A DNA stretch of 64,000 bases, taken from NCBI GenBank assembly GCA_009859145.1, contig VRVR01000054.1, forward strand, positions 124,001-188,000. Reading direction: 5' to 3'. This document shows, piece by piece, positions 1-64,000 of this stretch (its first letter is position 1; each line of letters begins with the position of its first letter). The stretch comes from Andalucia godoyi And28. Its lineage: Eukaryota > Protista > Jakobida. The position numbers and the translations under genes are program-made. The notes under the pieces are model-generated. The model made no database searches. It was given only the letters and a program-made list of their open reading frames with translations, and was not told the DNA's origin.

Positions 1-2
1 AA

Positions 3-1289
3 TTTCAGAAAGGGCAGCCCTTCCGTCCGATTGAGCAGTTGATGGCGGTGTTTCCGGCTGCATCGGGACATGCAATCCCGGAACAGTTCCGTCGTTTCAT
101 GTCTGATCCAGATTCTCCTATTATTGACTTTTATCCGACAGAATTTGATGTCGATTTGGAAGGCAAGCGCTTTACATGGGAAGGCGTTGCGCTTCTGCCG
201 TTTATTGATGAAAAGCGTTTGTTGGAAACCATTCGGCCAGTCGAGGAACAGCTGGAAGGAGAAGACAGACTTCGGAACGAGCGGGGCAGCACCATCATGT
301 TCGCACACCACGATACTGCGATAGGTCGCGAGATATTCAAGACTTATCCTGGTGAGGAGCAGCATCTGCAGGATGGCAAGGTGGAAATCAAGTGCTATCC
401 GACGGTTCACTCGATTACCGGATCCTTCACATGCTACGATGATGCACCAGCGTTTGACAAGCCGTGGGTAAACCCTATTCGGTCCCACGTTTCCAAGCCT
501 CAGGTCAAGGGGAAACTCGACTGCGTTCGATCTGTGTGCGCGACGTTTGAGCTCCCGCCGCACCTGGATCATGTCCCTCGATTGCTGCCTGGTGCAGTCC
601 CTCCTCCGTGGGCGTTGTCGAATGAGGACTTGGATACGAAGGAATTGCAGAAACGGTACGATATCCGCCGCAAGATTCAATTCCGGAACACGCAATCTTA
701 TTCTCATGCCGAGCCGACATTCCGGCCTCACCAACCGCAATACCATCATGGAGCTGCGTATTTCCAGCCCAACATGTCGTCGGTTCCTGCTATGAATCCG
801 ATTCCCGTCCCGGTTTTATCTTATGGAGCAGCTTACGGAGCGGTGTCCTATGGAAATAGCTATGCGGTCCCGATGGCGGCTCCTGTGCCTGTTCCTGTGC
901 CTGGTGCTGCTGCCCAGCCAAAGACGTACAGTTTCAGTGCTCCGGGTTCCGAAAAGCCGCAGTATGCCTATCAGCAGGCGTATGGTACGAATCCGCACAG
1001 CTCTGTGCGTCCGGCTTACCCGCGAGAGCCACCGCAGCACCATTTTGGCGGGTCTCGTGGTGGCGACTATGGAGGTGGCAGGCCATCATCGTATGGACGG
1101 GCCGATCGAGACCGGGATAGTCGAGATTCCCACCGCGATCATCCCTATGAGCATCGCCGCGATCGGGATGGCCAGCATCCGCGGTACGGAAATCAAGGTT
1201 CCAGTGTCCCTCATTCCAGCTCAAGCTCCAGCTCTAGTAGCAGTGGTGGCACTTCGTCTTCCGGTCCAACGTACCGTGCTCGCCGCTGA
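3..1289 (+). CDS. XRN2: 5'-3' exoribonuclease 2 (XRN2/Rat1), C-terminal part; the gene starts before the window
   Basis: The frame is open from base 3: FQKGQPFRPIEQLMAVFPAASGHAIP...SPIIDFYPTEFDVDLEGKRFTWEGVALLPFIDEKRLL matches the XRN conserved region 2. A P/Y/Q- and RG/RD-rich tail follows. XRN2 is preferred over XRN1 because the C-terminus is short and lacks the XRN1 extra domains. Confidence 0.88.
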   Translation, partial: FQKGQPFRPIEQLMAVFPAASGHAIPEQFRRFMSDPDSPIIDFYPTEFDVDLEGKRFTWEGVALLPFIDEKRLLETIRPVEEQLEGEDRLRNERGSTIMFAHHDTAIGREIFKTYPGEEQHLQDGKVEIKCYPTVHSITGSFTCYDDAPAFDKPWVNPIRSHVSKPQVKGKLDCVRSVCATFELPPHLDHVPRLLPGAVPPPWALSNEDLDTKELQKRYDIRRKIQFRNTQSYSHAEPTFRPHQPQYHHGAAYFQPNMSSVPAMNPIPVPVLSYGAAYGAVSYGNSYAVPMAAPVPVPVPGAAAQPKTYSFSAPGSEKPQYAYQQAYGTNPHSSVRPAYPREPPQHHFGGSRGGDYGGGRPSSYGRADRDRDSRDSHRDHPYEHRRDRDGQHPRYGNQGSSVPHSSSSSSSSSSGGTSSSGPTYRARR

Positions 1290-1581
1290 TGCACCAGCCT
1301 CCTTTTCTTGTTTTTCTCATATCTCCTTTATGTTTCAAATTTGCAAATAACAAGAAGTGCCCGGAGTCTCGCCATGAGCCCTGTCATTATCCGTCGTAAA
1401 AACAAATGTCGTGATGACTCTGACAAAATCACTCCAATGACAATCAGGACTCCAATATTCCTAGAGTTCTTACATCGCTCTTTCAAGTTTTCCTGAATTC
1501 ACTTCTTTGTTGCATTTTCGTTTTGTCCTTTTCTTCCTTTTGAATACATTTCCATAGTTACTACTACCACCACTACCACCA

Positions 1582-1640
1582 CTATTATTATTGTTATTAT
1601 TATTGTTATTGTTGTTGTTACTGTTATTGTTACTGTTATT
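1582..1640. repeat. (TTA/TTG)n microsatellite upstream of importin-alpha
   Basis: Direct inspection; it accounts for the poly-Leu at the start of the track ORF. Confidence 0.9.
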
Positions 1641-1722
1641 GCCTTTGTTATTGCCATCGCCTGTTACGCATCCATCCAAGGAAAGAAAGAGGGGAAAAAA
1701 CAAGGAAAAGCAAAAGCAAAAG

Positions 1723-3378
1723 ATGTCTTCTCGCGCGTCGGAACGGAAAGAGAATTTTAAAGGCAGTGATGTTAAATCCGGTTGGGACCGGCGCTTCGAA
1801 GCGACAGCCCAGCTTCGAAAGAATGCGCGACAGGACCGCGCATCGAAGAAACGAATGGGATACTCGACTCACATTGCAGAAGACGGGACGTCTATTGTGG
1901 CGCCTGATTTTGCGCCGCCGAATCCAGCGGATGCGCCAGCTCTGAATCCAAACATTGGAGGGGAAGAGATTGTGTCTTCGCAACAGCGGGACGAGGTGGT
2001 GGACTACTTCCGGCAGCTGACATTGCAGTTGTCGAACCCTGATCCGGAGGTTCAATACTCGGGTGCCTCGGAATTCCGCCGGTATCTTTCTCTTGACAAG
2101 TTTCCGCCTATCAACGAAGTCATCCGTGCTGGTGCTGTTCCTGCAATGATCAATCTACTGCACAACACACAGGTCCCCAAGGTGCAGTTCGAGATTTGTT
2201 GGTCGCTCACAAACATCGTTTCCGGTACTTCAGAGCATGCGCAGTATGTCGTGTCGCAAGGCGCTGTTCATGCGCTGATGCCGTTGCTGCACTCCGCGTC
2301 GAACGATGTGCGTGAACAGTCGATGTGGGCTCTTGGAAACTTGGCCGGTGATTGTGTGGAGTTGCGCGACTATCTGATTGAAGTCGATCTTCAAACTCCG
2401 GTGTTGCAGGAAATATCACGGTCCATTCACGACCCGAGAGCTCTCTCGTTTGTCAGGACCGCAGCTTGGACTTTGAGCAACTTGTGCCGCGGAAAGCCGA
2501 CTCCGAGTGTTCAGTCTGTTCATCGTGCGCTTGCATGCCTTGCTCAGTTCTTGAACCACTATGATATTGAAGTGCTGACAGATTCTTGCTGGGCGTTTTC
2601 CTACGTTTCGGAGGGAAAGGGCGGACATGCGAATGCCATTATTGAGCTTGGAGCAGTCCCGAGGCTTGTAGATTTGCTGATGCATGCAAAGCCGATTGTG
2701 CAGACTCCCGCGCTTCGTGTAATTGGAAACATTGTTACTGGAGACGAGGGCCCCACACAGGCTGTTCTGAATGCTGGTGCATTGACTCCTCTGCATGCTC
2801 TGCTGACGCATCCGAAGAGAGCAATTGTCAAGGAGGCGTGCTGGACTCTTTCGAACATCATGGCTGGAAACGTCAGCCAGGTTCAAGCTGTAATTGACAA
2901 AGGGATCATCCAGTCGCTGCTGGAGTGTACGAAGAACTCGCAGGATCTTGCGGTGCGCAAAGAAGCTTCGTGGGCGATCTCGAATGCGCTCATGGGAGGA
3001 ACCGATGAACAGATTATGAGCATCGTCCAAGCGGGAGTGATTGCGCCACTGTGCGGCATGCTGGAGACGCGTGACACCAAAGCCATTGTTGTGACTCTTG
3101 AAGCCATCAAGAAGGTTCTTCAAGTTGCAAAGAAGGTTTATGCAACAGCGGACAATGCTGTCGCCATTGATTTGGAGGCGTATGGCGGAATGGAGTCCAT
3201 TGACCAGCTTCAGTATGCAGACGACGAGGTGATTGCTGAAATTGCTAGAGAAATCTTGTTCGAGTACTTCAACTCGGACGAAGACGGCGATGCTGCTGCG
3301 GAACCGGACGCCTCGGGCTCTCAGTTTAACTTTGGTGCTCCACCGTCTGGATCTGGTGGCCAGTACAACTTTTCGTAA
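1723..3378 (+). CDS. KPNA: Importin subunit alpha (karyopherin alpha)
   Basis: The ATG at 1723 (MSSRASERK) lies after a TTG/TTA microsatellite. IBB-like RRFEATAQLRKNARQDRASKKR; ARM repeats (QFEICWSLTNIVSG, QSMWALGNLAGD, KEACWTLSNIMAG, KEASWAISNA); C-terminal FNF motif. Confidence 0.97.
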   Translation: MSSRASERKENFKGSDVKSGWDRRFEATAQLRKNARQDRASKKRMGYSTHIAEDGTSIVAPDFAPPNPADAPALNPNIGGEEIVSSQQRDEVVDYFRQLTLQLSNPDPEVQYSGASEFRRYLSLDKFPPINEVIRAGAVPAMINLLHNTQVPKVQFEICWSLTNIVSGTSEHAQYVVSQGAVHALMPLLHSASNDVREQSMWALGNLAGDCVELRDYLIEVDLQTPVLQEISRSIHDPRALSFVRTAAWTLSNLCRGKPTPSVQSVHRALACLAQFLNHYDIEVLTDSCWAFSYVSEGKGGHANAIIELGAVPRLVDLLMHAKPIVQTPALRVIGNIVTGDEGPTQAVLNAGALTPLHALLTHPKRAIVKEACWTLSNIMAGNVSQVQAVIDKGIIQSLLECTKNSQDLAVRKEASWAISNALMGGTDEQIMSIVQAGVIAPLCGMLETRDTKAIVVTLEAIKKVLQVAKKVYATADNAVAIDLEAYGGMESIDQLQYADDEVIAEIAREILFEYFNSDEDGDAAAEPDASGSQFNFGAPPSGSGGQYNFS

Positions 3379-3946
3379 GGATGTTTGCGAATCGCTCCAA
3401 AATGGCTCCTGTATCGCAATGTCTCAATTACTCTTCCACCTGCTTGTGTACGTTCCGCTCCCCCTCCGCTCCCCCTCCGCTCCCCGTCTTTCTGCTAACG
3501 AATTTTCCTCTTTGCTGTTCTTCATGCTCACCTCGCGATGCCGAACAACTGCGAACCGTGAGTCGATTTGGCAACATCCTCGTGGTGTGGTTTCTAGACT
3601 GTAAACAGATGTTCTCCCGCTGATGCTGATGCTGATGCTGATGATGGTGGTTTTGGTGGCGGTGCAGACGATGGTTGCTTACTGTGTGCTTGCTGTGACT
3701 TTCAATCCGGCATCTGCACCAGTCCGATGCTGGCTGTACGGTGGGCCGTCAAAACACAGCATGAAACTGCTGTGTGAGTCGACGTCTGTCAAATGGATTC
3801 GGAAACTGGAAAGGAAGCGGGAAGCTTTTCCGACAGGTCCGACCTGGATGTTCGGATGCCGACGTTATGGCTTTTGCATGCATGCATGAATTCTTGCGTT
3901 TGGTCACGAAGCTTTCGCAGCCTTTGAAGACACTAGTGAGCAGTGA

Positions 3947-3948
<2 letters not shown>

Positions 3949-4018
<70 letters not shown>
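3949..4018. repeat. (AC)28(AG)7 compound microsatellite, ending 16 nt before the EndoV ATG
   Basis: Direct inspection. Confidence 0.95.
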
Positions 4019-4019
<1 letters not shown>

Positions 4020-4034
4020 ATACGTAGGATTTGA

Positions 4035-4850
4035 ATGGTGGGTGCTGAGGGCGATGAAAAGAGCGGAATGTATGCAGAGTGGGAAGCCCATCAACGAGAA
4101 TGGGCGTCGCGAGTAGTCCAGCATGACGATGCGGAGTTACCGGTATTTGCTGTGGAGTATCTTGTGGGGGTGGATATTTCGTTCAGCAGCATCTGCCCGA
4201 ACGAAGGAATGGTAGCGTGTGCAATTGTGCGGTTGAAAGACTTGCATACTGTGCATGTGCAGATTGAGCCGTTTCATACGGATGTTCCGTACGTTCCGGG
4301 GTTCTTGGCATTTCGAGAAGTACCAGCGTACACGATATGCATCTCCAAAGCATTTATTGTGCATCCAGAAGTTCGCAATTGTTGTGTCTTGGTGATAGAC
4401 GGTAATGGCGTTTGGCATCCCCGGGGATGCGGGTCTGCGTCTCAGCTTGGAGTCATAATGGACCTTCCGTCCATCGGCGTCGCGAAGAAGGCTTTCCATG
4501 TCGAAAGTGTGTCCACAGATGAGATCAAAGCCGAGATGGCAGCTGCGCGTCAATCAGGACTCGACCACGTGCTCGTCCATGGAAAGGTCACCGGTCGCCT
4601 TCTCGGTGCCGCAGTGACATTTGGCGCGCACACAGTGAATCCGATCTTTGTGTCCGTGGGCCATCGAATCTCGCTTGAAACAGCGCTGCAGCTTGTAAGA
4701 AAAGCCTGTCTGCATCGAGAATGCCTACCAGTTCGTATCGCAGACTCCGAGTCAAGAAAAGCCGTCAGAGTCATGGAAGAGAGGTTCAGCCAGGCAAAGG
4801 AGCCTGCAAGACCATCCACACACGTGAATCGCCCCCAGCCATCCCTGTAA
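4035..4850 (+). CDS. ENDOV: Endonuclease V (inosine-specific nuclease)
   Basis: Motifs VGVDISF, YVPGFLAFRE, IDGNGVWHPRGCG, PSIGVAKK, PIFVSVGHRISLETA and PVRIAD. The catalytic D/E/D/D residues appear intact. Confidence 0.96.
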   Translation: MVGAEGDEKSGMYAEWEAHQREWASRVVQHDDAELPVFAVEYLVGVDISFSSICPNEGMVACAIVRLKDLHTVHVQIEPFHTDVPYVPGFLAFREVPAYTICISKAFIVHPEVRNCCVLVIDGNGVWHPRGCGSASQLGVIMDLPSIGVAKKAFHVESVSTDEIKAEMAAARQSGLDHVLVHGKVTGRLLGAAVTFGAHTVNPIFVSVGHRISLETALQLVRKACLHRECLPVRIADSESRKAVRVMEERFSQAKEPARPSTHVNRPQPSL

Positions 4851-5066
4851 ACCCACCTTTTATTATCCACCGGGATCATTTTCCGCCGCTCGCCAGTACA
4901 TGAATCATTATTGATCATCGGCTAAGCCGTCACCGAAGACAGATCCAAGCCACATGCTGTTTTGTTTTGATTAATTGGGGCGAGCACCAACTCTTCCATG
5001 CAGATTGCTCTGCATCAGAGGGTCATCGCAACCACCAGTTTCTTGGTTCTCGCTATCTGGGGGCAC

Positions 5067-5225
5067 GGCCGGTTTGGGTTTGCTGGGAAGATCCCTCTCT
5101 GGAGCCGTGAGATGTTTTGTCCTTGTCTTTTTGATGAAAGGTGTTGCCTGAGGGTTCGGTTATAAAAAACAAACATGTTGTTTGTTTGATGTTGAATGTT
5201 GATGATACACAAAGCGGCCAGTCGT
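5067..5225. repeat. Dispersed repeat, copy A (homologous to 57654-57887)
   Basis: Manual alignment: 5067-5166 vs 57654-57751 gives 83/100 identity. A second block, 5182-5225 vs 57846-57887, also aligns. Confidence 0.85.
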
Positions 5226-5576
5226 CTATCGCCCATCAGGCCATCATCATCCGCGATCGGGTGCGCGGGGTGTCGCCGCATTGGTACTGATTCTGCACCC
5301 CCGCGATGTTCTCTGTGCAAGCAGAGCATGTGCAAACGGCTCCCTGCTGTTCACAGACTGCTCAGGCATCTGCGATATGATCTGCTCCGACGCACCCTCC
5401 AACGTCCGTACATCCACAGGCCAAAACGGACGATAACCGCACCTTAGCCCTGCATCAATCACGAATTCACCATCTCTTTTATCTTTACCGAAAGTGGAGA
5501 GACACGACCCTTTCAGATTTCCCCCAAGCCCTTCGTCCCTCTTTTGATTTTCATATAATCAGCCATTGTGGACCAG

Positions 5577-5635
5577 TTCGTTTCGTTTCGTTTCGTTTCG
5601 TTTCGTTTCGTTTCGCTTCGTTCCGCTTCGTTTCG
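5577..5635. repeat. (TTTCG)n pentanucleotide repeat
   Basis: Direct inspection. Confidence 0.9.
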
Positions 5636-6022
5636 CTTCTTCTTTCTCACGTTTTCGATCTTTTTTTCTTTCTTTCTTCTAAAATCAGTTATTCGGTTAT
5701 TGTACCACTCTCCACAAGGACGGCTGCACTGCACATGAGCAACTACTCGCGCTCGACACTTGTAGGCGACTGGATCGAGCGCCGGCACCAAACCGACCTT
5801 GAAACCGTATGTATTTTCAGTTCTTGCATTTCCTCCTCCTTCTCTTCTTCTTCTTCTTCTTCTACTAGGCAAGTCTCACCGTTTTAAAAAAATTGTTCTG
5901 GTTTGTTTTTGTCTTCTTGTCTTTGTTTTGGTTTGTAGCAATCGGATGCGCGGAATTCGACGAAGGGGACTGCCGGGCGATTCCAAAGCTCTGGACTTGG
6001 ACGGCTCGATCATGTTTCGCAG

Positions 6023-9000
6023 ATGATGTCGGACTCCGAGTCTCGAACGAGCGATTTTCAGCGGGCTTTGCATGCGAAGGAGCACAACGAGTCGCTTGGG
6101 CAGGAGCTGAACGCAAAGAGACGTACTGGAATACGACGAGTGCATGTCGACGGACCGTCAGAGTCGCTGCAGAACACGGTTTTTCGTCCCAGTGGCGAAG
6201 ATCACGCGACGCTGAACAAGCGAACGGGATCGTCGCACAAGATCAAAGATCAGATCGACGCGAATATGCAGTGTGAAAAGGATTTCTGGGACGACTCGAA
6301 GCGCGGACTAAAGGCTGCTCCTGCGCCGGAACTTGCGGCAATGGAGTCGGTTCGGCTGCAGATGATACACAAGCTGAATTCGAACGCAATGGATGCTCAC
6401 GAGCTTTTTGACAGGCTGGATACGGACAAGAGCGGTGTGATTTCGCTGGACACGTTCCGCAGAGGCCTGCGACGATCGCTCGGAATCATTGTGGACAACA
6501 CTAGCTACGATCGTCTCTGTGTGTGTCTTGATCCCCAGACGCGGTCGCGTGTTTCGCGAACTGCGTTTCTTGCATGGGCAAAAGGCGCAAGTGTAATGCA
6601 GATCAAGGAGGTTTCTAGAACTGCAGATGAAAAGCTCTGCAAAGAGCTCAGAGGTGAAAACGATGCTGTGCAGGCAGGGCGTGCGGTCGTGGAGCTGTTG
6701 CGAGACAAGATCAGGGGGAAGAACCAGAAACTTGCCCGCATCTTTACGGACATGGACACCGACGGGTCGGGCTCATTGGACGCTTCCGAGCTCGACAGAG
6801 CGCTTGGGAAGATGGGCATTGATCTCGATCGCGAACAGCTGAAGGGCTTAATGTGGATCCTGGATGTGTCTGGCGACGGACAGGTCGATTATCGCGAGTT
6901 CCTGTCTGTTCTCAGCGACGATGCCTTACCCAAATCGCCTGTTCGAAAGGAGCGTGCAAATGAGGAGGCAGATCAGGTAGCAAGCTCTATTGTTATTGCG
7001 AGTGCACAGAGCCGGCGACTGAATGACATCCGGTCCAAGATCAGAGACAAGATCAGCCAGATTCAGAGCTTAAGATCCGGGTTTGTGGTTCGGGATGCAT
7101 TCTTGAAACTCGATTCGGACGGTTCAGGCACGCTTTCGAGAAATGAATTTAGACGGTTCTGCAGATCTGTGAACCTTGAGCTTACGATTCCAGATGTCGA
7201 AGCTCTGATGAATGCACTAGATACAGACAAGAGCGGGGAGATTGATTATGACGAGTTTGCAGCATTTATGCGTGGTAGTGCGACGGATGCAGAAATCGAA
7301 TCTGAGCAGCTTGGAATGCTAAACGACGACGAAATGAAGATGCTGCATGAGCTGGAAGAGTCTGGAGTGTTCACGAGACTTGTGGAAAAACTCTCTGTGC
7401 GCAACTTGGATGCGATCAGCGTGTTTGAGCGGTTTGACAAGGACAAATCCGGGTCACTGTCGCATGAGAATCTTCTCAGGGCATTCCGTGCACTGGATGT
7501 TCAGGTCGACAATCGCATGTTTCGTCAAATGACGGATGTTTTGGATCCGTCAGGCACAGGCTGTGTTCGATATGGGCCGATTGCGGAGCTGCTCGTGAAT
7601 GCAACTGTCAGCTCACCTTTGAAACGCGTCAATTCTTCCGGAGACGAGATGAGCAAGAAGCATGAGTTTGGAACTTCGTATCAAAAGGAGTTGGAGATTC
7701 GGAGACTGCGAAAGGCCCATTGGAACGACTCGCAGTTTGATATTCGTGATGAACAGCAAAGCGCAAATGATCGGTTCAGTCAGACGGAAATTGCGGATTT
7801 GAAGATCATTCAAAAACTCAAGCAGTCTCTGGAAGAAGAACGCCCACGGTTCATGGAGTTGTTCACAAAGTATGACCGTACGCAGCGCGGGAAGATCACG
7901 CACGATATCTTCCGTCGTTTGCTGTCGGATCTCGGATGCCCGATTTCTGCTCCAGATGCTCATCGGCTGTTGCTGAGACTGGACCAAAGCCGCTCAGGGC
8001 TGGTTGCCCTTGACGCAATCTTTTCGATTGTCCAAGATCCTCGTGGATTCATCGTTTCCCAACGCGAATCGGTTCTTCACTCGCCGTCTTCCGGACAGCG
8101 ACAAGGATCTACGAACGGCAACAAGTCTCTTTTGTACGTTGATGAAGACCGTGAGGTCGACCACAACGATGAAGATCGCGATTTGGATCGATCGAGTTCC
8201 CATATGATGCGTCGTTTGAGCGTGGCGGAAACTCGTTCGCCGTCCAAGCATACGGAAGATGAATATGTGGCGCACTATGACCGCGTTCTCGATTTTGATA
8301 TTTCCGGCACGCTTATGAACAAGTTTGTGTCCAGCCTACGCAAGATCGAAGCTGAGTACCCGCGCATTGTCTCGTTCTGGAGAGCAAAGTTTGGCAGTGG
8401 CAAGCAGCAGCCGCAGATCCGAAGCCGGTCGAGACCATCGTCCGCGGCTTCGTCTGTCCACACGACTCCCAGGCGCTCCACCCTAAGTCGCGGTTCTGAT
8501 GCTCCCGAGGAAGTGTGCACGGCTGCAGAGCTGCGGTCGTCGTGTTACGAACTAGGAATTCTGATCTCTGAACCGGATTTCAACGATATATTTGCATTGT
8601 TGGATGTGGATGAGATGGGAGTGATTCCAGTGTTGAAAGTTGCCATTTCTGCCTCGCGTGCTCTTGCATATCTGGAAGAACGTCAAACGGGAGATTCGAA
8701 ACTTCGCGAGCAAAGAGAAACAAAAGCCACACGGGAGTACAAACCAAGAACGCCGTATGCGCTGCATGATCGCAGAGAAGCCTGGTCGGCCGCGTCCTCT
8801 GTGGCTGGCGTCGACGACGATGCGTACGACGAAGAGGAGGAGCGGATTCTCGCTGCAGAAGAAGGAGAAAGCGAATTCCGAAAGACGATGGGAGCACGGA
8901 AGGGTGCTGCGTCGGGCGCAGCTTCTCAGCAGCTGCACAAGATTTCCAGAGAAATCCAAGATGCATTTTCGTTTTATCCGGAGTCCCCGAAATATCGGAA

Positions 9001-9358
9001 TCCACTTCGAGAACGCGCGGCAGCCCCGCTTTCTCGTGCGGAGCGTCAGCGTGGCCGAGATATGCTTGAAGAAGCATCGGTGGGGCGGTCTCCTCCAGTT
9101 CGTCATGCGTACCAGAATTCAGATGGCACTCGATCTCGAGTGTTTGATGCCCAGCGGGAAGATCGCCGACCGCGGCGGGGTGAGGAGGGCGAGGAAGACG
9201 AGGACCAAGAGGATGGCAATGGTGCGGGAGCATACAATGGGTCTCGTGCACGTCCAGGATCGTCCATGCGTGCAAGGCCTGCTTCTGCGTCGATCGCACC
9301 TGCAAATCCTCCTCTGCGTCGTGCTTCGTCTACGCTTCGGGGAAACAGTCAGCGTTGA
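6023..9358 (+). CDS. Large multi-EF-hand calcium-binding protein (about 11 canonical or degenerate EF loops) with a disordered C-terminus
   Basis: Loops include DTDKSGVISLDTF, DTDGSGSLDASEL, DVSGDGQVDYREF, DSDGSGTLSRNEF, DTDKSGEIDYDEF, DKDKSGSLSHENL, DRTQRGKITHDIF and DQSRSGLVALDAI. 1111-aa uninterrupted ORF. Confidence 0.9.
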   Translation: MMSDSESRTSDFQRALHAKEHNESLGQELNAKRRTGIRRVHVDGPSESLQNTVFRPSGEDHATLNKRTGSSHKIKDQIDANMQCEKDFWDDSKRGLKAAPAPELAAMESVRLQMIHKLNSNAMDAHELFDRLDTDKSGVISLDTFRRGLRRSLGIIVDNTSYDRLCVCLDPQTRSRVSRTAFLAWAKGASVMQIKEVSRTADEKLCKELRGENDAVQAGRAVVELLRDKIRGKNQKLARIFTDMDTDGSGSLDASELDRALGKMGIDLDREQLKGLMWILDVSGDGQVDYREFLSVLSDDALPKSPVRKERANEEADQVASSIVIASAQSRRLNDIRSKIRDKISQIQSLRSGFVVRDAFLKLDSDGSGTLSRNEFRRFCRSVNLELTIPDVEALMNALDTDKSGEIDYDEFAAFMRGSATDAEIESEQLGMLNDDEMKMLHELEESGVFTRLVEKLSVRNLDAISVFERFDKDKSGSLSHENLLRAFRALDVQVDNRMFRQMTDVLDPSGTGCVRYGPIAELLVNATVSSPLKRVNSSGDEMSKKHEFGTSYQKELEIRRLRKAHWNDSQFDIRDEQQSANDRFSQTEIADLKIIQKLKQSLEEERPRFMELFTKYDRTQRGKITHDIFRRLLSDLGCPISAPDAHRLLLRLDQSRSGLVALDAIFSIVQDPRGFIVSQRESVLHSPSSGQRQGSTNGNKSLLYVDEDREVDHNDEDRDLDRSSSHMMRRLSVAETRSPSKHTEDEYVAHYDRVLDFDISGTLMNKFVSSLRKIEAEYPRIVSFWRAKFGSGKQQPQIRSRSRPSSAASSVHTTPRRSTLSRGSDAPEEVCTAAELRSSCYELGILISEPDFNDIFALLDVDEMGVIPVLKVAISASRALAYLEERQTGDSKLREQRETKATREYKPRTPYALHDRREAWSAASSVAGVDDDAYDEEEERILAAEEGESEFRKTMGARKGAASGAASQQLHKISREIQDAFSFYPESPKYRNPLRERAAAPLSRAERQRGRDMLEEASVGRSPPVRHAYQNSDGTRSRVFDAQREDRRPRRGEEGEEDEDQEDGNGAGAYNGSRARPGSSMRARPASASIAPANPPLRRASSTLRGNSQR

Positions 9359-9681
9359 GCCCGGAAAGAGTCTCTCTCTCTCTCGTTCTTGCGTTCATCC
9401 CTCCCTTTTGTATGTTTTTTGCTTGTTGGCGTGTCAGTGTTGTATGTGTTTTTGATGCTGTTCCATTGAAAATGGAGCCGGATGTTGTGCTACCTGCACA
9501 AGTTGATTGAATGTCTGTGTTATTGGGGGTTAGCAAGAGAGCCCCAGGAGAGTAAATGCGCAGTTCTGATGATGAACACTTTTCGCGTTCTTTTTATTAT
9601 TATTTATTTAAAATTAATTTTTTTTATTAATTAAAAAAATCATAATAATAATAAATCATTACATTATTCTGTGCGTTGTCG

Positions 9682-10959
9682 TTACTGTTGGGGTCCCGTC
9701 TTTGGACTTGGGATTCCCAAAGTTTGGTGCTGCTGCATTGGATCCGCAAGCGACATGTACATTTTCCGCAAAAACTCGTCTGAGAGTTTAAAGGACATTT
9801 TGGAAATCCACTCCAAGTCCTCTTCGCTTATCGAAGCAGGATGCTGGTGATTTGGAGTGCCGACAATTTCTAGGGGAGGTGGTTGGGTGGCGGGCAATGA
9901 ACACACCAGAGGATGCTCGTCCCCTGGTTGTGCAGCTGTGTCTTTTGCTGCGGGTTGTCGCATCCGTTTCGGCGGGTTTTCACTTCCTCCATGAACAGGC
10001 GCGTTTTCAAACGTGAGGTTCTCGGAAGGAACTGGACTCTGTTCGATGACAGCAGCGCGAGCATCCGCACGGCTGCCACGCAGCTCCTGCAACGGCAGCG
10101 GTGCAGAAGTCTCGGTATTCCGGGTCGCCAGAACATCATGGATCATGGATTTGAAGTCGGGTTGCATCGTTCGAAGAACAAGTTCCGGATCCGCCCACGC
10201 ATCTTGCAGCTTCATTCGAGCCGAGTGGCCCGTAGCCAGACTCGCCGAATTCGAGTACCTTGGAATCCGCTTCGACTTGATGAAGAACGGAGGCGACCAG
10301 GAAGTACTGATCTGTTGCACCTTGGCGGCGTCTACCCACGTGTATGCCAACACAAAGCGAAATGGCCGCAGTGGACCTGTTCTGGTGTACGAGTACACCG
10401 CAGCAAAGGAGAACGGACCAATGTGTGCTTCGACGACACACTGCACGCCTGCTGCACTCCCAAGTTCCGACCAGCCCATGTCACAGTGAACATGCGCAAG
10501 GAATCGCGGGTCCATCAGCTCATTCGGATCCGCTTGTTTCACAATCCCGATAATACTCGAACATCCTCCGGCGCCACCACGCGAGGCGTCTGCATCGTTC
10601 TCATCCTCGTTCGCATCCACATCCGCTCGTGCACCCTCCCGCGCACCGTGCTCTTCCTCGTCTGCGTGCGCCGCAACCTTGCGTGGCGTGGCCGACGATT
10701 TTGGCTTTATCATCCGAAGTGCTCCTTGTTCCGTTTCTTGCGTTGCGCCATCCATGACCGAGAGTGATACGCCACAAATGGAACCCCGGTGCTTTTCGCT
10801 ACTGACAATCATTCTACTGGTGATCGAGTACGCGCAGGTGCGGAACCACACGCTGTCCGTTTCCCTGCTCCACGTATGAATGGCGCTCTTTCCAAGTCGT
10901 ACCGTCACTTGCTGAGACTCCACGCCTGGTATCTGGGGAACCGTCCAGGAACTGGCCAT
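9682..10959 (-). CDS. Hypothetical 425-aa protein; possible Ig-fold (p53/NDT80/CudA/velvet-like) DNA-binding domain
   Basis: ATG-initiated ORF ending next to an AT-rich 3' region. A beta-rich N-terminal half ends in FRFVLAYTW...SWSPPFFIKSKR, followed by a low-complexity P/Q tail. The ORF is well supported; the function is tentative. Confidence 0.6.
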   Translation of the reverse strand: MASSWTVPQIPGVESQQVTVRLGKSAIHTWSRETDSVWFRTCAYSITSRMIVSSEKHRGSICGVSLSVMDGATQETEQGALRMIKPKSSATPRKVAAHADEEEHGAREGARADVDANEDENDADASRGGAGGCSSIIGIVKQADPNELMDPRFLAHVHCDMGWSELGSAAGVQCVVEAHIGPFSFAAVYSYTRTGPLRPFRFVLAYTWVDAAKVQQISTSWSPPFFIKSKRIPRYSNSASLATGHSARMKLQDAWADPELVLRTMQPDFKSMIHDVLATRNTETSAPLPLQELRGSRADARAAVIEQSPVPSENLTFENAPVHGGSENPPKRMRQPAAKDTAAQPGDEHPLVCSLPATQPPPLEIVGTPNHQHPASISEEDLEWISKMSFKLSDEFLRKMYMSLADPMQQHQTLGIPSPKTGPQQ

Positions 10960-11741
10960 TCCTCTTCCAGCTGTTGCGAGATTGTTGGTCCGGGTGGTTT
11001 GTGTGCAAGTTTTTCCCAGCTTCGCACGGTGTCTGAGAGGATGTGGCAGAACTCCTTTTTCTTTTAATTTTTGAATTTAAATTTTTAAAAAACGAGGTTC
11101 AGCCGAAATGGGTGCAACGATGGATCGCAGTTTCGTTTGTGGGAGAGGGAGATTGGAAAGGCCTGGGGTGGCTTCATCCAGTTGCGGGTTCCCTGTCAGC
11201 TAGTATTGGCAGCGAAGCAGTAGCGCAAGCAAAAAAGCCCCCATGAACGGGTCGGCGTAGTTACTTTTCGGTATCGCCTGCCTCGGCATGAAGTGTTTGC
11301 AGATCACTTCCAAAGCACAAGCAGACGAATGAGAAACTGGAGCGCCGTTTCTGCACTGATGATGACTTTGGAAGTGCAATCAGATGCGCGAAGCTCCTCC
11401 GCACGATGTCTTGTTCGAAGGAATAAGGGAAGGCTTGCCAAACACGGATAAACTTGATGTGCTGCTGCCTGCATCGCCACATCATCCCCAAGCGCCGCTC
11501 AGCTACACGTTTTTCGACATCTGCCCGTGCCAAAATGAAATTCTCCATGAATCCCAAGCGTCTGACGCTTTTCTGCCACCGAGCCCCACACAACCATCGC
11601 GCCCGTTCCAATCAGCCATCTTTCCCCTTCCTTTCCTCATCCTCTTCCCCCTTTTCCGTGTCGCCACGACCAAAGTACTACAGCTTCAAATACTGAAAAT
11701 GAAAAACAGCGTAAATAAAAAAAAGTATTCTTTCTATACAA

Positions 11742-13205
11742 TTACAAGACAAGTCCGCCGCATTGCACAAGATAGACAAGATTGTCGAACTGTTCATACG
11801 AAACCCTTCCGTTTGTCGCGCTCCTCACGACAGCGTGCAGAATCTCAATTTTATCGGACGCATGGACCGCAGTCCAGAGCTCTTTATTCCGAGAGCAACA
11901 GACTCCAAACAGCACCAGCGCAGCCGTTCGGATGATTTCCGCGCCTTCAAACGCCACCGGAAACCACATTTTAAATGTCGAAAGCAGCGTTTCAAATTGC
12001 AGATCGCTGAGCGGAATGCACAGCTCCGAGGCAAACTCTTTGACGTACGGAGTCAGCATCGAATGGAGCGCATCAACCCTCGACAGCCGCAAGGACTCTT
12101 CAGAATCCTGCTCGAAAAGCCTGCAATTCGCCACCCGCTCTTGCGCCGCCTCCAACGGCCCGTCTAAATCAGCGTCCGTGCGGTCTGCAGTGCAGAACCG
12201 CCGAGTCTCGGGAGATATCCAGCTGAACAACAGATTCAATACTTTCGAAAACAACGAATCCGGCATTTCAACTGCGGCTTCGTCGTCGTCGTCGTCGTCT
12301 GCGTCTGGGTCATCGGCACCACCATCTGCCTTCTTATCTGCTTCTTCTGTCAACTGAAATTGAACTCGTTTCTTCGCCAGCTTCTTTCCAGACTTGTTTG
12401 CCGAGTGTAAATACATCGAATCTCTTTCCAACTCTTGAAACTGCGACATCATTTGAGCCTCTTCTTCCGCTTCTTCCGCTTCCCTCCTTTCCCTGCCACC
12501 ACCATCACTTTCATCGTCGTCATCGCTGAAGCCAGGGTTGAAAAAATCAAAAATCCTTTCCTGAATCTCTCGCGTTTGCGCATCAAACATGAGACTGTCG
12601 GACGCACGAGGTTCGTTTGGAAGCGGTTGCAACGGCTCCAGAACATCCTCTGCAACGACCTGCAGCTCCGAAACACTGGCCGTCCTCGGTACCAACAGAC
12701 CGCTTGGCAGCACTCCCGCACTGCTCTCCAACGGCTGTCGCGGAAGATCCCACTGCCTGACGTAGATGGGGTCCATGGTCAGCGCACTTCGGAAGGCGAG
12801 CGCCTTTTCTTTGCAGTCGACAGAGCAGAATCGCGCGCCGACAGGATCCATCTGTGCCTTGATCGAGCCCAATTTGAATGGGATTGGGCGAGTGCAGCCC
12901 GGCCATGCGCACACACGGTTGAATTCCGCCCGCTCCTGCAAAATCTGGTCAAAATGCACCGGCTGTAGTAGATCGCGAGCCCTCTCCAACGTTGCGTTCT
13001 CGCAATACGACGGGTGCATCAGCTCGCTTTGCATTTCAAACAATCGCCGATTCACACTCCTTCGCAGCGACTCGGGTACAGCAGGCTCAGGCTCAGGCTG
13101 CGGCTGCGGCTGCGGCTTCTGCTTCTTCTTTGCATCGCCGTAATCACTGCCACTCGTAGCATTCCTCCTATTGCTGTGATGATGGACTTTCCTGCTCACC
13201 GACAT
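11742..13205 (-). CDS. RPAP2: RNA polymerase II-associated protein 2 / Rtr1 CTD phosphatase family
   Basis: Rtr1/RPAP2 zinc-finger region: LLQPVHFDQILQERAEFNRVCAWPGC...RFCSVDCKEKALAFRSAL. Confidence 0.85.
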   Translation of the reverse strand: MSVSRKVHHHSNRRNATSGSDYGDAKKKQKPQPQPQPEPEPAVPESLRRSVNRRLFEMQSELMHPSYCENATLERARDLLQPVHFDQILQERAEFNRVCAWPGCTRPIPFKLGSIKAQMDPVGARFCSVDCKEKALAFRSALTMDPIYVRQWDLPRQPLESSAGVLPSGLLVPRTASVSELQVVAEDVLEPLQPLPNEPRASDSLMFDAQTREIQERIFDFFNPGFSDDDDESDGGGRERREAEEAEEEAQMMSQFQELERDSMYLHSANKSGKKLAKKRVQFQLTEEADKKADGGADDPDADDDDDDEAAVEMPDSLFSKVLNLLFSWISPETRRFCTADRTDADLDGPLEAAQERVANCRLFEQDSEESLRLSRVDALHSMLTPYVKEFASELCIPLSDLQFETLLSTFKMWFPVAFEGAEIIRTAALVLFGVCCSRNKELWTAVHASDKIEILHAVVRSATNGRVSYEQFDNLVYLVQCGGLVL

Positions 13206-13705
13206 TTCTATGGTTCCTGCGAAAGCAAGAAGAGAGCCAGATCCGGGGGGGTTCTTCTTTCTTTCCTTTCTTATTTATTTGTTTATCTATTTTATTGTAT
13301 TTTATTGCATTTTATTTTGTTGTTGTTTTATCTTGGAAAATGAAGGAAGCCGAAGGAAGAAACCCTCCCCACGCAACAAATCTCAGTATCAATTGATGCT
13401 GGAAAATTCCTGATCCGTGCACCTGCTGTACTCGAATATTTTGGGCTCTCTCTGGATCGCCCTGATCACGCTAAAAGGTTTCTTCTACGTACCGGTATTT
13501 CTCTCGATTTCCCCCCTTTTCGTCATTCTGATATTCATTAGAGCCAGCTTGTTGTTTTGTTTTTGCGTTTTTGCGTTTTTTTTTTTGGCTTTTGTTGAGT
13601 TGGAAGAAACAAAAAAAAAACAAAAAACATTGAATTCCTTATCTTGTGTGTGTCTGCATATGCATATACCGTATTTTATGTATGCTTTTTCAGTAAGAGT
13701 TTCAG

Positions 13706-16700
13706 ATGAGTGATGTTGATACGGGTGATCTACTACAGTCAGCAGTTTCGGATGCTTCGGATATAGAGGGACTGTCTTCGTCGGATGTCTTGGCTCGGGT
13801 GGAGGCCATCCGCGAGTGTCTGAAATCAAGCTGCTCTTATTTGTTTCGGTCCGGCATGCAAACCTCGCCCAGTCTTTCCTCCGACGCCGAATCGTTTTTG
13901 TTGCCGGTGGCCGCAGTCGTCCCGAGCAGTGCTGATCCTGGGGCTTACAGCTGCTTGGAAGTGTCTGCGGACGACCTTACTTCGACGGTGTTCCCGTTTC
14001 TGTACCGCGTGCTGCACGTTTCGCTGTCGCACATTACATCGTTGAAGGAGCGGTCTCACTCTGCAGGGATTATCGGTAGCCATGGATTCGAAGGAGAGCT
14101 TTCGCCTGTTCCGTTTCCGCCAAAGCATCCCAAAGCTCCATCGATTGGAGGTGCGTCCAATGAACTTAGTGCATTGCATGCGCAGTCGCCCCTTCCACCG
14201 TCCTTGTCCTCCCCCTCGTCCTCCTCGCCTTCTTCTCCTGCAAAGTCCACCGTGGGTGTTAGGGGAAGTGCGCCAGGTTCTGAGCGTCATCACCGAAACG
14301 GAAGCGGTGATAAGAGTCAGATTGGTGACGGTAGCAGTAATAATGGTAGTAATAGTAGTGGCAGCAGTGGTGGAAATTCAAGAGATGAGAATCCGCCGGT
14401 TGAAATGGAAGTGAACAGCTTGTATGCATGGATGTATGTTGCGGGAACTTGCTTGGAATTGTACATCACGTACTTTCCGGCGTTGCTGTCCCATCACGAG
14501 AACCTCAGGGTTTTGGAATCTGCAAGGGCACCAAGTAACGGAGGTTCGCTAAATGCGCTTGCATATGCAAGACTGTCACGAGATGCATGGAGCGAATTGG
14601 CTCTGGATGCGCTGTTCGTCATCCATGTTTCGACGCGAGATCGGTGTGGGGACCTGACGCCTCCGGGAAAACTTGTCCGGCATGCCTGTCGCGCCTTGAT
14701 GGCTGATTTTCGACAGATTCCGTCGACAATGCTCCCCGGGGATATTTCGAATGTGGCGACAGATGCGCTGCTCAACGAATTGGTCGCTCGATCAAGGACA
14801 TCTGTGCATGCTGCACTCGAAAACCCCATGACGTCGAACCGGAATTCCGTGCGAATAAGCCGGGGATACGAGTCTGCGGTTGTTTCGGCTTCGGATGACG
14901 AACTTGCGCGAGTCAACTACTATGTGAACAATCGAGGATTGATGGAGAAATTGCTCGAGTTTGCAAACTGCGATGTAGTCGTTGCCTCTTGCTGCGCACA
15001 GCTGATCTTGATTCTTATTCGACACCCAGCGGCATTCACTGAGTTTATGGAGCTTCATGGATTTGTCAAAATTACTGCTGCAGTATCGACGCTCATGGAT
15101 CGTGTCGACGAGCAAAGAAAGTCGAATTCCTGTGTTGACGAGGATAAGCTTGCGAGTATTGCGAACAGATTGTCCGTCTTGCAGTTTGTTGGGGAGAGAA
15201 ACGCCAGCGTCGCAGAGTATCTTGTGCACCATGCGAGGTTTATGCAGTCGCTTCTGACAGTCGTGTCGATTCCGGATGCCAATCTGGATGCTGTCTTTTC
15301 AAACACGCTAGGCATGGTGTTCAATGTCCTAACAGTTTGTGTCGAAGTATCCGCCGAGTCCGTTGTGGCGAGCATGGGACATCACGGTCTTGTCTGCGCA
15401 TACGATTTGCTGTCGATGGTCAATGCTGGTGCTGAGGAGGATCGAATGGAGCTCTTGTATTCCATGATTCGTTTCCTGTATGCTTTGGCAGAGAACCTTG
15501 ATCCTGTTCAGTTCAAAGCGGCATTTGTGGACTTGCGCCGAATGGACTGGATGAAGTTGTTTACGTGTCTGTTGCTGGATTTGACATCCCCAACTCAAGT
15601 GGATGTTCAAATGTCTGCCCTTTCGTTGCTCGATGAGTACCCAGAGTCGTCGACTGCTGACGTGTCCGCATATTCTTCCAATACTTCTCGACATTTGCTC
15701 CGAGAGCCGTCGTCGACATTCTTGTTTCCCGACGCTCACGCTCTGTCCATGTACATTGACAAGGTTCCTCTTTATGTTCCAGGCACACTCATGTCGTCTC
15801 TCTCTCCGGCCATGAACCGATCTTCTGGCAACAGTCGCCATGGTTCTCACAACTGCGGTTTGCTGCCGTATTCACAGCAGCAGCATCAACAACAACAACA
15901 ACAACAACAACCTCGTCATCATGATGATGTTGATAAGGACGATGCCACAAGTGCACAATCGTTGTTGCACACGCGTTGCGTGTTGGGCCTTTTATATTGC
16001 TGCACATTGTTTTTGAAGCAGGACGAGAGAAACCGCCATCGAGCGTATGAGCTTGGTCTTGTGCGATGGGTAACGCACTTCCTTGCCACGTATCTCTCAC
16101 TCCCGGCGTTCCTCCAGAGGCAGACGTATATCCAAGCAATCGATATCCTTGCTGTTTTGCATGTCTTCTTGTCTTTTGGGGAGACGGTCGATCGAACTGT
16201 GTGTACGCTCTTCGAACCCCTGGGAATGCCCGAATCGCATGACTCGGGCAGGATTTGTTCTTCCACTTTTCAGTATTGCTATCAGCTGGCTTTGCACGTC
16301 TCCCAAGATGGGAAAGATCCAGAGCTGGAGAGGTTGCTTATTTCGATTTTTGCAAACTGTGCGGGTTCTCAAATATGGGTTACGCAGCACTCCGAGGAAG
16401 TTTCGCGCCTCCTATCACTGGTGGAGCCCATCATTGGTTCGAATACGGGTCTTGCCTCCGAGAAACTGCGTTTGCTTTTGCATTTGATGCGAGACACAGA
16501 AGTCAAGCAATCGTTGTTGCGCAGTTCATCATTTGTGCATTCTGTCATTTCAATTTGGTCGATCAGTCCTCCAAACCTCTCCTTGCGCCGTTCGTGTGCA
16601 AATTTGCTGGATAAACTGGTGCGTTCGGATGCAGACGGGTGTCGATGGCTTTTGTCGCCGTCTGTTCCTACGAATTCGAGCGATACGAATTTCTTGTCGC

Positions 16701-19111
16701 TCTTGATTTCGGAAATCGCGAGTCTCTTGGATTCCAGCCAGTCCATGGATGTCATTCGTCACTGGTTCGGCCTGATCCATTCTTCGGAGGATCCTCCTAT
16801 ATCGAGCATTGCGAATGACTTCAAGGAACGTAGTATTGGGAACCTGGATCAGATTCTCGACATGATCTGGTCGAATGTGCAGGTTTGGGATTCCATTTTC
16901 TGCATTCCAGGAATCGGTCTCGAGGTGTTAGAAGGTGGTCTTTGGGAATCGTGCTGTGTTTTGTACGCCGTCTTGGACCACTTGGTCAAGGACTACGTCG
17001 GCGGGTGCTCGCCTGTTTCGCTGGAGCAGGTCCAGCGGTACCTGGCAATCCAAGTGCACGTCATCGGACTCTCCACATCGATCATTTCACATGGCATCCG
17101 CATATCCGATGCATTGCTCATACCATGGTTCAATCTCTTGTATCCGATGGTGGAACAGCCGTACGTTAAGCGGTCCGCAATGTTGAACTCTGGGGAATCG
17201 GTAGGCCAGCTTCAGGAACGGTCGTTTTCACGGGCATTCCAGAGTTACTGGAATTCGCGGCTGTTCTGTGTGCTTTCAAATCTGTCTTATGCTGCAAAAG
17301 TCGGTTCTGCCGATTTTTCAAGAGTCATTATTGCGGAGCATCCTGATTTTGCATCAAGAATGATTTCGACTTTCCTTTATGTGCGTTCGGAACCGTGGAA
17401 CCAGAACCCGGCGCCTCGGACGGATATTTCCGGCACATCGTCACCAGTCTCGGAAGAAGAGCCCGTTTTCCGCCGCACTTGCCATATCCGAGTAACGTAC
17501 TCTGCTGTGAAATGGTTGCGAGCTGTGCGCTGCCTGGCAGAGTTTTGGCCGAGTGCCCGCGAATCGTTGTTGGTTTCGGACATTCCCCGACTCATCACGC
17601 AGGATATCGTGGAAAAGTTCGAGTTGTTCGATGGTCATGACGGCGCCGTGGTCGACGTTTCTCGTCCTCAGCATCAACAGTCCAGTGACGATGTGGATTC
17701 GATGTGGGTTCTCTACTATCTCCGAATCATGCTCTTTTTGCTTTGTGATGCACACTACCACTTCCATTTTGATCATCGAGAAAAGAACCACCCTCGAGAG
17801 AAGGGCCGCATGCGCGCTCTCTCGTCGGCGACCGTATCGACATGGCACACGCTTGTGAAGAAAATTAAGAATGTTCTGTCTCTCTCCGAGAAGGACACTT
17901 CCGAAACGGTGCTTTGCCGTGCCGGCGTTGCGCGTGCACTGTATCTGATTCTGGTGCGGTTCGCCGCCCCGGATGCGCACTTGCAGAGTCCTAGAGAGAG
18001 GCTCTCTGGTCAGACGGGGCCGGATGGAATGGTCGCTGCAAGTTCCGTTTCGTCTCTGAAAAGACCCAGTTTGGGGCTGATCAGCCACAGTCCGAGTTGC
18101 ACGGTCTTGTTTCCGAGCCTCCAAGACATCAACTTTTACATGGACTCTGCAACGCTCGCAGCATGCGGGCCGACTCTTGTGGGATGTCTCGATGTTGTTG
18201 AATCGCTTGCTCGCTCCCACTCTTCGAACGTGATCCATTCATTGAACGATCTTCGATTGGTACGTCTTGTTCTCTTTGTTTTGTTCAAGGCAAAAGAAGG
18301 TCTTTTTGACGCATTGGTCGAGACAGCCTCGCAAAACGAGTCCCGCATCATTCTTGCGGATGTGTGTGCAAGCGCCATGCATGCTGCAGCCACTGCCATC
18401 ACCAGCAATGTTGTGTTCCAAGTCACGATCAAGAAGCCCGAGTACGAAGCGGTGTTTTCCACCGTTTTGGAGGTATTGCGAAAGTCCGCCCGCGATTGTT
18501 CTTCCAAGGTAGTTCCCACGTCTTCCTCCACTTCTTCACCGTCGTCCTTGCAGCACTCGGCAGGCCTGCGCAACGTGCTCTATCGCCTGTGTGGAGGATC
18601 CATCCGAATGCTGCATTCCCTACTCAAGGCGTCTGGAGCACACCACTCCAGTTCCTCGAACTTGCTTCTGCACTTCCACCCGTCTGCCCATGATAAAAAG
18701 CGGCAGGATCCCCCGCGCCCCGGCGATGAGACGGACGTTGACGCGGATGCAGACGACGATCCTGCTGAACAAGGATCCCTGGTGTCTTCAGTTCATTCGC
18801 ATTCTCGACAAAGCGCACCCGTCTTTCTCGACGATCTCATCTTGTCCGCCAGGACACTGGATGTCATTTGCCATGCCGTCCGGTCTATCTGTGTCAGTCC
18901 CCCCGTGCCGCTCGACAAGGACCGCGCCGTTTATCAGCTCGTCGTCCCATTCCTGGAGCTTCTTGAATCGGTATCGCATCATAGCAACGCCCGCGAAAGC
19001 ATGCTTCTCGCCCAGCTGGATGTTCTCATCGACGATGTCAAGCGTGCGTTTTTGGAATATGACATCGTCCGAGAGCATGCATCCCATATCAAGTTGCCCC
19101 GCAGAGAATAG
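13706..19111 (+). CDS. 1801-aa predicted alpha-solenoid (ARM/HEAT-like) protein of unknown function
   Basis: Very long uninterrupted ORF with repeated amphipathic Leu-rich helices (e.g. GLMEKLLEFA...SCCAQLILIL, AYELGLVRWVTHFL) and S/Q-rich inserts. No family recognised. Confidence 0.75.
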   Translation: MSDVDTGDLLQSAVSDASDIEGLSSSDVLARVEAIRECLKSSCSYLFRSGMQTSPSLSSDAESFLLPVAAVVPSSADPGAYSCLEVSADDLTSTVFPFLYRVLHVSLSHITSLKERSHSAGIIGSHGFEGELSPVPFPPKHPKAPSIGGASNELSALHAQSPLPPSLSSPSSSSPSSPAKSTVGVRGSAPGSERHHRNGSGDKSQIGDGSSNNGSNSSGSSGGNSRDENPPVEMEVNSLYAWMYVAGTCLELYITYFPALLSHHENLRVLESARAPSNGGSLNALAYARLSRDAWSELALDALFVIHVSTRDRCGDLTPPGKLVRHACRALMADFRQIPSTMLPGDISNVATDALLNELVARSRTSVHAALENPMTSNRNSVRISRGYESAVVSASDDELARVNYYVNNRGLMEKLLEFANCDVVVASCCAQLILILIRHPAAFTEFMELHGFVKITAAVSTLMDRVDEQRKSNSCVDEDKLASIANRLSVLQFVGERNASVAEYLVHHARFMQSLLTVVSIPDANLDAVFSNTLGMVFNVLTVCVEVSAESVVASMGHHGLVCAYDLLSMVNAGAEEDRMELLYSMIRFLYALAENLDPVQFKAAFVDLRRMDWMKLFTCLLLDLTSPTQVDVQMSALSLLDEYPESSTADVSAYSSNTSRHLLREPSSTFLFPDAHALSMYIDKVPLYVPGTLMSSLSPAMNRSSGNSRHGSHNCGLLPYSQQQHQQQQQQQQPRHHDDVDKDDATSAQSLLHTRCVLGLLYCCTLFLKQDERNRHRAYELGLVRWVTHFLATYLSLPAFLQRQTYIQAIDILAVLHVFLSFGETVDRTVCTLFEPLGMPESHDSGRICSSTFQYCYQLALHVSQDGKDPELERLLISIFANCAGSQIWVTQHSEEVSRLLSLVEPIIGSNTGLASEKLRLLLHLMRDTEVKQSLLRSSSFVHSVISIWSISPPNLSLRRSCANLLDKLVRSDADGCRWLLSPSVPTNSSDTNFLSLLISEIASLLDSSQSMDVIRHWFGLIHSSEDPPISSIANDFKERSIGNLDQILDMIWSNVQVWDSIFCIPGIGLEVLEGGLWESCCVLYAVLDHLVKDYVGGCSPVSLEQVQRYLAIQVHVIGLSTSIISHGIRISDALLIPWFNLLYPMVEQPYVKRSAMLNSGESVGQLQERSFSRAFQSYWNSRLFCVLSNLSYAAKVGSADFSRVIIAEHPDFASRMISTFLYVRSEPWNQNPAPRTDISGTSSPVSEEEPVFRRTCHIRVTYSAVKWLRAVRCLAEFWPSARESLLVSDIPRLITQDIVEKFELFDGHDGAVVDVSRPQHQQSSDDVDSMWVLYYLRIMLFLLCDAHYHFHFDHREKNHPREKGRMRALSSATVSTWHTLVKKIKNVLSLSEKDTSETVLCRAGVARALYLILVRFAAPDAHLQSPRERLSGQTGPDGMVAASSVSSLKRPSLGLISHSPSCTVLFPSLQDINFYMDSATLAACGPTLVGCLDVVESLARSHSSNVIHSLNDLRLVRLVLFVLFKAKEGLFDALVETASQNESRIILADVCASAMHAAATAITSNVVFQVTIKKPEYEAVFSTVLEVLRKSARDCSSKVVPTSSSTSSPSSLQHSAGLRNVLYRLCGGSIRMLHSLLKASGAHHSSSSNLLLHFHPSAHDKKRQDPPRPGDETDVDADADDDPAEQGSLVSSVHSHSRQSAPVFLDDLILSARTLDVICHAVRSICVSPPVPLDKDRAVYQLVVPFLELLESVSHHSNARESMLLAQLDVLIDDVKRAFLEYDIVREHASHIKLPRRE

Positions 19112-19431
19112 CAATAGCACAGTCTTCATACGCCATTGGGGCGTCATCAAAAACATTGAACTATAAAACGTTTTGCTTTCTTCCCTCCTTTCTTCCCCAT
19201 TAACGTTGCACAGCATGTGAGATGGTGATGTGCCGGAAGGGAGTCATCATCAGTCGACATTGGACCTGATGCGAGCACGGATCGCGTTGCGCTGTCAAGT
19301 TGAGGAAGTTCGAACGACCAAATTATCTCTGCTTTTCTTCCTGTTCTTCCTGTTCCTCTTCCTCTGTTTCTCGTTTTGTATCACACGATTTGCAAGTGAA
19401 AGAGGAGAAGTTTTGGATCTGGGGAAGGAAC

Positions 19432-19841
19432 ATGGGACTGTTTACTGCGCTTGTGAAGACGGCAGTGGATGCGACTGCAGTGAGTACCACTCTTGCGACG
19501 ATTCGCAGAACAACTGGCTACGCGTATGATTCACCCAAATGCTTTCTTATTTTCTTCTTCTCCGTCGCCTTTCTTGTAGTGTCACTGCTTAGTGAGGGTT
19601 TTTTTAATTGTTTTAATTGTTTTTGTTGAGGGCCCACGATTCTAAACGCGTGTGTGGTTTATGGCGTATGAGGTACAGAGTTCCGGTATCTGCGATTCGA
19701 AACGAGAGCCTGCGCAAGATCAGTCAGAGCTTCCTTAATGTTGGCGAGTATGCGTGCGACCAGACGTTGGAAATCCTGCAAAGGGTCCGAAAGAATCGTG
19801 AAGCCCGTGCTGAGAAGGACGCGAAGGATCGACTGGACTGA
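19432..19841 (+). CDS. DUF1748-like small protein, two exons: join(19432..19523,19679..19841)
   Basis: Exon 1 reads MGLFTALVKTAVDATAVSTTLATIRRTTGY. Intron 19524-19678 has GTATGA...TACAG ends. Exon 2 reads VPVSAIRNESLRKISQSFLNVGEYACDQTLE.... The spliced product matches the fungal DUF1748 pattern (D-x-x-x-xST.LA.IRR.TG ... YLNVGE..FD). Confidence 0.8.
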
Positions 19842-19977
19842 GTGCACGGGAAAATGCGAGGTGCAAAAAAATAGCAAAAAACGTAGCACACAAACAAGTA
19901 AAGAGATTTAGCAGCCATTTATCAGCAGCGATAATAGTAATAGTATGTGGATACGCGCAAAAATGGAAGAAGGGGGG

Positions 19978-20028
19978 AAGAAGAAGAAGAAGAAGAAGAA
20001 GAAGAAGAAGAAGAAGAAGAAGAAGAAG
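19978..20028. repeat. (AAG)17 microsatellite between convergent genes
   Basis: Direct inspection. Confidence 0.9.
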
Positions 20029-20127
20029 GCGAATTAATGTAAAAGTACAAATCACTTTGCGGCGCCATATTGACTCCGAAAACAAACTAGTACAGCGAAG
20101 AGCGGGTCTGGACGCAGGATGCAGGGG

Positions 20128-21906
20128 CTATGGTCGAAGTTCAGAGGAGAGGATGGCTTTTGCACTTTCTCCGTTCATGATTGTGCGTATACGCTTGCCA
20201 AAGACGACGAGACGTCGTTTGGGTGGGAACACGCTTTCGTCCACCTGCATGTCCTCTGCACACAGAGGAAGGACATCCTTCTCGAGCCGATCGAAAAACC
20301 TGAACAGCACAGTGGCCTTGTCCATCCGCGTCGGAAGTCTGGTTCGCGGCTGATGCTCGAGCACATTGATAAACTCCCTCGCGGTTGAAACCGCCTTCAT
20401 GAGCATCTTTTCTGACCTCAGCTCGTCGTCCGGTTCCTCGCTTTCTCCACTCAATTCCTTTTCAGCCGACTCCACGACGCTTGCATCCTTTTCCTTTTCC
20501 TTTTCCTTCTCTGTAACTCTTTCAGCCGCCCGCTCACGCTCCTTTTCCTTCTCCTTCTCTGCTTCCTTAGCACTGACTCCCTCACCTTGGAACGCACCGC
20601 AAAACTCCAGGACCATGCCTTTGATTCGGAATGCAACGGCATCTGGATCCAGAGGAGGCAGCTTGTTGCGTAGCGAATCGAGTGCCGACGCGGTCTCCTG
20701 CACTGATGCAAATCCACACAACAAATCCACCAGCGTCTCTGGATGCACCGCCCGCAGCATGACTCGCAGCGTCGTTAGGTCCACAGCTGACCGAACTGCA
20801 AACGTCGCGGTTGGATTGGGATTGGGATTAGGGTTGGGATTGGGGTTGGGGTTGGGATTGCTATTGGGATTGCTGCCGGGATTGCTGCCGGGATTATTGC
20901 CGGGATTGCTGTTGGCATTGGAACTTGGGTTTCCGGATGTGCTTGCATTGGCACTTGTGGTCGTGGTTGTGGATGTACCCGCCGTGCTTGCACTGGCACT
21001 GGTTGAGGATCCAGACGCTCCCGACCCATTCGCCAAGGAAGTCGATCCCGATGATGCCTGACCGCTGTTCAGACCACCGATTGCTCCTTGCTGTTGCTGT
21101 AGTTGTTGCTGTTGCTGTTGCTGTGATGGGTTCGCGTAGCTACCGTTCTGATGAATGCCCCCACCATTCAGGCTCTGTCCGCCTAACCCTGAAGAGCGCG
21201 ATTTCTTTGCCAGCGGCCCACCCGGGGCTTTCGGCACTGAATGCGACTGCGACTGCGACTGCGACTGTGACTGTGACTGTGACTGTTGTTGCGACACCGA
21301 TTGCAACTGTGACTGTGGCTGCGAGGGCACTGACTGCGATTGAGATGGCTGCTGTGGTTGCGAGGCAGCATCACTGATAAACGAAGGCAAGGACAGTGTA
21401 TCGGACCTGTCATCGATATCCGAGTCGTCGCCATTGTCCGGATTGTCGGCATTGTCCGGATTGTCGGCATTGTCCAGATTGTCGACATTGTCCGGATTGT
21501 CGGCATTGGCACTAGAGATGGGATCGTCGTCATCGTCTTCCCAGGTGGCCGACCCATTCCTAGTGGGTCGTTTCGAGCCCGAAAGCGACGTGCCCGACTT
21601 CATTAGCAAGTCCTCGTCAAAGTCCGCGAACTCCGCCGACATGTCATTGAAGCCGCGGTGGGCGTGGACTGACATTGAGTTTGCTTGCAGACTTGCAAAC
21701 TGCGCGGGATTCAGCCTCCGCAAGAACGCCCGGCGGTTGCAAAACCACGTGTGGATTCGCGACGCATCTTCGCCAAGGTCCTCCGAAAGCTTCATCAGGT
21801 CCGACCGCGAAGGATACATCTCTGCTTGAAAAAATGCATCCAGAGAATCCGTCGTCGCCTTGGAAAACCGCTTCCGAATAATCCCGGCACCACGAGCCCC
21901 AAACAT
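20128..21906 (-). CDS. Homeodomain transcription factor (N-terminal homeodomain, low-complexity middle, unknown helical C-terminal domain)
   Basis: Probable ATG at 21906. RKRFSKATTDSLDAFFQAEMYPSRSDLMKLSEDLGEDASRIHTWFCNRRAFLRR carries the homeodomain helix-3 WFxNRR. Upstream in-frame codons are AT-rich intergenic sequence; an extra 5' exon is not excluded. Confidence 0.88.
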   Translation of the reverse strand: MFGARGAGIIRKRFSKATTDSLDAFFQAEMYPSRSDLMKLSEDLGEDASRIHTWFCNRRAFLRRLNPAQFASLQANSMSVHAHRGFNDMSAEFADFDEDLLMKSGTSLSGSKRPTRNGSATWEDDDDDPISSANADNPDNVDNLDNADNPDNADNPDNGDDSDIDDRSDTLSLPSFISDAASQPQQPSQSQSVPSQPQSQLQSVSQQQSQSQSQSQSQSQSHSVPKAPGGPLAKKSRSSGLGGQSLNGGGIHQNGSYANPSQQQQQQQLQQQQGAIGGLNSGQASSGSTSLANGSGASGSSTSASASTAGTSTTTTTSANASTSGNPSSNANSNPGNNPGSNPGSNPNSNPNPNPNPNPNPNPNPTATFAVRSAVDLTTLRVMLRAVHPETLVDLLCGFASVQETASALDSLRNKLPPLDPDAVAFRIKGMVLEFCGAFQGEGVSAKEAEKEKEKERERAAERVTEKEKEKEKDASVVESAEKELSGESEEPDDELRSEKMLMKAVSTAREFINVLEHQPRTRLPTRMDKATVLFRFFDRLEKDVLPLCAEDMQVDESVFPPKRRLVVFGKRIRTIMNGESAKAILSSELRP

Positions 21907-22494
21907 CCCCCACAAACGACCCTTACTGAATCCAATCGAGAGTGTTTCAACAATGTAAATTGGGGACAGTAAGAAAAGAAAGAACACGAGAAAAAGGTGA
22001 TTAAAAAAAGAAAAAAGGAGCACACAATTCATACATAGAAGAGATCCTACTTTGTATTTCCAACTCTTTTTTCTTAGATTTTCTTTCTTTTTTTTTTCTC
22101 CTTTCAAAAATTTAAGTTTAATTAAATATCATTGTCATTTCTCCATTGCTGTTTATTTGGTCGCTTCATCGCCTTTTGATTGCAGATTGAGAATAGAGAG
22201 AATGGAGGATTGAGGCTTGTCTTTCAGACTCTGCTCTGATCGGTGGATGACAGGCTGCACGCACTGCGGCGATATTAGGACGTAGTGATGGTTTTTGATG
22301 GCAGACCGGCTGTCGTGTCATGTCAACTGCCGGTGAGTGTTGTTTCTGTTCGCGCAGCATCTTTTTGAAACTTGAGGCTTGAGACACAGTCTATTTCTGG
22401 ACTTCGCGCGAGGTACAGCAGCAGAATTGCCGCTTTTCTGTTCCCGACAGTTTTTGCGCCTCCATTTCTTCCTTCTTCTTTTCTCTTTTCTTCC

Positions 22495-22546
22495 TTGCTC
22501 TTTGCTCTTTGCTCTTTGCTCTTTGCTCTTTGCTCTTTGCTCTTTG
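22495..22546. repeat. (TTTGCTC)n heptanucleotide repeat in the homeobox/ACOX divergent spacer
   Basis: Direct inspection; about 7 units. Confidence 0.9.
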
Positions 22547-22664
22547 TTCATTAGAAAGAGTTTACAAAGCCCACGACAATTGCTATAAAAGAGCGTACAA
22601 TTTAATTCCCGCGGCGCCACCACCAGCACCAAGCCACCGCCAGGTACAGACAGCTACGTGAAGA

Positions 22665-25346
22665 ATGGACTCGATTGGAAAAAGGGTTCACCGCATTGCA
22701 CGTCATTTGAATCCTTGTTGTCTTAATGATGATGCTGATGGTTATGACCGAGGAGATAGAGATGGGGTGATTTGTGAGCCGGGTGCCGTTGTGGGGGCCG
22801 TCGATGCATCTGGACGAGTAGCTGTGCGCCACAGTGCGCTCCAGACGAGTGACATTCAGAGGTTTTTGCAGCATTCTCGCCATGCGCTACGGGCCAAGGT
22901 GACGGACTGGCTGTTCAGCTCGGAGTTTGCGCCTCTTTACCGCCCGGTGTACGACTTGGGGATGCATGAATCACGCGCGCTGACACTGGTCCGAGTGCTT
23001 GCGTTTGCAAGCCAGCAGTTCATCAAGATGGAGAACGCGTCTGGAAAAGACCTGCTTTCGTTTTTTGCGCCGCTGGAGGTCGTTTCAATCTTGGACCAGA
23101 ACTTGTCCACAAAGATTGGTGTGCAGTACACGCTGTGGGGAGCATCGGTGGCCTCGCTTGGATCTGCGCGCCATGCGTCGATCCTGAATGCCATTGATTC
23201 GGGGCTTCATCCCAACTCGGACTTTTTTGCACCGGACTGCCCCATCCGTATTGCAGGGTTCCAGGGACGCATGCAGTACAAGCCTGAAGAGTGTGTGTCG
23301 CCCGACAAGAATTTTGGAGTGACGGAATTGCTGAGAAATGGACTTCCGACGTTTCCAGGCTGCTTTGCACTCACAGAGCTTACGCATGGGTCTAATGCAC
23401 GGGGGATCGAAACAACGATTACGCTCGATCAGGCCTCGGGAGACCTGATTGTGCATACCCCTAGCGATGGCGCACAGAAAATGTGGATTGGAAACGCCGC
23501 CGAACACGGAATCATGGCGACTGTCTTTGGAAACTTGATTGTGAATGGGAAGAACGAAGGGATACACGCGGTTGTTGTGCAGATTCGCGAGCCGGAGGAG
23601 GACTGCCTTATGTTTTCCGGATGCAACTGGAAATTCAAGTTTACAAAGGGGGTGCAGATCCGCGACTGTGGAGTTAAGATGGGGTTGAATGGCGTCGACA
23701 ACGGACGCATGCAGTTTGACAATGTCCGAGTTCCACGTGCGCATTTGCTCAACCGATTCGGAGACATTGTCGAGAACAAGAACAGAAAGTCTGACTCGGA
23801 CCCGCGCTTCGTGTATTCCTCACCGATTGCGGATGTCTCCAAGAGATTCCAGCACACCATTGGAGAGCTGGTGGGGGGTCGCGTGGGAGTTGCTGGCACC
23901 GCACTCACACACTGCTGTTCTGCGCTTGCCGTCACCCTCAAGTACGCCTCCCATCGATTGCAATTCGGACCACCGGGTGTGAATGCACCGGAAGTTGCCT
24001 TGCTTTCGTACACGACCCATCAAATGTGGCTCGTCCCATTGCTGGCGCGAACGGTTTGCTACCGCGTTTTGCAAAATCAAATTCGGGCTCTGTACGCAGC
24101 GCGAAAACATGCAGATCGCATGTCGATCTCGAAGGATGGCGCGAAGCCAGGAACCTTTGCGGAGCCGGTGTCGTACGGAAAGGGATTCCAGATTCTGGGG
24201 CTTTCGTTTTCCGTCAAGGAGGCCTTTTCAGCGGGAGCGCTGACCAAGGAAAAGAGCGGCAGCAGCACAGGTGCCCAAAAAGGGGAGCCTGCGGACCCGA
24301 TTCCTGTGATTCCGCTGTCACATGTCGAGCTGTTGGCGAATGGGATCAAGCCAATCGCAACGTGGCTGCAAATTGAGTGTCTGCAGCGATGTCGTGAACT
24401 GTGTGGCGGTATGGGAATGATGGCCCAAAACCGCATTGGAGTGCTGGCAACAGATGCGAATGTCGCGGTTTCCTATGAGGGCGAGAATTCTCTTCTGCTG
24501 CAGCAAGTTGCAAAAACGCTGCTTGGTGACCTCTCAAAAATGTATAAGTCGCAAGGCGTTGTTCGGGCATCCTTCTCTGTGTTTGTCTCGCGGTTGGAAA
24601 CGGCGTTTGTGGACAAGAACCCTTACGCCACGCATCGCACTGATCCTGATCATTTGCTCGATTCGTCCACTCTTGCCAAAGCATTCCTGTATCGCTACCA
24701 CAGGGCGCTTCTGGATCTCGCGACCGAACTGCAGGCTCTCAATGCGCAGCTGACGAATGCCGAGAAGCAACTATCGAAGCAAAATAAGGAATATAAGAGA
24801 AAGACAAAGGCCGAAGTCGGTTTCGAGGCCTGGAACCGGTGCTTGCCGCTTGCATTGGAAGCTGGCAAGGCGTTTATGGATGCTGCCGTCCTGGACCGTA
24901 TGATGTATGTGTTGTACCAGAAGGGTCCTCAGCCAGCGTCCACGAATCCCATCTTCGATGATATTGTGGATTTGTGCCCGGAGTCCATCCGATCGGATAT
25001 GCAGACGCTGACGGAGATTTACGCTTTGGATGTTCTCGAGCGCAATGCTGCCTTTTTCCTTTCTCGCCGCTACTTTTCGCCACGAAAGACCTCTGCAATC
25101 CATTCGTTGTTGCTGGAGAAATGCCGAGAGTATGCACCGCGCGCAGTCACTGTCGCTGGTAGCATCTTCGATCCGCGATTTATGCAGCTCGCACCTGCAG
25201 CTCGGGACAACTACGTAGGCCAGTTTGCCTTCCGTGAGCCAGGAAAGGGAGACTTGACGGATGCAGACTCCAATCCCGAGCTCGTCTCCTTGCTCCAGTC
25301 CTTGTCGGCGTGTGAACTGGATCCCCGAATTGTCCACCGTCCCTGA
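22665..25346 (+). CDS. ACOX: Peroxisomal acyl-CoA oxidase with an N-terminal PTS2
   Basis: TKIGVQYTLWG, GCFALTELTHGSNARGIETT, AQKMWIGNAA, KMGLNGVDNG, CRELCGGMG, SYEGENSLLLQQ. The N-terminus contains RVHRIARHL. Confidence 0.93.
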   Translation: MDSIGKRVHRIARHLNPCCLNDDADGYDRGDRDGVICEPGAVVGAVDASGRVAVRHSALQTSDIQRFLQHSRHALRAKVTDWLFSSEFAPLYRPVYDLGMHESRALTLVRVLAFASQQFIKMENASGKDLLSFFAPLEVVSILDQNLSTKIGVQYTLWGASVASLGSARHASILNAIDSGLHPNSDFFAPDCPIRIAGFQGRMQYKPEECVSPDKNFGVTELLRNGLPTFPGCFALTELTHGSNARGIETTITLDQASGDLIVHTPSDGAQKMWIGNAAEHGIMATVFGNLIVNGKNEGIHAVVVQIREPEEDCLMFSGCNWKFKFTKGVQIRDCGVKMGLNGVDNGRMQFDNVRVPRAHLLNRFGDIVENKNRKSDSDPRFVYSSPIADVSKRFQHTIGELVGGRVGVAGTALTHCCSALAVTLKYASHRLQFGPPGVNAPEVALLSYTTHQMWLVPLLARTVCYRVLQNQIRALYAARKHADRMSISKDGAKPGTFAEPVSYGKGFQILGLSFSVKEAFSAGALTKEKSGSSTGAQKGEPADPIPVIPLSHVELLANGIKPIATWLQIECLQRCRELCGGMGMMAQNRIGVLATDANVAVSYEGENSLLLQQVAKTLLGDLSKMYKSQGVVRASFSVFVSRLETAFVDKNPYATHRTDPDHLLDSSTLAKAFLYRYHRALLDLATELQALNAQLTNAEKQLSKQNKEYKRKTKAEVGFEAWNRCLPLALEAGKAFMDAAVLDRMMYVLYQKGPQPASTNPIFDDIVDLCPESIRSDMQTLTEIYALDVLERNAAFFLSRRYFSPRKTSAIHSLLLEKCREYAPRAVTVAGSIFDPRFMQLAPAARDNYVGQFAFREPGKGDLTDADSNPELVSLLQSLSACELDPRIVHRP

Positions 25347-25852
25347 CCGTCTATCATCTGCATCTGATTGTCTGTAAAATATTGCTGTTGTCGTTCCTGG
25401 CGCGTTCTTCGCAATTCTCAGCTATATTCCAGTGTGTCGACCAGCCTTTTCTGCTCAAAACAGCAACAACAAACGACCTTGTTGCTCGCACCGCGCGCGC
25501 CTTCGGATTTCAATCAATGTATCACACTCAGAGCACACCTTCACCCACGGATTGACGACGTCCGTTTGTTATGCCCTTTTCAGCTCGATAGATGATTTCA
25601 TCCACATGGATGACTCCCACCATCATCAGCGCCGTCGGTCTGGACTTGGACTCGCCATCTCATTCTTGCTCTGCGATTCTCTTCACTGTTGCCAGAAGCA
25701 GATGACAATGAAGACTTGCGTCTTTTTCTTTTTCTTTCTTTTTTTGGGCTGCGCGGCAACGAGGCAAAAAGAAAAGAGATGGAGCATACAGTACTTCTAC
25801 AGGGATTTTAATTAATCGAAACATCCATGCACGGGAGCTGCCTAGGAGGAGG

Positions 25853-26200
25853 TCATTCGTGATGGGACGGTGTGGATGAAGTGAGTTGAGGGGCAGCAGC
25901 TTCCCATTCATCTCTTGTAAGAGCCTTGATCTGAAGAGCATGGATCGACTCAGCCATCTCCACCGCAAGCACCTCAAACACCCTTCGATGTCTCTGGACG
26001 CGGCTCAGTCCAGCAAACACCGGACTTACAACCACGACTGCGAAATGCGACTCGGCCGACTGGATGCCCTTCATCGCAGCATGTCCCGCATGCTTTGCAG
26101 AATCGTTCCTGATCTCGAGAAAGTCGACGGGACCAAACGCTGCACTCAGCTTTTCGGCCATCGCTGCAGAAACTGGACCGCCAACCGCCGTAGTCACCAT
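25853..26200 (-). CDS. BOLA1: BolA-like protein (BOLA1 type)
   Basis: LEIRNDSAKHAGH...ESHFAVVVVSPVFAGLSRVQRHRRVFEVL...IHALQIKALTRDEW. The first in-frame ATG is at 26200; the ORF-track start at 26377 is a TTG. Confidence 0.9.
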   Translation of the reverse strand: MVTTAVGGPVSAAMAEKLSAAFGPVDFLEIRNDSAKHAGHAAMKGIQSAESHFAVVVVSPVFAGLSRVQRHRRVFEVLAVEMAESIHALQIKALTRDEWEAAAPQLTSSTPSHHE

Positions 26201-26384
26201 GGAAGCAAACGTCCGTATTAAACAATCTCGCGGCGCGTGCACTTGCAAGAGCCAAGAAGCACGTTTCGTAACCCCCTGCTGCACTCGCGCTACGATCCAC
26301 GCAATTTTCAGTCCAGGGCAAAGAAAGAAAAAAAAAGAGGAGGTATTTAAAAGTGAAGAAGAAGAATCATAGCCCAACGACGCC

Positions 26385-26498
26385 CCAATATCACCATTGC
26401 CAAGTTCCCACAGTCCAACGCCAATAGCAGTCGGCCAATGCCCCCTGTAGATTGCCTTTTAAGATGTTGTTACAGTCGTTTTCATGGTATTTTCGCGC
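26385..26498. promoter_or_regulatory. Candidate bidirectional promoter (BolA/NOP9) with three CCAAT boxes and an E2F-like TTTCGCGC
   Basis: CCAAT at 26385, 26421 and 26435; TTTCGCGC at 26491-26498. Function is inferred only. Confidence 0.35.
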
Positions 26499-26677
26499 AT
26501 CGTTTTTCCTCGCTGCGAATCAATATTTATGGATGATGTTCGCGCCTAGTCCGCGTTTCTCGTTTGTTTTTCATTTTTATTTTTCCATACAGACGAATTA
26601 AAAGAGGAGGTGCGCTTGCTCGTTTTTTAAATTTTTCATTCTTCGCGTTTTTTTTTTTTGTCTTCTCTGCCGGGACA

Positions 26678-28408
26678 ATGTCTGAAGCGACGGGTGTGCC
26701 GGGGGCGCTTCGGGCGAACCCACATCGGCCGGACCGAACGACGATTGACTATTTCCGGCGGATTGAAGGACTGATTCAGAAGAAGGCGCTGGCGGAATCG
26801 GATGCGAAGCTTGTGCTGTCTGACTTGGTGGAGGAGAAGGGCGCTGATCTTGAGAAGACGATGTGCGATGTTTTGTGCTCGCGGACGATTGAGCAGATCA
26901 TCCCGTTACTGACGCAGCAGGAAACAGTTCGGCTGACGAACTTGTTTTCGAGTCGGGTTGCCATCTTTGCGGTTGATCGACATGCTTCTCATGTGCTGGA
27001 GACTGCGTTGGTGCATACCACTGTGGACAGCCCCAAGGAGCTCAACATCAATCACAATAACCAGAGCAACAATCAGAGCAAGAGGACGCGGAGAGTGTAC
27101 TTTTCACGGGTTTTGCTAAACGTTGTTCGCGAACTGTTCATTTCTAAAGAGGCGATTGCGAACTTGGCGAAGGACGCGTATGGATCGCATGTGCTTCGAA
27201 CTGTGCTGGTGCATATTGGGAAGCCATTGGCGTTTTTGACGAGGACCGATGCACAGAAGCATGGTTCCAGCAATGGTGGTGGCGACAACAATGACGATGA
27301 GAACAAAATTGGGGACGAGGAAGAAGGCGACGGGGAGAATGACGTGGCAAAAGCAACATGGCTTCGAGACAGAGCCTCGAGGTCCCAGGACTACGCAGTC
27401 GAGTATTTTGCAGATGGATCAGAAAAGGCAGATGCAAAAACCAGGGATTCCACAATTGCCGAGTTGAAGAAGTTGTTCAAGAGGTTCTCAGAAACGATCT
27501 TTGAGAACTTTGCAACGCTTTGTGTCGACGATTTCGGCTCGTTTGTCGTGCAGGCACTTGTGGAAGCCGTACCGCCGCCAAAGATGCCCACTGTGATCGA
27601 CGCCCAGTCGTTTTCAAGACTTGTGAACCACGAAAAGGGCGCTTTTGTGCTCCAGAAGCTCGCAGAGTGTGTGCCTTCGAAGCGGTGGTTCCGCTTTATC
27701 AAGGATAACATTGCCGACTACGCGTCTTCCAATCCGGCAAACTTTGTTGTGCAGTCCATTCTGGAACACCAGCAGCTGTCGTTCAAGGAAAAACACGTCA
27801 TGGCCTTGTGCGAAGGGATTGCGGCGTCTAGAAGGAGGATTCCATCGCAGGTCTACCAGAAGGTCGTGAGTGTGATGAGCCGATATTTGTCGGTCCAGCA
27901 AAAGTACGCCGCATGGATTGTAGGTGTGGCGGATTCGACGAATGATGCGTTCTTGAAGACTGCCATTGCAGAGTCGTTTGTTCTGGAGTTTGTGAAGGAG
28001 CCCGATTGTTCTATGGAAGCGCTATGCAATCCATCTGGCTCGCGGATGTTTGAGTCCTTTTTACGAAACCCGCACATACCGTTCATTGCAAAGCAGAAAG
28101 TTATTCAGAAACTCAAAGGGCACATTGCAGCCTTGGCTTGCGACAAGTTTGGATCGCGTGTCGTGGAGCGTGCCTTTGGCGAGGCCGAGGATTCCAAGAG
28201 AAAATTCATTCTCAAGGAACTGGAGGCGGATCGCCGAAAACTGGAACGCGATCGGTTTGCCCGCTTTGTCGTCATCCATTGCATGTCCAAAGACGCCGAG
28301 GAAGAGGCAAAACACAAGTCGAGTGTCAAGCGAGAGTTGCAGCAACTGCTACTGGAGGAAGAGCAACAAGAAGGACAAACGGCTCGCAAGAAGGCCAGAC
28401 ACCATTGA
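26678..28408 (+). CDS. NOP9: Nucleolar protein 9 (Pumilio-repeat 18S rRNA processing factor)
   Basis: ATG at 26678 (MSEATG). PUF-like repeats carry the Nop9-type S-x-x-x-E/D motifs: DRHASHVLETAL, DAYGSHVLRTVL, DDFGSFVVQAL, NPSGSRMFESF, DKFGSRVVERAF. Confidence 0.82.
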   Translation: MSEATGVPGALRANPHRPDRTTIDYFRRIEGLIQKKALAESDAKLVLSDLVEEKGADLEKTMCDVLCSRTIEQIIPLLTQQETVRLTNLFSSRVAIFAVDRHASHVLETALVHTTVDSPKELNINHNNQSNNQSKRTRRVYFSRVLLNVVRELFISKEAIANLAKDAYGSHVLRTVLVHIGKPLAFLTRTDAQKHGSSNGGGDNNDDENKIGDEEEGDGENDVAKATWLRDRASRSQDYAVEYFADGSEKADAKTRDSTIAELKKLFKRFSETIFENFATLCVDDFGSFVVQALVEAVPPPKMPTVIDAQSFSRLVNHEKGAFVLQKLAECVPSKRWFRFIKDNIADYASSNPANFVVQSILEHQQLSFKEKHVMALCEGIAASRRRIPSQVYQKVVSVMSRYLSVQQKYAAWIVGVADSTNDAFLKTAIAESFVLEFVKEPDCSMEALCNPSGSRMFESFLRNPHIPFIAKQKVIQKLKGHIAALACDKFGSRVVERAFGEAEDSKRKFILKELEADRRKLERDRFARFVVIHCMSKDAEEEAKHKSSVKRELQQLLLEEEQQEGQTARKKARHH

Positions 28409-28634
28409 TGATGGCTGCGGAAGGTAGGTGAAAGAGAAGCTATTTTGGCTCACTTCTCGTGAAGTCTCCCTTTATCTTTCTTCTGCTTCTTCTTTCCTGT
28501 TTTCAACAGACAGTTTCTGTATTGTACAAACATAAAACAACAACAATAGCAACATAAATTAAGAGAGGAAACATGGACTACATTACATTGAATTCAATAA
28601 AGAAGCGCAGACCCTGGGGGTTGAACTAGAGGGG

Positions 28635-29987
28635 TCATTCATCTTCAGACCGAGGTCGTTTCCGATTGGATGGTCCGACGGGCTCTGCATCGCGCAACGA
28701 CGATGACGCTGCTGCGACCCGGGTGTGCATCTGATGTTGCTGTTTATCGCGTTCCACTGGAGGTTCGTGAGGATGACTTGCGTGGACTTCAGGATGCGGG
28801 CCTTGTGACTCGAGCCACGCTGAGAATTTCTCAAGTCTCTTTTCATCGTCAAGCGGGTTTTCCGGTTCATCAAACAGCTCGACGCCGTCCCAGAGGGCCG
28901 CAGCGACGACTCGGTTGTCGAAGCGCTTGCCATTGAGCCGATCGACACACTCCCGGGCATCTTTTGGATCCTTGAACTTGACGGTGACCACGCCTTGTGG
29001 ATGGAAGTCATGGACCTTGACTTTGAAGAACTCGCCTATTGTTTCTGCCATTGCCTCGACATCCTCCTTGATCTCCAGCGACGCCGTCAGGTTCGTTTCA
29101 AGATCCTTCGGATCAAACATGTTGCGAAACACCACTGTCCGCTGGCCCCTCTGGCTCTTGTCCGCAACACCATCCTTCCCTCGCCCACTCTCCACTGCAT
29201 CATCGTACAGCGTCCACACGATCTTTTTCTTCAGTTCCTCGCGCATCAACGCAGCACCCGCAGCAGTAGCCGCAGTACCACCACCACCAGCAGCAGCAGC
29301 AGCAACAACAACAACAGAAGCAGCAGCAGAAGAAGAAGCAGTCTTAGCCTTGGTTGTGGGAGGTGGTGGTTGGCTGCTTCCAGTCGCCCGTTGCTTGGCC
29401 TCCATGTCAAACTTTGCCTCCTGAACCGTAATCCGCGATCCAAAAACCACGCTTTGGTCCAGCAGAACAATCGCAAGCCCGACGCTCTCGGGCCGCAAGA
29501 ATTGCACCAGCGCATCGCCCTTGAGCTTCCTGCTCGCCCCATCGCGGTACAGCCGCACATTCCGAATCACTCCAGCCTTCTTGAACACAGATTCCACATC
29601 CGATTCGCTGAGTTCCTGATTTGTGCAGTCATTCACCACCGCAAGCCCACTCACATACACATTCGAGCCCGACCGTGGCCCAGCCTGAGCTGCTGTCCTT
29701 GATGGCACCTTGTCACGTCCTCTGTACTTGCTGCCGGTATCAGCGGCGATGGTGGAGGATGCATCGAGCGGACCGTCCATCTCGAGCCGCTGACGCAAGA
29801 GCGGCATGATGCTCGACGACGCCAGCGGATGCCATGCGTCAGCATCCGGATGCCACACTAACGTCAAGTCATTCACTTCGCCGCAGTCGTACAGATCACA
29901 CAGATCATCCAGCGTCACAGGGCCTTCCACACTCGCATCCGCCCCAACATAATGCAGCGACGTCGTGTCCATCTCATGGTCCATCAT
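28635..29987 (-). CDS. HTATSF1: Tat-SF1/CUS2 U2 snRNP factor (GYF_2-like domain + RRM + UHM)
   Basis: GPVTLDDLCDLY...LVWHPDADAWHPL (GYF_2-like); NVYVSGL...KLKGDALVQFLRPESVGLAIVLLD (RRM1); VVFRNMFDP...HPQGVVTVKF...LNGKRFDNRVVAAALWDG (UHM). First ATG at 29987. Confidence 0.92.
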   Translation of the reverse strand: MMDHEMDTTSLHYVGADASVEGPVTLDDLCDLYDCGEVNDLTLVWHPDADAWHPLASSSIMPLLRQRLEMDGPLDASSTIAADTGSKYRGRDKVPSRTAAQAGPRSGSNVYVSGLAVVNDCTNQELSESDVESVFKKAGVIRNVRLYRDGASRKLKGDALVQFLRPESVGLAIVLLDQSVVFGSRITVQEAKFDMEAKQRATGSSQPPPPTTKAKTASSSAAASVVVVAAAAAGGGGTAATAAGAALMREELKKKIVWTLYDDAVESGRGKDGVADKSQRGQRTVVFRNMFDPKDLETNLTASLEIKEDVEAMAETIGEFFKVKVHDFHPQGVVTVKFKDPKDARECVDRLNGKRFDNRVVAAALWDGVELFDEPENPLDDEKRLEKFSAWLESQGPHPEVHASHPHEPPVERDKQQHQMHTRVAAASSSLRDAEPVGPSNRKRPRSEDE

Positions 29988-30287
29988 CTCCCCATCCACC
30001 CCACCCAAACCCTAATCACAATCCTCGACCTCACGTGCCTGTGCTTACCTTTTCCTTGCAATTCGCGATCTGAAAGCTGGAATATTCCGCAACACACAAT
30101 AGAATAACCCGCCAGAAAAACCCCAGTTAAAAAAACCTCGATTAACTACTGTCGTTTGCTGCGTATCTTTTCTTCCTGCATTCCGATTATTCTTTATTCG
30201 GAAATCTAACCCTAGCCTAGGGTTCATCTCGCTCTTTTCCCCCCTTCGTTTCTTCGTCAAACCTGTCTGTCGTTTTCTTTTTCCTTA

Positions 30288-30334
30288 CTTCTGTTTCTGT
30301 TTCTGTTTCTGTTTCTGTTTCTGTTTCTGTTTCT
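30288..30334. repeat. (TTTCTG)n hexanucleotide repeat
   Basis: Direct inspection. Confidence 0.85.
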
Positions 30335-30639
30335 TCCTTTTTTCTTTCTGTAACCGAGTCGTCCTTGTCTAGTCGAATGTTATTCTCGCCTTTTACTAGA
30401 ATAACCCGTGGACTGGGACATCAAAAGGCTCGCCATATCTATTTTTTGGGCTCCTTTTCCCAGGAGATTCTCTTACACACTTATACAGTTTTTCTCCCCT
30501 CACTCTCCTTTAAGATTATCATTAAAGCAAAACAACAAAACACAACACAACACAAAACAGAAGACCAACGCAGAATGCGAAAACATTTACGGGTTTGCTT
30601 AAATACCGCTGCCCGTTACACACGGCGACACACACATAT

Positions 30640-31719
30640 CTAGGCTTGCTGCGGACATACTTTCTGGGCATAGGCGCATAGATGCAAGAGCTGGAGCGTC
30701 TCGTCTGCGCCATCGGCCATTGCCTTTTCGGCCTGTGCGGCAACAATGCAGGTTCTTGCGAGAGCAAGGTCTCCAAGCGCCGACTTCTCCGAGTTGGAGC
30801 TGGAGCTGGAGCTGGAGCTGGAGCTGGAGTTGGAAACGAGGTGGGCGACAAGCTGCCGTAGAACCTGGGCGCCAGAATACCCGTCGTACGACAGCGCCTC
30901 GACACGCTGCTCCATTTCTGCAAACTGCCGGGAGCTGCCGAGCGTCGCGGCCAGTTCGCGGACTCTGGCGGCGGGCACTGCGCCGGAAGCCTGCCGCACG
31001 TCGTCGAGCGAGACTTGCGCCGCGGAGGGGCTGACTACAGCAGCTGCCTGAGTACTGGAAGTGGAAGTGGCGACGGCGAGAGAGAGCTGGGAAGTGGCTT
31101 GGAGAAGTGTGATGGCGCGTCGGAGGTCTCCTGCAGCCATGGACGCAAGCTCGGCGCGTGCGTCCGGTGCAATGCGGATGTTTTCGCGTTCGGCAATCAG
31201 GAGGATGCGGTCATCGAGGGCGTCGAGTGGGAGCGGCTTGAAGCGGAATTTCGCGCAGCGCGATGCGATCGGGTCGATGATTTTTGACACGTAGTTGCAC
31301 AGCAGGCAGAATCGCGTGACGCGTGCGTACTCTTCCATGGTGCGACGCAGGGCGGCCTGAGCATCCGTCGTCATATTGTCCGCCTCGTCTAGTATCAATA
31401 ATTTGTATGGCGGCAATGAGCCACTGCCGCTTGAGACTGCACCCTGAGCGAACGTCTTGATCTTGGTGCGCACGACCTGGATTCCGCGCTCATCGGACGC
31501 ATTCAGCTCCAACACACGCTCTCTGTACGACGTGCCAAACAGATCGCGGGCCGCTGCGTGAACCACAGACGTTTTCCCTGTTCCTGGAGGCCCGTAGAAG
31601 AGCAAATGAGGCAAATTCTGCGACGAGATCGCACGGCTCAGCGCACTCACGACCTCCGGCTGGTGCACGACTTCAGAAAGCGTCTTTGGTCGATATTTTT
31701 CAATCCACGGAAGCGACAT
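30640..31719 (-). CDS. RFC4: Replication factor C subunit 4 (yeast Rfc2 orthologue)
   Basis: PWIEKYRPKTL, LPHLLFYGPPGTGKTS (Walker A), LELNASDERGIQVVRTKIKTFA, LLILDEADNMTTDAQAALRRTME, CNYVSKIIDPIASRCAKFRF (SRC). Confidence 0.93.
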   Translation of the reverse strand: MSLPWIEKYRPKTLSEVVHQPEVVSALSRAISSQNLPHLLFYGPPGTGKTSVVHAAARDLFGTSYRERVLELNASDERGIQVVRTKIKTFAQGAVSSGSGSLPPYKLLILDEADNMTTDAQAALRRTMEEYARVTRFCLLCNYVSKIIDPIASRCAKFRFKPLPLDALDDRILLIAERENIRIAPDARAELASMAAGDLRRAITLLQATSQLSLAVATSTSSTQAAAVVSPSAAQVSLDDVRQASGAVPAARVRELAATLGSSRQFAEMEQRVEALSYDGYSGAQVLRQLVAHLVSNSSSSSSSSSSSNSEKSALGDLALARTCIVAAQAEKAMADGADETLQLLHLCAYAQKVCPQQA

Positions 31720-31889
31720 TCGTTCTCGGTTTTTGTGTTGGTTCGCTTGCTTATCCTTTCTTCTTCTCGTATTTTTCTTTCTCTTTTGGTAGTTTCTTAA
31801 AATAAAATAAAAATCTGTTTTTATTAAATATTGTATTTCTTTCATGAATTGTGTTTTGAGGCTTTTGCGCCAAGATGACGGAAAGCAGC

Positions 31890-31897
31890 GCGGGAAA
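31890..31897 (-). promoter_or_regulatory. E2F-consensus site (TTTCCCGC) about 170 nt upstream of RFC4
   Basis: GCGGGAAA on the + strand. RFC genes are E2F targets in animals and plants, but an 8-mer is expected about twice per window by chance. Confidence 0.3.
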
Positions 31898-32139
31898 AAA
31901 AAAGATGACTACGACAGGCGAGGCTGAGAGCTGCGTTCTTTGATTTTGTGTGATTCTCGAATCTGAGGCGTTTTCATTCTCTCTCTCTTTTGATTGTTGT
32001 TGTTATTATTATTAATTCTTTTTCAGAAAAAAAAAAAGTTTAAAATTATCTTCTTGTTGTTTGTTTATTTTGAAATTTAAAAGAAAGAGGTGCGGCGGGC
32101 GGCTTCGGGAAGAGGAGAAGCGACGGCTGTGGGGGAAAA

Positions 32140-34944
32140 ATGGAAGCTGGTGAAGAAGAGCAGCATCCGCAAAGGTCCAGGGATGCTGATGATGGTCATA
32201 GAGAAGATGATGGTGATGATGATGGTGATGGACATAGTGAAGATGGAGGACAAGGAGAAGGCGAGTTTGAAATCAAGGATTTTTCGAATGCATCGATGTT
32301 GGAGCGATTGTCGTCGAGATTGGCGACCTTGATACCGATTGTACTTGGAGATAAGAATACGGTGCATGATCTCGAGTTTGATGGAAAGTCGTTTTCGCTC
32401 GAGTATTGCTGCTTGGAGGGATGCAGTGGGTTTGAATGCACGCCCTTGGTCTATGGAGACCCGCGGGAAGATGCAGTGTTTGACACACATGGGGAGTTTT
32501 CACTGCGCATTCTCGGTCTTTTGCACGCGCTCATCTTCCGAATCGACGAAAATCGCATCGATGGTCAGTACGGAAGCGTATCCGTGCTGTGCAATTCCAT
32601 CCGATCGGCGCTGCTCGTAGCCCTGCATCATGATGTTCGTCATAGTCATGGCCGAAATGTGGCAAAAGGAAGGGTAGTAGGATGTCATGCTGCGGTTCCG
32701 GTCTTGGTGCTCGTTGGTCAGGCCTTCGGTCTCGGGTTCGATCCAACAACAAGACTCGACTTTTGCATCCATATCAAACCGCGGAACCTTAATTTGCAGA
32801 CGTTTCCGAAACCGGGTCTTTCGCGACGACGCACGGAAACCTCCGTATCACTCTCTCGGCTGCTTTCAGTATATCCATCTATGGATGCCGCTTCAAGACC
32901 CGCAAAACAAGGACAACCCGGGCAGCAGCACATGCCATGGGTGCATGTGTTGGAAGAATATCTGGGCGCAGATGGACTGTTTGGGACGTATACAGACCCG
33001 GTTTCGGCGTTTGTGTTTGGAGTCGAGACGGAAAATGACACACCAAAACACTACGACATGCGCGTCGTGTTGCAGCCGTGTGACTTTGGCATTTCGGCGC
33101 AGATACAGAGGTTTGTCGATTTTCTGGCTCTGTGTGAGCGCATCGAGACTGCACATGCGCCGTCGGCTGCTTCCGACATTGGCGTCAAAGATCGGAGCGC
33201 ATCCTCCTCCTCCGCTTCATCTCCATCTGCGTCTTCGCCATCAGCAGCAGCATCGTCATATTTGGATTTTGCGGCTGGATTGTTTGAATTGGATGTTTCA
33301 GCGCTGCGAGAAGCAAAGGAGGCGATCGAGAGCGTCTTTTCGGCGTCGTCGGCGACACTTGAGAACTCGGCGAAAACAGAAAATGACGAGGCTCGCGAAA
33401 AGGACCAGTTTTTGTTGCTCGATACTACGTCGCGGAGGCTGTTGGTTCGGGTCGCAGAGTGTGAAACAATTGGGCAGTTTCGGGCATTTTGGCTCGAGTT
33501 CGTGCGGCGGTTGCGCTGGTTTTGGGAGTCTGGAACGCCGATTCCGGGAGTTGCGGTGCCGCTTGACCATGCTGCAGAGGACCGAGGGAGCGCGCTGAAG
33601 TCCCCTACAACGCCTACTTCGCCGACGTTTTCTCTGCGCAGAGGTGTTCGAGAAGGTCTTGTGCGCAATGCAGTCGAGCGGAAGATTCAGCTGTTGCAGT
33701 ACTGCATTGTGCAGCAGTCAATGAATCCTCCCAGCGCAACGCAAAACACGGCTGCTGCGGCGCACTCGGAAGTCCCAGTGGTCGAAGGATGGGAAATGGA
33801 CATTGTAATGGACGATGCGCCAAGTCAGCAATCGCAGCAGCAGCCTGCTGGTCTCGCGAAGGTGGTCACTGACAGGCCACCCGAGCCTACACATTCTTCA
33901 CAAACAAACACGGAAAGAGGTGGCGCAAAAGAACGGGATGGCGACGAAGATGAAGACGAGGACGAATTCTTTGATGCTCATGAAGCAGAGGAGTCTGCGG
34001 TTCCGCAGATTGCATCACCAGTGTTGATCCCCGACGATCCGTATCGTGCACGGCGTGAAGGAGCGTTGCATCCACTGTTGCGCCGGAACAAGCCTTTTTA
34101 TTCCTTTGCGGTACCAGACATGCCTCTGTATGTCCCGGAAACGCTGAAGCCGCCTCCTGATTTTGTTCTACTGGACGTGCATGGAGTGCAGGATTTGTCC
34201 GGAGTTCGCATATTGAAGTCTGACATGTCCAGCTTCAAAGCTGCGAATCCCGGATGTGATATGCGCGACTTTCTGCGCTGGCACTCTCCCAAGGACATTC
34301 GCGACGATGGATCCTATTCCGAGCGCTTCCAAAAGACATCGCATACTGGAGATTCGATGTGGGAAAATGCATGGGACCATTCGCTGCCCAAGCCTGCATC
34401 CGAGCAGCCGCCATTGCTGAACCTGGTTCGTGAGGCCGAGCTTGTGCTGAACGAACTCGAGGTCATGTCCCTACGCGAAGTACTCGTTACGATTCTACCC
34501 ATTGCATCTGCGCTGGGAATTCATCTAGCGCTGAAATCTCGCGTGTGCGAATCGTTCCACGTCGAGAAACATCTGCTGGACATAGGCCAACGGTCTGTGC
34601 ATGCATGGGAAGCATCCGAGACCGCAGACGAGTTTGCAGCGTCCGGGCTCGTGCATGGCATCCAATCTGCCGAGTATGCGGCTGCAGCAGTCGCGTCTTT
34701 GCTCTCCAAGTTTTCGCATTGCACGCGCGACTTGGCGGACATTGACCGCATTCTGGACTATTCCTTCCGCGACCCAGCCCAGCGCATCCCTGTCTCGGAG
34801 CACCATCTCGAAGGCTGGCATGTCAGCGAAACACCCCCTACCAGCGTCGAACACTTGCTCGTTTGGGAAAAACCTTTCCGCAGATTGTACATTGGAGCCG
34901 ACCTCTTTGCCCAGTCTTGCTCTCCCTTCCTGCCCAAGCCATGA
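32140..34944 (+). CDS. RAB3GAP1: Rab3 GTPase-activating protein catalytic subunit (Rab18 GEF complex)
   Basis: N-terminal FEIKDFSNASMLERL; C-terminal LKSDMSSFKAANPGCDMRDFLRWHSPKD and WENAWDHSLPKPASEQPPL...EAELVLNEL. Confidence 0.88.
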   Translation: MEAGEEEQHPQRSRDADDGHREDDGDDDGDGHSEDGGQGEGEFEIKDFSNASMLERLSSRLATLIPIVLGDKNTVHDLEFDGKSFSLEYCCLEGCSGFECTPLVYGDPREDAVFDTHGEFSLRILGLLHALIFRIDENRIDGQYGSVSVLCNSIRSALLVALHHDVRHSHGRNVAKGRVVGCHAAVPVLVLVGQAFGLGFDPTTRLDFCIHIKPRNLNLQTFPKPGLSRRRTETSVSLSRLLSVYPSMDAASRPAKQGQPGQQHMPWVHVLEEYLGADGLFGTYTDPVSAFVFGVETENDTPKHYDMRVVLQPCDFGISAQIQRFVDFLALCERIETAHAPSAASDIGVKDRSASSSSASSPSASSPSAAASSYLDFAAGLFELDVSALREAKEAIESVFSASSATLENSAKTENDEAREKDQFLLLDTTSRRLLVRVAECETIGQFRAFWLEFVRRLRWFWESGTPIPGVAVPLDHAAEDRGSALKSPTTPTSPTFSLRRGVREGLVRNAVERKIQLLQYCIVQQSMNPPSATQNTAAAAHSEVPVVEGWEMDIVMDDAPSQQSQQQPAGLAKVVTDRPPEPTHSSQTNTERGGAKERDGDEDEDEDEFFDAHEAEESAVPQIASPVLIPDDPYRARREGALHPLLRRNKPFYSFAVPDMPLYVPETLKPPPDFVLLDVHGVQDLSGVRILKSDMSSFKAANPGCDMRDFLRWHSPKDIRDDGSYSERFQKTSHTGDSMWENAWDHSLPKPASEQPPLLNLVREAELVLNELEVMSLREVLVTILPIASALGIHLALKSRVCESFHVEKHLLDIGQRSVHAWEASETADEFAASGLVHGIQSAEYAAAAVASLLSKFSHCTRDLADIDRILDYSFRDPAQRIPVSEHHLEGWHVSETPPTSVEHLLVWEKPFRRLYIGADLFAQSCSPFLPKP

Positions 34945-35600
34945 CAATCGGACACTCATCTCTATCCTTTTTCTGTTATACGCCCTCTCTAACCCACTGT
35001 TAAAACAAAAACAAATTAATAAAGCCTTTTATTTCACGCCTACATTGTACACGAACCACGGATAATCATCGCTGATCACCCATAATCAATGCTGCAACCC
35101 AACAACATGCATAATGCAACGCGGCGGCGTGTTTATAGGGATTCCATGATCAAAAATGGGAGGCGAAACGAATCGGGCATCGTGTGACGGAGTTGCCAAG
35201 ATAACAGACGCATGCGCATGGCGCGTGGCAAAGTGGTTCTGTTTACGTGCGCTGTAAATTGCTTTATCATTTCGCAATAGGTGGCAACTGCACTCGATTG
35301 GTCATGAACTGCTGGGCTGCTGACCGCTGCTCCCTTGCTTGGCCTTTCCCTTACTTTTCGTTTTGTTTTTAGTTTTCCTTCTTTGCACTTATAATTGTTA
35401 TTGTTATTGTTATTGTTATTGTTTACAGTGTATACGAAGCGGTGCGTTTTTTGTGGCTTTCCCCGTGGTTATTTATCGGTTTTGCTGATATAGCTGATAT
35501 AGCTGATCTGGCTGATATAGAGTAAGTGAGTGGGTGAGTGCGCTGCGAAAAAAAAAAGAAAAAAAGAAAAAAGGATAACATCATCAGCATTATTGATAAC

Positions 35601-37457
35601 ATGTCGTCTGGTGCTTGTGAGTGGATGAGGATCCGGACGCGTGACGGGACAGAGTACTACTTTAATACAGTGACAACGCTTACGACGTGGGATCCTCCAG
35701 AGCCCGACGCCGATACTGCAGAAGGGTGGATCCTTGCGTTTGACCAATCTGGGAAATCATACTATTTCAACCCGACGACGAAAGCCACACAGTGGGAAAA
35801 GCCGGTGAAGAAGGGCACACTTGCGGAAGACGCCGAGCAGGACGATGGACACATAGAGTTTGTGAATGGGATGCATAAAGGAGTGGTGCAGACATCGCCA
35901 AAGGCTGCACCGCCGGTTGCGTCGAGAAAAGACATCAATGCAGACGTCGGGTCATCCTCGGAAGATGACGATGATATGGTGGCCAAGTCCTCGTCGAGTT
36001 CTGGCGGGGCGTCCTTGTCGAGTTCGGGTCATCATACAGCGTCGTCGTCCAATCCATCGACTCCAACTGCTTCTGCAAGCAAAGACAAGGCTTCGGAAAA
36101 GAAGAAGAAGACTGCCGCTGGCAGAAAAGGAAAAGCATTTGTGACGCTCGAAATGGAACGTGCTGTCGATCCTCTTCCTTCTTCGAAGGATGCCAAGGAG
36201 GGAAAGGAGGGCAAACATGCAAAGGACTCGGAAAAGAAAAAAGGGTTCTTTGGCGGGCTGTTCAGTCGCACAAAGACTGCATCGTCGTCGACGCTGTCGG
36301 CAGGCGGAAAGGTGTCCGCTCGGGCGTACGATGCTTGGAGGTTCCACAAACACGTTGCCACAAAGACGGTTCTGGACATCCCAATGGAAAATCTGTCATG
36401 GTTCGGTTCTGTGCCAGAAGCAGTGTACGTGTATTGCGGAGACCGCCAGCCGTCGAAGAACCTGGCGAGTGCATTCACCACGCAGAATAAGGCGTACGCT
36501 CCGGATCTGATCAAGGCGATCTTCCAGGGAATTCTGAAGTATCAGATCGAGCAGCCGGGGCTAAAGAACGAGATCTACATCCATATCATGCGGCACTTGA
36601 ACGGCAATCCTCGGCCGGAGTCCGCCAGGGCGGCGTTGGATTTGCTGAATGTGGCAATGCATTTGCTGTTGCCACAAGAAGATTTTGTCGCTGCTCTGGC
36701 ATCGTTTCTCGTCGAATTGCAAAAGCCAGAGAATAACGTGCATGAATTGCCCATCGAGATCATCTCGTATCTGATGGATCGCATCCGAATGCTGCAGTCA
36801 CTGTCGAAGTTCCACCGATCCTGCAGCCCAGATCTCAACGAACTGGACTTCATCAAGAAACTGCCCGCAGTGAATCCGGTGTTCAATGTCACCGTGCACG
36901 AATACATGCTTTGGCAGAAGGAAAGAAACATCCAGGGAGATCTTCCGGTTATTTTAACAACATGTGCTGGTCTGATTGAATCTCTCGGTGGCTTCCGAAC
37001 ACAAGGAGTCTTCCGCCTGCCAGGCAACCAGGAAGCAGTCTCCGCGATTTGCAACCAGTTTATCGAGAGCGGGAGCCTGGAGTTGCTGAACAACTGCAAG
37101 GATCTACATGTGGTCTGTTCTACATTTAAACTCTGGTTGCGATCTCTCGCCGAGCCAATCATCCCGGTCGACTTGTACCAAGTTTGCGTCCAAAAGTCAA
37201 AGGATCCGCAAGCTTGCATTGCTCTCGTACAGTCAATTGATCCAACGTCGCTCACAATTCTGAAATGGGTCATTTCGTTCGTTTCTCGATTTTGCGTCGA
37301 GAGCGTTGTCAAGTTGACAAGCATGTCCACCGAGAATCTCGCAATCGTCTTTTGCCCAAATTTGCTGCGCGATCCCATGGCTCGTCCAGACACGATTCTC
37401 CAAAATTCGTTTGCGGAACGTGCATTCGTCACCAATTTGCTGCGAAGCTGGAGATGA
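35601..37457 (+). CDS. ARHGAP39: WW-WW-MyTH4-RhoGAP protein (ARHGAP39/Vilse-like)
   Basis: ATG at 35601. Two WW domains (EW...EYYFNTVTTLTTWDPP; GW...SYYFNPTTKATQWEKP), MyTH4-like LKNEIYIHIMRHLNGNP, and RhoGAP GVFRLPG / FKLWLRSLAEPIIP / MSTENLAIVFCPNLLR. Confidence 0.8.
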   Translation: MSSGACEWMRIRTRDGTEYYFNTVTTLTTWDPPEPDADTAEGWILAFDQSGKSYYFNPTTKATQWEKPVKKGTLAEDAEQDDGHIEFVNGMHKGVVQTSPKAAPPVASRKDINADVGSSSEDDDDMVAKSSSSSGGASLSSSGHHTASSSNPSTPTASASKDKASEKKKKTAAGRKGKAFVTLEMERAVDPLPSSKDAKEGKEGKHAKDSEKKKGFFGGLFSRTKTASSSTLSAGGKVSARAYDAWRFHKHVATKTVLDIPMENLSWFGSVPEAVYVYCGDRQPSKNLASAFTTQNKAYAPDLIKAIFQGILKYQIEQPGLKNEIYIHIMRHLNGNPRPESARAALDLLNVAMHLLLPQEDFVAALASFLVELQKPENNVHELPIEIISYLMDRIRMLQSLSKFHRSCSPDLNELDFIKKLPAVNPVFNVTVHEYMLWQKERNIQGDLPVILTTCAGLIESLGGFRTQGVFRLPGNQEAVSAICNQFIESGSLELLNNCKDLHVVCSTFKLWLRSLAEPIIPVDLYQVCVQKSKDPQACIALVQSIDPTSLTILKWVISFVSRFCVESVVKLTSMSTENLAIVFCPNLLRDPMARPDTILQNSFAERAFVTNLLRSWR

Positions 37458-37720
37458 AGTCGGAGTCGACATTGGGGTTTTGTTCTTTCCCATTTTCTTC
37501 AGTCTTTGTGGACAGATTGAAATTATTATTATTATTATTTGTTGTTTGTTGTTGTTGTTTTCTTTTTGTTTGAAACGCAAAGAAGGAGAAAACGATTCAA
37601 CCACCGGAATTGTTTCACACCCAAAATTTCTTGATGACAAAGGGGACCAAACGTTCTTTCTTCCCCTCCCTCCCCGCGTGACACTGTCTTTTCCACGGCG
37701 GAGGCGATGTATCCTTATCC

Positions 37721-39685
37721 TTATCCCCATGTGGGAGAACTGACCAGAAACAACGAGTTTTCGCGATTCTTGATGAACTTGGTAACAGCCTTGGCGATAT
37801 TCGTCACAGCAGTCTTGTTCACGAGACCGTCAACGAGCAAGCAAAGCGCGAACTGCTTCGTAAGGACAACGTAGACTGCTTCTGCACCGCCGTCCAATCG
37901 CATGTAGAAACAGGGCTTTGACGACGTGGTCCCGCGGAGGTTTTCAAGAGCCTGTAAATACAAGTTGATAATTCTCTTTTGCTCCGGCTTAGTGTCGTAT
38001 GGACGTTCAAATGCTGGGTACGCAACTTGCGCGGTAAGCAGAGACTTGTAGCAGAAGTGAAGGAGGGAGTGCATTGGGATTGACGGAACAACGGACGCAG
38101 AGAATCCGCTGATGGTGCAAGCATGCATGATCGAGCTGATGAGTGCTCCGTTGTTCTCGTGAAACCGCTGAACAATTCGCTCGCGACCGGCAGACAGACC
38201 ATTCAAGTCTTCTGGAGAAGGCGAGATTATGGCAAGATACAACTTCTCATTCAAGAATGAAATGTACGCATAAACGAACTTGGTCTCGTCAATCCGCGGC
38301 AAACAGATGGGTGTCCATGTCTCGGATTGGTGCATGGAGGATGCATTTGCAGTAATGAAGTTGGTCAACAGCGCAAGATCCATGGGATCGACAACGCGAT
38401 TCTTACGTCGAACAATCTGGATGACCTCGTGACCAAACATCAGCATTGCGAAAAACGTGTATTGCGTCTGCGCATCCTTTTCCAGAACGTCGCCCACTCG
38501 CGTTCGAAGCTGTCTGGGCATATCGACGCATTTCACGCCACCAAGAGCAAGCGCGAGGTTGGAGCCCGTCCAAGACGCCAACTGATGAAACACAATTTCT
38601 GTGCCGCCCAAAAGGGATCGCAAATCATACGAGGGATTCTTGATAAGAGTCCCCGAAGCGCCTTTCAAAGTCAATATGAACACAATTTGCCTGTAATACA
38701 AATCGAGATGCGTTCGAAGCGTCAATACGCTTTCTCTTCCGCGCGACACGCAACACAAATAAATGGGCCCACGAATCAAAAATACAATCTTGTGGTTTCC
38801 GGCTTGGACAGACACCAAATGATCGTGGTCCTTTCCATTCGCCACGAATGAAATTAGTGCTTGGACGACTCCAAAGAACGCCGTCAATTTCGAATCATCG
38901 CCGTATCTTGTGAAAATCGGTTTTCCTGCTGCAGAAAGAACAAACACGTGTTTCTTTCGTTTCTGAAACAACGGATCAAATGTCCCTCCTTCCATCTCTG
39001 CAGCCGCCGCCGCCGCTTCTTCAGCAACGCTTTCTGCTTCTTCAGCATGTCTCTGTTTCTCTGCAGCTTCCGCCTCCTGTCCGTCGGAACGAAGAGCACC
39101 AACACCCCCCGTTTCACGGTCTTTTGCACGGCTCCTATCGAGAACATCATCGCCATGAGCCATTTCGACGACTCCATTCTCGTCAATAACCATCCTTGTG
39201 AGCCTTCCATCCGTCCCAGAGCCAACACTGCTCCTGGAACTGCTTCTGCTGCCTCGGTTCTTCGTTTCGCTATTCAGCACTGAACTCCACTTCAAGTTTA
39301 GCCGAGATGAAGACGCCGATGCATTCTCGGAAGAAACAGATCCACCACCACCACCTCGCCTCTCACGCTCTCCAAGCACGTCTGCGCCGTGGATGTGATC
39401 CATGTCTTTTGGAAACCCTCCTGCCTCCTCCTCTGCCTCCTCCTCTGCATCACCAGCACCATCCGCACCATCCGCACCATCCGCACCAGCAATCCGGCTA
39501 TCAGCGACATGGTCATCGTGCATGAGATCCTCTGCAATCGGAATCGGACTTGGCTGATGCTCTCCCCAAAACGAAGACGCCCGTCCAATGCGAAACGGAG
39601 TCTCCGGATGGGCCGCAGAACTTCCCAAGACTTGCGCGTCGGCATCCACATCCACCCGATCCGTCTCTTCTTCTGAATCGCTCAT
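37721..39685 (-). CDS. MON1: Vacuolar fusion protein MON1/SAND (Rab7 GEF subunit)
   Basis: KHVFVLSAAGKPIFTRYGD, NPSYDLRSLLGGTE, ETWTPICLP, FVYAYISF; acidic disordered N-terminus. Confidence 0.95.
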   Translation of the reverse strand: MSDSEEETDRVDVDADAQVLGSSAAHPETPFRIGRASSFWGEHQPSPIPIAEDLMHDDHVADSRIAGADGADGADGAGDAEEEAEEEAGGFPKDMDHIHGADVLGERERRGGGGGSVSSENASASSSRLNLKWSSVLNSETKNRGSRSSSRSSVGSGTDGRLTRMVIDENGVVEMAHGDDVLDRSRAKDRETGGVGALRSDGQEAEAAEKQRHAEEAESVAEEAAAAAAEMEGGTFDPLFQKRKKHVFVLSAAGKPIFTRYGDDSKLTAFFGVVQALISFVANGKDHDHLVSVQAGNHKIVFLIRGPIYLCCVSRGRESVLTLRTHLDLYYRQIVFILTLKGASGTLIKNPSYDLRSLLGGTEIVFHQLASWTGSNLALALGGVKCVDMPRQLRTRVGDVLEKDAQTQYTFFAMLMFGHEVIQIVRRKNRVVDPMDLALLTNFITANASSMHQSETWTPICLPRIDETKFVYAYISFLNEKLYLAIISPSPEDLNGLSAGRERIVQRFHENNGALISSIMHACTISGFSASVVPSIPMHSLLHFCYKSLLTAQVAYPAFERPYDTKPEQKRIINLYLQALENLRGTTSSKPCFYMRLDGGAEAVYVVLTKQFALCLLVDGLVNKTAVTNIAKAVTKFIKNRENSLFLVSSPTWG

Positions 39686-39731
39686 GACCTTCCTTCCCTT
39701 TGAATTTCACCTGGCTTCACAACTCGATGCA

Positions 39732-39742
39732 CCACCACCACC

Positions 39743-39802
<60 letters not shown>
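39732..39802. repeat. (CCA)n(CTA)n microsatellite upstream of MON1
   Basis: Direct inspection. Confidence 0.9.
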
Positions 39803-39803
<1 letters not shown>

Positions 39804-40108
39804 ATAACAACAATGTATCTATCTATTTCTCTATATATATATGACCTCGCCAAAATACAACAGAAATAATAGATTTATACAATCAAAGATGAATATGAGA
39901 ATGAACGGAGACACAAACATCACTCTTTTTTTTTGCTTTTGCATTTTTCAAACTAATGCCTGTTAGATATCGAACTCTGTCGACACGCATTATGTTTTTT
40001 TTTTACAGTCAGCACGAAGAAGCAGATTTTCCCGCTCATTTCCCCCCTTTTTTTGTGTTTTGTTTTTTCCCCAGTAGACCGGATGACTCGCAACGACGGG
40101 GTCGGACG

Positions 40109-40609
40109 ATGAGCAGCAGCAATGTAATTGGTAGAGAACACAGAGAGGGAGAGGGAGAGGGAGAGGATGGGTTGTTTCTTGATGATGATGCAGATGACAA
40201 GAATGAAGAATACATGCGTCGGCAACGGCAAAAGTACCGCGGTTTTGATATGGAAGAGAATGACCGCATGCAGCGGGGGGTGGAGGACAGAAGTTTCAAG
40301 AGCGATGCGATTCTTTGCTGTCCAGCGTGCTTTGCTACGGTTTGCATCGACTGCCAACGACATGAATTCCAGAAACATCGCTACCGAGCAATGTTTGTGC
40401 AGAACTGCACGGTTCGATCCGATCTGTTCATCAGCACAGTCGAGTTCGACGGCGAGGAGGATGATGCTGATGCTGATGCTGATGGTGCGGCAGGTCAAAT
40501 GAAAGGGCAGCTGCATCCAGTTGAGTGTTCAGAGTGCGGTACGACAATCGGAGTGTATGATCATCATCAGGTGTATCACTTCATCGACGTACTGCCTTCG
40601 GAAGCGTGA
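40109..40609 (+). CDS. EAPP: E2F-associated phosphoprotein (EAPP)-like
   Basis: SDAILCCPACFATVCIDCQRHE...YRAMFVQNC and HPVECSECGTTIGVYD...YHFIDVLPS. ATG at 40109. Confidence 0.9.
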   Translation: MSSSNVIGREHREGEGEGEDGLFLDDDADDKNEEYMRRQRQKYRGFDMEENDRMQRGVEDRSFKSDAILCCPACFATVCIDCQRHEFQKHRYRAMFVQNCTVRSDLFISTVEFDGEEDDADADADGAAGQMKGQLHPVECSECGTTIGVYDHHQVYHFIDVLPSEA

Positions 40610-40853
40610 TTGAGCGAACGGTCGGATGAGTGAGTGGATGTACATAGGAGTGGGAGGACGAGCTCGCCGTGTTTGAACAGTCACAGCTAAAACAAAATGA
40701 AAGAGAGGGAGAGAGAGAGAGAGAGAAAGAGAAGTGTCAACAGGACACCATGAACGCACACAGATACAGCAACAGCAAAACAAAACAAAAAATAATATAA
40801 TAATAATAATAATAATAATAATAAAATACAATTATATACTGATATACAATACA

Positions 40854-43800
40854 TCACTCTAGACCAGCGGGGTGAGAATGGGGATGCTCACGAACAGCCT
40901 CTAATTGTGCGACGCGGGCACGGAGGAGAGCGAGTTCAAGGTCACGATCCAGGACCTCTTGGACTAGCTGGGGCTGCGAAAGCTGCTGAAGGCGCTCCTT
41001 TTCTGGAGTCTGCGGCGAACTCGCATCCCTCGGAAGCACATGCGGAGACACCGCGATGGCACTGGATGATGCAATCCTACGAATGTACTGATCTGCAGGG
41101 AACAGCTGGTGGCGTGCATGAGAATACGAGCGCACATTGGACAAATGCATACGCGCTTCTTCGAGCACGCTCATCGCCTTCTCAACCTCATCTCGCGTAA
41201 CAAAAACCTCTATTTGTTCCCTGACTTCGGCAACTTCCCGCGTTTTGATGGCCCTTTCGACCTTCTCAATGCTATCCAATATCACGGATTTGGTTACGGA
41301 TCCAAAGAGCAGAGAGACGTCTCCGGATCGCAAGACTGCGCATGACAGCGCATCCGGAGCTCCATACGACATTCGCAACATCTCGCGGTTCCTGAAATAT
41401 TCTATTGCGGAATCAGGGCGGATTGCAACCGCAAAGAGAGGTTTTGATTTCTGCACATCGCTTTTCGCAAAACAGAACACGGCATTCGGCTGCAAGACAA
41501 AGCAACCAGCCTGCCACCGTCCTGACCCCACAGCACGGAACTCGTAATACGCCACTTCGGCCTCCCAGAGTGTTGCACATGTTGGGTCGTAGAGTCGCTG
41601 CAATCGAGAAGACAACTCTGCAACGGACAGGCGACTCAGCGACTGGAACATTTGCACATGGTCCACGGTCTTAACGAAACGATCAAGAATCGCCAGGTCC
41701 TTGTCCACGTGCCGAATGCTAGAAAACAACAGCGCAGAAGGACCGCTCAGTCCGCAGTCTGGAGCAAACACCGTCTGCAAAACATGCGGTGCACGTGACG
41801 ACCGCATGCCATTGATCGAAACAAGCTGCTTCACAACAAAGTGCGGAAGCTCCGATGGATTCGTGTGAGATAACACCAGCTGAACATTTTGGAACACAAT
41901 CGGGTTTGCCTGCATTCTTCCGACATTCACAAAGGCAAGAAACAGCGGTACGGACCGAATCCAAATCGCAATTTTAGTACCAAAATCATCCGCAGACTCG
42001 GCTCGCATTCCTGCGTCGCCTTGGGCATCCTCCGATTCAAGTCGCTCGGACAGCCGAGATCCGCGGCTCGGCGACGCCAGAGTCGAAAGAATGTGCGATG
42101 TAGCCTGCTGCGGATCTTTGACAGCCTGCGCAACGGCATCCTTGATGCCCTGGTTTTTGGATTCTGCGACAAACATCTCCAGCAGGCGCCCAGAATAGAT
42201 ACGGAGCAAGATCGCTGCACTCAGCAGAGAATTGTTGACATCGACTTGCATGGTCGGGTTGTCAATTTGAATGAAAAACTCTGGTTGGGAGTTTTCTCGG
42301 ACAAGGTTTGCGAACGACTCCGAGCGGCGAAAGAGCATCCTTTTCTGGTTGGCTCCCTTCACAATCGGCCAAAACGCAAACTGTATGCGCGTATCAAATG
42401 GCTGCACAATGCGTTTTCCTTCATCCGAGGCGAGGCTTTCGTAAATCACAAAGGTTTGCGAAAATACCGAGAGGCGGCACTTGTACGTGAATTGATCCCA
42501 GGGGACAGTGTGGTGGACCATGTGTCCCACAGATGCATCCACCGGGCCTTCAAGAGGCTCTTCTTCAAGGGAGGGAATGTAAGACAGCACAGGCGACAGC
42601 TTGCAAATGAGCCGATCACCCGAGTAGATCATGTAGGCTGCTCCCGGGTTGAACGGAGCTGCGCCTCCGGTTGCCGAGGAAGACCGGCCGTCGTGAAATA
42701 ATCCCTGGCTGCCTAGATGCTGATGCTGATGCTGTTGCGGGAGCGGCGACTCTGGAACAGGAACGCCAACCGGAGCCGAGGACGGAATCAAAAAGTTCGC
42801 AAACGTCGGATCGTCCATCAACGGATTGGGCAAAAACACATCCACGTGATCCAGTAAAACATCAATTGCGCAGTACAAGACCACATCTCCACTAAGATGC
42901 CCCCTGGAGTACGATATCACCTTTCTTGCAACCCGGTACAGCGACAAAAGAGCGTCTAACCGCAGTCGAGCAGCCACGGGAGAAATCCAACCGTCAATGG
43001 AAAACGTGCAATCTGGGAATGGCTTTGCAGGCCACGCAGATTGGATCTTCAGGCGAACAACGTCTTCTGCTTGCGCACCGGTGCTTCTTCCAAATGGCTG
43101 AATGACGTTAAATGCTGGCTTCGAGGGGGGCACAATCGGTCTTCCATAAACGGGTTCAGCAAGAGTGAAATATGTGTCGCCGGGATTCTCGTAGTCATCC
43201 AGGACAGGGAATGAGTTCACACGGAAAACCTGATAGTGCGTAAGGCTGATTTGGATATGTTGTTCCGACATTGGCAAATCCTCCGGCAGCACAGTGGAGA
43301 TGAGCAAGTTTCGGACGAGCATTGTGAATCCAGCATTTGCAAAAGCAGAAGCAGCGGATGCATCGCAGGACTCGGGCCGCTCATCTCGGACATGGAACAA
43401 GATCCGCGTAATCGACACCACAAACTCGACCCGAGGATGCAAAATGGACGGCGACGGCGACACGGACGCCAGGGATCCCGTGGACGAAGAGCTAGCAGAG
43501 AGCAAGTTTGAAGCAGATTTTGACGAAGATCGCTTTAACCGAGTGCTGGGGTCGTCGTCATCGTCGTCTTCTTGATCCAGTTTTTGCAGCAAGGAAGCAA
43601 CCTGCGCGTCTGTTGCAGATGGCCTGGTGAGTTCCTCGTCGAATTCGTACGTCTTTTCGATCTGGATGATCTTTTCATCGCGATAGATGCACATTAGCAT
43701 GGAGTGTGCCCAGTGAATCAGATCTCGCAGACAGTCGGCGGTGACGTACTGCTCAATGCCTGGCATGATGACATCACAGTGCAAACCGAGCACTTCTGCG

Positions 43801-44486
43801 GTTCTGGCCTTCTTCTTCATTGTCAAGTGCACCTCGCACGGCACATCCGTCATGATAGCCCGGCTCAGATCGCCATCCATGAACATGCTGATTCCGCGAA
43901 TATCCGTTCGACGAAACACAAAGATATCTGGGATTGCCTTTTTGTACCTTGGCAACGATTTTGTGAGTTCCACTGAGTTCCACGACGCATCGCAGCACAC
44001 TGAGAGCATATCGTGGAGGATTAGATGTAACGGAGGGGCGTTCCCGCGCAAGCAAATCTTGACGTGCACTCTGCGAATGTATATGGAGATTCCGTCTCCA
44101 AGCCGATCTTCGGTGCCGTACTTGTGCGGTCCCTTTGCAGCCTGTGTAAGATCAATTCCAAGCGAGGAAAGAATGTTTGTGTGCACTTGCTCGAGAGTTT
44201 CTGGCTCGTCAATCTCCACTTCGCACTCGTCAATTTCCAAGCGCATTGGTTCTTTTGTGAAGCTTGTCGCCGGGAACTTAAACCGCAGCTCGGATACCCA
44301 AACACGCCGGAACCGGACCATCGGGAACCCCACAATCTCATTCAGCAGATCCTCGTTCAACAGTACTTTCTGAATGCGGGCTGCAGAAGAAAGAAACTTC
44401 ACCTTGATCTGGTGCTTGTGCTCCTTCCAATTCTTGATGAACGCCGCCAGGTACTTTTCAAACTTTTTCAGCAAATAGCCCTCCAT
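40854..44486 (-). CDS. BLTP3: Bridge-like lipid transfer protein of the BLTP3/SHIP164 (UHRF1BP1L) type, with a C-terminal PH-like domain and coiled coil
   Basis: The chorein-N-like start (MEGYLLKKFEKYLAAFIKN...LLNEDLLNEIVGFP...FPATSFTKEPMRLEIDECEVEI) and KYGTEDRLGDGISIYIRRVHVKI resemble SHIP164. Beta-rich RBG-like body. Confidence 0.72.
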   Translation of the reverse strand: MEGYLLKKFEKYLAAFIKNWKEHKHQIKVKFLSSAARIQKVLLNEDLLNEIVGFPMVRFRRVWVSELRFKFPATSFTKEPMRLEIDECEVEIDEPETLEQVHTNILSSLGIDLTQAAKGPHKYGTEDRLGDGISIYIRRVHVKICLRGNAPPLHLILHDMLSVCCDASWNSVELTKSLPRYKKAIPDIFVFRRTDIRGISMFMDGDLSRAIMTDVPCEVHLTMKKKARTAEVLGLHCDVIMPGIEQYVTADCLRDLIHWAHSMLMCIYRDEKIIQIEKTYEFDEELTRPSATDAQVASLLQKLDQEDDDDDDPSTRLKRSSSKSASNLLSASSSSTGSLASVSPSPSILHPRVEFVVSITRILFHVRDERPESCDASAASAFANAGFTMLVRNLLISTVLPEDLPMSEQHIQISLTHYQVFRVNSFPVLDDYENPGDTYFTLAEPVYGRPIVPPSKPAFNVIQPFGRSTGAQAEDVVRLKIQSAWPAKPFPDCTFSIDGWISPVAARLRLDALLSLYRVARKVISYSRGHLSGDVVLYCAIDVLLDHVDVFLPNPLMDDPTFANFLIPSSAPVGVPVPESPLPQQHQHQHLGSQGLFHDGRSSSATGGAAPFNPGAAYMIYSGDRLICKLSPVLSYIPSLEEEPLEGPVDASVGHMVHHTVPWDQFTYKCRLSVFSQTFVIYESLASDEGKRIVQPFDTRIQFAFWPIVKGANQKRMLFRRSESFANLVRENSQPEFFIQIDNPTMQVDVNNSLLSAAILLRIYSGRLLEMFVAESKNQGIKDAVAQAVKDPQQATSHILSTLASPSRGSRLSERLESEDAQGDAGMRAESADDFGTKIAIWIRSVPLFLAFVNVGRMQANPIVFQNVQLVLSHTNPSELPHFVVKQLVSINGMRSSRAPHVLQTVFAPDCGLSGPSALLFSSIRHVDKDLAILDRFVKTVDHVQMFQSLSRLSVAELSSRLQRLYDPTCATLWEAEVAYYEFRAVGSGRWQAGCFVLQPNAVFCFAKSDVQKSKPLFAVAIRPDSAIEYFRNREMLRMSYGAPDALSCAVLRSGDVSLLFGSVTKSVILDSIEKVERAIKTREVAEVREQIEVFVTRDEVEKAMSVLEEARMHLSNVRSYSHARHQLFPADQYIRRIASSSAIAVSPHVLPRDASSPQTPEKERLQQLSQPQLVQEVLDRDLELALLRARVAQLEAVREHPHSHPAGLE

Positions 44487-44925
44487 TTTCCGTCTTCTTC
44501 TGTGGCTCCTCCTCCTCCTTCTCCTCCTTCTCCAGCGACTCCCAAGCCTCTAGAAACAAGAAAACAGCAGCAAGGAGAGCATAAAGTATGAGAATCTTGC
44601 GTCGGCTGAATGTGGGTCAATTTGGGACTCATCACTGGTCGTAGTCAAGCCAAAGAAGAGAACGAAGCAGTTGAGACTTTGAGGCCCTTCTTCTCACCCA
44701 GAGCAGCGATTTCCCCGACATCCGAAATTCCCGAACGCCCGACGATGACCCCGAGACCATCTTTCCCCCGGGCCCCGAACGCACCTCGTCTGCCGTTTAT
44801 GGTACCTTTCCGCTGTTCTGTTTTCATGCTTTTCCAAATGTTTATTGTTGTTGTTGAGCATCGTTAGCATATCGTCTTTTTATCTATCCCGAGTTGAACT
44901 GTGTTTAGTGTAGTGTAGCTTAGTG

Positions 44926-44974
44926 TTTCGTGTTTCGTGTTTCGTATTTCGTATTTCGTATTTCGTATTTCGTG
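44926..44974. repeat. (TTTCGTR)n heptanucleotide repeat
   Basis: Direct inspection. Confidence 0.85.
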
Positions 44975-45095
44975 TTCAATTTTGTTCTTTTGGAAATTGT
45001 GTGGTTCTTTGGAGTTTGAGTAGTTGTTGCTTTACTATCACCGTCAATATCACTGTCACTATCAGTATCATCATCATCATAATTATTGGGAGAGG

Positions 45096-46553
45096 ATGAG
45101 TGGCAGTAGCGGTGATCATCATCACCACGGAGCGCCAACAGTGGTGGTTTCGGGGTCGTCGGCAGCAAATGCGAATGGACTGTCCCCGGAGGATGTTCGA
45201 GATCGAACGCGGTCTTTTTCGGCTCGGTTTCATGAACTTACGGAGCGAAACAAGCGGTTGGAGGCGGAAGTGGACCGGATTCGCAAGCAACGGGATGAGT
45301 GTCTGGAGAAACTGCAGCGGTCTCGGAAGCGTGTTGAAAAGACGGCTTCGGATCTGGAGGCACAGACACGCCGGTCGGATGATTTTGCAGCGCGCCTGGG
45401 GGCTGCCGAGGAGGAGCTGGTGAAGCTCAGGCCGCAGGTTGCAGCGTTGGAGAAGGAAAACTCGTTGTTGAGAGACCAGCTGAGTGGAAGCGTCGACGCG
45501 TCCGTGGCATCGCTCCACGAGAAAATTGCCGAGCTGTCTGGAGAGCTTGCTGCGTCGCTGCAGAAAGAGAGCATGATGCACGAGCTTTTTGAGACTGCGC
45601 ACATTCGGCAGGAGGAGTTTGACACGCTGCGCAGTTCGTGGCGAGAAGCAATGGAAGGCGAGTCGCATGTGCTGGATGCTCTGGAGTCGACGCAGCGCGA
45701 TCTGGAGCTTCGGTTTGACGAATGTGCTTCGTTGCGGTCGCGGCTTGCGGATTCCGATCGCAGAATCGCATCTGTGGAGCAGCTCCTGGACGAGGAGCGC
45801 GATATCTCACAGGATTGGGAAGAAAAGACGGCACGACTCACCAAGGAAAATGCGTCCTTGTCGGGTTTGTTGCAGGACCGAGAATCGCAGCTGGCAGTTG
45901 TCCGCGGAGAACGCGACGCTTTGGCTGAACATGTGCGGGCGATGAATTCAAAGACGGACTGGAGCGAGCGGTGTGTGGAGCTGGAGTTGCAGGTTTCGAA
46001 CTTGCAAATCGAGAATGAGCAGCTGTCGAAGCGTGTTCAGGCGTTGGTAGGCTCGAGAATTGCGTCGGGCGAAGTGCCGCTTTCTGAAGACGTTCTCGAG
46101 CGCCTGTCTCGTATTCTGCTGCTACACCATACATTGGATGAAGAACTCGGGGACATGATGCTCTCGTATGGATCGATGTCGCCTAAGAAGCAGAAGGAAG
46201 TCCTGGACAACCAGAGACGGTACAGAGTGGCAACCGTTCCTGCAGACTTGCACTCTGCTACCGCCGCAAGTCATTCGCGATTAATGTCCTTCAATGACGA
46301 TTTGGGCTCTGTCATTGACAATGGCTCGGAGCTGGATGACGAGATTGACGACAACTTTTCTTCGTATCCCGTTTCACCTCGTTCCGAGTATGCGATCACC
46401 CCTCGCGACCACCCGCAGTCACGAACGCATCAGCGCCAGTCTTCGGTTCAGCGCCAGAATGGAAGTGCTTCGCATAGCGAAAAGCGTGTGACACACGCAA
46501 GACAGAGCAGTGTTGTCGTCGAGCATGCCCGTGTTCCCGATGACGAGGACTAG
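45096..46553 (+). CDS. Long coiled-coil protein of unknown function
   Basis: ATG at 45096 (MSGSSG). About 300 aa of E/L/R/K heptad-rich sequence followed by a disordered tail. Confidence 0.75.
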   Translation: MSGSSGDHHHHGAPTVVVSGSSAANANGLSPEDVRDRTRSFSARFHELTERNKRLEAEVDRIRKQRDECLEKLQRSRKRVEKTASDLEAQTRRSDDFAARLGAAEEELVKLRPQVAALEKENSLLRDQLSGSVDASVASLHEKIAELSGELAASLQKESMMHELFETAHIRQEEFDTLRSSWREAMEGESHVLDALESTQRDLELRFDECASLRSRLADSDRRIASVEQLLDEERDISQDWEEKTARLTKENASLSGLLQDRESQLAVVRGERDALAEHVRAMNSKTDWSERCVELELQVSNLQIENEQLSKRVQALVGSRIASGEVPLSEDVLERLSRILLLHHTLDEELGDMMLSYGSMSPKKQKEVLDNQRRYRVATVPADLHSATAASHSRLMSFNDDLGSVIDNGSELDDEIDDNFSSYPVSPRSEYAITPRDHPQSRTHQRQSSVQRQNGSASHSEKRVTHARQSSVVVEHARVPDDED

Positions 46554-47051
46554 TTTCTTTTTCTTTCCCCTTCTCCTCATCTTTTCTTTTCCGCGAAACA
46601 CACCCCTTTACCGGGAGTGTCCTTTTTGCATGTTCGCTATTATCATTATTATCACTAATTTGTTGCCGTTTCTTGTGGTGTGGTGAGCTCCGTATCCCAC
46701 TTTGTATGTCTGTTTTGTGCTGTTGTCGATTGTCCATCTTGCTGGTCTTGTATTGTTTTGCTGTTGTTTTTTTCCCCCGGCGTGCCGGTTTTACCCCCTA
46801 CCCCCTCTTTCGTTATTATTGTTATTATTATTATTCTCTTTCTTTTCTTTTCTCTTGTTTTGTTTTGATTTGCTTCCACTTTTGGACGTCGAAACTCGCT
46901 GTTTGTTCTTGTTCTTGTTGTTGTTATTATTATTGGTTTGGTATGATTGGATTTGAATGAAGCGTAAAACTCTTGTATTCTACCCGAACTGCCGTTTGTC
47001 GTGATTGTTGCCTCCATCACCAAAAGCAATTCATTCATACCAGGATGTTTG

Positions 47052-47648
47052 CTACTGCTTTACAGAGAGATCGAGAAACTGTGCATACGACGAAAGGGAC
47101 GCCAAGAGAGGAGTATTCGGATCCTCCTTCGCGGCCATTGGTGTTTTCGAAACACACGAAACGGACCCGCGCACCGGATATACAATCTGCCGGACAGAGT
47201 CTATTTTCCATCCGAGCGGAGTGAAGAGCGACACAGCAGCATCGGCATCGGCATTGGAGCCGAGAGGGATTCCCAGAAACGAGCAAGCTTCGTGCAGGCT
47301 CAAGTCGGAGTATGTGTTTGAGATCGCAAACAAGACACGGCGTCGAACCGTCGGAACGAGCTCGGAGGCAAGGATGCTTCCAACGCTCGAACTCGATAGC
47401 TCCTGTGCGTGCTGGAAGAACGATTGGAAATCATGGTTCCAAAGATCCCTCACGAGCTCAAAACACCCGCGAACAACTGCATCAGAAGAATACTGTGGAT
47501 ACAACGAGTGGAACCGTTTGTGCACGAGCCGCGCGCTCGGCAGCTTGTCCTCTGCAATACATGCCAATATGAACTCTGCGTAGAATTGTGGGCTGCCTGC
47601 AGACGCATTGCACGCCTCTTGGACTCCATATTCTTGCAAGCTGAGCAT
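47052..47648 (-). CDS. COPS8: COP9 signalosome subunit 8 (PCI domain)
   Basis: FYAEFILACI...ARLVHKR, LWNHDF, VRRRVLFAISNTYSDLS, LGWKID, LASLSSYAQFLD follow the CSN8/PSMD8/eIF3K pattern. ATG at 47648, downstream of a CACATA repeat. Confidence 0.8.
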   Translation of the reverse strand: MLSLQEYGVQEACNASAGSPQFYAEFILACIAEDKLPSARLVHKRFHSLYPQYSSDAVVRGCFELVRDLWNHDFQSFFQHAQELSSSSVGSILASELVPTVRRRVLFAISNTYSDLSLHEACSFLGIPLGSNADADAAVSLFTPLGWKIDSVRQIVYPVRGSVSCVSKTPMAAKEDPNTPLLASLSSYAQFLDLSVKQ

Positions 47649-47682
47649 TTGCTGATCCCTCCGTATCTTTGTTGTATATATC

Positions 47683-47742
47683 TGTGTGTGTGTGTATGTG
47701 TGTGTATGTGTGTGTATGTGTGTGTATGTGTGTATGTGTGTG
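47683..47742. repeat. (TG/TGTGTA)n repeat upstream of COPS8
   Basis: Direct inspection. Confidence 0.9.
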
Positions 47743-48115
47743 AGACGTCCGACGTGCTGGACGGCTCCGCAAAAGAGTTTCACGTGCGGGGAACGCTTCG
47801 GTCTACAGTTGCTGGATGTCGGCCAGTATCAAAAAACATCAAGTCTCAAGGCATCGAATCGCGAACCCAACTTGCTTCTTTTGTTTTGTTTTTTTTTTAC
47901 AGCAGGGAGTCGATCGGTGCGATGACTGATGTGTGGTGAAGTGGCCAACATGTGTTGAGCTTATGAGTCCTGTCGAAAAACACGCACTCCGATCGATCGA
48001 TGGATTGCGACATGCAATTTGTGATAGTGTGTGCGAACTGCAAAAGCGAGTGAGAAAGTTCCGAGTGGCACGCGCAGCACCGTTGGTAGGATTTTCTTTT
48101 CTCTTGTTGCGGACA

Positions 48116-51103
48116 ATGGGCTGCCAAGGATCAAAAGCAGTCGAGATGCATTCAGAAGAAGCACAAGCTCAGTGCTCTTCTCGCCAGCCAATGCACACGT
48201 TCACAACACCGGGTTCGGACTTGGGTGATGACCAAGAGTCCTTTGTGAGGATTCTGCAGTTGTCCTTGGGCTCGAAGGAGCAGGAGCGTGTTTTAAAGTC
48301 ACTCCTGCTTGTGATATGCACTGCGTTCAGCGCAGAGGCTGCGGTTCTTCACGTTCTCGGCGATGACAAAGTGATGACAATCGTTAATTATTCTGGTGCG
48401 TCTGGCAGCACGAGCGGCGGTGGGAGCAATTCGTTTGCGACTGCTATAGACAAGCTGAGCAACAGTGGAGTGTGTGTGCTGAAGCGTAGTCAGTTTCTGA
48501 TGGAACAGATGTTGGAGGACGAGGAGGAAGAATTTGTGCTACTAAGTCACTCGGAAGTCACCAGCGCAGAAAGGCCGTTGTGGAGGGATACCTGGAAGAG
48601 CATTGGGCCCGTGGAGTTTCAGGCGTCGGTGCCTGTTCGCATCACCGTACAGTCGTTCCGGTTCTCGAGACCCGTGGCCACGCTTTCGGTGCTGGATTCT
48701 CATGCGCGACAGGTGTTTGGCGCCGACTGTCTTCGGAATCTGACACTGTTTGCGGATCTCTGTGGATTGCAGCTGTCAAACTGCGTGCAGGTTGAGCAAG
48801 AAGCTGCGAAAGAAAGGGCTGCAGCTGCAGCTTCGATGGCAGTAGGAAAGCAAAGCGCGCGACTCGGCCAAGAAACAGACCCGTTCAAGGATCGCACTTG
48901 GCTGATTCAAGATGCGGCGACAACAGCAGCCGATCTTTCGCATCTACCCTGGGCGTTAGCCTGGAACGAGGCATTCCCGCGTCCGCCAATACCGGCAGAT
49001 GACAGAAGCCGCATTTTGTGCGTATTAGAATACGATCTGCTGAATTTTCATCAGGAGCCTCTGTTTGACGAGTTCTGCAAATTCACTGCGGAATTGTTTG
49101 GATTCCCGCTCTCCGTGATATCGGTGCTGACCGCTGACGCACAGTTTTTCAAAGGACGGTTTGGCCTCCAATTGTCGAAAATCGACCGGTCTGCTGCCCT
49201 GTGCAACTACCCCACGAAGAAAAAAACATCCTTCGTCGTGCAGGATCTTGCGCAGCACAAGGAATTCCAAGAAAATCCTCTCGTGAACGGCGGGGCCATG
49301 GCGCTCCGCTTCTATGCTGGAGTTCCGCTTATCGTTGAAAGCGGTCACGCTGTGGGAACACTTTGTCTCCTAGACTGCCAGGCACACCCAGAATTCGGAA
49401 ACGAGGAAACGAGGCTTCTGGAAGGAATTGCAGCCGTTCTCACACACCTGTTAGAGGAGCGCAGGAAGCGGCTACGGTACATGGCCACGATGCTTGATTT
49501 GCCCCATTGTGGCAACGGCCATGAGCGGTATACCACCGACCCACCGCAAGGCTATGCAACTTTCGTGGCTGCAGAAATTGCCAACGCGGAAAGGCTGTGG
49601 TCAGTCGATCCTCGCGGAATGGAGAGTGCCGTTCGATCATACTCGTCTGTGCTTCGTGCCACATTGTCTCTCTACCGAGGATACGAGGTGTCGTGTCAAG
49701 ACGAGAGCTTCCTCATTGCATTTCACAACGCAGTAGATGCATGCAGCTTTTGCACTGCCGTGCAGCTGAGAATGCTCCAGGAAAAATGCTCGGACGAGTG
49801 GCCAGCTCACGTTTCGGACCCGCGCATTCCAGGTGCTGACGGACACGGGCTGTGCTACGGCGGAATACTAGTGAACTTTGGCTTGGAACAGGGGGCTCTA
49901 GAGTTCCAGTCAATGAATCCAGCGTCGGAACGACGACGCTACTTCTGCCAAGCCGCTCTCCGTGCAACCGAGATATGCAGATCCATCATCATGCAGGGCG
50001 TAGCGGTCATGACCTCGTTGGTGTGGCACGATTATTACCGATGCCGCTTCCACAGCGTGGCTCATACCCCAGCAGACACGATGTTTCCGACCATTGTGCA
50101 TCTTGGAGAGTTTTTGGAAGATGAAAACACAGGTCAACTGCAGAATCTGTTTATGATGGTGCCTGCGGAGCTGACCTGCAAGTCTTTTCGGGGGCGTCCG
50201 GATCATCCGTGCTCCTTTGTCGAATTATGCTCCTACGGACGCCCGTTGCACAACGACGTGTTAAGGCTGCAGAAGATCGCTTGCGGATGTCTCGATTCTC
50301 CGAAAGGTTCTTCCGCTGCCGTCGTTCGAGCGACTGTCTGGCGATGGCGACAGATGCTAGCGGAGTGCTGCAGCACCGAAGTCGTCGCCAGCACGTCGGA
50401 CATGATCTGCAGTGTCTTTGTTTCGCAAGCCAGGGCCCACAAAGGATACATTTTCAACCACGAACACACCAATGCAGTAGACCTTGTGTTTCCGTCCATC
50501 CACAAAGCCGTGCACTGGGTGTTTGCAGTGCAGAACGTCCTGGTGAATGCATCGTGGTCTTCGCAGCTGCTAAACATTCCTGGGTACGAAGAAGTCAAAG
50601 ACTCCAACGGCGATTTCGTTCTCTTCCGCGGCCCCCGCATTCAGGTGTCTGCATCGGATCTGTGGACAAAGGACTCCGTTCTTGTCCCGGATCTCGATAC
50701 AGGACGCTTGAAAGCATCCGGTACCATCATGCAAGAGGTTGCGCGGCTGTCGAAACTTGCGCAGCCAGGCCAGTTTCTGTGCTGTCGTGCAACAGGCGTG
50801 CGAGCAGTCGAGTCCTTTAATTACTTCAGATCAAGCAATGTCAAGCAAAGAATTTTTAATCAGAACCGACACACGACCAGCGACGATGCCGACACGGAAG
50901 ACGATGAGCCAGCAGAAGAGGAGGATGACGAAGAAACGGATAGGTTTGACGACGATGAATATGTGATCAGAAACGTCTCGTTCGAACCAGACTGCAGTGT
51001 TGTCGGCAGTATTGTGGAAGTGGCTCCGACCAATGGCGCCCTTTCCTATCGTCGTTTCCCTGCTGTTCTGCCTGCAACTCCAGAATCAAGCTGTTTGCAA
51101 TAA
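48116..51103 (+). CDS. N-acylated GAF-GAF-tandem class III nucleotidyl cyclase-like protein with substituted catalytic residues
   Basis: Starts MGCQGSK. GAF domain: RILCVLEYDLL...FDEF...QFFK...NPLV...RFYAGVPL...GTLCLLD. Two cyclase-like domains: GYATFVAAEIANAERLW...YRGYEVSCQDESFLIAF, and W..QLLNIPGYEEV...FRGPRIQV...MQEVARLSKLAQPGQFL. Confidence 0.8.
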   Translation: MGCQGSKAVEMHSEEAQAQCSSRQPMHTFTTPGSDLGDDQESFVRILQLSLGSKEQERVLKSLLLVICTAFSAEAAVLHVLGDDKVMTIVNYSGASGSTSGGGSNSFATAIDKLSNSGVCVLKRSQFLMEQMLEDEEEEFVLLSHSEVTSAERPLWRDTWKSIGPVEFQASVPVRITVQSFRFSRPVATLSVLDSHARQVFGADCLRNLTLFADLCGLQLSNCVQVEQEAAKERAAAAASMAVGKQSARLGQETDPFKDRTWLIQDAATTAADLSHLPWALAWNEAFPRPPIPADDRSRILCVLEYDLLNFHQEPLFDEFCKFTAELFGFPLSVISVLTADAQFFKGRFGLQLSKIDRSAALCNYPTKKKTSFVVQDLAQHKEFQENPLVNGGAMALRFYAGVPLIVESGHAVGTLCLLDCQAHPEFGNEETRLLEGIAAVLTHLLEERRKRLRYMATMLDLPHCGNGHERYTTDPPQGYATFVAAEIANAERLWSVDPRGMESAVRSYSSVLRATLSLYRGYEVSCQDESFLIAFHNAVDACSFCTAVQLRMLQEKCSDEWPAHVSDPRIPGADGHGLCYGGILVNFGLEQGALEFQSMNPASERRRYFCQAALRATEICRSIIMQGVAVMTSLVWHDYYRCRFHSVAHTPADTMFPTIVHLGEFLEDENTGQLQNLFMMVPAELTCKSFRGRPDHPCSFVELCSYGRPLHNDVLRLQKIACGCLDSPKGSSAAVVRATVWRWRQMLAECCSTEVVASTSDMICSVFVSQARAHKGYIFNHEHTNAVDLVFPSIHKAVHWVFAVQNVLVNASWSSQLLNIPGYEEVKDSNGDFVLFRGPRIQVSASDLWTKDSVLVPDLDTGRLKASGTIMQEVARLSKLAQPGQFLCCRATGVRAVESFNYFRSSNVKQRIFNQNRHTTSDDADTEDDEPAEEEDDEETDRFDDDEYVIRNVSFEPDCSVVGSIVEVAPTNGALSYRRFPAVLPATPESSCLQ

Positions 51104-51538
51104 GATATTTCTCGGCCCCCCCCCCCCCCCCCCCCGTTTTTTTTTTTTTGGCAGTCGTAGTACAAAATAGCCTCGTTTCCTCCATGGCGCCTGTTGATCA
51201 TTTGATGTGTATGGGGGGGGTATGTACGAGGCTTTTAGGCGGACAAACGAAAATAGATTTGGTCATTTTCCCCGACCTATTTATTGTTTCATCCCGCCCG
51301 CAACTCGTCAGCTTTGCAGGTGTGTTTTGGAAAAATTCCTCGGGTCCTTGATTTTTGCCTCTTGTCTTTTCTGTTTCTGTTGTTGTTTTGCTTTGCCCTC
51401 CTTTTTTTCTTTCTTCCAGTTTTTTTTCTTCTTCTTCATTTGGCGTTGAAGCCGTAAGTGTCTTTTTTTTTGTTTTGTTTTTGTTTTGTTTTTGTTTTTG
51501 ATTTGGCTGCGTGTTTGAAAATCCTCAAAAAACCATCC

Positions 51539-53473
51539 ATGGTCCTTGCGTTCTCACCGCCTCTTGGAGTGGGCCGCTCTCTTGATGAGGAGCTTGGGTT
51601 TTTACACTGCTACTCGCGACATGCGATCCACGGACTGATTCACACTGTATCTGTGTTTGCGCTGCTGCATTTTATGTTTTCTTCCTTCGCGTATGCTCCG
51701 TACATATTCTCGATTGCGGCACTGTTCCTGTACTTTTCTTGGGATAAGTCGTGTTCTGTCGTTATGGCGCTGGCTGCGTATGGGGGACTGCGCTTTTTTG
51801 CTCCGGTTTCAGCATCTACATTGATAATCCTGTTGTTGCTGACTGGAATCAGCGAACTTCATTCGATTGGACGTTTGCTTCCTTTGAGAAATGTGAAGTT
51901 GCTGGTGTTCTCACTTCCGTTCTACGCCATGATGCGGCTTTTGTGGTGGACAGGCCATTCGTGGTTTATGTGGGAGCGGGTCATTGCGTACGACGCGCTC
52001 TGGAGCTGCAAGATCCGTGGGAAAAAGGTCAACAATGTTTGGTGTGTGCAGTATGCTACGTCATCCAACTGGAACGGCCAGCTAACGAACCGTTTTGATT
52101 ATACGTTTGTTCCGGAAACTGCGCAAGATGTTGTGAACATTGTGAACTGGGCAAGGAACAACGGCAAAAAGCTGCGGATTCGAGGTCAAGGCCACACAAC
52201 GTCTCCCTTGCTGTTTTCCGATACGGATTCATGCCTAATTGACGTTCGAATCATGAATGCAGTTCGGATGGACGAGACGGCGCCGCCGAGCGCTCCTCGA
52301 GTCGTCGTATCTGCGGGCACCTGTTCTCACGAGATGGATTCGTTGCTGGAGCCGTTGGGCCTTTGCCAGCCTTGCAACACCGTGCTTTCGAACTTTCGTG
52401 TGGTTGGAGTTGTGTGCACTGGCTGCCATGGCGCAGGCTTCGAGTACGACTGCATCTCCGAACGCGTGGAATGGGTCAAGGTTGTCACTTCAGAGGGAAA
52501 GATTGAAACGATTTCTGAGGAATCGCATGGTGCAGATGTGATGGGAGCCATGCGCTGCAACCTTGGCGCTCTCGGAGTCGTTTTGGAACTGGCGCTTCGC
52601 GTGGAGCCGAGCACCACATGGAAGATCACTGATGAGTTGATTCCTGTGGAGAAAATGACTCGAGAGACTCTCAAGGATATTTTCAAACGCCCAGGGACCA
52701 CGGCAGAGCTGCTCTTCTTCCCGGCAGCTCAGGAATTTTGGATCAAGAAGTGCATACAACTCCCTGCAGGGACACCGGTTCATCCGTACTGGAAGGCGTA
52801 CCGCACCGTTCAGGATCTGCTGACGGGCACAATGTCAATTCCTCTGCGTTGGGCTTTCAATTTCGTGAGCCATGTTCCGCAGTTCAATTTGTTTCCACTG
52901 TATGTTCGCCAGCACTGGAAGTCCAACAGACAGTGGCTTGATATGCTCGCAATGACCAGTGTTCCGGTTCCTACGCTGGGCGCCGTGCACTACGGAAACT
53001 GCCTTGATCGGCTGTCCTTTGAGTTGTCCGAGTATCTCTTCAAAGTTGATCCGGATTTTGGAAATCTGCATTCTTTGCTGATGAGCTGCACTGCAGATAT
53101 TCGGACTATGCTTCGAGCAGGGGAAGTGCCGGTCACGTTGGTCATGGAGTTCCGAGTCAATCCTGCGTCTGAACGCACCACGCTGTCGCCGATGTACGGG
53201 AAAGCAGGCGAGTTCTTTTGCGGTCTTGAGTGGATTTCCTTGAAGGGGACGCCGGGGTACGACGAGTATGTTGCCCGTATGGCCAAGAAGCTGTTTGATG
53301 AGTATGGTGCGCGTCCGCACTGGGCAAAGAAGATGATTCTGCCGAACCACGAGCTGTTTCCTCGCATCAAGAAATCATTTGGACAGCGGATCCATTCGTT
53401 TGAAAACATCCGTAAGCGACTGGATCCTCATGACATGTTCCTCTGTGATTTCCTGGACCGTATCTTGCATTGA
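51539..53473 (+). CDS. FAD-linked oxidase (ALO/L-gulonolactone oxidase family) with an N-terminal multi-TM Mpo1/DUF962-like domain
   Basis: NWNG...PETAQDVVNIV...KKLRIRGQGHT (FAD-binding His motif), MRCNLGALGVV, GARPHWAK, IRKRLDPHDMF. The first ~150 aa form about 4-5 hydrophobic helices. Confidence 0.85.
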   Translation: MVLAFSPPLGVGRSLDEELGFLHCYSRHAIHGLIHTVSVFALLHFMFSSFAYAPYIFSIAALFLYFSWDKSCSVVMALAAYGGLRFFAPVSASTLIILLLLTGISELHSIGRLLPLRNVKLLVFSLPFYAMMRLLWWTGHSWFMWERVIAYDALWSCKIRGKKVNNVWCVQYATSSNWNGQLTNRFDYTFVPETAQDVVNIVNWARNNGKKLRIRGQGHTTSPLLFSDTDSCLIDVRIMNAVRMDETAPPSAPRVVVSAGTCSHEMDSLLEPLGLCQPCNTVLSNFRVVGVVCTGCHGAGFEYDCISERVEWVKVVTSEGKIETISEESHGADVMGAMRCNLGALGVVLELALRVEPSTTWKITDELIPVEKMTRETLKDIFKRPGTTAELLFFPAAQEFWIKKCIQLPAGTPVHPYWKAYRTVQDLLTGTMSIPLRWAFNFVSHVPQFNLFPLYVRQHWKSNRQWLDMLAMTSVPVPTLGAVHYGNCLDRLSFELSEYLFKVDPDFGNLHSLLMSCTADIRTMLRAGEVPVTLVMEFRVNPASERTTLSPMYGKAGEFFCGLEWISLKGTPGYDEYVARMAKKLFDEYGARPHWAKKMILPNHELFPRIKKSFGQRIHSFENIRKRLDPHDMFLCDFLDRILH

Positions 53474-53559
53474 CAATGGTTCTCTATTATTGTCCCACCC
53501 ACGATCATACTTTGTCGGGTATTCCGCGCATTCTCCACAAACTAGCCACAAGCCTAATA

Positions 53560-53573
53560 TTTATTTATTTTTA

Positions 53574-53604
<31 letters not shown>

Positions 53605-53613
53605 TTTATTTTA
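53560..53613. repeat. (TTTTTA)n repeat downstream of the oxidase gene
   Basis: Direct inspection. Confidence 0.85.
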
Positions 53614-54159
53614 TAAACAAATTCCTCCATATAACGTTTCCACTTTATAGACGAAGGATCTCGAACTCTATGTCCATGCGTACTGACACCAATGGAGTGC
53701 ATTTGTCGTTATTCCAAAGCCAGTGTTGCTTCACAGCACCTGTTGTACGTACTCTTCCAAAAAACGTCCATTGTTGACCTCAATTCTGAAATTGACTGTA
53801 AAAAAATAAATTAATAATAATAAATAGTAATAAATCATGAAAAAAGACGAAACTGACGGGGAATGACCGACTGACGGACTGACACCGCCTCATTTTCACT
53901 ATTGAGCGGTCCGTGTGCGTGTGTGTCTGTGGTTTTTTCCTCGTAGCCTTTGTGTTGGGGCCGCCTTTTCGGCACTTGCTCGTCTTTCGTTTCATAAACT
54001 CATCCTTTTCCCTTTCCTCCGTCTTTTGTGGTTTATTTTACTTTATTTTTTAAAATCTTTTTCCTACCATCCACTTCCTTTTTCCTTTGTAGTTTTCGTT
54101 TGCGCATTCTCGACCTCCTCTTTTTTGGATCCGCCTTTTCCAGCCCACTTTTCATCAAC

Positions 54160-54286
54160 ATGTCCGAGTACAAGATTGTCGTAGTAGGTTCCGGTGGTGT
54201 CGGCAAGTCCGGTATGTGTTCCTTCTGTTCCTTCTGTTCCTTGTGTTCCTTGTGTTCCTGTCTTTTGTAGCGCAGTATTAACGAGT

Positions 54287-54327
<41 letters not shown>

Positions 54328-54854
54328 GATGGTCACCAGCGCTCACAATCCAGCTGATTCAGAACTACTTTATTGAGGAATACGACCCGACGATTGAGGA
54401 CTCGTACCGCAAGCAAGCGACGATTGACAATGAGACTTGTCTGTTGGATATTCTGGATACTGCAGGACAGGAGGAGTATTCTGCTCTTCGCGACCAGTAT
54501 ATGCGTTCTGGCCAGGGATTCCTGCTCGTGTACTCGATTACCGAGAAGAAGTCGTTTGAGGAAATTGCGACTTTCCGGGAGCAGATTCTGCGAGTCAAGG
54601 ACGCCGATGACGTGCCGATGGTTCTGGTGGGAAACAAGGCCGATTTAGAAAACGACCGTCAAGTTGCGACGCAGGCTGGAAAGAACCAGGCCCGCTTGTA
54701 CAACTCTCCGTTCTTCGAGACATCTGCAAAGGATCGTATGAACGTTGAGGAAGCCTTCTACGAGCTCGTCAGACAGATCAGAGCCGATCGCGCACGGAAA
54801 GAAGGCACTGCAAAGCCCCAGAAGAAGAAGAAAGGTGGCTGCGAACTCCTCTAA
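54160..54854 (+). CDS. RAS: Ras GTPase, two exons: join(54160..54211,54340..54854)
   Basis: Spliced product [43 protein letters not shown]...[21 protein letters not shown]...NKAD...ETSAK...[10 protein letters not shown]. Intron 54212-54339 has GTATGT...CCAG ends. Effector loop YDPTIEDSY and CaaX are present. Confidence 0.97.
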
Positions 54855-55202
54855 ATCGTCCCATTCTCCCTCTCCCTTCTTTCTCCCGTGATTGTCACCG
54901 TGTCTGTTTTGTCTGTTTTGTCCGCCCCCTTGCCCCTTGCCCCTTGCCCCTTGCCCCTTTGTCCTTGCTTCTTGCTATTCCATTCATCTGCTTTTCCCGA
55001 TCCTTCGCCTTCCGCCTTGTTTCAGGAGGGAGAGGGTAGTACACAATCTCTGTTTAGTTCTGCTATCATGTTCCGACAAGTAAATATCGTCTGTCTTCTA
55101 TGTATGTTGTGTTTCTTTAACTATAAATTCTGGAAACCATCGAAGAGTGTGCTTGGATGCAGCAACACGTAGTGGAAAGCTCGTCGGGGGCTCCGTCATG
55201 CC

Positions 55203-55439
55203 TTACGTCGCAGGGGTGCGGCCACACAGACCGCATGTCACCCAGTTCAAGCATGCTGCGATGTAGTGAGCCTAATTTTCAGAAGAGAACAGGTTAGACG
55301 CAAGAAAGGGGGGAAAAATGAAGCAAATGCGCTTGTCTGAGCGTGAAATAAACAGCAAACATACCAAGAGCGAGAATGTCGAAGCAATAAAGTTTCCGAC
55401 AATAACAAACGGTCGAACCAACCACGATGCCAGACCCAT
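55203..55439 (-). CDS. Spliced 47-aa microprotein: complement(join(55203..55271,55365..55439))
   Basis: A phase-0 intron at 55272-55364 has a GTATGT donor, CTAAC branch site and TTAG acceptor. The product is MGLASWLVRPFVIVGNFIASTFSLLAHYIAACLNWVTCGLCGRTPAT*. Confidence 0.72.
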
Positions 55440-56052
55440 AATGATGCTTTGTTCTTTTTTCTTTCTTTCTTCTGCGGTTTGATAACAAGTTCGAGGGATG
55501 TGAAGCCTTGGAAATGGATGGCAAAACAAAAAACAAAAAAAAAAAAAAAGGTTCCGCATGCTCGAAGATCGTGTTCGAATCAGCACCACCTGTGGCAACA
55601 ACAACAACAAAAACGTTTTATCCTCGAAGTTCTACTGGAGCACAGTGGCGCAGTGGAACCTTCCACATACCATAAAACACATTATAACAATATTGATAAC
55701 AGTACATAGCAACAGCAAAAACAAAAACAACAATATAACAATAACACCAAAGAGGATCAGCAAGACAGTGACGTGACCCTCCCGTTTTCGCTCGAACCGC
55801 AACTAGAAAATTTCTTTTCCAAGAGTACGTTATCAATGGAGATACACAAGCAGTTGCATCCCCATGCAAGGAGAGAGGAAAGAAGGAGAGAGGGGGATAT
55901 TCAAAAATCCGCTGCACAGCGAGAGCAACCCCGCGCTCTCTTTCCTTCCTGATCCACGGCAATGAAGCATTGGTTAGAAAATAAAAAGGGAAAAGGCCGA
56001 GCGGGGAGGATAAAAAACAAGGCAAAAATGGTGATGCTTTGCATTTGAATCA

Positions 56053-57060
56053 TCATGTCTCGGCATCGCGGAGAGGACAGAGTTGATCCGGAGGGGATTC
56101 CAACAAGGGAATTCCAAACTCGTCTGCGCACACACCGTTGGAGATCTCGACTCTGCGGACCGTGTTTTCCAGTTTTCGGATGCCAACGTTTGCAGAGTTT
56201 CTGTCATAGCGCTGCTTTCTGCCCAAGCAGTAGCTGATCTTATCGACGTACATCATTTTCAGTTTTTCCGAGTACCCGAATACAACAGCGTTCAGCAGTG
56301 GCGTGCTTGGCTCAAAGATGGCCTGCATATAGAACAGCCAATCCTGCTGCAAGGACGGGTTGACATACCCCAGAATTCGGTTCACGAGTCCCCATACCCA
56401 GCAGAACCCAAACACGACAATGAATGCCAGCAACCGCCGCTGCACCTTGTGTCTCGCTTCCAGGTTACCTCTCGTCGACGATTGCGGAAGCACTTTGATT
56501 TCGATCGTCATCCGCCGAATCACGAGAAATGACGCCACAACATTGAACATGAACACAAAGAACAGGATGCCGTAGCCAAAGTAGATGCGAGCTGGATTCT
56601 GGTCGCCCTTGATCCAGCAGTGATGCGGTCCTGCAGGACCGAATTCATTGTGTTCATACAAATATGCAGTCATGAAGCTCGGAAAGCCCCACGCAATAAC
56701 ATGATACACAGACTCCCACCAAAACACTCGCAGCGAGCTTCCGGGTCGAAGATTCGAGAATGCAACTCGAATGAGATGAACGGCCAGAAACAGCATCCAA
56801 AACAGCCCTGCGAATCCAAACATCTGGATCAAGCTTGCCTGTGTCGTGCACAGATGGTCATCTTCCACCACAAACGGCGACAAGAACCATGCACACGAAT
56901 CGAAAAAATCCGCAATCGACAGCCAAAGCACCAGCCGTTGACGATGATGCGAGAGCGTTCGGAACATGCAAAACGACACAATCACAAATAACGCACCGAG
57001 GATGCCAAAGCTCGCAGACACGGCAACCACGATTGATATTGTTGTCGGCGACGGCGTCAT
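56053..57060 (-). CDS. 7TM GPCR of the cAMP-receptor-like (CAR/GCR1) family
   Basis: Seven hydrophobic segments. SASFGILGALFVIVSF, RLVLWLSIADFFD, LCTTQASLIQMFGFAGLFWMLFLAVHL, YHVIAWGFP, GPAGPHHCWI, VFGFCWVWGLVNR, LLNAVVFG. ATG at 57060; the track start at 57075 is a GTG. Confidence 0.88.
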   Translation of the reverse strand: MTPSPTTISIVVAVSASFGILGALFVIVSFCMFRTLSHHRQRLVLWLSIADFFDSCAWFLSPFVVEDDHLCTTQASLIQMFGFAGLFWMLFLAVHLIRVAFSNLRPGSSLRVFWWESVYHVIAWGFPSFMTAYLYEHNEFGPAGPHHCWIKGDQNPARIYFGYGILFFVFMFNVVASFLVIRRMTIEIKVLPQSSTRGNLEARHKVQRRLLAFIVVFGFCWVWGLVNRILGYVNPSLQQDWLFYMQAIFEPSTPLLNAVVFGYSEKLKMMYVDKISYCLGRKQRYDRNSANVGIRKLENTVRRVEISNGVCADEFGIPLLESPPDQLCPLRDAET

Positions 57061-57653
57061 CGCGATCCACTGCACAGAAGCCCCTCCTTTCTAAATATTT
57101 TAATTAAATAATAAAGATGTTTAAAAAAAATAAAACAACAACAATAATAATAATAATAATAATAATAAGAAGAAGAAGAAGAAGAAGAAGAATAATAAGA
57201 AGAAGAATGAAAAACCAACCCGACAACAAAACGAAAACCCCTCACTTGTCGAGAGTTGGTACTTTCTTCTTTGTGTCGTTCTTCCAACGTGATCGGAGGA
57301 CGACGATCGAGCCTTCTTAGCTTTTGTTGGGGGTCTTTGCTGAATCGCCAAAAAGACAAGCGGAGAGCCGCAGCATCCATTTTCGTTTTCTCATGGGTTT
57401 CCTTTGGAGAGAGAGATCTTTTATTTTCCCGCACTGTCGACGGCTGTCGAACGACTCGAGGTCCCTGATGAAAAGGTGCGGAGTGCTTTTCGGAACCGTT
57501 GAATCATAGCACGTCATTGTCATGCATACGGGGGGAGTATACACAAACAGACACGGTCGATACTGGCCGACACCAGCTCGTTTGTTTCACAGGAATTCGT
57601 GATACACGGCCTCCTACGTCCCGCATAAGTGAACGTTGGAGGAAACAGAAGGT

Positions 57654-57887
57654 GGTCGGTTTGAGTCTGTTAGGAAGATCCCTTTTTGGAGCCATGAGAT
57701 GTTTTGTCTTTGTCTCTGATGAAAGGTGCTGCTTGAGGGTTCAATTGTAAAACACCAAACAAACAGAATAAAATAATAGAAAGAATAAAATGTGAAGAAT
57801 GAAAAGAAAATTCCTAGGCTTAACTACGGTAAGAAAAAAATCGTATTGTTTGATGTTTCAGCATTGATCCACAAAGCTGACAGCCAT
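57654..57887. repeat. Dispersed repeat, copy B (homologous to 5067-5225), interrupted by an A-rich stretch at about 57766-57845
   Basis: Manual alignment with copy A (see findings). Confidence 0.85.
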
Positions 57888-57954
57888 GCAGTACGTGGAG
57901 AATGTGTTGTTTTGTTTGCGGAAGGTTTTTTTAAAGGTACGATAGAAGGGGGTG

Positions 57955-58803
57955 ATGTGCATTGTGATACTGAAAAAGGCGAGCGATAAAGAGTGCAGCA
58001 ACGGCAGTCCAGTGTACATACTTCTTAACAACCGCGATGAACGAGGGAGTCGCGCATCGGAATTCCCGCGGTTGCATGCGAATGACGACGGGCACGTGTT
58101 TTTCGCAGGTCGTGATTTAGAGAAAGGCGGGACATGGTTCGGCGTCGACGATCTCGGCCGCTTTGCAATCCTTACAAATGTCCCAAATCTGGAGTTGCTT
58201 GCACAACCCGCAGTGCAGGGTGACCTGAACTCCAGTGCTCCCGTCAATGTTCCGTCGCGAGGACAGATTGTTTGGAGCTTTCTTGCAAACCAGTCCATGT
58301 CCCTCAACGAGTATGCCAACGTCATTCAAGGGAGCTGGGCGGTTTATCCTGGATTTTGCTTGCTGTATGGAGATCTGGACCACGCGCTCTTCCTCTCGCA
58401 CGCGTCCTCTGGTGACTCATTACCGGGCGCAGTTGCCGATGGCATTCACTGCTTTTCAAACTCTCCCCAGATGGACGACTACTCATGGAAAAAGATCAGA
58501 ACAGGCTCGGATTTGCTGCGGGATGCGCTGAAATCACTACCTGCTCTAGATTCTGCACACGAAATTCCGGCGACCGTCGCGAATGTGCTTTTCGAAGTCT
58601 TGCAGTCAAAATCGCCTCCGCCGTCGACGCCGTTTCTGGACGATGTCTTCGTGCATATGGAGGGGTATTGTACCAGATGTTCGATCATTACTTTTGTTTG
58701 GAAAGACAGGGTGCGGTGTTTGTGGAGAGAGTACTCTATGGACGGCCTTCGGATCGTGAATCACGGTACGGAGTCGTTTGCGATTGAGAAAAGACAGCAT
58801 TAG
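57955..58803 (+). CDS. TANGO2: TANGO2/NRDE-family protein
   Basis: N-terminal MC (Ntn-hydrolase-like), ILLNNRDE, AGRDLEKGGTWFGVDDLGRFAILTN, SRGQIV, HCFSN, YCTRCS. Confidence 0.93.
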   Translation: MCIVILKKASDKECSNGSPVYILLNNRDERGSRASEFPRLHANDDGHVFFAGRDLEKGGTWFGVDDLGRFAILTNVPNLELLAQPAVQGDLNSSAPVNVPSRGQIVWSFLANQSMSLNEYANVIQGSWAVYPGFCLLYGDLDHALFLSHASSGDSLPGAVADGIHCFSNSPQMDDYSWKKIRTGSDLLRDALKSLPALDSAHEIPATVANVLFEVLQSKSPPPSTPFLDDVFVHMEGYCTRCSIITFVWKDRVRCLWREYSMDGLRIVNHGTESFAIEKRQH

Positions 58804-59206
58804 CACCGCAGCCTGCAGTGCTGGGATGATCAAAACCGTCTTCTCCTCGTTGTTCAGCTGTATGCAGAGGCTTTGTATTCGGGTGTTTAATTATCTGTGG
58901 CAAAAATCCCCCAAGGAACGGCTGTGCGGAAATCGGGACGGTCTGTGGATGATCCATGCTTATTTGTTGGCACCTTTCTTGATTGTCCGCACTCTCGTGC
59001 ACGCTGTACACAGACATTTGGCGGCAACAAGAATGCAGGCTTGCAAGTTGGCAGCATCGTTTTTTCCACCTTCTTCTTCTTCTTCTTCTTCTTCTTCTTT
59101 TAAATGTTATACGCGTCTAAAAATTCAAACAGACAGCCAAGCGCCTTAATTCGTCCGAAGCAGCGGCTTTATGGCGCACACAAGAAGAAGGGATGTACTT
59201 TGCAGT

Positions 59207-60535
59207 CTAGCGGAAGCATACCACCAGTTTCAATGGGTAGGAACCCGTGTCCATGTCTCCGAAAGCCTCAATGAAAGCACAGAGCTGGTCGTGGAAGTAC
59301 TGAATCGCGACGACTGGCACAGCAGGCAAGGACGCAACGACGCCGAAAAGCCAGATCCATCGCTCAATCGAACCTCGGGAATAGATTTCCCAGCAAGCAT
59401 CCCACGGGAACTCGGTGCGGATGTGAGGAAACTTGGGCTCCAGCTCCTGCACCAAGGTGTTCCAGTACACTTCGATCCAACTGCGTGCATGCGCGACAAA
59501 CAGTTGCGGCTTCACATCCGAAATGAGAATCTGCCCCAGATCTGCACAAGGTTCCCAGGGACCAACCTCCGACCAATCGAACCACTTGACCGTTGCAATC
59601 GACTCTCGGGTGATTTCGGGAATTGTGTCACTTGGATTGTCATGATTCGCCGGTCTTCTCAGTATCACAAACATGTTTGAGCTGTGGAAGTCACCGTGGC
59701 ACATCGTAAACGGGACATGCTTGTCATGCAGATGGGCTTGTAATGCTTGCCAGTTCGTAGCCGCAAACGATCGATCCACGAGAGCCACGAACCGATCATT
59801 CATTCGAAAGTGCCCAGCAGACAAGTCGGTGGCCTCGTCCTGGGAAGGTCCGTGGAGGCGAGATTTCGCAGCCTCCCAGCAGCCGAGAGCCATCTGAGCT
59901 GCCTTTTCCCACGACTCTTGCTCCAGTCCGCGGTACCACGTGGCTGCCTTCATCCAGTCATTCTGCAGCAAAGCAGGATCGTTCCAGTGCAGCGCATGCA
60001 CTTTGGCCACCGTCTCGTAAATGACGCGGATCAAGGAGTCCTGCTCTTCGACAGAAAACTTGCGAACCGGGGATCCCCAAATCTGGTTGCCGAACACAAA
60101 GTTCACCGGAACAGTCTGCAAAGATGATTCTGCAGACGGCATCATGACGTTTTCCATCAGAACCGTGTATTCTTCTTTCTGATCCGAGTAGTGAGCATAC
60201 AGGACATCGGGAAGCACATCGGGAGCTGACGTCTTGCCCAGAATGGACTCCGCCAGTGTGTAAAACTGCGCTTCTCGCCATCGACGAGATGCCGCAACCG
60301 CTTTGCGATCCGCGTCGGAAGTGCCGCCCATCTTCAGAATGAGCTGCAGCGTCCGTAAAGGAGTCAGCGTCACAATGATGCGTCGCATACTTCCAATGAA
60401 GCCCCGGTTGGCATCTAGAGGAGCAACCTCGACATTCGAAACGGACTCATCGTTCGCCAGTCGCTCCTTTTCCCGCAGCAAGGACTCGATCCACTGCACA
60501 GTGACTTCCGGATTGCCAGGGCATGGTGCGTTCAT
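59207..60535 (-). CDS. EcKL/choline-kinase/APH-like small-molecule phosphotransferase
   Basis: GFIGSMRRI, LILKM, REAQFY, VLMENV, Brenner-like CHGDFHSSNMF, FDWSEVG. Confidence 0.85.
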   Translation of the reverse strand: MNAPCPGNPEVTVQWIESLLREKERLANDESVSNVEVAPLDANRGFIGSMRRIIVTLTPLRTLQLILKMGGTSDADRKAVAASRRWREAQFYTLAESILGKTSAPDVLPDVLYAHYSDQKEEYTVLMENVMMPSAESSLQTVPVNFVFGNQIWGSPVRKFSVEEQDSLIRVIYETVAKVHALHWNDPALLQNDWMKAATWYRGLEQESWEKAAQMALGCWEAAKSRLHGPSQDEATDLSAGHFRMNDRFVALVDRSFAATNWQALQAHLHDKHVPFTMCHGDFHSSNMFVILRRPANHDNPSDTIPEITRESIATVKWFDWSEVGPWEPCADLGQILISDVKPQLFVAHARSWIEVYWNTLVQELEPKFPHIRTEFPWDACWEIYSRGSIERWIWLFGVVASLPAVPVVAIQYFHDQLCAFIEAFGDMDTGSYPLKLVVCFR

Positions 60536-60613
60536 GTCTACTACCTCCTAAGCTTTGTCGAATAATGTTCAACTAAATACAAAAAAAAACGAAAACAAAA
60601 CAAAAACAAGAGA

Positions 60614-60653
60614 GACTGAGACTGAGACTGAGACTGAGACTGAGACTGAGACT

Positions 60654-60722
<69 letters not shown>
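60614..60722. repeat. (ACTGAG)n + (GA)n compound microsatellite upstream of the EcKL gene
   Basis: Direct inspection. Confidence 0.95.
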
Positions 60723-60727
<5 letters not shown>

Positions 60728-62598
60728 CAGGGCTGCATGAGGGAATTTGAGCATTGGTGAAATTCTCGAGTGCTTGAGACTGGATGAGTTGAGCCTAGAA
60801 TATCGCTGGGCTTGGAGCCCCTGAACATCCGCAGTCCGCACCTTTAGTTATAGAAAACTTTAGACTCCACTGCAAAAAGCCAAAACCAAAAATCACTGTC
60901 AAATGTCTAGCAAACACCCATCGCATTTCGCATTCAGAAACAAAGAACGCGAGAACCAACACTACGTCCGGATACCGGGTCTACGAAGATGCGATCACCA
61001 CGGACGTCTTTTCCTCTCATGGAATCCTAATCTTGGACTTTCCATGCTTCCCCAACCACCGAGAAAACGAAAGCACCCAACAACCCAGTGGCCACGTTGC
61101 GGGAAAACGGAATTTGGAACCGTCAGTTGTGCTTGCTGGTCGACGTTGGGTGGTGTATACTTGTGATATCGAGGTGATTCGATCGAGCTTCTTTATGACT
61201 TCCCACTCTATCCAAATAACATGAAAATTCATGGAGCAAGCGGCGGGTCTACGTATCTTTTGATGAGGAGACTGTTTACTCACGGGATCCTACATCGGAT
61301 TGTTTGCCGAAGAAAATCAGTTTCACTGTCTGGTCAAGATTGTTTCATTCCACCATCCAGGTGGTGCAGGATGGACTCCCACGGCCACAGAGATGATCGG
61401 CTGTTTGGCGACGGCCTGTTGTTGTGTTTGTTCTGCAAGCATCCAGTCTTCACAGATGAATTGAACTGCACGTCGGAGAGGTTTCGTTCAGTAAACGACA
61501 AATCACAAAATGTTCCATTGTCACTCTCATGAAATAACACGAAGAAGCATCATCATTGCATGCCAGGTCCGTTGGGCCGTGCTTGGCCGGGGGTGAACCA
61601 GCAAGAACAAGAGAGCAACATGCAAGTATACCTGACGAAGCAGTGTCCCACAGTCCATGGTCGTGGGCTCGTCACTTTGATCAGCAGCATTCTTTGAGAA
61701 CGCAGTTTGCAATCCCAATGGACATCACGTGAAGGTACACGTATTTTCCCGAGAGTGCCGAGGTCCATGAACAATAGTGCATCCACCTAATTCACCTTTA
61801 CCATCTGCCTCCTCGCTTCTGTCCTATGCCCTACCGCACAAAAACGATCAATTCTTAAAGCCAAGGCATTTGACCCCCGATGCTCCTTCGGCTCGCCCTA
61901 CACGATACAAGGACTCGAGAACTGAAGTCAAAGACTGCAGCACGAGTGCTTTTCAAATGCTTCAAATGATGGATTCGGAACGGTTGATGATGAATCAGAA
62001 GATGAGTTACAACGGCAGATTTTCTATGCGCTGGAAACTGGTCGTGAGACATCCAGAGTGCACATCCATCCACAGGCACACCAACCTGAAGGATGCTGAA
62101 GAAGGATGGGGACGAACCATTCGTTTTATCAGAAAGGGCTCGAGAAAATCAGCACATAACAAACAGCAAACTATCGAAACTGGAGAGGGGAATATTTGCG
62201 GATTCAATCGAACGCTGGGTCTCCATTGCGGCGGCTGCGAACATCACAGTCCTATACCTTGTTTTTATTTACTTATTTATTTATTTATCTATTTGCTCCG
62301 TAGTTTTTTCTGTGCTTGCGGCCTGCGGGTCTGCTGGGAATCTGGAAAACGTTGCCCGATTATTGTTCCCTCCCCTCCACTGGCAAGCGACTCATTTGTG
62401 AGAGTAATGGGTCATAGAGGACGCTGCATTTCTAGAAAGTTCGACTTTGCGTCATCTGAGCAGTCAAATCGTTGGTCACTTTCCTTCTTGTTTCCGTCAA
62501 TGTGCAACGCGCTTCCTCCTCTGCATGATATATAAAATGATGAGCGCACCGGCGTGTGCTCTTCTGTTTTGGGTTTTCGATTTTCAAATCGCAACGAA

Positions 62599-63885
62599 AT
62601 GAAATCATTCTCTGCGTGTTCGTGCTTGCTGCTCCTAGTTTTCGGAGCAGCCTTTGCATGTGTTCCTACCGACCCCACGAGCACAGTACAAGTTACATCG
62701 ACGTTGGTCGTGCCAGGGTTCAAGTTTGGAAATGCTGCTGTTCTCGACGAATACCACTCGTTGATGTTTGTCAGTGTGATTGAGCCTTCCCCTGGTATTG
62801 CTCGAATCGATACTCGAGCAGACATGAGTGTGCAGGCCTTTGTTCCTTTTAATGCGCTTGCATACGGTCCTGCAGTTGCCCTTGGATATTCCGCATCCAG
62901 AGACAGGATCTACGCAGTTGTCAGCGGCGGGACTGCCAGCTCGGTACTTCAAGCATTTTTCCTGCAAATCCATCCGCAGACCTTGCTTGTTGAAAACGCT
63001 TTGCCACTAAACATTACTGATTTGGATAGTCCTGCTGACGTTGAAACTGCAGGCCGGGAAGTGCTCGGCCACGGTCCGATCTTGTTTGATGAGGTCAAGG
63101 CATGCCATTGCTCGGAGAACGCATTCTTTGTCTTTCAGTATCCTAACAGTCGTGCTCGCTATTTCCACAGCGTGTCTGTGGACCTCGGCAATTTCACTGG
63201 CGGAACGATCCACACATATTTTCATTACTTTGGAATGTCGGATTGGATTTTCAACGTTGCCCGGATTCCTGGAGTGTTTGAAGCGTACATCACGGAAGGT
63301 TCTGCGTCACGTAACTTCCCGACAATCTACTCGACTGTTCAAAGAATCAATCTTCTCGACTACTCAACGGTTGCAACTGTGTTTTCAAACGCCAACCGAA
63401 CGGAAGAAATTCAAACTCGAGGATGCAACTTCCTGGATCCGTATCAAGGAATTGCAGATTTTGGCGGATTTGTCGTGGCCGTCTCCACGAACAACTGGAT
63501 CTATCCTCCCCTGCCTGTAACGTCGACCTGTGCGCGCATGTCATGGAGCGCTCCCAACTGGGAGTCTGGATTGTTTGTTGACTACACACCGGGAGGACAG
63601 TCGAACACCACTCGTTACGAAATCCACCACTTCACCTCGGAACTGCCTTCCGGAGGTAGACGAGGCGCTGGTGCTCTGCTCGCAGAAAGAAAGCCGCTGC
63701 TATTCGCATGGGCATCCGAAGAAACGCCTGCTGGGTACATTTACAAGGCGCTTCTTTCCAATGAGACTTTCTCCGACGATGGTTCGGGGGACGGCGAGGA
63801 TCCAACCTCGTTTGCTCTTCCTGCAAATCTCGCTCATTCCCTGGCTCTGCTGATCGGTGCGGTAAGCGTTGTCCTTTTGCAATAA
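62599..63885 (+). CDS. Secreted, probably GPI-anchored beta-rich surface protein
   Basis: Signal peptide MKSFSACSCLLLLVFGAAFA; beta-propeller-like blades (VLDEYHSLMFVS, LGYSASRDRIYAV); C-terminal polar spacer and hydrophobic tail (SGDGEDPTSFALPANLAHSLALLIGAVSVVLLQ*) with no cytosolic tail. Confidence 0.78.
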   Translation: MKSFSACSCLLLLVFGAAFACVPTDPTSTVQVTSTLVVPGFKFGNAAVLDEYHSLMFVSVIEPSPGIARIDTRADMSVQAFVPFNALAYGPAVALGYSASRDRIYAVVSGGTASSVLQAFFLQIHPQTLLVENALPLNITDLDSPADVETAGREVLGHGPILFDEVKACHCSENAFFVFQYPNSRARYFHSVSVDLGNFTGGTIHTYFHYFGMSDWIFNVARIPGVFEAYITEGSASRNFPTIYSTVQRINLLDYSTVATVFSNANRTEEIQTRGCNFLDPYQGIADFGGFVVAVSTNNWIYPPLPVTSTCARMSWSAPNWESGLFVDYTPGGQSNTTRYEIHHFTSELPSGGRRGAGALLAERKPLLFAWASEETPAGYIYKALLSNETFSDDGSGDGEDPTSFALPANLAHSLALLIGAVSVVLLQ

Positions 63886-64000
63886 CGATGAAAAGCTGTC
63901 GTTCATGGTGCGCTTCGCTTGCTTGCTGCCCGTTTTTAAAAGATGTTTCAGCTGGAATAAAAACGTTACAAACAGATTTCTTTTCGGACGCTATTTTTGG

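Follow-up and report, generated by a model that had tools for sequence, protein, structure and literature searches.

Introduction

Cyclase homology domains are obligate dimers. In ADCY10 and the transmembrane adenylyl cyclases (ACs) there are two cyclase domains per chain, C1 bringing the metal Asps and C2 the Asn/Arg pair. The Trypanosoma brucei GRESAG4 cyclases (1fx2, 1fx4) are instead receptors that have a periplasmic-binding-protein ectodomain and a single, homodimerising cyclase domain, whose catalytic set (FTDIESS/GD/N..R) is canonical. A tandem cyclase-like fold is found in the Pseudomonas aeruginosa protein 6yii, which is bacterial and has no GAF domain; going by its entry title, it would be an ATP-binding pseudo-cyclase.

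In Anabaena, the tandem N-terminal GAF domains of CyaB1 and CyaB2 regulate the C-terminal class III cyclase module (PMC4411481). The layout of these bacterial proteins is tandem GAF, PAS and a class III cyclase that consists of one homodimerising domain. P. aeruginosa Dcsbis (PA2771) likewise joins a dimerising GAF sensor to a nucleotide cyclase that belongs to the same palm-like superfamily, although its output is a GGDEF domain (c-di-GMP synthase) and not a class III cyclase; the dimerisation of GAF domains of the Dcsbis type is documented (PMC4937426).

The gene analysed here comes from the jakobid Andalucia godoyi and lies in a window of 64,000 nucleotides, i.e. the whole stretch of DNA that was considered. 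Its putative product, organized as GAF-A, GAF-B, helix, C1, linker and C2, would be a signalling protein, either cytosolic or possibly acyl-anchored. It resembles CyaB1/CyaB2 in having GAF domains, apparently two in tandem, ahead of the cyclase, but differs from them in being eukaryotic and in its predicted intramolecular C1-C2 pair.

Reading frame and start codon

The gene, like all the features given below, is on the forward (+) strand. The whole stop-to-stop ORF spans 47933..51103, counting 1056 codons from a GTG and ending with a TAA stop at 51101-51103. It is uninterrupted over 3 kb, and its codon score is frame-specific (0.16, vs -0.31 and -0.22 in the other frames). Because the alignment to the relatives described below is collinear over the whole ORF, an intron or a frameshift artefact was ruled out.

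Two in-frame ATG codons compete as the start. The one at 48116, from which residues are numbered here, has a purine-rich context (ACAATGG) that favours it, and is the first codon of MGCQGSK (48116..48136), a dual-acylation consensus (myristoyl-Gly2, palmitoyl-Cys3) that can be read directly from the sequence: it fits G-{EDRKHPFYW}-x2-[STAGCN]-{P}, and Met-Gly-Cys with Ser/Thr at position 6 is present. The other (47963..47965, MSPVEK...) is located 51 codons upstream of the MGC Met, and is where the database model of the gene begins; this model is 1046 aa long, and EukProt is the only source for it. The 51 codons between 47963 and 48116 have a codon-usage score of 0.23 (coding mean 0.24; non-coding mean -0.01), which is matched by only 4-6.5% of stop-free non-coding windows (p about 0.05). 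Given the upstream ATG, the coding-like codons that follow it and the database model that starts there, the N-myristoylation and Cys3 palmitoylation proposed in the preliminary description agree with the consensus but are conditional: the predicted acylation would work only if the Met at 48116 is the initiator, a role for which the ATG at 47963 is a rival.

The C-terminal tail (50831..51100), in which aa 922-949 (nt 50879-50962) form an acidic run, has no detectable homology, and PDB sequence searches with aa 1-291 and aa 662-995 gave no match.

The GAF domains

GAF-B (aa 291-455, 48986..49480) matches Pfam PF01590 (E 2.7e-9) and the GAF domain of PDB entry 4zmu (E 1.5e-17). Its AF2 model has a pLDDT >90, its core is strongly conserved, and 4zmu is also its best Foldseek match (E 4e-14). 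The closeness of this domain to the bacterial sensor type, which had been proposed earlier, is thus borne out both by sequence and by fold; in structural alignment, the GAF of Dcsbis, by far the closest solved GAF, is 30-31% identical to GAF-B. A conserved pre-GAF motif, LSHLPWALAWNEAFPRPPIPADD (48935..49003), is common to our protein and to its relative P0177, and a long helix (aa 429-460, 49400..49495), seen in the AF2 secondary structure, runs from GAF-B to C1.

The region upstream, GAF-A (aa 37-215, 48224..48760), is divergent. It has no Pfam match, a homologue search with the N-terminal 290 aa was empty, and AF2 modelled it with low confidence (pLDDT <50) in the N-terminal half of the protein. 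When GAF-A was aligned with the GAF-B-type profile (hhalign), 148 columns were matched with probability 73%, E 3e-5 and score 37.8, while 150 shuffled sequences scored 13.3 +/- 2.3 with a maximum of 24.4, none of them reaching the real score (z about 10). This signal, weak yet well above chance, suggests that GAF-A is GAF-like. Of the two GAF domains in the preliminary description, GAF-B is therefore secured by Pfam, PDB and AF2, while GAF-A was detected by hhalign only.

The NKFDE motif (NK...Fx3DE) of cNMP-binding GAF domains (PDE2/5/6/10/11, CyaB1/2) is present in neither GAF-A nor GAF-B, unlike in CyaB1/CyaB2, whose GAF domains bind cAMP via this motif. The Dcsbis-type GAF domains would control the output of the protein, probably by dimerising it and by binding a small molecule other than a cNMP.

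The tandem cyclase homology domains

C1 (aa 471-665, 49526..50110) was detected in the PDB sequence search through the T. brucei cyclases 1fx4/1fx2 (E 2e-4), which are the closest solved cyclase domain also by fold (E 2e-13). C2 (aa ~735-893, 50318..50794) had no match in Pfam or in the PDB sequence search, and Pfam PF00211 did not match the protein even at E<=10. However, a family HMM from which the query had been left out recognized both domains (C1, E 2e-37; C2, E 1e-14), and many homologues have a second cyclase domain that lines up collinearly with C2. An exhaustive phmmer search returned 1956 matches, the top ones carrying two to four copies of PF00211, and the protein aligns collinearly with 26 tandem units, with complementary C1/C2 signatures as in its relatives. 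The linker between the two domains (50111..50317) shows partial conservation across the family (...LFxxVPxxLxxR...P.G).

The AF2 model of aa 460-905 (pLDDT 76, pTM 0.69) matches class III cyclases (1fx4, sAC, Rv1900c and sGC) in Foldseek, so that the two class III cyclase domains proposed earlier find support in the HMM, in the collinear homologues and in the predicted fold alike. Across both domains the model matches sAC with E 4e-10, but the global two-domain superposition on human sAC is poor (TM 0.25, rmsd about 20 Å). In addition, sAC has no GAF sensor, and our protein departs from ADCY10 and the ACs in its trypanosome/fungal-like subtype with an EWP insertion and in its degenerate catalytic set. 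The structural match with 6yii (E 4e-8) is not accompanied by any detectable sequence relationship.

In C1, the key positions are occupied by E487 (GAA, 49574-49576), D529-E530 (49700-49705), L615 and E619. Glu is therefore found at both metal-Asp positions (E487 and E530, the latter adjoined by the Asp D529), and the Asn/Arg pair is lost (L615, E619). In C2, where the corresponding residues are T740, N781, N786, K866, Q873 (CAA, 50732-50734) and R877, both metal Asps are lost (T740, N786), the transition-state Asn is replaced by Q873, the Arg is kept as R877, and the base-specifying pair is N781/K866 and not Lys/Asp (ATP) or Glu/Cys (GTP). The resulting catalytic signature is ESDERLE / -NTNKQR, vs DKGDDNR for the family consensus, and the two metal-binding Asps are complete in neither domain. 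All the residue calls of the preliminary description (Glu/Glu in C1 with loss of Asn/Arg; loss of the Asps in C2, with Gln/Arg and with Asn at the Lys position) were reproduced by the alignment, and structure prediction and alignment together placed no canonical Asp at the catalytic sites.

A protist family of tandem cyclases

The large family to which these domains are related comprises tandem cyclases of diplonemids, prokinetoplastids, euglenids, ancyromonads and green algae. In this family it is usual for C1 and C2 to divide the labour between them: P0070, P0109, P0075, P0144 and P0099, for example, have FTD..ST and GD in C1 and D..N..R in C2. The division noted earlier for our protein matches these complementary signatures. 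As a rule in the protist family, C1 contributes the two metal Asps and C2 the transition-state Asn/Arg, forming one intramolecular pseudo-heterodimeric site.

At least two proteins from environmental eukaryotes have this layout, P0177 (GAF-GAF-C1-C2) and P0178 (GAF-C1-C2), both with canonical catalytic residues. P0144/P0177 are collinear with our protein along a stretch of about 650 residues (aa 227-881, E 4e-51) in which the pre-GAF motif is included, and the N-terminus of P0177 is also GAF-like (probability 94%). P0177/P0144 and P0178/P0099 share the GAF(-GAF)-C1-C2 layout, but their residues are canonical (FTDIENS/TEGDAF and D..N..R) and they are only 24% identical to our protein; the genome of P0177 has 33-35% GC. 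These proteins are not demonstrably orthologues of ours. The preliminary description had known of no account of this architecture. Our literature searches likewise found no published description of GAF(-GAF)-C1-C2, although, as P0177 and P0178 demonstrate, the layout is not unique.

The nearest relatives are 24-30% identical to our protein, and no orthologue was found among about 15 billion proteins. A profile search with an alignment gave only eight matches, all of them bacterial single-domain cyclases, and a whole-protein word-index search gave, among the matches listed, GAF matches only. On these comparisons, the protein appears to be a highly diverged singleton of the protist tandem class III cyclase family. 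Such a singleton, with its catalytic motifs widely eroded and its GAF-A diverged past Pfam detection, might be a recently inactivated, decaying paralogue devoid of function, whose ORF is open only for lack of time. We regard this as very improbable: about 1000 codons are open with frame-specific codon usage, the structural cores are kept (see the HMM E-values above, the overall pLDDT of 76 and the value >90 for GAF-B), and over the time needed to diverge to 24-30% identity an ORF free of constraint would long since have been lost.

It is somewhat easier to imagine, although still improbable, that the protein is a regulatory subunit which does not itself sense a nucleotide but acts in trans, either pairing with the active cyclases that the organism has or sequestering their partners. 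The obligate dimerisation of cyclase homology domains, the large size and multi-domain character of the family in related protists and the dimerisation of Dcsbis-type GAF domains (PMC4937426) would all be compatible with such a role. Against it, the C1-C2 tandem and its conserved linker favour an intramolecular pair, as does the AF2 model with its pTM of 0.69, and a search for paralogues within the 64-kb window was negative, with no partner gene there.

Functional interpretation

The preliminary description left two functional options, a cyclase of altered specificity and a pseudo-cyclase. In our opinion the protein is most likely a pseudo-cyclase (a probability of roughly 0.55), i.e. a sensor or scaffold that makes little or no cyclic nucleotide, because it combines Glu/Glu at the metal positions, an Asn/Lys base pair, the change of the transition-state Asn to Gln and the loss of the loop Thr/Ser/Thr. 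We prefer this to a new-specificity enzyme, since erosion goes beyond the Asps and into the phosphate loop: FTD(I/V)xxST of the family has become AAEIANAE in C1. Among 198 family domains with both Asps (D/D), T(-1), S(+4) and T(+5) are conserved in 89%, 95% and 83% of cases, respectively, and they are replaced here by A, A and E. Only two other E/E domains are found in the family (P0026 domain 5 and P0032 domain 3), and both also lack the Ser/Thr loop. In this pseudo-cyclase, the C1-C2 fold would be kept as a nucleotide-binding or protein-docking module, for which one of our structural matches provides a precedent: 6yii has a class III cyclase-like tandem, yet its entry is that of an ATP-binding protein.

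Some observations count against a pseudo-cyclase. The metal positions are both occupied by carboxylates, where dead sites of the C2 type typically have a hydrophobic residue or Gly, and the Asp D529 adjoins E530; the Arg of the transition-state pair is still present as R877; and the failed sAC superposition bears on the predicted C1-C2 orientation. Moreover, Mycobacterium tuberculosis Rv0386 is an active cyclase in which Gln/Asn replace Lys/Asp. It is conceivable, if unlikely, that the site has been remodelled and the protein still works as a GAF-gated cyclase, in which Glu/Glu binds metals (perhaps with a preference for Mn2+ or Ca2+), Asn781/Lys866 selects another base and Gln873/Arg877 stabilises the transition state. 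Such an enzyme would make an unusual cyclic nucleotide, or else cAMP at a low basal rate that is raised by a GAF ligand.

Besides the two carboxylates and Arg877, the intact ORF and the well-predicted fold speak for activity, and so do family domains of P0025, P0026 and P0037 that have FTEV..GS but a catalytic set complete in all other respects; because such domains exist, metal site 1 may tolerate a Glu. On the other hand, the phosphate loop lacks T(-1), S(+4) and T(+5), whose conservation among competent-looking domains is 83-95%, GLRVRMGIHTG of the family is changed to GILVNFGLEQG, the remaining E/E domains of the family look degenerate too, and the transition-state Asn is now Gln. In mammalian AC mutagenesis, substitutions at the transition-state Asn lower kcat by a factor of 10 to 100. 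A bolder version, in which a working, membrane-tethered, ligand-gated cyclase would have through Glu/Glu and Asn/Lys a metal or nucleotide specificity novel among characterised class III cyclases (e.g. for a pyrimidine cNMP), while the two Dcsbis-type GAF domains would respond to a new small molecule, seems to us a long shot. With a pseudo-cyclase as the preferred reading, we infer that catalysis has been lost in this member of the family.

As one diverged paralogue in a protist, the protein is by itself of modest importance. It belongs, however, to a small eukaryotic family, GAF(-GAF)-C1-C2, in which a non-cNMP, Dcsbis-type GAF sensor is joined to a soluble tandem cyclase. The natural contrast between the canonical P0177 and P0178 and the degenerate protein studied here offers a probe of the roles of pseudo-cyclases, and of which second-shell residues catalysis needs beyond Asp/Asn/Arg. 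Furthermore, many bacterial kinases and diguanylate cyclases have GAF domains of the Dcsbis type, and a eukaryotic example gives another handle on their ligand.

Genomic neighbourhood

The window includes genes for a Dicty_CAR GPCR and for a WW-MyTH4-RhoGAP protein, and its genes alternate between strands. The source genome is eukaryotic, compact and intron-poor, and the published description of the A. godoyi genome is likewise of a compact, intron-poor one (PMC7050145). A trypanosomatid origin, which was considered in view of the GRESAG4 matches and of the sequence upstream of the gene, was ruled out because of these neighbours and of the presence of genes on both strands. The term trypanosomatid-type, used in the preliminary description, is therefore appropriate to the subtype of the cyclase fold, whose best PDB matches are 1fx2/1fx4, but not to the genome. 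Upstream of the ORF, the sequence shows a T-run and then an AG.

Cyclase homology domains and active site

The protein (GAF-A, GAF-B, a helix, C1, a linker and C2, where C1 and C2 are class III cyclase homology domains) is encoded by a single uninterrupted plus-strand ORF (47933-51103). Residues are numbered throughout from the ATG at 48116, from which translation gives 995 residues.

Although Pfam PF00211 was undetected in the protein, the tandem cyclase fold proposed in the preliminary description is supported by homology and by structure prediction. Residues 476-555 match the catalytic domains of T. brucei GRESAG4 (1fx4/1fx2, E 2e-4 and 9e-4), and an exhaustive phmmer search of 1.84 billion representatives with residues 455-995 as query gave 1956 matches at E <= 1e-3 (best 1e-50); the matches tested contain two to four PF00211 domains each. 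The homologues come from diplonemids, a prokinetoplastid, Eutreptiella, Fabomonas, Tetraselmis, Chloropicon and uncultured eukaryotes. Some of them (P0018-P0035, from diplonemids, Apiculatamorpha and Fabomonas) are very large and contain four to six cyclase homology domains each, in which competent and degenerate copies alternate; several of these domains combine a Glu at metal site 1 (FTEV) with an otherwise complete catalytic set. A family HMM trained on 67 cyclase domains of the homologues, the query not among them, recognized residues 471-665 (C1, E 2e-37) and 764-893 (C2, E 1e-14). The AF2 model of residues 460-905, based on a 15-sequence alignment (pLDDT 76, pTM 0.69), is composed of two beta-alpha-beta-beta-alpha-beta units, and its Foldseek matches were 1fx4/1fx2 (E 2e-13), human sAC across both domains (E 4e-10) and, further, Rv1900c, sGC, Ma1120 and CyaC. 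By homology, the protein belongs to the class III cyclase fold family; no orthologue was present in the collections searched, the nearest relatives being 24-33% identical.

Catalytic residues were assigned by collinear alignment with 26 tandem C1-linker-C2 units and by an HMM alignment of 434 domains, and on both grounds the residue calls of the preliminary description are correct; the feature is real and had been properly read. At the seven site-defining positions, C1 and C2 respectively carry E487 and T740 (the latter from the MSA) at metal Asp 1, S526 and N781 at Lys, D529 and T785 at Gly, E530 and N786 at metal Asp 2, R608 and K866 at Asp(-7), L615 and Q873 at Asn, and E619 and R877 at Arg. 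Three of the four features of a competent enzyme (metal Asps, transition-state Asn and base pair) are therefore lost, and the Arg alone is kept. The division of labour between C1 and C2 that had been pointed out is indeed present, but is the norm in the family rather than a peculiarity of this protein: in P0070, P0109, P0075, P0144 and P0099, C1 shows FTD(I/V)xxST...GD but a dead Asn/Arg, while C2 is devoid of the metal Asps and contains D..N..R.

Among the 434 domains, the pair of metal residues is D/D in 198, E/D in 13 and D/E in 8, while, apart from the query, E/E is confined to P0026 domain 5 and P0032 domain 3, both from multi-cyclase proteins. A lone Glu may be tolerated, because P0026 domain 1 (FTEVQGS...KGDDNR), and likewise P0025 and P0037, have Glu at metal position 1 and keep everything else. 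This would speak for an active enzyme with altered properties, which is nevertheless unlikely considering what else the query has lost. Its phosphate loop has A, A and E at T(-1), S(+4) and T(+5), conserved respectively in 89%, 95% and 83% of the 198 D/D domains, and the Ser/Thr loop is likewise lost in the other two E/E domains; the family strand GLRVRMGIHTG reads GILVNFGLEQG; and C2 is without its Asn, Lys and Asp. A working cyclase with a new metal or base specificity appears quite improbable.

Because the loop and strand losses are found together with Asn to Gln, Lys to Asn and Asp to Lys replacements in C2, the site looks like the outcome of general relaxation, not of targeted remodelling. 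The gene itself does not appear to be junk, considering its approximately 1000 open codons, its frame-specific codon usage (score 0.16 in frame vs -0.31 and -0.22 off-frame) and its preserved structural cores; the same data make a decaying gene the least credible reading. Site relaxation in a maintained gene favours a pseudo-cyclase (probability about 0.55), whose C1-C2 body would be retained as a binding or scaffolding module controlled by the GAF domains. A precedent is PDB 6yii, a class III cyclase-like ATP-binding protein found among the structural matches of the C1-C2 model. It is rather improbable that the protein is instead a regulatory partner acting in trans.

GAF domains and architecture

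The two GAF domains of the preliminary description differ in how well they are supported. The assignment of GAF-B (residues 291-455) is solid: it matches Pfam PF01590 (E 2.7e-9) and, by phmmer, the GAF domain of P. aeruginosa Dcsbis (PA2771; 4zmu_A, E 1.5e-17), its AF2 model has pLDDT >90 over the whole domain, and Foldseek retrieved 4zmu far ahead of other GAFs (E 4e-14, 30% identity). The Dcsbis GAF is a dimer with a large hydrophobic pocket; it is devoid of the NKFDE motif, and binds neither cAMP nor cGMP by ITC (PMC4937426). The motif is likewise absent from both GAF domains of the window protein. GAF-A (residues 37-215) gave no Pfam match and no detectable homologues in searches, and its AF2 confidence was low, as expected with no alignment. 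However, hhalign aligned it end to end with the GAF-B-type profile (148 columns, probability 73%, E 3e-5), with a score of 37.8 vs 13.3 +/- 2.3 (maximum 24.4) for 150 composition-preserving shuffles, and the equivalent region of the environmental eukaryote protein P0177 matches the same profile (probability 94%, E 1e-7). On this evidence, moderate rather than strong, GAF-A is accepted as a divergent copy of the GAF-B type.

The preliminary description knew of no account of the architecture, and our literature search found no paper on GAF(-GAF)-C1-C2 proteins; the layout is, however, not unique. P0144 (658 aa) and P0177 (833 aa; JGI sample 3300008470, contig L001, 33-35% GC), a longer member of the same cluster, are collinear with residues 227-881 of the query (E 4e-51, 24% identity) over the pre-GAF motif LSHL.W...W.E.FP.PPI, GAF-B, C1, linker and C2, and carry FTDIENS, TEGDAF and GKMDYFGSLINKTARIA. 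P0177, the closest relative of this architecture, has an additional GAF-like domain upstream; its N-terminus as called is uncertain because no in-frame ATG precedes the called start in the open frame (L001, 2-700), which probably reflects a 5' intron in the gene or a truncated call. P0178 (639 aa) is GAF-C1-C2 with canonical catalytic residues. Judging from these sequences, the architecture therefore exists elsewhere. The window protein resembles CyaB1/CyaB2 as a GAF-regulated class III cyclase layout (PMC4411481), but its GAF type is different, its catalytic body is a tandem pseudo-heterodimer of the sAC or tmAC kind, and its site is degenerate.

Start codon and genomic setting

The N-terminus MGCQGSK fits the myristoylation consensus and offers Cys3 for palmitoylation, as had been predicted, but acylation would be relevant solely if translation begins at 48116, for which we see roughly even odds. 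A further in-frame ATG lies at 47963, where P0001 (1046 aa, source EukProt), the sole database copy of the protein, begins. The context ACAATGG at 48116 is purine-rich, as around other first ATGs of the window, and argues for this start (CTTATGA at 47963). Conversely, the two ATGs are separated by 51 codons that contain no stops and have a coding-like codon-usage log ratio of 0.23 (coding mean 0.24; 0.23 is reached by 6.5% of stop-free intergenic and 4.4% of off-frame windows), which argues against it. Immediately upstream of the ORF there is a long T-rich tract (47873-47903, ending in ...TTTTTACAG), followed by a pair of short upstream ORFs that start with ATGs at 47922 and 47950; the tract may serve as a promoter or 5'-UTR element, or may mark a 3' splice site belonging to an upstream exon that went unrecognised. 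At the other end, the C-terminal tail contains a strongly acidic run without homology (50879-50962, +; SDDADTEDDEPAEEEDDEETDRFDDDEY).

The window (about 51% GC) contains roughly 24 long ORFs, which alternate between the strands and are separated by short spacers, the organisation of a compact, intron-poor eukaryote genome; it resembles the one published for Andalucia godoyi (PMC7050145). A WW-WW-MyTH4-RhoGAP protein (35538-37457, +), a Rab3GAP catalytic-subunit homologue (32140-34944, +) and MON1 (37721-39685, -) form a conventional eukaryotic set of trafficking and signalling genes; an ALO-type FAD oxidase is also a neighbour. A trypanosomatid origin of the window was rejected on gene content and alternating-strand organisation. 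A U5 spliceosomal snRNA gene (30353-30468, +; Rfam RF00020, 72.7 bits, full length) occupies a spacer whose two flanking ORFs are on the minus strand. An ORF at 56053-57075 (-), some 5 kb away from the GAF-cyclase gene, encodes a 7TM receptor of the Dictyostelium cAMP-receptor type (Dicty_CAR, E 2e-16); the proximity of such a GPCR to a cyclase-like gene may be a coincidence. The spacer between the GAF-cyclase gene (+) and the divergent CSN8/PSMD8-like gene (-) contains an imperfect TG/TA-rich microsatellite (47679-47742, unit TGTATGTGTG, about 6 copies), which makes the N-terminus of the minus-strand ORF 47052-47783 appear longer than it is.
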